From a virus, in the IMG/VR virus record IMGVR_UViG_3300003309_000010, positions 84,391 through 111,154 of that record: a DNA stretch of 26,764 bases; one strand, 5' to 3'. Below, in pieces: positions 1 through 26,764 of this stretch. Below the pieces are notes generated by a model. It was not told the origin of the DNA, made no database searches, and saw only the letters and a program-made list of their open reading frames with translations. Made by a program: the position numbers and the translations under genes. Numbering within the stretch: the stretch's first letter is position 1; the number at the start of each line of letters is the position of its first letter.

Positions 1-60
1 CAGCAGCAAGCTGGTCCTGGCCAGAATCAGGCGTTCCAGAATCTTCCGAAATACTACTAA
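1..60 (+). CDS. 3' end of an upstream gene (QQQAGPGQNQAFQNLPKYY*); identity unknown, possibly chimallin by synteny
   Basis: Frame 1 is open from the window edge to TAA at 58-60, followed by a strong hairpin. Only 19 codons are visible. Confidence 0.45.
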   Translation, partial: QQQAGPGQNQAFQNLPKYY

Positions 61-78
61 CCTACCCAACATTGGGGC

Positions 79-109
79 TAAGGGGGTGGCTACAGCCACC
101 CCCTTATTT
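79..109 (+). terminator. Intrinsic terminator-like hairpin
   Basis: 12-bp stem TAAGGGGGTGGC / GCCACCCCCTTA, loop TACA, then TTT, directly after a stop codon. Confidence 0.7.
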
Positions 110-126
110 AACCATTGGAGTTTTTT

Positions 127-357
127 ATGCCGAATGAAATTATGCGTAACACTTGGCTACCCATTGGTCCAAATTCCAACATGGCGATGCCGGACACTAG
201 AGGAATGAATTTACCTAATGGGGTACTCATGTTACACAAGGATGGTTCTGGAGCTGCGGCGATGACGTATGTACCAGATGTTGTTCTGTTGGATCCTGAG
301 GAAAAGAACACCTCTTCGTCAGTGTTTCAATTTCATCCACTCGACAAATCGAGTTAA
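127..357 (+). CDS. Small hypothetical protein (76 aa)
   Basis: GGAG at 117-120 precedes ATG 127, and the ORF lies between two hairpins. Confidence 0.65.
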   Translation: MPNEIMRNTWLPIGPNSNMAMPDTRGMNLPNGVLMLHKDGSGAAAMTYVPDVVLLDPEEKNTSSSVFQFHPLDKSS

Positions 358-373
358 AGTTCGTAACGGACCC

Positions 374-405
374 AAAAAGAACGGCGACATCGCCGTTCTT
401 TTTTT
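374..405. terminator. Bidirectional terminator between convergent genes
   Basis: AAAAAGAACGGCGA-CA-TCGCCGTTCTTTTTTT, with an A-tract and a T-tract on either side. Confidence 0.85.
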
Positions 406-408
406 ACT

Positions 409-1926
409 CTATTTTGCTTCAGTAATGATTGCACTAGACAAAAACGTGCGTGATTGAAATGGTTTCATTCGGGTGGGTAGTTGTTTACCTACCTTCAATA
501 ATTCCGATCTACTCACCACGCCGTTACTGTCCATTTTAGGTAAATGTTCGGGTTTAAGGTCAGGATAACAATACCTCAATATTGAAGTAAATAACTTCCC
601 TTTACGAGTCAACGGTCTTATTAGACTTTCTGTGATTGAAGGTAAATCATCTCGTATTGCTAACACAAGATGGTACTCCTGTCTCTGATCCAAGTCATAA
701 TCCGACACAATTGTACCATCGCTATTCAACGTGTATCGTGAAGGGTCTAATGGTTTACCTTTACCACAAATGAATAAGGTAAATACACTAAGGAACCGAT
801 TAAACGCAATATCGTTATGCTCAAGCATGAAAGGGATGAGGTCTGGATGCAGCTGTATTCCTATGTCGGATGCTAGTGTGTTTAAATCTTGTATGAATCT
901 TGGCTGCTCAGGATCAACACACATGCGGACTTGCACCACCGGAACCACTTTCATATCTGCTAAATCGATATATCGATTATCAAATGGCGGATAAATGTAA
1001 CCATCCGTCCGTCGTATCTCACGATTGAATTTATCATGCATTTGGCCTGACAATCTTCCGTGTTGACTGCCATGCGTAAACCCAATTCGAGACGTTGCGT
1101 TTCTGTCGTAATGTTGATCAAAGTACGTCGGGCTAATCATGTTGCCGTGTATATAGATACTGTAATGGAACGTCAACATCGACGGCACATCCAATCGAAA
1201 TTCTAAGAGCAGTTCTGTCTCCCATCCGCCAGTATCAGTTCGCGTTATTTCCGGAATCTCTGAAGGTACAGAGACACCTATGTTGCGTAACACTTCCTTG
1301 AAAACTAACGTGCGTCCCTGATTATTGGGGTGGGGTTTCGCTTTGGCAGGTACCAACATGTGACTATAGAGGTACTCATCGACATCGTCGCCGTATCCCG
1401 CATTAAGCTCTCTAACCCGATGAAGTTCGCAGATGATGGTAGGGAAAGCAGGAGGGACCACGACCTCATAGGCACAATCTTCGCTGAATTGCAACATACC
1501 TGATATCACCCGATGTTGATACTGAGACAGCCATTGTTGGGCCTCACCCCGACTGCTTGCTGTATAGCGGATACGAAGTTCAACCTCTTTAGTTACTCTT
1601 CTTAAGTTAACGTATGAACTGATACTAGAGTCCGCCCAACACGGGACGACATTGTCGTTCGTGTGTTCTTGAGTGAACAATGTATTATTGTTCACTTTAA
1701 TGGTGGCAGTCGCCTCAAACCGGCTATCAGCGTTCAGATGAACTTGATCAACATCATCGCTACGGTACGTACCTACCGGATGTCTTTGGTTGGTATGATC
1801 CAAATAATGCAATTGTTCGGGGCAGTCTGCAAACCATGTTGAAGCGACCTGTTCCAACACTTTTCGAATAACAGGCCTAATAACCGTATCCTCTTGTGCG
1901 GGTACGGGGGCTTCGTAGTAACTCAT
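409..1926 (-). CDS. Putative phiKZ-like virion structural protein (505 aa)
   Basis: Long ORF with GAGGA RBS. The N-terminus (P..EDTVIRPVIRKVLEQV) resembles recalled phiKZ-family structural proteins, and a TTATGTTA late-promoter-like motif lies upstream. Function is tentative. Confidence 0.55.
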   Translation of the reverse strand: MSYYEAPVPAQEDTVIRPVIRKVLEQVASTWFADCPEQLHYLDHTNQRHPVGTYRSDDVDQVHLNADSRFEATATIKVNNNTLFTQEHTNDNVVPCWADSSISSYVNLRRVTKEVELRIRYTASSRGEAQQWLSQYQHRVISGMLQFSEDCAYEVVVPPAFPTIICELHRVRELNAGYGDDVDEYLYSHMLVPAKAKPHPNNQGRTLVFKEVLRNIGVSVPSEIPEITRTDTGGWETELLLEFRLDVPSMLTFHYSIYIHGNMISPTYFDQHYDRNATSRIGFTHGSQHGRLSGQMHDKFNREIRRTDGYIYPPFDNRYIDLADMKVVPVVQVRMCVDPEQPRFIQDLNTLASDIGIQLHPDLIPFMLEHNDIAFNRFLSVFTLFICGKGKPLDPSRYTLNSDGTIVSDYDLDQRQEYHLVLAIRDDLPSITESLIRPLTRKGKLFTSILRYCYPDLKPEHLPKMDSNGVVSRSELLKVGKQLPTRMKPFQSRTFLSSAIITEAK

Positions 1927-1952
1927 TTTACTGTCCTCTTCTTATGACGGAA

Positions 1953-1960
1953 TAACATAA
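1953..1960 (-). promoter_or_regulatory. Candidate late promoter (TTATGTTA, TATG core)
   Basis: phiKZ late promoters have a TATG core. The same 8-mer occurs upstream of the gp119-like/capsid operon (25411-25418, minus strand). Confidence 0.4.
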
Positions 1961-1964
1961 AACG

Positions 1965-2008
1965 TTCGCGCTCTGTAATAGTTGACGGATATATTATAAG
2001 AATGACTT
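1965..2008 (+). promoter_or_regulatory. Candidate early promoter of the nvRNAP beta' gene
   Basis: TTCGCGCTcTGTA...TATTATAagAATGACTT, closely matched at 16692-16733 upstream of another nvRNAP gene. Confidence 0.6.
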
Positions 2009-2029
2009 GACTCAATAGAGGAGCAAACC

Positions 2030-3640
2030 ATGTCAGATAACAGCGATATAGATACCGGATTCATAACAGGTATCGATCAGATGTTACCGCCCAAACTTGA
2101 CTTGTCGAAAATTAAGCCTCCCGATAACGGAATAGTGGGGACTTATATTTCTATCGACAACGATTTTGAGCAGTCGTCTTATCGTCGCTACATTCAAGAA
2201 TTACTCGAATTTGATGGGGTGAGTCTCAAGGATGCCCTATACACCATTTTACCAGCAGGAGGTAAATTAAACGGATACCCAAGTTGCCCATGTGGTTATA
2301 CCAAGTTCGGTATCAACCAAATAGCCGATGCGTCAGTTAAGTGTATCAAATGCCATCAACCGGTTACCGACCCCGCTGAAGGTAAATTGGAGACTATGTT
2401 GTGGCTACATAGACCGGTGGGTATCAAGCGGTTTATCAACCCTAAGATATTTATCGACCTACAGTCGCTGACTAGCGAGGCCGCGTATAAAAACTTCGAC
2501 CCATGGCGATTCTTAACCGACCCCACGTACAAACCGACCCCGGCAGGTTTGGAATCTAAGCTGTATCTGAACATGGAGATGTGGGTAAGCGACGGGGTGC
2601 AGCGTGGGTATAACTACTTTGCTGATCATCTCAGGGAACTCATCACACGTGTATTGGATGAAATTCCAAAACATGTTAAGACGGTGAAAGCCGACTGGTT
2701 AGTGAAGAAAAGAGACATGTTGGTTATTTTGGAGTACAGCGACGACTATCTCTTTTCTGACGTACTCCCTATTCTCAATCAATTAATTTTACAGATTGAG
2801 AAAGTGGGCGAAACGTACATGAAAGCGGATACCACGGAGGTGTACGGGAAAGCCGTTACTACGGTGATTGGATTACCGTTCCGGGAAGGCAGCGTTGAAC
2901 TGACGCCGAAAGTACTCACCACTGCTGAGAAAGAAGTGTCCAAAATGGCATGGCTAATGGCCGACTTCTATATTCAAACGGTGAAGATTGAGGGTCAAAA
3001 AGAAGGGGTACTTAAGTCGGATTTATTCGGTCAGCGCGGAGATTACACCTATCGGGGCGTGGTGGTATCCATTCAGGAACCACATTATGCGGATGAGTGT
3101 CACATCCCGTGGGCGTTTGGCATCATTCTGCTAACACCTTTTCTGATACCAAGGCTGACTAAGTTGGGATTCTCTTTCCCGGAAGCCGTAGGTTTCATTG
3201 AAGAACACACGTTAACGTACCACCCCATCTTGGACAATTTGATGCAAGAGGTCATCAGAGAGTTCAAGAACGGTGTTGCGTTAGGACCAACAGAGCGCGG
3301 GTTGGATGGGATACCTACCTACACCATACGTTATCCATTCTTGGAAGTACATTCAGGGCAGTTACTGACCATCACTAAAGTCAAGAAAGACCCTAATGAT
3401 AGGTCAATCGCTATATCTGCATTGGGTCAACCTGGCTGGCGTGGAGACCATGACGGCGATGAGTTCTCGGCTAACATTATTCGAGATCGTTACATCTACC
3501 AAACATTGAAATCCACACACATCACATCCAACACGATGGATTTAAACTCACCGTATACTTATGGTCGCGCAGCGGAGCTACCCGATCCTGTTACCCAAAT
3601 GTGGGTAGGGTATACTAAACTATTCAAACAAAGGAGGTAA
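2030..3640 (+). CDS. Non-virion RNA polymerase beta'-like catalytic subunit (phiKZ gp55-56.1-like)
   Basis: N-terminal Zn-binding CPCG...CIKC, LFGQRGDYTYRGVV (beta' GKRVDYSGRSVI-like), catalytic DxDGD loop (GDHDGDE), GAGGAG RBS. Confidence 0.92.
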   Translation: MSDNSDIDTGFITGIDQMLPPKLDLSKIKPPDNGIVGTYISIDNDFEQSSYRRYIQELLEFDGVSLKDALYTILPAGGKLNGYPSCPCGYTKFGINQIADASVKCIKCHQPVTDPAEGKLETMLWLHRPVGIKRFINPKIFIDLQSLTSEAAYKNFDPWRFLTDPTYKPTPAGLESKLYLNMEMWVSDGVQRGYNYFADHLRELITRVLDEIPKHVKTVKADWLVKKRDMLVILEYSDDYLFSDVLPILNQLILQIEKVGETYMKADTTEVYGKAVTTVIGLPFREGSVELTPKVLTTAEKEVSKMAWLMADFYIQTVKIEGQKEGVLKSDLFGQRGDYTYRGVVVSIQEPHYADECHIPWAFGIILLTPFLIPRLTKLGFSFPEAVGFIEEHTLTYHPILDNLMQEVIREFKNGVALGPTERGLDGIPTYTIRYPFLEVHSGQLLTITKVKKDPNDRSIAISALGQPGWRGDHDGDEFSANIIRDRYIYQTLKSTHITSNTMDLNSPYTYGRAAELPDPVTQMWVGYTKLFKQRR

Positions 3641-3641
3641 G

Positions 3642-4217
3642 ATGGATGCGTTCACTGCCGCTACGTCTTTTCTGCCGTCTGCGTCGGTATGCGAACACAT
3701 ACTCAGACAGCAAGATGTCTTCCGGCAACAGGTCGGTGAAGAGACATGGCAATCGTTTCAACATCAACAAACGCTGTTAGAAACACAAAGTCCGTCACTA
3801 ACTGTTCAGCAGATTGAAAGGCTCCGTATCGACCAACGAAATGTGTTGGACGAAAGAGCAATAGAAAGGATGCGCACTCCGTATCTACTGAAGACAGCCA
3901 GTGAGTTCAATCAGCCTCTCATCATGGCTAATCCTCTACTAGCTAATATGCATAAGTTGGGACAACTTGAGGGGTATGGTTTGGATGTCGACCCGACGCG
4001 CGCTAAACTGTTGCAAAACAGGATAGAGTCGGGCATGGTGATAGAAAGAGACGGCGTATTCGGTCACAGAGAGTACGCTGACTCTGCCGGAGACATGGAT
4101 GTGTACAATCACCTGACTATGTTGGAGAGACGAATTACCCAACAAAACCAGCGTACCGCAATATCATCTGTTTTAGATGATATTGATTTTAGTTCGACGG
4201 TGAGTTGGGGATTTTAA
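3642..4217 (+). CDS. Conserved phiKZ-like protein (gp59/Imp3-like by synteny)
   Basis: GGAGG RBS; directly follows the gp55-like gene; Q..IMANP...G.LEGY segment recalled from this family. Confidence 0.55.
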   Translation: MDAFTAATSFLPSASVCEHILRQQDVFRQQVGEETWQSFQHQQTLLETQSPSLTVQQIERLRIDQRNVLDERAIERMRTPYLLKTASEFNQPLIMANPLLANMHKLGQLEGYGLDVDPTRAKLLQNRIESGMVIERDGVFGHREYADSAGDMDVYNHLTMLERRITQQNQRTAISSVLDDIDFSSTVSWGF

Positions 4218-4239
4218 TGTAGGTTGTGGGTACACACCC

Positions 4240-4270
4240 CTCTTAATAACTATAGCGCAGTTATTAAGAG
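4240..4270 (+). promoter_or_regulatory. Hairpin covering the RBS region of the 4279 gene
   Basis: 12-bp perfect stem CTCTTAATAACT / AGTTATTAAGAG with loop ATAGCGC. The 3' arm contains the purine-rich AAGAG ahead of ATG 4279, and there is no U-tract. Confidence 0.55.
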
Positions 4271-4278
4271 AGTGGCCC

Positions 4279-4623
4279 ATGCAACCTGTTCTAACACTAC
4301 TAGGTAAAGTCGAAGACCCCGAAAGGGGTCTTAAACTTTTAGTCGAATATTATTTTAAGTGTGTAGAGACTGGCAAACAGTACCTAGGTGGACGCACTTT
4401 TTCTTTTGTTAAAGATTTGCAGGAAAAGAAACCCGAAGAGGCTATCAGAAATAGTCTAACGGAATTACTTCGTCAACACTTTGACGAAGTTGTCGAAATC
4501 GAAGTCACACAAATAGATACCCACATGAACATCAATATACACGTGATGGATGGGGGTGAAAGCATTGCGCTCGATCAGCTACATGAATCGATTGATCGAG
4601 TATTAATTGAAGGTGATAACTAA
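4279..4623 (+). CDS. Conserved phiKZ-like protein (gp61-like; possibly gp25-like baseplate fold)
   Basis: 114-aa ORF in the conserved block between the nvRNAP gene and SbcD; the fold is a guess. Confidence 0.55.
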   Translation: MQPVLTLLGKVEDPERGLKLLVEYYFKCVETGKQYLGGRTFSFVKDLQEKKPEEAIRNSLTELLRQHFDEVVEIEVTQIDTHMNINIHVMDGGESIALDQLHESIDRVLIEGDN

Positions 4624-4632
4624 GGAATAACC

Positions 4633-5232
4633 ATGAACGAAAACAATGAACATTCACAAGATAGTGAACGTACCCGAGGGTTAAGTCGTCAGTCTAGCGA
4701 ACTGGCGGACGAACTTAAAGGTATCATCGCCAAAGGTGTCGAACCTAACGAAGTGACGGAGCAGGAATTCGTCGAGACCTATTTACCGCAAGCTATCTTG
4801 TTTCACAACAAACAACCTTTTGATATGGGCTATTGGGTTGGTAAAGCAGGTTCTATCAACAATGGACTGCGAGTTACTAACGGGATGGGTGAAGTACTGT
4901 TTGAAACTCCACCTCTGGTTAATATGGCCAGTGTTCGAGTAGAGGCTGGGTTCAGCGACATGATCACAGCCGGACAAGATGCCGTGCGTCAGAATAAAGA
5001 CAGAGCGTTTGCTGAGTCTCAATTCCTGACCCAAGACACTGTCAAACTAAGCGCACCGGATACCAGTTCAAGAATTATCGCTTGGCATGGCATTTTTAAA
5101 CGCTATGGACACAACATAGTCGAAGTAGATGAGGGGGGCGAGGTCGCGTCAAATTCTACCGACGATGGTGCTAAAGTGGAGACTGCTGAGGTAGTCAAGA
5201 CTCCTCGCGGTGGCGTTGATGAGTTCCTCTAA
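4633..5232 (+). CDS. Conserved phiKZ-like hypothetical protein (gp62-like)
   Basis: AAGGA RBS; E..F...YLP...W...AG...G.VLF.TPPL pattern; position upstream of SbcD. Confidence 0.6.
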   Translation: MNENNEHSQDSERTRGLSRQSSELADELKGIIAKGVEPNEVTEQEFVETYLPQAILFHNKQPFDMGYWVGKAGSINNGLRVTNGMGEVLFETPPLVNMASVRVEAGFSDMITAGQDAVRQNKDRAFAESQFLTQDTVKLSAPDTSSRIIAWHGIFKRYGHNIVEVDEGGEVASNSTDDGAKVETAEVVKTPRGGVDEFL

Positions 5233-6367
5233 AAAGCCCATCAGAGCATTAGCGATTAGCGATTTACACCTCGGTGTAAATCGCTTGTCCCCTAACAGAA
5301 TGTATCGCTCTTTATTTACGGAGTTGTCGGTTAGGTTAACCAAAGATATCGACTACTGTTTTGTCACGGGCGATGTCTATGATAGACAGCTACGCACAGA
5401 CAGTCTTGAGTCTAAAACCGCCAACCAGTTCTGTTCTTTTTTATGTAGCGCTTGTGCGCGCAACCAAATAATCCTGATTGTATTAAATGGAACGACTAAC
5501 CACGACGGTAATCAGTCCGAAAATTTCGTACACATCAATGCCGGACTATCTGAACCGTGTGAACTCTATTATTGGGACAAAGTGAAAGTCCACAACATAA
5601 ACGGTATCACCTTTTTATCGGTACCAGACAACGCAGCGAGCACACACGCTGGAGTGCAGGAGAAAGTTTCCGCTGCACTGAGAGAAGCAGGTGTGGATAA
5701 AGTGGACATCTCGCTTACCCATGGGTTGTATGACAGCCATATGTTGGCCGGGTTCGGATTAGAGGCCCACAGTGCTGAGTTTTACTTAAGCATTACTCGA
5801 ACACTGATCGTTAACGGACACATCCACACCACATCCCGACATGAACACTTGCGAACTGTAGGGAGCTATGATTGTCATCGACAGGGCGAAGAGGAAGCCA
5901 AAGGTGGTTGGGAGTTTGTAATTGACACCGAAAAGTGTACGTTTGAAGAAACATTTTTTGAAAACCGTACTGCGTATCAGTTCAAGCGATTCGATATTTC
6001 AGAAAGCATCGAGGACATTGGTGAAGCTTACGAGTTCGTCACTAAAAAGTTGTCGGAGTTCAAAATACTACCCACCTGTTATATCACACTGGGGTATGTT
6101 GGTAAGTTAGACATGTCCGCGTTGTTGGAACGATTGAACGATAACTATCGGGGCGATGTCGTATTCAGCACAACGAAAAAGAAACCGCCAAAACACCAGT
6201 TTGAAGAAGACGACACGGAATTGATGGATTTATCTTTTTTAGTCAAAGACGTTACCCCCATAACCCCGGAAACTCATTGTGAACTAATCAGTGATTGGAT
6301 GTTACGAAATGGGACTCAGTACGACATTAAACACGAAACAATGTTGGAGGAGCTGATGGATGGATAA
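5219..6367 (+). CDS. sbcD: SbcD/Mre11-like metallophosphoesterase nuclease (phiKZ gp65-like)
   Basis: Motifs ISDLHLG, TGDVYD, GTTNHD, THG, NGHIH, VGS. Confidence 0.9.
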   Translation: MSSSKKPIRALAISDLHLGVNRLSPNRMYRSLFTELSVRLTKDIDYCFVTGDVYDRQLRTDSLESKTANQFCSFLCSACARNQIILIVLNGTTNHDGNQSENFVHINAGLSEPCELYYWDKVKVHNINGITFLSVPDNAASTHAGVQEKVSAALREAGVDKVDISLTHGLYDSHMLAGFGLEAHSAEFYLSITRTLIVNGHIHTTSRHEHLRTVGSYDCHRQGEEEAKGGWEFVIDTEKCTFEETFFENRTAYQFKRFDISESIEDIGEAYEFVTKKLSEFKILPTCYITLGYVGKLDMSALLERLNDNYRGDVVFSTTKKKPPKHQFEEDDTELMDLSFLVKDVTPITPETHCELISDWMLRNGTQYDIKHETMLEELMDG

Positions 6368-7136
6368 GTATGAGTTAGGCGAACATGGTTTGGTTATCCC
6401 ATTCGGTGCCATGTTCGAAAACGGTGACTTTGAAACATTACGTGGTTATCCTGTTGTCGTTAATGTTGGTACAGTGGTTCGTAATGTTATCTCCGCATGC
6501 ACTGGGAGCGAATCGTATTTGTTAGAAACGCTCCCGTTGCAGGTGGAAATGATGATGGATCTTTTGTCTTCTACATTTTCTACGCTCTACAATATGCGGG
6601 TCATCTATTATCGTTGTTTATACCAAGACGTGAAGTATGGTATCTTAGGGCAACCGATGAAACCCACGCAAAAAAGAGAGTTGTATAAGAAATGGATGGC
6701 AGTGGGAGTGGACAGCTTGGACAAAGCTGAACATGTCCATCTGATACAGGGTTCGTTGGAAGGACCTGACGACAACATTCCGGACAAAACGTGCATCATA
6801 ACGCACTACGCGCAAGATTTACTGCGACATCATCGATTCGATGAATTTCATTTGATTGAGAGTCACACAGGAGCCGTTAAACGCAATGTTGATTTCAACA
6901 GTAAACTAACACTAAAACCCGAACTAAAGAAGATCATACCGTTCAACAAGTTTACACAGCGCGTGTTCGGTGACGGAACACTGTATGGTCCATTGGATTT
7001 AGAAGTCCGGCGAAACATCATCGCGATTGCGGAAGGGACGGGTTGGACAAAGAGTACCCCTCTTAATCGTATTAATCATTTAATGAAGGCTAACAACCCT
7101 TCGTTAACCCACCTTATGCAGAAATTATTACGCTAA
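6360..7136 (+). CDS. Conserved phiKZ-like protein (gp66-like)
   Basis: GGAGG RBS, overlaps the SbcD stop; N..TVVRN, THY..DLL, LIESHTG, IPFN...RVFGD pattern. Confidence 0.65.
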   Translation: MDKYELGEHGLVIPFGAMFENGDFETLRGYPVVVNVGTVVRNVISACTGSESYLLETLPLQVEMMMDLLSSTFSTLYNMRVIYYRCLYQDVKYGILGQPMKPTQKRELYKKWMAVGVDSLDKAEHVHLIQGSLEGPDDNIPDKTCIITHYAQDLLRHHRFDEFHLIESHTGAVKRNVDFNSKLTLKPELKKIIPFNKFTQRVFGDGTLYGPLDLEVRRNIIAIAEGTGWTKSTPLNRINHLMKANNPSLTHLMQKLLR

Positions 7137-7185
7137 CACGTAATGTAATTTCTTTGTGTGAACACCACCAATTTAGGAAGAAAGC

Positions 7186-7827
7186 ATGTCAAAACAAGAA
7201 AGACCTTTTACGGATAAGCATTGGGATCTAATGCTTACCGGTGCCTGTAATGGTACAGAGTGGGACCCGAAAGGCGGGTTCGGTCCGGGACAAAAGCCGG
7301 GCGAAATCAGCTGGAGTATGTTGTGCGACCACGAGCAGATGGCTGACGGCAAAAAGTCATGGTACCATTCGCTGAGTTACACCGACTTTTTACGCATCAT
7401 TGTCGGACTGGAACAACTGGCTAACGATTTGGACTCAGGTGAAGTCGTTCGTGAATTTAAATTCCAATACTACAAAGACGGCAAAATGAACATGTCCGGG
7501 GTGAGTCTGCTTATCGGACGCGCGGCTAATGGCTACATTTATCTGAGTTGGCGCAATAAGAAAATTCCAAAAGTGGGTTTCTGGTTCCGCAGTGCAGGTA
7601 CTCGCATGGTCGCTTGTAACGGCGACAGTCAAGATGAAGATCCGAAAATCGACACTCGCGATTGTGTTCTGGCTCGGACTGAACACTGGCGTGCGCGTTA
7701 TCAGGATTGGGCTTCGCAAACTATCGTCAAGGACGACTATACTGGGTCGTCTGGTGGAAGCGGCAGCGGTAGTCAACAATCGTCGAATAATAACGATGTT
7801 GATTTTGACGACGACATCCCATTCTAA
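7186..7827 (+). CDS. Single-stranded nucleic-acid-binding protein, ChmC/phiKZ gp67-like, with SSB-type acidic tail
   Basis: Position before the gp68-like gene; aromatic/beta-rich core; G/S/N-rich disordered linker; ends DFDDDIPF. Confidence 0.7.
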   Translation: MSKQERPFTDKHWDLMLTGACNGTEWDPKGGFGPGQKPGEISWSMLCDHEQMADGKKSWYHSLSYTDFLRIIVGLEQLANDLDSGEVVREFKFQYYKDGKMNMSGVSLLIGRAANGYIYLSWRNKKIPKVGFWFRSAGTRMVACNGDSQDEDPKIDTRDCVLARTEHWRARYQDWASQTIVKDDYTGSSGGSGSGSQQSSNNNDVDFDDDIPF

Positions 7828-7839
7828 TTTTACTATTCT

Positions 7840-7867
7840 TAAGGAGGTGCCTTCTGGCACCTCCTTA
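7840..7867 (+). terminator. Terminator-like hairpin after the ChmC-like gene
   Basis: TAAGGAGGTGCC-TTCT-GGCACCTCCTTA, 12-bp stem; the U-tract is weak. Confidence 0.6.
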
Positions 7868-7940
7868 CTGTTCCGTTGTTTACACACAGAGCACACTAGC
7901 GAAACAACTCGCGTCCGTTGTATGCGTGTCGTTGGATTCG

Positions 7941-7954
7941 ACGACGATATTATA
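7941..7954 (+). promoter_or_regulatory. Candidate promoter core ACGACGATATTATA
   Basis: An identical 14-mer occurs at 16710-16723, upstream of the nvRNAP beta gene. Confidence 0.55.
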
Positions 7955-7987
7955 CCCATGTATCAACCTAATAATGGGAACGCACTA

Positions 7988-8887
7988 ATGAAATTAGAAG
8001 CTACATTACGAGAATATAAGAAAAAGAGGACCCTATATACCATCGCACTTATCGGGAGAGAAAGGTACCCTATACGATGCGACCACCTGTATGGTCCCGG
8101 GTATATAGGGGACGTTGAAAAACATTTCAACATGGCTAATGTTGTACTGGAAATACTCAATGACGACAACCAGAAAGCCTTGTTCGATTGTTATGTGGAC
8201 ACGTTTGCTGAACTCAGGTACAGAAGACAAATATACCAAAATCATTTCAAGGCTTCAGAACGTTTTCTGGGGACGTTCCTCGCACTAATGCCGCCAGAAA
8301 GGGTGGAGCGTTTCTGCCAATCAAGGTATCCTGAAGATAAAGACGCTGGTCTCAAAACGTACATGCAGTTGTTGCTTCCTATCCTTATCGCTGTCGCTGC
8401 TGCGCAGGACGAAATCAGACCGTTAAAAGCTTGCAACCAATCTTGGGCGTTAGCCTACAACATGTTCGCTGACAAAGTCTCGCCATTGATGTCGGTCTTT
8501 CCTCGTTACGATGAACTACTCAATGGGATAGAATCTGCTATACAAATTGATAGTGATGCTTGTATCGGCGCAACCCTTTCTGGAGTACCATTGCACCACC
8601 AGTACATTCACTTCATGATGTTGATGTCGTTACAGGATTACGACGACTACATCGGACATGCTAAGACGTTCTACCAAGAATTGGAAAGACCGCTGCAAGG
8701 ACGGTCTCCTACCACTGCGTTTAGACATTCCGAACTCAGTAGACGCAGTAGTGGTAGAAGGGGAGGATCGTCTGATGATTCTGACGTGACCACAGCGGCA
8801 GTTGCTACCGGCACATGGTTATCCTCCGGTAATAACGATTCCAGCAGAAGTTCATCTGGGGGTAGCAGTAGCAATGATAATGATTAA
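7988..8887 (+). CDS. Truncated paralog of the gp68-like nvRNAP specificity subunit (299 aa)
   Basis: Collinear similarity to the next gene: MKLEATLRE/MKFETYYRE, FNMANVVLEILNDDNQKALFDCYV/FDPVNALLKNLTGEQQITLFGAYV, LMPPERVE/VLPPKGVE, QLLLPIL/KLLLPVL. GGGA lies upstream of ATG 7988. Confidence 0.75.
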   Translation: MKLEATLREYKKKRTLYTIALIGRERYPIRCDHLYGPGYIGDVEKHFNMANVVLEILNDDNQKALFDCYVDTFAELRYRRQIYQNHFKASERFLGTFLALMPPERVERFCQSRYPEDKDAGLKTYMQLLLPILIAVAAAQDEIRPLKACNQSWALAYNMFADKVSPLMSVFPRYDELLNGIESAIQIDSDACIGATLSGVPLHHQYIHFMMLMSLQDYDDYIGHAKTFYQELERPLQGRSPTTAFRHSELSRRSSGRRGGSSDDSDVTTAAVATGTWLSSGNNDSSRSSSGGSSSNDND

Positions 8888-8908
8888 AACAATAACTAAG
8901 GGTGATAA

Positions 8909-10468
8909 ATGAAATTTGAAACCTATTATCGGGAAGACATTCCTGCTCGAGAAGGCGGCACAGTAGCCGGGGTAAAAATCGAACTGGATGGGGAGGTGTT
9001 ACATTTTTCCTTAGGGAAGGCGGGAAGGCGTAGCTACGTTGACCCAGACAGACTGTTCGATCCTGTCAATGCGTTACTCAAAAACCTAACTGGAGAACAG
9101 CAGATAACGCTGTTTGGTGCGTATGTGAGAGCCGATCAACTACATAACATCAATGTAGGTGTACAGGAAACCATTGCGGGTCTCATCGGTATCTGTGACG
9201 ATATCTTCGGCGTACTTCCCCCTAAAGGTGTAGAGGCGTGGGGTAAAACCAGTTATCGCGGATTTGAGGTGCCTCAGACTATCACGGAAGAACGCAAGCC
9301 TGGAAGTTACCCTGCTCATTCCAGTTACGATGAAATCGAGTACCGCGCACTATGCGCGTTATCGACAACATTCAAACTGCTGCTTCCGGTGCTGTTCCGG
9401 TTCATGGAAATCTTCGGCCAATTTTACGGAATCGCCATGAAAGAATTCAGGCTATTTCAGCTACTGGATGAAGATGAGCTTAGCGAAGCGGAAGCGTTTG
9501 TTAAACTGTTAAACTACACCACAGGTGTAGTATCGGATGCAACCGGTACCCCAAAAGTACCAATGGGGTTACTGACGGACGGGGTCGGCGCAGATGTCTA
9601 TCCCAGTTATGTCCTAAGCTCTAAACTCATCAGGGACTTGGCCCTGTCAGAAACGGATATCGGTGACAGAGGGGATACCATCAACAACGTTGCGGCGAAA
9701 ATAACGCGAGGTATCAACACGCACGCGGAACAAACCTCACGGCACTTCGACTATGCCGTGAAACCGCTACCTAAGGACAGACCGGGCAACGAAGACGGTA
9801 ACACGTCTATCCGGGAAGATCAAGGTGCCTCAGAACCCTATTCGGATTTGTACCGTGCAGGGTATAATATTGCGGCTTCGGATACCGAGTTGTACATTAA
9901 GTTAGGTATTGAGAAGGACATCTACTTCGTAATGATGGATCACATTGATAGACTTAAACCAACTATCAATGAAAACAAACTATCGGTCGCGATACTAACT
10001 GTAGCATCTCGTTTCGATCCGGAAGGCGTTGCGTTAGTAAATCGAGATAACTTTAAGAACTTGATGGCGTGTTCCGCAGCGTTGTTACACCAATATAAGC
10101 TGCATAATCTTGCCGGATTCATGATGGCAAAATCAGAACCATTGGGTGATGTTGTGTCAGCTGATTTTCTAACCACCCTTAATGCTAAGCCCGATCCTGA
10201 GTTGTTGGCTAAAGCTAAAGCGGTCTATGAAGATGCGCATGATGGGTACAATTACATTGAAAGATGGTTAGACGAGTTCGCTAAACGTATTGCGCAAAAC
10301 GGATGGGAACTGTGTCTACCAGATAGTCTACACCCCAACTACGGAGTAGGGAAACGCTACGTAGCGGGTAAAGATTTCAAAGACGAATTCTTAACATTAA
10401 CTGTGCTGTCTGACGCGGTTCAGGCTAAAGCAAAAACTAACATTGGAGTTCTACAAAAATGTCGTTAA
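8909..10468 (+). CDS. nvRNAP promoter-specificity (sigma-like) subunit, phiKZ gp68-like
   Basis: 519 aa; F..VN.LL..L..EQQ..LF..Y, Y...EY..L..LS...K..LP and EDGNTS..E motifs; canonical position. Confidence 0.78.
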   Translation: MKFETYYREDIPAREGGTVAGVKIELDGEVLHFSLGKAGRRSYVDPDRLFDPVNALLKNLTGEQQITLFGAYVRADQLHNINVGVQETIAGLIGICDDIFGVLPPKGVEAWGKTSYRGFEVPQTITEERKPGSYPAHSSYDEIEYRALCALSTTFKLLLPVLFRFMEIFGQFYGIAMKEFRLFQLLDEDELSEAEAFVKLLNYTTGVVSDATGTPKVPMGLLTDGVGADVYPSYVLSSKLIRDLALSETDIGDRGDTINNVAAKITRGINTHAEQTSRHFDYAVKPLPKDRPGNEDGNTSIREDQGASEPYSDLYRAGYNIAASDTELYIKLGIEKDIYFVMMDHIDRLKPTINENKLSVAILTVASRFDPEGVALVNRDNFKNLMACSAALLHQYKLHNLAGFMMAKSEPLGDVVSADFLTTLNAKPDPELLAKAKAVYEDAHDGYNYIERWLDEFAKRIAQNGWELCLPDSLHPNYGVGKRYVAGKDFKDEFLTLTVLSDAVQAKAKTNIGVLQKCR

Positions 10469-11937
10469 CTATGTTCACCCCCAGACAAGTCTCTATTGGG
10501 GCTATTTTAGGTTCGCAGACGCAATACTCTCGAACCTACTCGCTGAATGCGACTGGCAGTAATGTCAACGATTTGCTTAAGCATACTAGCAATGGGTTAG
10601 ATATCAACGTTAACACTATCGTTAACGGTTCAGGTATCATGGCTATGAGTTCAGATGCCCATGCAGAAATTGATATCGACGGTGGTTGGCAAGAACCTCG
10701 CCATGTATTCGAGCTGATACTGGAGAGCAACACAACAGGTTCATTGTTTATTCTGACCGGATTCACGTCCACAGATTACATGTTGAACGGTCGCATCAAC
10801 CCAAGAGCCGAGATTCATTTCAACACATATACCGAAATGGCTCCTCAACAACAACCAGATGGTTCAATTCAGTACATGGCGATGTCCACCGACAACATCA
10901 TGGCTGCTACAGACCTCAAAGGCAACTTGGAGCTAAACCGTTCGTTGTCGGTAACACCTACCCACGTACTCGCTGCCAGTTCCATGTACGGTATGGGTAA
11001 CGATAACATGACAACCATTGGTCAGCACGATACCTGCGCCAGTACCGCCCGGAACAATCAGGCTGCCGCGTGGTTGGGCCGGACAATCGACAGCTATGTT
11101 ACCCAAATGGACAGCATGGATATGTCTGGTCAAGGTGCGCACGGTTATATGCGTGACGGTGCTGCAAGTGTGGTTGCAAATCATGCATCTCACCATGCTG
11201 CCATAACCGAAACCGATTTGGCGCAAGCTGCGTTCATCGGTAGTTTGTTATCAAACTACCACGATATGTCGGCAGGGGCGCTGACATGGGGCTATCTGCT
11301 GGAAAAATTACCCCAGATTCAACATCTGATTCGGCCACCTTTACCAGCCGGGGGTGGTTCTCAGATTAAACTGGAAGAGTGGAATAACCGCGACACTGCT
11401 ATTATCATCTCAGAATACGCGAGCGCTATTCCAGCATTAATGTTAGAGTGTGGTGTGAAGTATTTCAACCATACGGTAACGAACGTTAATAGCGGGATGA
11501 ATCTGGATCCTTTTAATACAACAGCATGTAGCTATCGTGTCAATGGTGATGCCAATAATCCCGGTGTTTTGTTCTCTGTGGATAATGCTAAGGAAATGGA
11601 ACTGTTAAACATGTTGCAAGTGCGCATCACTAACATGATTTTCCCTCGCATTTCCCGTGGGCACAAAATGACCATTAGTTGTGAAGCAAGCAAGCTCACT
11701 AACATGACTATTGCTGTGGATTGGAATGGGTACACTTTCGCTCATACTGCCGCAACATTTGCTTCGTCTAAGTGGAGTGCGATGTCAGCGAACATCAACA
11801 GTTCGACCGACCTCGCCAACGGCGTTGGTAAATTGGGCAACGCATTAATCGAGGCTCGTCGTGACAATCCAACTGTCTCTGCACAAGCATCATCTTCTAA
11901 CACATCGACCAGCGTTGTAGATGCGTGGTCGAAGTAA
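10459..11937 (+). CDS. Putative phage nucleus protein-import factor PicA/Imp1 (phiKZ gp69-like)
   Basis: 492 aa, overlapping the gp68-like stop; Q..R.Y, I.GGW.E.R..F.L and LTGFT motifs; assigned mainly by synteny. Confidence 0.68.
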   Translation: MSLTMFTPRQVSIGAILGSQTQYSRTYSLNATGSNVNDLLKHTSNGLDINVNTIVNGSGIMAMSSDAHAEIDIDGGWQEPRHVFELILESNTTGSLFILTGFTSTDYMLNGRINPRAEIHFNTYTEMAPQQQPDGSIQYMAMSTDNIMAATDLKGNLELNRSLSVTPTHVLAASSMYGMGNDNMTTIGQHDTCASTARNNQAAAWLGRTIDSYVTQMDSMDMSGQGAHGYMRDGAASVVANHASHHAAITETDLAQAAFIGSLLSNYHDMSAGALTWGYLLEKLPQIQHLIRPPLPAGGGSQIKLEEWNNRDTAIIISEYASAIPALMLECGVKYFNHTVTNVNSGMNLDPFNTTACSYRVNGDANNPGVLFSVDNAKEMELLNMLQVRITNMIFPRISRGHKMTISCEASKLTNMTIAVDWNGYTFAHTAATFASSKWSAMSANINSSTDLANGVGKLGNALIEARRDNPTVSAQASSSNTSTSVVDAWSK

Positions 11938-11956
11938 TCGATAATAAGGAATTACC

Positions 11957-13159
11957 ATGTCTAAACAAACACCCGTTAGAAAACAGACGTTAGAGTTTTT
12001 CAAATCTTTACTCAGCGATGCAGGTTGTGTATTCTCTGATGACGGTGTCATCAGTAGTACGTACCTTAAGTCTGGCACACTTGCAACCAAACAGGTTGAT
12101 ATTGAAGGTCTACCTGTTGTGTTGCCTACTCCGGAGAGGCTGAATGAACCCGAAGGGGAAACCATCGTTTTCGCACCGCTATGCGAAAACGTATTGCAAG
12201 GTGAGAGCGCCATTATCACTATGTTGAAGAAGGTGTTGAACCAAAGCATTAATCAACGCATTGGTATCTTGATGTCGAGCATCGCCACGTTGGCGATTGA
12301 TGAGAGATCTTACTCGCCAAAAATGCGAGCGCTTATCAACAAGAACCCGGACCTGCGTGATAAGACGATCAAACCTCTTAAGAAGTTAATCAGTCGTGTG
12401 GGACACCTACCTACTCAACATATTTTAGGCATCTACTTAACGTCTAAAAATGTTGAGTTCGAAGGACGCAAGGTTAAACGTAAAGCGTCGGTAAGTTCAA
12501 CTCTGTTGGATGAACTCTCTAACGGCAAAACGTGGGGCGTCGATATGCCGAAATGCGATGCCAGAGCTATCGCTACGCTGATTGAGTCAATCATGCCCGG
12601 GGTAAACGAAGACAACTATACCTATGGTAGCAACAGCACTGTGGCGCCAAATTTCCACGCAATTGCATCAGCCTTCTTAAACGTAAGTATGCGTCTTACT
12701 GAAGTCGAAACCATCGTCTATAAATACTTAGATAGCGAAGCGTTGGCAATCATTCCGGAACCCGCATCCAACTCATGGGCAGATGGACTGGAAGACCTGT
12801 ATGTTATGGAGAAGGCATTCCCTTCCTTAACCGGTAACAACGGCAACACTATCGTGGGCAAAACCGCTGCGGTGGATACGAGCAGAGTCAAGGTTGATGA
12901 AGGTAGCGGATTGTCGCCAACGTCATCTCCGCACGCGACTCAGTCTCCTCCGCCTCCTGCGACTGCGGAGACCAAACCTTCCGCGTGGGGAATGCCTCAT
13001 GCTAATACGCCGCCCGCAGCTCCACAACCCGGACAAAGGGGAGGGGACCTTTGGAACGCCCAACCCGCTTCGGGTTTTGCGCCACCTGCGGCTCCTGCTC
13101 AATCGCCAAGCAATTTTGCTGCTCCGGTTCAAAATGGCAATAAGTGGGGGATGGTATAA
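11957..13159 (+). CDS. Conserved phiKZ gp70-like protein with P/A/Q-rich disordered C-terminus
   Basis: G.PVVLPT.E.L, F.PL.EN...GES, Y.YGSNS.VAP.FHA pattern; AAGGA RBS; synteny. Confidence 0.68.
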   Translation: MSKQTPVRKQTLEFFKSLLSDAGCVFSDDGVISSTYLKSGTLATKQVDIEGLPVVLPTPERLNEPEGETIVFAPLCENVLQGESAIITMLKKVLNQSINQRIGILMSSIATLAIDERSYSPKMRALINKNPDLRDKTIKPLKKLISRVGHLPTQHILGIYLTSKNVEFEGRKVKRKASVSSTLLDELSNGKTWGVDMPKCDARAIATLIESIMPGVNEDNYTYGSNSTVAPNFHAIASAFLNVSMRLTEVETIVYKYLDSEALAIIPEPASNSWADGLEDLYVMEKAFPSLTGNNGNTIVGKTAAVDTSRVKVDEGSGLSPTSSPHATQSPPPPATAETKPSAWGMPHANTPPAAPQPGQRGGDLWNAQPASGFAPPAAPAQSPSNFAAPVQNGNKWGMV

Positions 13160-13167
13160 CACAACTT

Positions 13168-13195
13168 GGGGTAGTTTCGGCTACCCCTCTTTTTT
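13168..13195 (+). terminator. Intrinsic terminator
   Basis: GGGGTAGT-TTCG-GCTACCCC followed by TCTTTTTT; UUCG tetraloop. Confidence 0.85.
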
Positions 13196-13218
13196 CAGTA
13201 CAAAGAAGGGGTTTGGGT

Positions 13219-13581
13219 ATGCTCGTTGTATTAAACTCTCGGGATTTGGGTTTATCCGAAAAGACCATAACGACAGTATCGGACGCATTATTTGATTATT
13301 GGTTTTCATCCATTGTGATCGGACAATCGACAATGATGTCTTTGAATGATTACGAGGAAGCCATAATATCAATGTATCTTTCTGGGGACACATTCGCCAC
13401 GATAGACACATTGGCTAAATCTACCGTCTCCGCTATTCTTAAACGAAACATTCCGCCTATGTATTATCAGTGGGTAGGTCGACGCAATGGTACTATATGC
13501 GTTGAACTAATTGGTCAAACACGTGGTGTAATGGCTATAGTAGACCAAGATTGCGGAGGGACGCTACAGTGGGTACACTAA
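13219..13581 (+). CDS. Paralog array member 1 (hypothetical, about 120 aa)
   Basis: Start moved to ATG 13219, downstream of the terminator; motif DYWFSSIVIG. Confidence 0.7.
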   Translation: MLVVLNSRDLGLSEKTITTVSDALFDYWFSSIVIGQSTMMSLNDYEEAIISMYLSGDTFATIDTLAKSTVSAILKRNIPPMYYQWVGRRNGTICVELIGQTRGVMAIVDQDCGGTLQWVH

Positions 13582-13988
13582 TAACAAGGGTAGATAAATC
13601 AGCAGTGTATCATATTCTCGAAGGTTGGGGCGTGGGAGAGTCAGATTATGTTACGGACGACGATAGAGATCCTACTGAACAAATCTGGCCTAACGATTTA
13701 GATGAGATACCAGACAGTGTTGTTCAAGCGTTATTCTGTAAGCTAATGTACGGGATACCGACCGATACACCTTTACATGACATGTTCGAACTTGTGGAGA
13801 AATCGGTCGTTAGCGAGAGTAGCTCGGCAGGGAACAATGTTATTGAGACACCCTACAGATTGTTCATTGCGTATACGCTATTTCCGGCAATACACGATGT
13901 GGTGTGCGGGCTCTTTCCAGATTATTGTCATGAAGAGATCGCGTCAGACGAACATGCTTATATCATAAAGCTATCCAAAGCGGGGTGA
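13569..13988 (+). CDS. Paralog array member 2 (hypothetical)
   Basis: GGAGGG RBS before GTG 13569; motifs ALFCKLMYG, TLFPAIHD, EEIASDEHAYIIKL. Confidence 0.72.
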   Translation: MGTLITRVDKSAVYHILEGWGVGESDYVTDDDRDPTEQIWPNDLDEIPDSVVQALFCKLMYGIPTDTPLHDMFELVEKSVVSESSSAGNNVIETPYRLFIAYTLFPAIHDVVCGLFPDYCHEEIASDEHAYIIKLSKAG

Positions 13989-13993
13989 CAAGC

Positions 13994-14323
13994 ATGCGTC
14001 TTTATCTGACGAAACACGATATAGACAAACACATGCACTACAAGTTTGTGAGTTCGTATGATTTCAAGGATGATGGCGTGTATAAAGAAGTGGGGTACCG
14101 GTTGGTTGGTAGACGCACTGTCAGTAGGTATAGACCAAGAACCGATCTATATGATAGGGACCTAGATGCGATGATAGATCCTTGTATTTCTTCTGAAAGA
14201 TACATAGAGACTACGCATGTGATTCTTGCTATATACTTAGCGCTGGAATGTCGAAATATCAACAAACTAATAATAAAGGCCGTCGCCACACCATCGGGCG
14301 TAGCGTTGACTTTGGCTAATTAG
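13994..14323 (+). CDS. Paralog array member 3 (hypothetical)
   Basis: GGGGTG RBS; motifs MRLYLTKHDI, GYRLVG, VATPSGVALTL. Confidence 0.72.
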   Translation: MRLYLTKHDIDKHMHYKFVSSYDFKDDGVYKEVGYRLVGRRTVSRYRPRTDLYDRDLDAMIDPCISSERYIETTHVILAIYLALECRNINKLIIKAVATPSGVALTLAN

Positions 14324-14333
14324 GGGAGGGGGA

Positions 14334-14708
14334 ATGAAAACTAGAATTACAAACGACGACTTTAGACGCGTATCACGGCCCATCGATCTTGTATGTCACG
14401 ATTTTACTAAATCGGAAATAACCTCAGGACTGAACCAAATATTGTCGGGTTTCGATACTCGAGAGGCCGCTTTACAAAAACCCTCAACCATGTTGTCTGA
14501 AATGAGCACGTCAATAGACCGCGGTTGGGGGATGTCGGTACATAACATCGTTGTTGTGCGTGACATTGCAACTAAAATAATAACACTCGTCAATCGTAGT
14601 ATAGGTCCTGTCATTATACACGAGATAGAATGTCACGAGGAGTACGTCGTGGTCCATTACACGGCGGATGTTGGCGAAGCAGCATTGGACTACAGACGCG
14701 TTAGCTAA
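14334..14708 (+). CDS. Paralog array member 4 (hypothetical)
   Basis: GGAGG RBS; motifs LNQILSG, IHEIECHEEYVVVHY. Confidence 0.75.
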   Translation: MKTRITNDDFRRVSRPIDLVCHDFTKSEITSGLNQILSGFDTREAALQKPSTMLSEMSTSIDRGWGMSVHNIVVVRDIATKIITLVNRSIGPVIIHEIECHEEYVVVHYTADVGEAALDYRRVS

Positions 14709-14717
14709 GGAGGTGTA

Positions 14718-15095
14718 ATGAGAACATTGATTAGTGCGCAGGAAATAGACAAGGTATTGATGGAGTGTGTGGATAGTAACGTGTTCGGTGTAAGCTACAA
14801 ACCGAGCCCTAAGTTAGAAAGCACACTGTCGTCACTATTGTTAGGTGTCACCACCTGCCAAAAAGAACCGGTATACGCGGATACAAACGTCGACGATGAA
14901 TATGGTGGTCAGGCGGCTGCCTATGATCATATTAATCAGCTAGTAGACCTCGCGTTGGCAAATTGCGTATTAGAAATTTTAAACCGCAGTAGGGATTCTG
15001 GAGTCATTGAAGGATTAGAATGCAGAGAAGTCGGCATTGCTGTATTAATCCATAACACTGGCGATAGACCCCCGCCTTATTATAAGGAGAATTAG
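14718..15095 (+). CDS. Paralog array member 5 (hypothetical)
   Basis: AAGGAGGT RBS; motifs LSSLLLG, IEGLECREVGIAVLI. Confidence 0.78.
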   Translation: MRTLISAQEIDKVLMECVDSNVFGVSYKPSPKLESTLSSLLLGVTTCQKEPVYADTNVDDEYGGQAAAYDHINQLVDLALANCVLEILNRSRDSGVIEGLECREVGIAVLIHNTGDRPPPYYKEN

Positions 15096-15096
15096 C

Positions 15097-15531
15097 GTGG
15101 TAACTTCACCTTCACGCTCAACAATTTCGCGTCCTCAACGAAATAAATCAGTGAGCGTTTGTATGCCTTATGTTCAGCTGTATCAGGGTATATATCCTCT
15201 AGCTTGCAATTCAGAGGATACATCACAAACACCTAAGGAGGTGTCAACAGGTCAGTTGGTAATCGACAATCAGTTGACATCGATAGCGTTTGCAAATGTC
15301 ATGTTGGGTACACACAGCGAGGTACAGTATGATATTAAACTCGCTGCCAGAGGCGGGAGAAAAATCATAGAAGGTAACTTGGGCTTCTACTACGATTATC
15401 TGCTTCCTGAGGTAAACCGTACAGTAAGTCGTTCTAACTTGTCAGGTACCTACCTTGGGGTAACAACCAACGGCGTTAGCCTTATCATTACTATGGACTG
15501 CGGTTTATATGTCCCCGCTGTTTCAATTTAG
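15097..15531 (+). CDS. Paralog array member 6 (hypothetical)
   Basis: AAGGAG RBS before GTG; motifs AFANVMLG, DYLLPEVNR. Confidence 0.72.
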   Translation: MVTSPSRSTISRPQRNKSVSVCMPYVQLYQGIYPLACNSEDTSQTPKEVSTGQLVIDNQLTSIAFANVMLGTHSEVQYDIKLAARGGRKIIEGNLGFYYDYLLPEVNRTVSRSNLSGTYLGVTTNGVSLIITMDCGLYVPAVSI

Positions 15532-15546
15532 TACGCGGAGGAGTCT

Positions 15547-15945
15547 ATGCATATGTTGGTCTTGGACAGCGATATGGAGGAATCCAGTTACGTCTATCGT
15601 TGTTTAGATTTTGACCCTCAGTCAAAAGACCGTGTCAATCGCGAGTGTTTGGCTGTATACTTTGAGAAATATTTGTTGGGTAGGGACGCTCTGTTGCTAA
15701 CCAAAGACGACATAATAGACAACTTATACGATACCGCGATGTACCCAGATATGGCCGATGATGAATCTTACATTGTGGATTATTTGTTGGTCGCAATTGT
15801 CTCGGCAGTTAATGAGAGAGCGCGCTTGCACTTGGTGTACGAAACTATCGAAGTTGTACCGTTTGGATACGTGTTAGGTTTCTCTGTTAAAGCTGGAGGG
15901 GTAGTACGTGAGGGTGTTGGTAACGCACAAGCGGTTGCTGGATAA
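15547..15945 (+). CDS. Paralog array member 7 (hypothetical)
   Basis: GGAGGAG RBS; motifs YFEKYLLG, DYLLVAIV, YETIEVVPFGYVLGF. Confidence 0.78.
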   Translation: MHMLVLDSDMEESSYVYRCLDFDPQSKDRVNRECLAVYFEKYLLGRDALLLTKDDIIDNLYDTAMYPDMADDESYIVDYLLVAIVSAVNERARLHLVYETIEVVPFGYVLGFSVKAGGVVREGVGNAQAVAG

Positions 15946-16270
15946 TTGCTATTCAGCGGCTGTTTACCGAGATTTAGATTTCAATGATTTATCCGATGAT
16001 GACGTTAAGTACGCTTTTGAACAAAATGTTAAAGGTGAATGTTTTGTCGATTTAGGTTCAGAATACTACAGTGATAGACTCATGGATACGCCTCTGGGTA
16101 TTAGGATGATGGAAGACCACGATAAACTAGGTTTCATTGTAGCCGACCTCGTCCCCGCCATACTCGACGAATTAGGCGCGGGACGTCAAAATACCGCATT
16201 AGCGCAAACGGTGTTTGAATCTATTGAGTGTCATCCTTTTGGATATAGCGTTATTTTAGAGCGTAATTAG
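15908..16270 (+). CDS. Paralog array member 8 (hypothetical)
   Basis: GGAGGG RBS before GTG; motifs AFEQNVKG, DLVPAILD, FESIECHPFGYSVIL. Confidence 0.78.
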   Translation: MRVLVTHKRLLDNCYSAAVYRDLDFNDLSDDDVKYAFEQNVKGECFVDLGSEYYSDRLMDTPLGIRMMEDHDKLGFIVADLVPAILDELGAGRQNTALAQTVFESIECHPFGYSVILERN

Positions 16271-16298
16271 GTGGGGACGCGTCCCCACCTAATTTTTT
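16265..16298 (+). terminator. Terminator; perfect 30-bp palindrome plus T-tract
   Basis: AATTAGGTGGGGACG|CGTCCCCACCTAATT followed by TTTT, between convergent genes. Confidence 0.85.
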
Positions 16299-16327
16299 GC
16301 GTGATGACGACGTAGAGTTTCTATGTC

Positions 16328-16660
16328 TCAGAACAACGTTTGGTTACTGGAATGTTTGACCGTTTTCACTAATCGTTCCACCGCGTCGACATTCGGTACC
16401 AGTATACCGACCAATTCGCTCACATCGGTTGTGGACGTGTGTTTATTTATCAACATAGTGGTGTTCCAAAATTTCGGGTCGATTCCAAGCGAATCATATA
16501 ACCCTAAAATGTTGTAACGGAACCGAGTGGACGCGACGTTGGTGACTGGCGTTATAGAAGACGTTTTTCTCAGGATAGGTAAATGATCGTAGATCGCTTG
16601 CCTAGCTAACGGCGTGTCGTAACGACCATCGTTGCGCTTTATTCTATCTTTTAATGCCAT
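16328..16660 (-). CDS. Small conserved protein, possibly LysM/T4 gp53-like baseplate wedge fold
   Basis: AAGGA RBS; LGLYDSLGI.PKFW...LIN......LVP resembles the gp53/tail-X pattern. Confidence 0.55.
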   Translation of the reverse strand: MALKDRIKRNDGRYDTPLARQAIYDHLPILRKTSSITPVTNVASTRFRYNILGLYDSLGIDPKFWNTTMLINKHTSTTDVSELVGILVPNVDAVERLVKTVKHSSNQTLF

Positions 16661-16691
16661 GGTAATCCTTAAAAATCATCACTATAGTATT

Positions 16692-16733
16692 TTCGCGCTA
16701 TGTATATTAACGACGATATTATAGTAATGACTT
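16692..16733 (+). promoter_or_regulatory. Candidate early promoter of the nvRNAP beta gene
   Basis: TTCGCGCTaTGTA...ACGACGATATTATAgtAATGACTT; matches 1965-2008 and 7941-7954. Confidence 0.6.
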
Positions 16734-16758
16734 TAAAGCAATAATAAATGAGGTGATT

Positions 16759-18882
16759 ATGAGTTGGGCTGGTTATACCGATGAATACTACCAAAAAATC
16801 GTTGAACAGCGATTTAAAGGAGAACGCATCGATAGAGTCACTACAGGGGGGAACATGAATCAGTTCATTGGTAGCGTATCGGGTGGGCGCATACCAATGA
16901 TTAACAACCAATTAGGTCAATATCTACCACTTATCAATCCCGAACCTCGACAACAAATGTCGGGTTTGGAACAGGACTACGCCTACGGGTTGGCCGATGT
17001 CAGATTCGAGGGCGTCCCGGTGCAGTCCGTTTCAGGCGACATGGAGTACCCAGATCATGAGGTTGTTCTTCACTCCATTATCCCGCACTATCGTCACGAA
17101 CCGGGGGTAGTGGATGTAGTTAACGGGGAATCAGTAGTTTACAGAACTCATGATGGCTTGTTAGCCATTGTGGAGATTCCCAATTTTTACACTAGTCATT
17201 CTTGGTCTTGCGCAACACTACACAAAACGGATGCGTTTAAAACAGCAACGCCGGGTGATATATTCGGAAGCAGCGATGTTATTGCGCAAACAAACACACG
17301 AACCGCAGAAGGGAACCTAGCATTCGGAAGAGAACTTAACTGGTCTTATCTGGGCTGGTTTAGTAGCAACGAGGATGGTTCGGCCGTCAGCAAGGAAGCG
17401 CTGCCGCTGTTAGAATCGGAGAAATACGAAGCCACGGATATCTTCCTGCAAGCCGATGATATTCTTCTTCCGATACACGGAGATGGGGTGGATTGGCAAG
17501 CGCTGCTGTCTCCTGGTAATATTGTTCCTGAGAATGGGATGATTGCTGCAACAAGAAAGATGCGTAAAAGTTTCAGTCCGGTGAATATGATGAAGCGGAA
17601 TCTGCGGATACCTCAGCATCCGTTCGATTTAAAATATCGCCATGCTAAGGGGTCAGAGATTGTGGAGGTGGAAGTACTCCGCGATAACCGAGGGGACTTT
17701 AAACACATGCCTAAGGGTCAGGTTGCGTATCTCGACCGGTTGGCAGATAATTGTCTGGAGCGTCATAGGAAGATATTGGAAATCGATGCGTTGGAGCGGC
17801 GTAATCGTGGACCTCGATACGACAAACATCCTAGTTGGCACATTGCAGTAGTGCAAGCGGAACAGCAACTATACGCTGCTGGGGAATTGCCAGAACATTT
17901 GGTTAAGGAAGCTAAAATCATTCCTTCTGCCAGACCAACAATACAGGATAAGACGTACACGTATTACATCCGTATTGTTAGTAAGGGACGTGTCAAACCG
18001 ACCTTAGGACACAAGCTGACAGGTATGCATGGTGAGAAAACGGTGATTTGCGCAACTCCGGATCCTGAGGAAATGCCGCTGGATAAATGGGGGCGTAGGG
18101 GTCATATCAATGTTAACCCTGCGGGTGTATCTAACCGTAATAACCCCTCTCAGTTAATCGAGGGTTTTCGGTCAGATGCTTGTTACCACACAAGACGCAA
18201 ACTGTTAACCATCTCCAGCAGAGAAGAGCAGTTAGCATTCTTATTGGAATTCTACCGGTTGGCAAGTTTAGAGTCGTATCGCAGTATAAGTCTAAAGAGT
18301 TTGGAAGAACAGTACCAACACCTTGACCATGTCTTGGCCAATCGAATAGATTTAGTCGATGAGCCGGGTGATCCGGGAACAACGATTGCTATTGTTGATA
18401 TGCTCGAAGATACGCCATACTACCCACCTAGGGATCACGTCACGTATCGAGATCACGACGGTACGATTGTCACATCTCATGCGTTGGTGAGGGTATCTAA
18501 CAAGTACACTTTCACGTTGGATAAGATCGGCAAATACAGTAGTGCTTGTAACATCGCGTTGCGCCAGTACATGGGCTTCACTGCGAAGTTATCTGCGAAA
18601 GATAAAGCGACTACTCACATTTCGACGTCGGCCTCTAGACTGATAGATAACACTACCACGCGAGCATTGTTCGGCAACTTACCCAGCGAAGCTGTTCGTT
18701 ATATGCTGCATAGTGGTAACTCTATCAAGTTCAACAAGAATCAGCTGACGAAATTCTTGCAGGGCGAACTCATGTTGGAACCGGACTTCGAAACGCAATA
18801 TGTAAGTCGCGGGTTGGAGCTATTTACAGCGTTGGTGCGTACGTTTGGACACGATCTTGATACTGACTCTAGAGGGGAATGA
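16759..18882 (+). CDS. nvRNAP beta-like subunit (phiKZ gp71-73-like), uninterrupted
   Basis: FGRELN, NEDG, GHKLTGMHGEKTVI (GDK..GRHGNKG) and NPAGVSNRNNPSQLIE (NPLGVPSRMN.GQ) motifs. Confidence 0.92.
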   Translation: MSWAGYTDEYYQKIVEQRFKGERIDRVTTGGNMNQFIGSVSGGRIPMINNQLGQYLPLINPEPRQQMSGLEQDYAYGLADVRFEGVPVQSVSGDMEYPDHEVVLHSIIPHYRHEPGVVDVVNGESVVYRTHDGLLAIVEIPNFYTSHSWSCATLHKTDAFKTATPGDIFGSSDVIAQTNTRTAEGNLAFGRELNWSYLGWFSSNEDGSAVSKEALPLLESEKYEATDIFLQADDILLPIHGDGVDWQALLSPGNIVPENGMIAATRKMRKSFSPVNMMKRNLRIPQHPFDLKYRHAKGSEIVEVEVLRDNRGDFKHMPKGQVAYLDRLADNCLERHRKILEIDALERRNRGPRYDKHPSWHIAVVQAEQQLYAAGELPEHLVKEAKIIPSARPTIQDKTYTYYIRIVSKGRVKPTLGHKLTGMHGEKTVICATPDPEEMPLDKWGRRGHINVNPAGVSNRNNPSQLIEGFRSDACYHTRRKLLTISSREEQLAFLLEFYRLASLESYRSISLKSLEEQYQHLDHVLANRIDLVDEPGDPGTTIAIVDMLEDTPYYPPRDHVTYRDHDGTIVTSHALVRVSNKYTFTLDKIGKYSSACNIALRQYMGFTAKLSAKDKATTHISTSASRLIDNTTTRALFGNLPSEAVRYMLHSGNSIKFNKNQLTKFLQGELMLEPDFETQYVSRGLELFTALVRTFGHDLDTDSRGE

Positions 18883-20909
18883 GTGTGGATAAAATAGATA
18901 GTTTTTGGCTACTCTCTTTAACAGAAGAGAACTATTTTAAGGAAATCGACACTCGGGTGTCTGACAAGGCGGTGATAGAATGCCAAGATGGTATCGTTGA
19001 GATAAGCAAGGAACTCTTACAATGGAGCTGGCCATACCTCATCTTTAATAAGGAATACAATGTCCCGCTCACGATGGGTCACTTCTGCGACACCGACGCA
19101 GTAACGACCAAACATCTACATAAGGACATGTTGAAGTTTGCTACGAAATACGCCCATCGGTATCTCGAACATGCGGTTCCGTATAATGAGATATCTCGGT
19201 TAGGTCCTGATGTCACTCGAATGCAAATGAATAGCGCGATTGGATACTTATCTCGTTACGCGATATCACTGGATGCGGAAGATTACCATCAGGTGCTGAA
19301 ACATCCGGTCATCGCAAAAATACTGCGGGAGCTTAAACAGACTATCGACAACGCGCGGACAAATTCTGAGCGAGGTAAGGCCTTTACTAAAGCTTACGGC
19401 GAAATGCAAGAATACATGATGGGCGACGCGTTTAGAGATATGCCTCTTAACGGATTAGTTCATTTGGTATTGAGCGGTACCTGTAAAATGGTACAGCTGA
19501 ACCAAGGCATCATCGGGGTGGGTTTTGGTAGCGACATCGACTCGACGTTCTTCCAAGAACCAATACTTGACTCGTACGCAACTGGCCTGACTAGCGTGTT
19601 CTCATTCATGGCAAATTGTCGTTCCGGTGCAAAAGCGTTAATGTACTCTCACGACCCAATGCGGAAAACGGAATATCTGCATCGCCTTGTCCAAATGATA
19701 TCTGCTTCATTTAACAAGGTGTACTTGGGTGACTGCGGGAGCACTGTAACGTATCCGGTTAGGTTGACCGAGAAAAGGAAGAAAGGTGTTATCGGTAAGT
19801 ATTTCATTGACCCTAAACGCGGGTTAACGGAACTTACCGAAGATAACGTTAACCATTACGTCGGCCAAACTCTGCAAGTGAGGCACCCCGCAGGATGTAA
19901 AGTTCCTGACCCGACCGGGACGTGTTCAGTATGTGGTGGAGCGGTAACCAACTCGTTGGGCAGGGAAGCCAAAGTCGGCTGGGCGATGTCAACTAGGAAT
20001 TTCTCGGCGACGTCGCAAGCTGTATTGAGTGTTAAACATTCTGACTTAACTTCAGTGGGACTGGCGACGCCGTTAAACCCCGCGTTGGAGAAATACCTTG
20101 TGTCAAGCGAAGATGGCGAGGGTATACATTTCGACAATAATCGAGAGTATCAAGTTGGTATATTTGTACCCAATAAACCCAAAGGTCGAGAACTGTATGG
20201 GACCAAGCTTCACGAATTGACACATTTGAGTTCGCAAGAACTAGAAGATGCCAGCCCGTGGAGTTATTCAGGTTTCTATTCGGCGCAGATATCTCGAACA
20301 GACGGTTTAATGGAAGCGGTTGAGCTACCTATTTTAGCTAAACGTGAGGAGGTCTGTTTATCCAAAGAGGTACTTAAATACATCCATGAGAACCCCGGTG
20401 TTATGCGAATAACGACGCACGCCAGAGGACGTAAAATGTACACAATCGATTTGTCTATGTTTAACAACAACGTTCCCGTGTTTACCACCAAGTTCTCCCA
20501 CGCGGATACGCTTAAAATGTTTGAGGTCGTAGACAGCTTCGTAAGGAGCAGTAAACGTACTAATAGTAACGAACCGGCGCCCGGTAAAGTGTTAAAGGAT
20601 TTTCACAACTTCGGGGATGCGTGTTTGTATATGTTCGACCTTCTTAATGATAAGTTAGGTATCAACCTCAGCGTAATCGAATTGTCACTGTGGCCGTTCA
20701 CGGTAACAGACCCTGAAAACGGAGACTACACTCCTGTTAAAGGTACAAACAATTGTCAATTCGAATCAATAGACGAACTCTTCAACCAACGTAGTTTATC
20801 TGCTAAATTGGGGAGTGAGGAGATTGATAAGGTGCTCACTGTTCCTGCGTTCAGCGCAAGGAAGAAACGAGTGCCCTCTGCGTATGACGCGCTATTCCGC
20901 AAACGGTAA
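18879..20909 (+). CDS. nvRNAP beta'-like C-terminal subunit (phiKZ gp74-like)
   Basis: Bridge-helix-like RSGAKAL...TEYLHR; second Zn site DCGS...C...CSVCG; trigger-loop SQAVLSVKH; ATGA overlap with the previous gene. Confidence 0.9.
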   Translation: MSVDKIDSFWLLSLTEENYFKEIDTRVSDKAVIECQDGIVEISKELLQWSWPYLIFNKEYNVPLTMGHFCDTDAVTTKHLHKDMLKFATKYAHRYLEHAVPYNEISRLGPDVTRMQMNSAIGYLSRYAISLDAEDYHQVLKHPVIAKILRELKQTIDNARTNSERGKAFTKAYGEMQEYMMGDAFRDMPLNGLVHLVLSGTCKMVQLNQGIIGVGFGSDIDSTFFQEPILDSYATGLTSVFSFMANCRSGAKALMYSHDPMRKTEYLHRLVQMISASFNKVYLGDCGSTVTYPVRLTEKRKKGVIGKYFIDPKRGLTELTEDNVNHYVGQTLQVRHPAGCKVPDPTGTCSVCGGAVTNSLGREAKVGWAMSTRNFSATSQAVLSVKHSDLTSVGLATPLNPALEKYLVSSEDGEGIHFDNNREYQVGIFVPNKPKGRELYGTKLHELTHLSSQELEDASPWSYSGFYSAQISRTDGLMEAVELPILAKREEVCLSKEVLKYIHENPGVMRITTHARGRKMYTIDLSMFNNNVPVFTTKFSHADTLKMFEVVDSFVRSSKRTNSNEPAPGKVLKDFHNFGDACLYMFDLLNDKLGINLSVIELSLWPFTVTDPENGDYTPVKGTNNCQFESIDELFNQRSLSAKLGSEEIDKVLTVPAFSARKKRVPSAYDALFRKR

Positions 20910-20912
20910 AGT

Positions 20913-20941
20913 AAAAGAGGTGGGCACCCACCTCTTTTTTT
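20913..20941 (+). terminator. Intrinsic terminator
   Basis: AAAAGAGGTGGG-CA-CCCACCTCTTTTTTT. A second small hairpin, CATTACAA-GCG-TTGTAATG plus T-tract, lies at 20950-20973. Confidence 0.85.
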
Positions 20942-21069
20942 GTCTCCGGCATTACAAGCGTTGTAATGTTTTTGTAAGGTCTACCTAAAGGGTTAGGTGT
21001 TTTAATCGGTTACAGCGCTCTACAGAGCCTTATATAGCTAAGACCTATGCGACAACAAATGGAGTGGGT

Positions 21070-22575
21070 ATGAATCCGATTACAATATACAAACGATCCA
21101 CGGGTATTATACTTAACTACGGGGAAAACAAACCTGTTCTTAGTAAATTGAGTAAATTGGCTATCGAGTTAAAACAACTCGAGTCCCGATACGATAAACG
21201 TCTTAGACGTTTAGTAACCAAAGTCAAAACTAAATGGTATCGTCACGAGCCTGAGTTAAACCGAATCTTATTTCCGGGTTTTATGGAATTCAAACTACGA
21301 CGTTTGTTGGATTTGGAGAACGTCGAGTATAAATGGATTGAGGATAACGACAGACACGTTATCAAACATAAATGGAACATGGTCGATACATTTGAGTTTC
21401 GACAAGGACAAGAAAAGTTCGTCGAGTTCCTAACGCAATGGGACAGTTATACTCGGATACTCCCTGCCACAATGGGGTCAGGTAAAACCGTGTGCGCTAT
21501 CGCCTCACTGGCAGTACTTGAATCGGCTAGTTTGGTAGTTGCTTCAGCGAGCGTCATTAACGAATTTCTTGAAACCATAGAGTGGGCGACAGATCTACGA
21601 AAAGATCAATACATTTACATTGGGGGCGGACATAACCTCAGAGCGTACATGGAAGAGATTATCGCTGGACCTAACCCTTACGCAATTACTCTTATCAGTA
21701 TCGAAACGTTCCAGCGGTGTTATTTGAACTGCTACTTGGAAGATGGTGATTGGCCGCTAACGCCCACGGAGTTTTTCGATGTCGCTGGGTTTGGCGCGAA
21801 AGTTGTCGATGAAGCCCACCGTTCGCAACACTTTCACATGATAACCAACCTATACAGCAACATTCCCATCAACATCTATTTGACGGGCACTCTGATGAAA
21901 GAGGACCCGTTTGAACAGAAGATGGAAAAGTTGATGTATCCGGTTAAAGACAGATGTCCTGTACCGAAACCGACAAACCATGTTAAGCTTCAAGCTTTCC
22001 ACTACAAAACCGAACCTAATGTACCGCCTCATGTTGGCGCTATGGGATACTCTCACGCTAAGATGGAAACCGCTATTCTAAAAAGGAAAAAGAGTTTAAA
22101 AGGGTACCTCTCTATGATACACCGTATCATCTGTCGAGATTACATTCAGTATCGAGAAGTGGGGGATAAAGCATTAGTCTTTGCTTCTAAAGTTGAGATG
22201 GTAACAGCTATCCATGAGAAGTTAGCTAACGCTTTTCCAAAACTAAACGTAATCACCTATGGGGCAGGTGATCCTAAAAGTGTGCTTAAAGAGGCTGACA
22301 TCATCATCAGCACAGTGAAGAAAGCAGGGACAGGAACGGATATCCCTATATTAACGTATGTGTTGCAAACAATACCTATCAGCGCTAAAGGAGAAAACTT
22401 TCAAAACGTAGGACGGTTACGTAACCTAACGGATAAGGTGACTGCGTTTGGTTATTTAGTTTGTCAGGTAATATCGAAACATATTGAATACCATGAGAAA
22501 CGTCAAAAAGAATTAACCCCGTTAGTGCATAAGCGAGAGCAGATCTATTATCCAGATCCTATCCCGTTTAAATAG
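21070..22575 (+). CDS. Superfamily 2 DEAH helicase (Rad25/UvsW-like; phiKZ gp75-like)
   Basis: FRQGQ Q-motif, ATMGSGKT Walker A, VDEAH, LTGT, GTGTDIP, QNVGRLR; GGAG RBS. Confidence 0.92.
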   Translation: MNPITIYKRSTGIILNYGENKPVLSKLSKLAIELKQLESRYDKRLRRLVTKVKTKWYRHEPELNRILFPGFMEFKLRRLLDLENVEYKWIEDNDRHVIKHKWNMVDTFEFRQGQEKFVEFLTQWDSYTRILPATMGSGKTVCAIASLAVLESASLVVASASVINEFLETIEWATDLRKDQYIYIGGGHNLRAYMEEIIAGPNPYAITLISIETFQRCYLNCYLEDGDWPLTPTEFFDVAGFGAKVVDEAHRSQHFHMITNLYSNIPINIYLTGTLMKEDPFEQKMEKLMYPVKDRCPVPKPTNHVKLQAFHYKTEPNVPPHVGAMGYSHAKMETAILKRKKSLKGYLSMIHRIICRDYIQYREVGDKALVFASKVEMVTAIHEKLANAFPKLNVITYGAGDPKSVLKEADIIISTVKKAGTGTDIPILTYVLQTIPISAKGENFQNVGRLRNLTDKVTAFGYLVCQVISKHIEYHEKRQKELTPLVHKREQIYYPDPIPFK

Positions 22576-22583
22576 TGGCAAGA

Positions 22584-22634
22584 AAACGTCGGGTCCTCGG
22601 ACCCGACGTTTAACCCAGTGGGTTACGCTTTTTT
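22584..22634. terminator. Terminator region between convergent helicase and capsid genes
   Basis: AAACGTCGGGTCC-TC-GGACCCGACGTTT, then TAACCC-AGT-GGGTTA and a T-tract. Confidence 0.8.
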
Positions 22635-22636
22635 AC

Positions 22637-24766
22637 TTAGCTGGACAACCAAGCTTCTACGCCAACCACTTTCACCATGTATACTAACGGCATGTTAGTA
22701 ACGAAGTTGAAGAATGGTTGAATTTGCAGACGACGTTTCAACTCGCCACTTTCTTGAATACCAACATCGAACACTAGCGGTGGCGTTTCGATACAATAGC
22801 CGAAACCAAAGGCTTTGTCGGACTCACCGCTGGCGGATACCACATTAGGGATAATCGTAATCAGGTTATCCATAACGTCTAAGTCAGACACAACAACTTC
22901 TGGTTTTGCGAATACGTTGGGGTCCAAGTTACCCAAGAATTCTTCGTCACCGTACGTTTTCGCATAACGTGAGATTGTGTTGCCTGCCACAACGGTAGGT
23001 TTGATTTTGGCTGTTCCGCCAGCGTACTCTTTAAGCGGAGTAGTCAGACCGGATTCGGTTACCATCATCGACAGATTTTCAGACAACATACCGGATAAGA
23101 ATGAAGCCAATTTCGCTGCGCGCTCTTCGGTTTCAAACTCTTTAACGACATCACCTGCGTCAACTTCACCGCCGTCTTTACACCAAGGCTTAACCAGATA
23201 GAACACGCCTGCGTACTGAGACTGTTGGTAATCCGGGATATTTTTACCGTCAGTGCCGAACTTTTCACACATTTCGTTGATAGTTCTCAGATAGTGCGTG
23301 ATTGCCGCGTCTTCTTTAGCCAAGTTGCGGGCAGTGTTCATCGCTGCCAGCTCTAAATCGACATTGTCAGCATCGATGGCTTCTTCAGCAGTAATGGGTT
23401 GCTGAGCTAACAGACTGTAAGTTTTGGTGATGGAATTCGCACGAACACGCAAACCTGTCATACGTTGAGTTTTGCTTGACAACGACATATCGAAAACAGG
23501 AGCGCGGTATTGCGGATTAACGTTACCCACTTCAGTAGAAATAGTGTTGTCAGCTACAAAATTGTCGCCGTCTTTTGCCTGATAAACACCAATCAGTTTA
23601 ACATCATGCTGTTGTTTTGACAACGTGCCTTTATGCAGGTCGATGGACATGTTCAGCGTAATGGCCAACTTGATGTAACTGTAACCGGCAGTATGAAGTG
23701 CCAGCAGTTCTGGAATCGCTTGTGCTTTGGCGGTGGTCAGGTCAATCAACCATTCGACACCATCCATTGCCAGATTGCGTTTGCTATTGGAAGAATTGGC
23801 TTCCAATTGGCTGAAGTAAGCATTACTCATATCTGAAGTGCGGAACTCCATGATATGGTTGCCCGCACCAAATCCGATGTACATCGATTTCAGCACCACA
23901 CCGTCATCAATGCGATCGTTGATGGTTAGCGTGTTGCTACTGTTTTGACCAGGCGCACGGGAAAGTTGAAGCAGGTTAATTTCGCCGTCGAATTGACCGT
24001 TGATAAGACCCGTTTCGAAGGTAGATCCGTCAGTCGCGGTGATCTTTTTGTATGGGTACATTGCTTCTGGCAGAAGTTGATTTTCATTACTACCATCAAC
24101 AACCCGAGGAACCATTTTGTTATCATTACGATTCAATAGCCCGGACACACGACCAGCATCAGCCAAATGACGCTCTTTCCAGTCGGTGATATCGCCCCCA
24201 GTACCGGTATGATACTGCTGGCCCAAAAATTCGAATCTGGGTAACGTAATGCGGGTGGATAAGAAATCGGCGTTAAGTTGCATGGTTGGATAAACCACTT
24301 CGCCTGCTGAACGTCTTGCGTTAGCGCCAGCAATCGCCAGAGCAATGGCATAGTCACGAACACCGTCGCGTCTATCTCTAGTGAAGGATTCAGTGCCAAC
24401 GTTGTCCAAGTTGAGATGTTTACCCAACTTCTTCATCTTGGTGTTAAGTTCACCAACGTTGGAGTACAACATTGCTGTACGCGCAGCGGCTTCTTTCTGA
24501 GGTTCAGTTAGTACTTTTGGAGCTCCGTCGTGCTCGACGCCAACTGTGGTCAGCAGTTTAGTAATGTTTTTGAACTGAGCCTTTACCTTGTCTACCGATT
24601 CAGATTGTGAGTTTGGTGCAGATGCACTCTCTAAGCCTAAATAGGCAAGTCCAGCATCTTCGGAATAGATAGATTCTTCGTTAGCTTCCAGAACATCAGA
24701 GAGATCTTTCACTCTGATACCTAAGGAGCTACCCGCAGATATGAGCGAAGTGTTAAATAACGCCAT
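22637..24766 (-). CDS. Major capsid protein precursor (phiKZ gp120-like)
   Basis: 709 aa; G-x-E protease-type sites (GLE46, GVE78, GTE126); GE..YPT, EINLLQLS and LQIQPFF...TNMP motifs; DnaB/gp119/MCP synteny; AAGGA RBS. Confidence 0.82.
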   Translation of the reverse strand: MALFNTSLISAGSSLGIRVKDLSDVLEANEESIYSEDAGLAYLGLESASAPNSQSESVDKVKAQFKNITKLLTTVGVEHDGAPKVLTEPQKEAAARTAMLYSNVGELNTKMKKLGKHLNLDNVGTESFTRDRRDGVRDYAIALAIAGANARRSAGEVVYPTMQLNADFLSTRITLPRFEFLGQQYHTGTGGDITDWKERHLADAGRVSGLLNRNDNKMVPRVVDGSNENQLLPEAMYPYKKITATDGSTFETGLINGQFDGEINLLQLSRAPGQNSSNTLTINDRIDDGVVLKSMYIGFGAGNHIMEFRTSDMSNAYFSQLEANSSNSKRNLAMDGVEWLIDLTTAKAQAIPELLALHTAGYSYIKLAITLNMSIDLHKGTLSKQQHDVKLIGVYQAKDGDNFVADNTISTEVGNVNPQYRAPVFDMSLSSKTQRMTGLRVRANSITKTYSLLAQQPITAEEAIDADNVDLELAAMNTARNLAKEDAAITHYLRTINEMCEKFGTDGKNIPDYQQSQYAGVFYLVKPWCKDGGEVDAGDVVKEFETEERAAKLASFLSGMLSENLSMMVTESGLTTPLKEYAGGTAKIKPTVVAGNTISRYAKTYGDEEFLGNLDPNVFAKPEVVVSDLDVMDNLITIIPNVVSASGESDKAFGFGYCIETPPLVFDVGIQESGELKRRLQIQPFFNFVTNMPLVYMVKVVGVEAWLSS

Positions 24767-24796
24767 TGTTTGGGTTCCTTTAATATTGATTTTCGT

Positions 24797-25375
24797 TTAA
24801 ACGTTTAAATTAATGAGGACGTCAAAAACAACCTCATGCAATATCTCTTTCTGAGACATATCTGTCGAGACTGTTCTGATCAGTGTCTCCATATCTCTTT
24901 TAAGGTAATCCTTTCTTTCAGCGGGATCATCGATACTGATCCCCTCGCCGAAAATAATTCCATATTCTTTGTTGGCTATTTTTACGACGTCAAAAGGGAC
25001 ATGGAAGTGTTGTAAAGTTTGTGCAATCTGCGGAGATAAGTTCTCATTACCATCTTCTGCCAACGCAGAAATAAACCCATCCGGCAGCGATCCTATTTGC
25101 CAACTAGCTGCATTGGTGGAGTATCTAATCAACCACTTCAGTCCAAGAATGTCTAAAGTGCGAGGAACATTGAAGTGTGGGGCGTTATCTTTGTAAGCAG
25201 GTAGAGAGGCGAATTTGTTCAGATCGTTCATGAAGTGGATTTTGCCCACAACACTGGTACTGAGTATGTTACTTAGTGCCTCAGGATTATTTAGTTGACT
25301 TGGCACTAATACATTTTGAGTCAACGCCGTACCCACGGCTTTGGGGAATAACCAAAGTTTCAAACTAGAGTTCAT
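24797..25375 (-). CDS. Conserved hypothetical protein (phiKZ gp119-like by synteny)
   Basis: 192-aa ORF between DnaB and the capsid gene; GAAGGT RBS. Confidence 0.6.
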   Translation of the reverse strand: MNSSLKLWLFPKAVGTALTQNVLVPSQLNNPEALSNILSTSVVGKIHFMNDLNKFASLPAYKDNAPHFNVPRTLDILGLKWLIRYSTNAASWQIGSLPDGFISALAEDGNENLSPQIAQTLQHFHVPFDVVKIANKEYGIIFGEGISIDDPAERKDYLKRDMETLIRTVSTDMSQKEILHEVVFDVLINLNV

Positions 25376-25390
25376 TACGGATTACCTTCA

Positions 25391-26764
25391 ATGAAGAAAA
25401 CAATATTAATTAACATAATGCTTTCCATAATATTAGAGAGTCACGCCAAGGGAAATTCCCCCATTGTCGCGATGAAGGTAACTAAAGCGCTCGACCTGCT
25501 AAAAATACCCGAATTTTCGTCTGGGAATGGGAACGAGATGTCACTATTGTGCGCACTGCGCGATATGTCACAAAGATTATTAAATCGTCCACCCGGTAGT
25601 AAAATTGACATCGATACTTTTTTTATGGATCTGGAACATGCCAGTATTTATTACCCTGAGGTGGTCACCTTCATCAAACAGAAGTTGGATGGTATTGATT
25701 CACTCAGCGATAAAGAACTGGCGAAGCGTAGCGGTTGGTATATCCAACAAGTAAACGAATACATTGAAACCACCGAAGTATCTCGAATGGCATCGCAACT
25801 TGGTTTTGCTATTCGGGAGTGTCAAAGCAAAGGCGATCACAAACGTATTGGTCAGTTACTCAAAGAATTCAAACAAGAATCAGCTCAATACGAAAAATTG
25901 GATGGGGAGGGCGACTACAACCCATTGGCGCACATCGGTGGTGTCAGAGAAGTTTCAGGGACAACCAATTCTAAAACGTTGGTATCGGCGTTAGATGATG
26001 CAGAGATTACTTACGAAGGGGAAGGATTGATTAAATTTGGGCTACAGGGATGGAACGATGCGTTTGGTCCAAAACGATCTGTCCCTCGGGGCGTCATGAT
26101 AGAAATACAAGCGTTATCTGGAAAGTCTAAATCGGAAACGATGCGGCGCTTGCTATCGGATGTCTGTACCGAAAATGATCCGTATCTATTTAATCCCGGA
26201 TTAAAGCCCGTAGTATTGTACTTCACCGCCGAGGACACCACATCGGAATGTTGGAATAAATTATACATCCAGTTCTACTGTGAATTAACCGGCACGTTCC
26301 CAACCGAGGAAGTCAGTAACGAAGAGAAAGCACAATACTGCATGGATCACCTCACTAAGCGAGGAATCCATTTTGAAATCATCTCTTGTAGAAAAAACGA
26401 AACTACACCAGAAGAAGTGCTTGAAGTCGTCCAGTACTACCAAACCACCGGTTGGGAAGTCCTTGCGTTGGGGGTCGATTATATGGCGTTATACAAACAC
26501 GATCATTATGATCCCAGCTTACTGGATACGTATAAGATACAACGTAAACACTCCGTCATCGGGGGCTTTTGTAAAGAAAATAAAATACTTGCTTTTGTTG
26601 CTAACCAACTAGGTTCAGCCGACGCAGAGGAGGCTGCGGCTTCGGAAGAAGATTTTGCCCGAGTTGCGGCTAAGCGGGGTTATGTTGTTGGGTCCAGACG
26701 TATTAAAGACGAACTGGACGGTAGAATCGTTGTACATATAAAAGAAGCCGCGAACGGTAAATGG
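25391..26764 (+). CDS. dnaB: DnaB-like replicative helicase (phiKZ gp118-like), 3' truncated by the window; absent from the ORF track
   Basis: Manual translation MKKTILINIMLSIILESH... is in frame with PRGVMIEIQALSGKSKS (Walker A), LYFTAED, LGVDYM (Walker B) and VANQL. Confidence 0.85.
   Translation, partial: MKKTILINIMLSIILESHAKGNSPIVAMKVTKALDLLKIPEFSSGNGNEMSLLCALRDMSQRLLNRPPGSKIDIDTFFMDLEHASIYYPEVVTFIKQKLDGIDSLSDKELAKRSGWYIQQVNEYIETTEVSRMASQLGFAIRECQSKGDHKRIGQLLKEFKQESAQYEKLDGEGDYNPLAHIGGVREVSGTTNSKTLVSALDDAEITYEGEGLIKFGLQGWNDAFGPKRSVPRGVMIEIQALSGKSKSETMRRLLSDVCTENDPYLFNPGLKPVVLYFTAEDTTSECWNKLYIQFYCELTGTFPTEEVSNEEKAQYCMDHLTKRGIHFEIISCRKNETTPEEVLEVVQYYQTTGWEVLALGVDYMALYKHDHYDPSLLDTYKIQRKHSVIGGFCKENKILAFVANQLGSADAEEAAASEEDFARVAAKRGYVVGSRRIKDELDGRIVVHIKEAANGKW
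25411..25418 (-). promoter_or_regulatory. Candidate late promoter for the gp119-like/capsid operon (TTATGTTA)
   Basis: TATG core about 40 nt upstream of ATG 25375, analogous to phiKZ late promoter P119L; same 8-mer at 1953-1960. Confidence 0.45.

Follow-up and report, generated by a model that had tools for sequence, protein, structure and literature searches.

In a giant marine phage related to phiKZ, the gene for the sigma-like nvRNAP subunit gp68 is preceded by an intact, gene-like reading frame, ORF A, whose product is, judging from profile comparisons, almost certainly homologous to the N-terminal domain of gp68. ORF A is probably a duplicate that is not a sigma. We tentatively propose that its product is a free mimic that would bind the partners of the outer surface of gp68. 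To date, gp68 has been regarded as one subunit, permanently embedded in the polymerase. That its N-terminal half exists as a second, maintained copy shows that this domain can be split off, and singles out the phage-specific peripheral subdomain (approximately residues 40-115) as a unit worth keeping alone.

Genomic setting of ORF A

The window, the whole stretch of 26,764 nucleotides analyzed here, lies on a 111-kb contig and represents the central replication and transcription block of a jumbo phage of the phiKZ type. It contains genes for a gp55-like RNAP subunit, SbcD, gp66-70-like proteins, two further RNAP subunits, a helicase and the capsid. The closest named phage is Halocynthia phage JM-2012, whose gp68 is 32% identical, and a search with gp68 or gp55 for the loci of close relatives returned only JM-2012 and one partial metagenome match. 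Among the sequencing runs listed, one, a DNA run labelled as a coral metagenome and possibly the source of the record, contains the locus, with positions 5000-12000 in one contig and zero differences; no RNA run with the locus was listed, and two other runs of the same study yielded no sequence there. The features of the locus are as follows.

1988..1997, plus strand: variant of the ACGACGATATTATA promoter motif, before the gp55-like nvRNAP gene (2030-3640)
7186..7827, plus strand: gp67-like gene (phrog_3284), conserved upstream neighbor of gp68, with a C-terminal SSB-like acidic tail
7840..7867, plus strand: perfect 12-bp-stem hairpin 3' of the gp67-like gene, likely the punctuation hairpin conserved between gp67 and gp68, lacking a U-tract
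7941..7954, plus strand: ACGACGATATTATA, phage promoter motif of the early type that likely was the gp68 promoter originally and now serves ORFs A and B together
7988..8887, plus strand: ORF A, very probable diverged N-terminal paralogue of gp68, 299 aa
8099..8323, plus strand: A38-112, peripheral helical subdomain of the gp68 N-terminal domain, the best-conserved block (F47, N51, L57, Q62, F66 and Y69 kept)
8324..8707, plus strand: A113-240, weakly alignable remainder of the N-terminal domain with an eroded sigma2-like region, RRL motif absent
8708..8884, plus strand: A241-299, S/G/R/D tail of low complexity, modelled mostly as coil and with low confidence in both structural models
8909..10468, plus strand: ORF B, full-length gp68 sigma-like nvRNAP subunit, 519 aa
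16710..16723, plus strand: second exact copy of ACGACGATATTATA, before the RNAP beta-like gene at 16753

ORF A and the adjoining gp68-like ORF B, separated by 21 nt, thus lie where a first-pass annotation of this DNA had placed them. ORF B is gp68: it matches phrog_3209 (E 1.8e-59), an alignment-based profile of the gp68 family finds PHIKZ068 at E 1e-121, and both full-length homology to gp68 and gp67-gp68-gp69 synteny are present.

ORF A is very probably homologous to the gp68 N-terminal domain

The first-pass annotation had aligned ORF A block by block with the N-terminal half of gp68. Pairwise, this similarity is weak. BLASTP of ORF A against ORF B gives E 0.003, with 22% identity over A42-133, and the local alignment score is marginal, being equalled by 24 of 2000 shuffles. 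Pairwise scores place ORF A no nearer to ORF B than to other homologues (51 for ORF B, with 15 of 151 scoring higher), and no significant similarity of the two ORFs was detected at the DNA level (best E 0.6).

Homology is accepted because family profiles settle what these marginal scores leave weak. A search for the gp68 family found 813 proteins, and the profile was built from the best 150 of the 813, with two short ones (P0073 and P0111) removed. Against a profile of 149 gp68 homologues, from which ORF B and its 72% relative were excluded, ORF A scored 14.2 bits; this score was reached in 0 of 3000 shuffles (best shuffle 3.5), and the best of the 124 other ORFs of the genome attained 3.1 bits. 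HHalign of ORF A with the gp68 family (151 sequences) is clear, placing A34-201 on B37-227 with a probability of 92.7 and an E of 4.2e-7, as compared with 0.007 for the runner-up among 123 other ORFs and 0.028 for the best of 102 non-gp68 frames at the loci of five relatives. Furthermore, the E value falls as the profile deepens, from 3.7e-4 with five sequences to 6.4e-6 with nine and 4.2e-7 with 151.

Most of the gp68 signal comes from A38-112. At the start of the match residue 38 of ORF A falls on profile position 38, and the two are therefore in register with the start codon. When blocks were tested with ORF B left out, A42-112 was strong (0 of 2000 shuffles), and LLLPI, ELLN..GATLSGV and MKLE were equalled by 12, 53 and 75 of 2000 shuffles, respectively. 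These three weak blocks have a combined P of 6e-4, with block limits that were picked after the first-pass alignment was known, and all of the tested blocks fall in the same register as that alignment.

Structure prediction contributed little. A single-sequence model of ORF A (pLDDT 46) yielded only generic helical matches in fold searches. A model based on the gp68 alignment reached pLDDT 70 and is circular as evidence for a gp68 fold; with this model, and with the same circularity, Foldseek ranked phiKZ gp68 first (probability 0.93, TM 0.44, E 0.67, rmsd 10), and the phiKZ gp68 chain was absent among the 50 VIA-align matches listed. The Foldseek E and rmsd and this absence, together with the weak pairwise scores and a 14-bit score that would not be significant in a database-wide search, would suit a chance resemblance between amphipathic helices, or a decaying remnant. 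We regard both as very improbable in view of the 0 of 3000 shuffles, the clear gap to 123 ORFs of the genome and 102 ORFs of five relatives, the in-register offset from residue 1, and an open frame with coding statistics.

The genome also carries arrays of helical paralogues. A nine-member profile of this family matches ORF A with a probability of 3 and an E of 0.014; the family matches the gp68 N-terminal domain at E 0.26, and these arrays were rejected as gp68 derivatives.

ORF A is likely maintained as a gene

The codon score of A1-240 is 0.045, as compared with a mean of 0.066 and a minimum of 0.017 among 46 long genes. It is low-ranking, exceeding only three of the 46, and on codon usage the whole of ORF A outscores all 230 off-frame controls. 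When neutral substitution was simulated over 240 codons to 22% identity, none of 2000 frames stayed open (mean of nine stops). ORF A is therefore likely maintained as a gene, since its codon score lies in the range of genes and an open frame would be improbable under neutral drift. Frameshifts and neutral evolution in relatives had been named in the first-pass annotation as grounds for doubt; in this phage the frame is intact and coding-like. It remains open upstream as far as 7592, and the extension scores -0.034, which is non-coding-like; a longer ORF A, starting at 7592 or in a 363-aa database form, was rejected on this score.

ORF A is an orphan. Searches for an orthologue recovered only ORF A itself, as one of 3043 and one of 635 candidates of lengths 164-524, and returned either itself or nothing in viral contigs, GenBank phages, the ESM Atlas, PHROGs and Pfam. 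The JM-2012 gene upstream of gp68 was considered as an orthologue and rejected as leucine-rich-repeat-like. With tblastn, gp68 occupied one place in each of 163 phage records, a search that would miss a copy as diverged as ORF A. In an overlapping set of 93 phage records, 94 gp68 places were found; the extra place is a fragmented gene, and vB_PQ1 was accordingly rejected as a second two-copy case. No gp68 paralogue appeared in the literature searched, which covered main texts and few subscription papers; supplementary gene tables could hold one. None is mentioned in passages of PMC7824862, PMC13282480, 10.64898/2026.10.01.755736, 10.1101/2023.01.13.523954 and 10.1101/2023.10.13.562163.

ORF A and gp68 likely share one early promoter

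The hairpin after which ORF A had been said to sit is real: a perfect 12-bp stem at 7840-7867, in a region that folds better than 200 of 200 shuffles. It lacks a U-tract, and no terminator was called there.

The exact ACGACGATATTATA occurs at 7941 and 16710 only across the 111-kb contig, and the 14-mer is thus shared with an nvRNAP gene, as had been noticed. Genome-wide, the motif family has eight sites, each in an intergenic region of the plus strand, where 1.5 would be expected for a pattern that was itself derived from these sites; three of the eight stand before genes of the nvRNAP operon. The family matches the published early-promoter consensuses of phiKZ (TATATTAC) and OBP (AKATATTATY), and that of EL (PMC7058600), and such TATATTAC-like motifs are reported to be early vRNAP promoters (PMC7598289). 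In Phabio, PhiEaH1, RsoM3USA and RisingSun, inspection by eye found gp67, a hairpin, such a motif and then gp68 directly; in JM-2012, eight genes lie inside the gp67-gp68 gap and the motif is right before gp68. The further claim that the motif is a promoter of ORF A's own does not hold, as it occupies the position of the gp68 promoter of relatives and belongs to a genome-wide family. No promoter motif was found between the first codons of ORF A and ORF B. Since the motif stands at the gp68 promoter position and none precedes ORF B, the two ORFs are likely co-transcribed from one early promoter. The order of motif, ORF A and gp68 thus predicts co-transcription rather than a switch.

Origin of ORF A

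The likely origin of ORF A is a partial tandem duplication that copied the 5' half of gp68. Duplication of a segment from the ribosome-binding site to mid-gene would generate a promoter, a truncated copy and a full copy in exactly that order. The genome is duplication-prone, with 11 paralogue clusters among its 125 ORFs, eight of which have adjacent members. In a tree built on 78 columns, ORF A forms a long branch (2.23 versus 0.2), paired with another long branch; it falls outside a supported clade of 25 more distant homologues, and a clade of ORFs A and B is not rejected (p-AU 0.24). Paralogy with the adjacent gp68, as originally suggested, is supported. Capture of a gp68 fragment from another phage would fit the observation that ORF A is no closer to ORF B than to other homologues, and the JM-2012 gap with its eight extra genes indicates that this position accepts insertions. 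It is a most unlikely origin, given the exact 5'-half geometry behind the promoter, the fact that the tree does not reject a clade with ORF B, and a word-based search of approximately 5.8 billion proteins that returned no closer relative.

The peripheral subdomain is retained and the sigma2-like region is eroded

The gp68 protein of phiKZ is described as an N-terminal domain (residues 1-272), a linker (273-313) and a C-terminal domain (314-521) (PMC7618050). It is embedded in the core and required from the earliest assembly step (PMC8287921), and it is thought to be non-exchangeable (PMC8287921; PMC7618050). Residues K34, R36, R244 and R245 bend the non-template strand, R244 and R245 lining its groove, and the peripheral subdomain (approximately residues 40-115) is poorly resolved in the phiKZ structure (PMC12809450). 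In AR9 gp226, sigma2-like structure is confined to the last 80 residues of the N-terminal domain, the periphery having a fold specific to the phage; the sigma2-like, core-contacting part is 184-264 (PMC9209446), and we infer that B191-275 is its equivalent. The columns at which each ORF is identical to the family, counted in two alignments, are as follows.

Peripheral subdomain (45-118): ORF A 6 of 15, ORF B 8; ORF A 6 of 16, ORF B 8
Middle region (119-190): ORF A 6 of 23, ORF B 11; ORF A 5 of 25, ORF B 11
Sigma2-like region (191-275): ORF A 2 of 18, ORF B 12; ORF A 3 of 16, ORF B 8
Linker: ORF A 1 of 13, ORF B 6
C-terminal domain: ORF A 1 of 35-40 conserved columns, stray matches

ORF A ends in low-complexity sequence after 299 aa, and both the alignments and the column count confirm the initial claim that it lacks the C-terminal domain. 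The arginines R244/R245 of phiKZ correspond to R242/D243 of ORF B and have no counterpart in ORF A in three alignments, and A174-225 contains no Lys or Arg. The equivalents of K34/R36 are ambiguous: R24 matches in three alignments and no residue does so in HHalign. Basic patches occur elsewhere, at residues 8-14, 77-80 and 246-258. The sigma2 region aligns poorly, so that what appears lost may in part be simply unalignable.

The region of the insert that the first-pass annotation called missing can be aligned in two competing registers, one of which deletes 21 residues while the other keeps T124-Y125..P145 against T139-Y140..P160. One alignment sets GGSSDDSDVTT of the tail on the acidic sigma-finger linker, yet 1975 of 2000 shuffles score equally well, and homology of the tail to the gp68 linker is unsupported on this count. 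Derivation of the tail from that of gp67 was likewise rejected (388 of 2000 shuffles as good).

A putative mimic of the gp68 outer surface

PhyR of alphaproteobacteria mimics a sigma and titrates NepR, and ORF A may work on a similar principle. A copy without the anchor could not build a polymerase, and we propose that for this reason the sigma2 part, which faces the core and the DNA, drifted, whereas the peripheral subdomain, which faces the solvent, was retained. The product, made early together with gp68, would then bind or soak up whatever recognizes the outer surface of gp68; candidate partners include, on the host side, a defense sensor or an inhibitor and, on the phage side, an import or regulatory factor. 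If ORF A is a duplicate that is not a sigma, such a mimic would have somewhat less than an even chance of being its function. The proposed likeness to PhyR is one of working principle, in which a sigma-derived, non-transcribing domain titrates a sigma-binding partner; ORF A differs in having no receiver domain.

Import of nvRNAP has been reported to rely on Imp1 and Imp7 as well as on contacts of its subunits (bioRxiv 10.64898/2026.09.21.753271). Nothing ties ORF A to this Imp1/Imp7-dependent import.

Among known proteins, phiKZ gp68 (PDB 7ogp_B, 8que_B and 9rjs_B) is the orthologue of ORF B; ORF A aligns in register with the N-terminal domain of phiKZ gp68 and occupies the same place in the operon, but is a second copy without the embedded C-terminal domain (314-521), the R244/R245 motif or a supported linker. 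AR9 gp226 is likewise built of two domains, of which the N-terminal one is mobile and resists proteases (PMC9209446), and a free N-terminal domain is therefore plausible as a stable protein. Whereas gp226 is one full-length subunit that reads the promoter, ORF A retains chiefly the peripheral part outside the sigma region.

Alternative functions

Nearly as likely as an outer-surface mimic is plain repurposing, in which the duplicate keeps the gp68 fold and now has a role that concerns neither gp68 and its partners nor transcription. This reading is possible at best, and is consistent with the approximately 20% identity and long branch of ORF A, and with the many other diverged duplicates of the genome, such as its paralogue arrays. 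Its conserved residues fit a fold core, and may thus reflect retained structure rather than mimicry. Against repurposing, the peripheral block is kept almost as in ORF B (6 versus 8 columns) while the rest is eroded, and the gene remains on the nvRNAP early operon.

Alternatively, in keeping with the decoy of the first-pass annotation, ORF A might replace the mobile, tethered N-terminal domain of gp68 at the beta-prime clamp of the assembled nvRNAP, thereby dampening initiation. The N-terminal domain of gp68 and gp226 is independently folded and mobile, and cycles on and off the core (PMC9209446; PMC7618050); ORF A spans this domain and, as would be expected of an inhibitor, is devoid of the DNA-groove arginines. 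Such a decoy is nevertheless unlikely: the core-contacting, sigma2-like part is the least conserved part of the ORF A domain, a free copy must compete with a tethered domain that itself binds weakly (PMC12809450), and likely co-expression provides no timing. In a related and slightly less probable arrangement, ORF A would be a free, exchangeable half-sigma that docks while gp68's own N-terminal domain is swung out, altering or blocking promoter opening; if true, it would regulate an enzyme from which sigma exchange is believed to have disappeared. Action on the core would bear on how middle promoters are read, but as ORF A is known from one uncultured lineage only, it could give no general answer to that question.

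The first-pass annotation had proposed an alternative sigma for a middle/late switch, and had named gp68 and gp226 as the single specificity subunits of their enzymes. In AR9, gp226 reads the promoter; in phiKZ, the consensus is read by gp123 and not by gp68 (PMC12809450). An alternative specificity subunit giving access to a second class of promoters, either by itself or as a sigma2 module acting in trans, is the least probable of the functions considered. ORF A has no anchor domain and no RRL motif, matches two or three of 16-18 sigma2-like columns, shares an early promoter and likely the timing of gp68, and has no counterpart as a second gp68 copy in other Chimalliviridae by tblastn, which is blind to divergence of the ORF A kind; specificity in phiKZ, moreover, sits in gp123. 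The original observation is thus confirmed and its interpretation partly supported, in that paralogy stands and the sigma switch does not.

In T4, gp55 is the partner of gp33 in a split late sigma. Such split sigma functions (gp33: PMC7824862) are a point in favor of an alternative sigma, as is the report that middle transcription requires nvRNAP and has not been reconstituted, for which an alternative form of the enzyme has been suggested (PMC7598289; bioRxiv 10.64898/2026.09.21.753271). The T4 gp55/gp33 system illustrates that a sigma2-only protein can function; it acts, however, on the host RNAP and keeps its sigma2 residues, whereas the sigma2-like region is the most eroded in ORF A.

Gene content of the gp67-gp68 interval

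JM-2012 (L001 3278-8917) has eight genes inserted between gp67 and gp68, and the interval is a variable slot in this clade; three of the eight are leucine-rich-repeat-like, one of them carrying that annotation. The gp67-like protein (window 7186-7827) terminates in a G/S-rich linker followed by DFDDDIPF, and its JM-2012 orthologue ends in DFDSDIPF. This tail resembles the C-terminal motif of bacterial SSB, a likeness suggesting that gp67 is the single-strand binding protein of the phage.

Paralogue clusters and incomplete gp68 homologues

The 125 ORFs of the whole contig (G000) contain 11 paralogue clusters, mostly adjacent, and paralogues fill one gap within the window:

Window 14334-15095 and 15547-16270: two paralogue pairs, occupying the gap from the gp70-like gene to the RNAP genes

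Within the helical paralogue array, one member (G000 77703-78254) scored 8.9 bits against the gp68 subdomain profile, through one helix only; taken whole, the helical family gave no match to gp68 in profile comparison. Among gp68 homologues, P0111 is 358 aa long, ends within the C-terminal domain, and is probably a contig-end fragment. The vB_PQ1 record (L008, PQ516283) is fragmented into numerous short ORFs, with gp68 affected too, a pattern that likely reflects frameshift errors.

Promoters and RNAP subunits

A predicted early-type promoter family in the contig comprises two variants, GGATATATTA[CT] and ACGATATTA[CT]:

G000 5634, 25928, 45640, 50071, 64041, 86378, 92334 and 101103: early-type promoter motif sites

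Both catalytic-type RNAP subunits (window 2030-3640; G000 50838-52463) read DHDGD at the position where phiKZ gp55 has DFDGD.

Follow-up and report, generated by a model that had tools for sequence, protein, structure and literature searches.

Eight diverged small genes beside imp1 in a nucleus-forming phage and their possible role in nuclear import

Why would a phage carry eight consecutive small genes at a site that is empty or nearly empty in most named phages? The array lies in a 26,764-nucleotide stretch (the window) of IMG/VR virus record IMGVR_UViG_3300003309_000010, in the interval between the gp70 homolog and the nvRNAP beta gene, and imp1/PicA is two genes upstream (Table 1). The source is a nucleus-forming giant phage of the phiKZ kind, in which the Chimalliviridae core block is present: the genes syntenic with gp55-gp75 include those for Imp1/PicA, nvRNAP subunits and a phiKZ-type major capsid protein (Pfam PhiKZ_MCP, E 6e-82). 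A candidate chimallin gene at the position of gp54, C1:82537-84450, matches TSMG0133 of Halocynthia phage JM-2012 (E 2e-38). JM-2012 is the nearest named phage. Its TSMG0152 is annotated as similar to PhiPA3 ORF63, and gp63 is the Imp1 homolog of PhiPA3. The source contig carries further paralog arrays.

Table 1. Features of the eight-gene array and its flanks (window coordinates). Left-out profile z values (g1, g2, g3, g5 and g6) are means of three aligners run end-to-end; ranges cover six gap settings.
Feature	Coordinates	Strand	Evidence and reading
Imp1/PicA (phiKZ gp69) homolog	10459..11937	+	phrog_3141; BLASTP E 5e-45 to JM-2012 TSMG0152
gp70 homolog, left flank	11957..13159	+	phrog_3520; tblastn to PhiPA3 064 and JM-2012 TSMG0153, 37%
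Terminator-like hairpin with T run, gp70-g1 interval	13168..13195 (hairpin 13168-13187)	+	fold computed
g1, 120 aa	13219..13581	+	family member; z 4.3-7.0 in 6/6 gap settings, 5.1 averaged
g2, 139 aa	13569..13988	+	probable member; z 4.0 averaged, -0.4 to 7.4
g3, 109 aa	13994..14323	+	family member; z 5.5 averaged, 1.5 to 6.4
g4, 124 aa	14334..14708	+	family member; pair with g5 z 5.6; leave-one-out E 6.7e-5
g5, 125 aa	14718..15095	+	family member; leave-one-out E 5e-4; left-out z 4.8, g4 omitted as well
g6, 144 aa	15097..15531	+	weakest candidate member; motifs present; z 2.3 averaged, -0.8 to 3.1
g7, 132 aa	15547..15945	+	family member, modelled; 34% identical to g8, z 11.8
g8, 120 aa	15908..16270	+	family member; two orthologs elsewhere (P0008, P0009)
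13-pair terminator-like hairpin and T run, array 3' end	16265..16300 (hairpin 16265-16294)	+	fold computed
Small conserved gene, right flank	16328..16660	-	phrog_3455; same-size, same-strand gene here in other phages
nvRNAP beta and beta' genes	16753..20909	+	phrog_3295, phrog_3015

The array consists of plus-strand ORFs for proteins of 109-144 aa that span 13219-16270 and are separated by -13, 5, 10, 9, 1, 15 and -38 nt, in order from g1 to g8. Their anti-SD duplexes range from -7.4 to -13.3 kcal/mol. The strong ribosome-binding sites, overlapping or abutting ends and two bounding hairpins described in the original prediction were all present on re-check, and the motifs quoted there (an N-terminal strand and helix, a Gly-ended helix, an amphipathic helix and a C-terminal hairpin) were all found in the translations. 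One hairpin stands between the array and the imp1-gp70 genes. However, only position supports the two hairpins, because the number of terminator-like sites in the whole region (4) equals the expectation from shuffles (3.9). Sigma-70-like promoters showed no excess in the region (9 found, 11.5 expected), and no DNA-level similarity was found among the eight genes. Six of the eight proteins have a pI below 6, and g3 is the only clearly basic member (pI 8.9). No catalytic motif was seen in any of the eight, and none matches a PHROG or Pfam family (Pfam at E 0.05). A HECT domain proposed for g8 from ESM features (score 0.95) was rejected: the score rested on a model of pLDDT 0.42, the features of g5 gave no such domain, and no member has a Pfam HECT match.

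Sequence comparison indicates that at least seven of the eight genes are paralogs, although very diverged ones, with g6 the weak case. Identity between copies is 8-34%, and two of the 28 pairs, g7-g8 and g4-g5, score above background. In left-out profile tests, g1 to g6 and g8 all exceeded each of 40 real control proteins (maximum z 1.27), with values for g2, g3 and g6 that are sensitive to gap settings. When the pair partner was also removed, z was 2.6 for g4, 3.4 for g8 and 0.9 for g7 (g5 is given in Table 1). The proposal of eight diverged paralogs thus stands for seven of them, on pair scores and left-out z values of 2.6-5.5, and is weak for g6.

The all-against-all profile alignment that had been suggested as a check linked g7 and g8 to g3, g4 and g5 (score 27, E 5e-4 over 84 columns; best reversed-profile score 19.4). 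An HMM of g4, g5, g7 and g8 matches g3 at E 0.008. HMMER leave-one-out searches recovered g4, g5 and g7, found g8 only at E 0.09, and missed g1, g2, g3 and g6. Aligned as a whole set, the eight did not score clearly higher than 30 shuffled or 30 random sets. Taken by itself, the invariant Gly column was not significant, and a strand-propensity test did not separate the family from controls (6/8 versus 50/72).

An AlphaFold model of g7 reached pLDDT 65.9 and pTM 0.63, with a short hairpin and with only one of five models above pLDDT 51. For g2, modelling gave a poor result (pTM 0.37), whose low-confidence order of strands and helices is the same as in the family. When the g7 model was compared with BFVD by Foldseek, the first two ranks were I1VXJ6 (148 aa, E 4.9e-3, probability 1.00, TM 0.56) and I1VXJ7 (140 aa, E 0.056, probability 0.98, TM 0.55). 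The search gave no names for these two entries, which we identify from their lengths and accession order as JM-2012 TSMG0154 and TSMG0155; the order is anchored by I1VXF0 (94 aa, rank 29), which falls on TSMG0108. Both genes are annotated as coding for hypothetical proteins and occupy the same position as the array, flanked by gp70 and by the small gene on the minus strand, but JM-2012 has two copies rather than eight, with 7-17% identity to the eight. The earlier suggestion of an old gene-family expansion beside PicA/gp70 and nvRNAP was upheld for seven of the eight genes, and in JM-2012 this site holds a gene pair for which the same fold is predicted.

No BFVD match of g7 reaches E 0.001, and Foldseek against the PDB gave nothing below E 1.2. 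The fold search with the g2 model did not find the family, and ESM structure searches relied on models of pLDDT 0.4, with TM below 0.5 by query. A common fold, another check proposed at the outset, is suggested by the same-site pair that heads the g7 search, but every match is above E 0.001 and the g2 model is too poor to contribute.

Sequence searches yielded few relatives. The g8 orthologs P0008 and P0009 are 39% and 33% identical to it. A tblastn search with g7 of 50,697 phage records gave nothing at E 10, and word-based protein searches returned only proteins of the source phage. Scans for relatives gave JM-2012 or nothing in viral contigs and nothing in metagenomes and genomes, with few exact patterns used, so that absence is not implied. 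A profile-search match to P0010, a repeat protein of 1732 aa, was dropped as compositional.

The fold search with g7 also points to a second locus. Among its top 50 matches, 15 of 26 named rows come from phages that we take to belong to the nucleus-forming family; the same count with the poor model of g2 was 4 of 35. One of the 15 is named PhiPA3 044, the Imp2 homolog, nine equal in length a gene in the gp49 array of the same phage, two match through a close relative, and two (Desertfox 136 aa, Goslar 124 aa) have no such counterpart; the length comparison covered all of the 15 but the RSL2 row. The array in question, phiKZ gp43-gp48, lies upstream of the SH3 gene gp49 and is uncharacterised apart from Imp2 and Imp4. 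Each of the 20 named nucleus-forming phages that were retrieved has a gp49-side array of 5-11 small genes. Imp2 orthologs appear at ranks 4, 8, 11 and 22 (E 0.12-0.60, TM 0.30-0.40); PS119XW has a gene of the same length as the rank 4 entry, and this gene is orthologous to Imp2 (E 1e-17 to gp47). Genes of the gp49 array are enriched in this search, but at E 0.12-1 and TM 0.30-0.40. As a prediction, it is quite probable that one fold is common to g7, both JM-2012 proteins and the array beside gp49.

The source phage has both arrays. Its own gp49-side array is unusually short, with four genes, and its gp49 homolog (C1:36754-37167, E 1.8e-9) is about 60 kb from the eight genes, which do not have the gp43-gp48 position upstream of gp49. 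When 318 sequences were scored with the family profile, one gene of this short array, C1:36139-36405, ranked first with both gap settings (z 5.5 and 5.0). Imp4 of phiKZ came second among 117 array proteins (z 3.8 and 2.8), values that individual reversed or control sequences also attain, one reversed sequence reaching 3.7, and Imp2 scored only 1.1 and 0.1. With soft gaps, the gp49 array overall exceeded controls (p 2e-5) and reversed sequences (p 0.017), whereas with hard gaps there was no excess (p 0.76 and 0.96; in another run, p 0.62 and 0.98). HHalign of g7 and g8 against the Imp2 group gave a score of 14.5 (E 0.15), below reversed controls. By HMMER and HHalign, the eight are at background with the gp49-array families, which are mostly at background with one another too. 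In a noisy pooled alignment of 118 array proteins, g7 scored 10.0 bits with one aligner, the second-best value among 312 test sequences, and was at background with the other. The Gly-ended helix, a motif defined after the fact, occurs in 12 of 12 members and in 47 of 117 gp49-array proteins. The eight genes are likely a second, clade-specific expansion of the gp43-gp48 fold, which includes Imp2 and Imp4, at a site where it is seen only in the source phage (8 genes) and JM-2012 (2 genes). The family is probably not peculiar to the gp70-beta locus, where it forms a second array of the fold known from the gp49 side, a point that the original prediction missed.

What might the encoded proteins do? 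Imp2 (phiKZ gp47; PhiPA3 gp044) and Imp4 (phiKZ gp48) are cargo-specific nuclear import factors, Nlp1 import requiring Imp2 and TopA import requiring Imp4, and by sequence both were found in Pseudomonas phages only (bioRxiv 10.1101/2024.03.27.586873). Imp5 is also counted among the cargo-specific import adaptors, a class defined by being needed for nuclear import of a given cargo in a manner that depends on Imp1. Within the phiKZ array, an import role is known for just two genes, imp2 and imp4, and neither shows disruptive transposon insertions. Like the eight, Imp2 and Imp4 are small proteins of nucleus-forming phages encoded in a tandem array, with the same apparent order of strand, helices and hairpin. 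However, they have no significant sequence match to the eight, fold scores are weak, and the locus is another one, the eight lying behind imp1-gp70 rather than upstream of gp49.

Our tentative preference, which we hold to be possible, is that the array arose in a phiKZ-like phage by tandem expansion of one small strand-helices-hairpin domain, likely that of gp43-gp48. Its products would be non-enzymatic, cargo-specific adaptors, each binding individual phage or host proteins and passing them to Imp1/PicA for import into the phage nucleus. Each copy may have its own partner, because the copies have diverged from one another to the extent given above while g8 keeps 33-39% identity with its orthologs. 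The task may be nuclear import because of Imp2 and Imp4 in phiKZ and because of the gene position; a fold in common with Imp2 by itself shows no function. Among the three functions originally offered (a ring, import adaptors, or anti-defence and host-binding factors), only the adaptors gained specific support, from the weakly predicted fold common with Imp2 orthologs. A wider model, in which import specificity is built from an expandable importin-like gene family of uL22-like fold, with Imp2 and Imp4 as two members and eight adaptors amplified behind imp1 while the canonical array shrank to four, is rather doubtful.

Proteins of the same fold might instead be diversified binders of host proteins that serve host takeover or counter-defence, with the gp70-beta interval acting as a tolerant landing site. 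The proteins are small, mostly acidic and fast-evolving, their copy number varies, the array is its own hairpin-bounded unit, the contig has other paralog arrays, and in PhiEaH1 and Moabite unrelated-looking small genes occupy the same site. However, those proteins of the likely fold family whose role has been tested are all import factors, and we judge this explanation unlikely.

It is considerably less probable that the domain acts on ribosomes, ribosome assembly or RNA. In a VIA-align comparison of the g7 model with 48,161 solved chains, each of the first 22 rows was a chain of the large ribosomal subunit (Z 4.8-6.2, 5-15% identity, aligned to model residues 1-119, rmsd mostly 3.2-4.1 over 79-95 residues). 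Of these, one is labelled L22P, and we presume that the other 21 are uL22 as well. The g7 model resembles uL22 in overall topology over about 80-90 residues, at modest Z. However, no Z reaches 8, and for lower values the tool cautions that the arrangement may simply be a common one, and the PDB and Pfam searches described above gave no support. Furthermore, uL22 is basic with a long hairpin, whereas most of the eight are acidic and the modelled hairpin is short.

Equally improbable are accessory factors of nvRNAP or of the in-nucleus replication machinery, with Imp2-type proteins being cargo chaperones rather than importers. The eight genes lie amid nvRNAP genes, the gp49-side array has gp49 and, in most phages, DNA polymerase as neighbours, and an nvRNAP-specific factor, Imp7, exists. 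Imp2 itself is imported (bioRxiv 10.1101/2024.03.27.586873). However, most named phages have the same nvRNAP without such genes at the site.

Assembly of the eight into one hetero-oligomeric ring or shell component with a fixed make-up would suit a tightly coupled operon of similarly sized paralogs, but is very improbable because copy number varies, being 0, 2 or 8 at this site across the phages compared and 4-11 in the other array, and no invariant interface residues are seen beyond one Gly. That only g7-g8 and g4-g5 are paralogous, the other genes being orphans of separate origin that follow the same alpha/beta pattern, and that the gp49-array link is chance, would fit the 26 of 28 pairwise scores near background and the weak set-level and strand-propensity tests, but is hardly credible given the left-out scores above all controls and the same-site genes of JM-2012 as top structural matches.

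Imp1 is the conserved gatekeeper of cargo selection for the phage nucleus. Under the wider model above, the eight genes would provide a ready panel for mapping adaptors to cargo. If the Imp2/Imp4 family is present in all nucleus-forming phages and has expanded beside imp1, the adaptor repertoire would be a variable layer of import that can be tested one gene at a time and used to steer selected proteins into phage nuclei. Even with another role, the family would be a large undescribed paralog set in the core region of nucleus-forming phages.

Eight small ORFs, g1-g8, lie between the gp70 and nvRNAP beta genes, and were originally predicted to be an operon of highly diverged paralogs. This observation is real and mostly confirmed. 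The eight ORFs, their spacing and ribosome-binding sites, both flanking hairpins, and all quoted motifs are each present in the sequence. At E 0.05, PHROGs and Pfam give no match for any of the eight. The G+C content of the array (0.436; third position 0.38-0.47) is near that of the flanking core (0.453-0.461; third position 0.34-0.51), and therefore no recent foreign origin is apparent.

Identity between copies is 8-34%, and the pairwise z score is significant for two of the 28 pairs, g7-g8 (11.8) and g4-g5 (5.6). Leave-one-out searches with HMMER recovered g4, g5, g7 and, weakly, g8, but not g1, g2, g3 or g6, and HHalign aligned g7+g8 with g3+g4+g5 (score 27, E 5e-4, 84 columns). A purpose-made end-to-end profile method, averaged over three aligners and reported at the second of two settings tried, gave left-out z values of 5.1 (g1), 4.0 (g2), 5.5 (g3), and 2.3 (g6), of 2.6 (g4) and 4.8 (g5) when these two were omitted together, and of 3.4 (g8) and 0.9 (g7) when that pair was omitted; 40 real small proteins from a set of 68 served as controls and reached at most 1.27. 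Over six profile settings, the values stay stable for g1 and g5, are mostly high for g2 and g3, and are weak for g6. The whole-set alignment score, a strand-propensity test, and the invariant Gly column were not significant. Sequence comparison supports seven members as paralogs, with g6 a probable family member. A search of 1.84 billion representatives yielded two outside relatives, both g8 orthologs (39% and 33% identical), so that conservation in related phages holds for g8 at least.

An AlphaFold model of g7, built with five aligned paralogs and no JM-2012 proteins in the alignment, has a pTM of 0.63 and a pLDDT of 65.9 (40-51 for the remaining four models). Its elements are a strand (2-6), three helices (32-42, 53-61, 73-91), and two strands (96-104, 107-114). 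Length and accession order identify the best two BFVD matches, of 148 residues (TM 0.56, E 0.005) and 140 residues (TM 0.55, E 0.056), as products of TSMG0154 and TSMG0155 of Halocynthia phage JM-2012, which occupy the same gp70-beta site. Lower rows include orthologs of Imp2 and other small genes of the array upstream of gp49. Nucleus-forming phages supply 15 of the 26 named rows. Name or length ties 12 of these 15 to gp49-side array genes; two do not fit, and one is unchecked. No match in this search reaches E 0.001. The g2 model, folded from twelve sequences, repeats the order of elements seen in g7, but its quality is poor (pTM 0.37) and the fold search with it was uninformative. Foldseek found nothing for g7 among solved structures. 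The best 22 VIA-align rows are all ribosome large-subunit chains, of which one carries the label L22P and the others are presumably uL22; their Z of 4.8-6.2 stays under 8, the tool's caution level. We read this resemblance of the model as a description of topology, not homology.

Upstream of gp49, 5-11 small genes, picked by position and strand, are present in 20 of 20 named phages fetched. The contig's own array, behind a tubulin-like gene, has four, fewer than any of these. By eye, most gp49-side proteins start with a hydrophobic strand and finish in a hairpin. The g1-g8 proteins score at background against these families in HMMER and HHalign. Against a g1-g8 profile, the third gene of the contig's array ranks top of 318 sequences (z 5.5 and 5.0 under the two gap settings), followed among gp49-side proteins by phiKZ Imp4 (z 3.8, 2.8); Imp2 does not score, and an array-wide shift is seen under one gap setting only. 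According to bioRxiv 10.1101/2024.03.27.586873, the phiKZ version of this array, the gp43-gp48 block, includes Imp2 (gp47), which is needed for Nlp1 import and is itself imported, and Imp4 (gp48), which is needed for TopA. In 10.1101/2025.11.23.690004, both genes are without disruptive transposon insertions. Proteins of the gp43 type appear to contain two copies of the small domain; in PhiPA3, 201phi2-1, Phabio, Psa21, and Noxifer, their C-terminal half matches the single-domain gene directly upstream. A UUCG hairpin closely resembling that before g1 precedes the contig's gp49-side array.

The window takes up the final 26.8 kb of its contig (111,154 bases) and is present in a single sequencing run, labelled coral metagenome; a 211,799-base contig carries proteins of the same clusters. 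By PHROG and Pfam matches, the genes run as in the phiKZ core: the beta' N-terminal gene, gp59/Imp3 (E 8.5e-5 against phiKZ gp59), SbcD, gp66-gp68, gp69/Imp1/PicA, and gp70, followed by g1-g8, a small conserved gene on the minus strand, and the genes for beta, beta', helicase, and major capsid protein. The closest named phage is JM-2012 (gp70 37% identical), where the capsid gene (TSMG0164) is placed nearly as here, unlike in phiKZ. Among eight annotated named phages, the gp70-beta interval is empty in PhiPA3, pVp-JHP1101, FLC9, and Eowyn, has one short gene in Moabite and phiKZ, and has two in PhiEaH1 and JM-2012. Of the ten phages common to both tblastn lists, eight have 1.8-2.1 kb between the gp70 and beta matches, RP12 has 2.5 kb, and JM-2012 has 2.6 kb, versus 4.8 kb here. 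Since JM-2012 has eight other genes between gp67 and gp68, where the window carries an ORF matching neither PHROGs nor Pfam, this is a second variable interval in the clade.

Coordinates of features in the window, on the whole contig (C1, part of it also numbered as L013), and in phiKZ (L012)
Feature	Location	Strand	Remark
g1-g8	window 13219-16270	+	109-144 aa
First hairpin	window 13168-13187		31 bases before g1 start
Alternative pairing	window 13180-13212		hairpin right arm and T run with g1 ribosome-binding site
Long ORF	window 7592-8887	+	between gp67 and gp68
Major capsid gene	window 22637-24766	-	head-to-head behind gp75 helicase
GATATATTA / CGATATTA motif	window 1988, 7945, 16714	+	
GATATATTA / CGATATTA motif	C1:5634, 25928, 45640, 50072, 55778, 64041, 64108, 76197	+	
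gp49-side array and gp49 homolog	C1:34990-37167		
gp49-side array, four genes	C1:34990-36782 = L013:4091-5883		
Third gene of this array	C1:36139-36405		
phiKZ gp43	L012:8342-9415		
Apparent paralog group	C1:60194-62661		three adjacent 247-272 aa genes, alike, common GPLG motif
Helical proteins	C1:73878-80140		row, paralogous-looking
Small, very hydrophobic ORFs	C1:24511-32817		cluster; no BLAST match within the JM-2012 stretches compared

The recurring motif lies mostly a short way upstream of genes and is a candidate phage promoter element; it was not found in the short gap between the first hairpin and g1. The alternative pairing there (-14.4 kcal/mol for window 13180-13235) may be chance.

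Each array protein is most likely one small domain that binds a putative partner of its own. We tentatively favor cargo adaptors for nuclear import ahead of all rivals considered, because import factors are the sole members of the likely family with a tested role and the array lies two genes behind imp1. That the proteins bind host proteins is the next candidate, and a rather unlikely one. Roles as ribosome or RNA modulators, or as polymerase accessories, are both improbable, and a fixed ring is slightly less probable still; that the genes are unrelated orphans is highly improbable.

In the accessible literature, including the preprint of the Imp paper (whose journal version and extended data may discuss Imp2/Imp4 structure), we found nothing that treats gp43-gp48 as a paralog family or reports an array in the gp70-beta interval. 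Term look-ups gave no account of either in the available parts of PMC7824862, PMC13282480, and 10.64898/2026.09.21.753271, and no occurrences of the relevant terms in 10.64898/2026.09.30.755723. The kind of array is partly known already and its function is putative; the novelty lies in a second array locus, expanded eight-fold next to imp1, in a genome whose canonical array is short.
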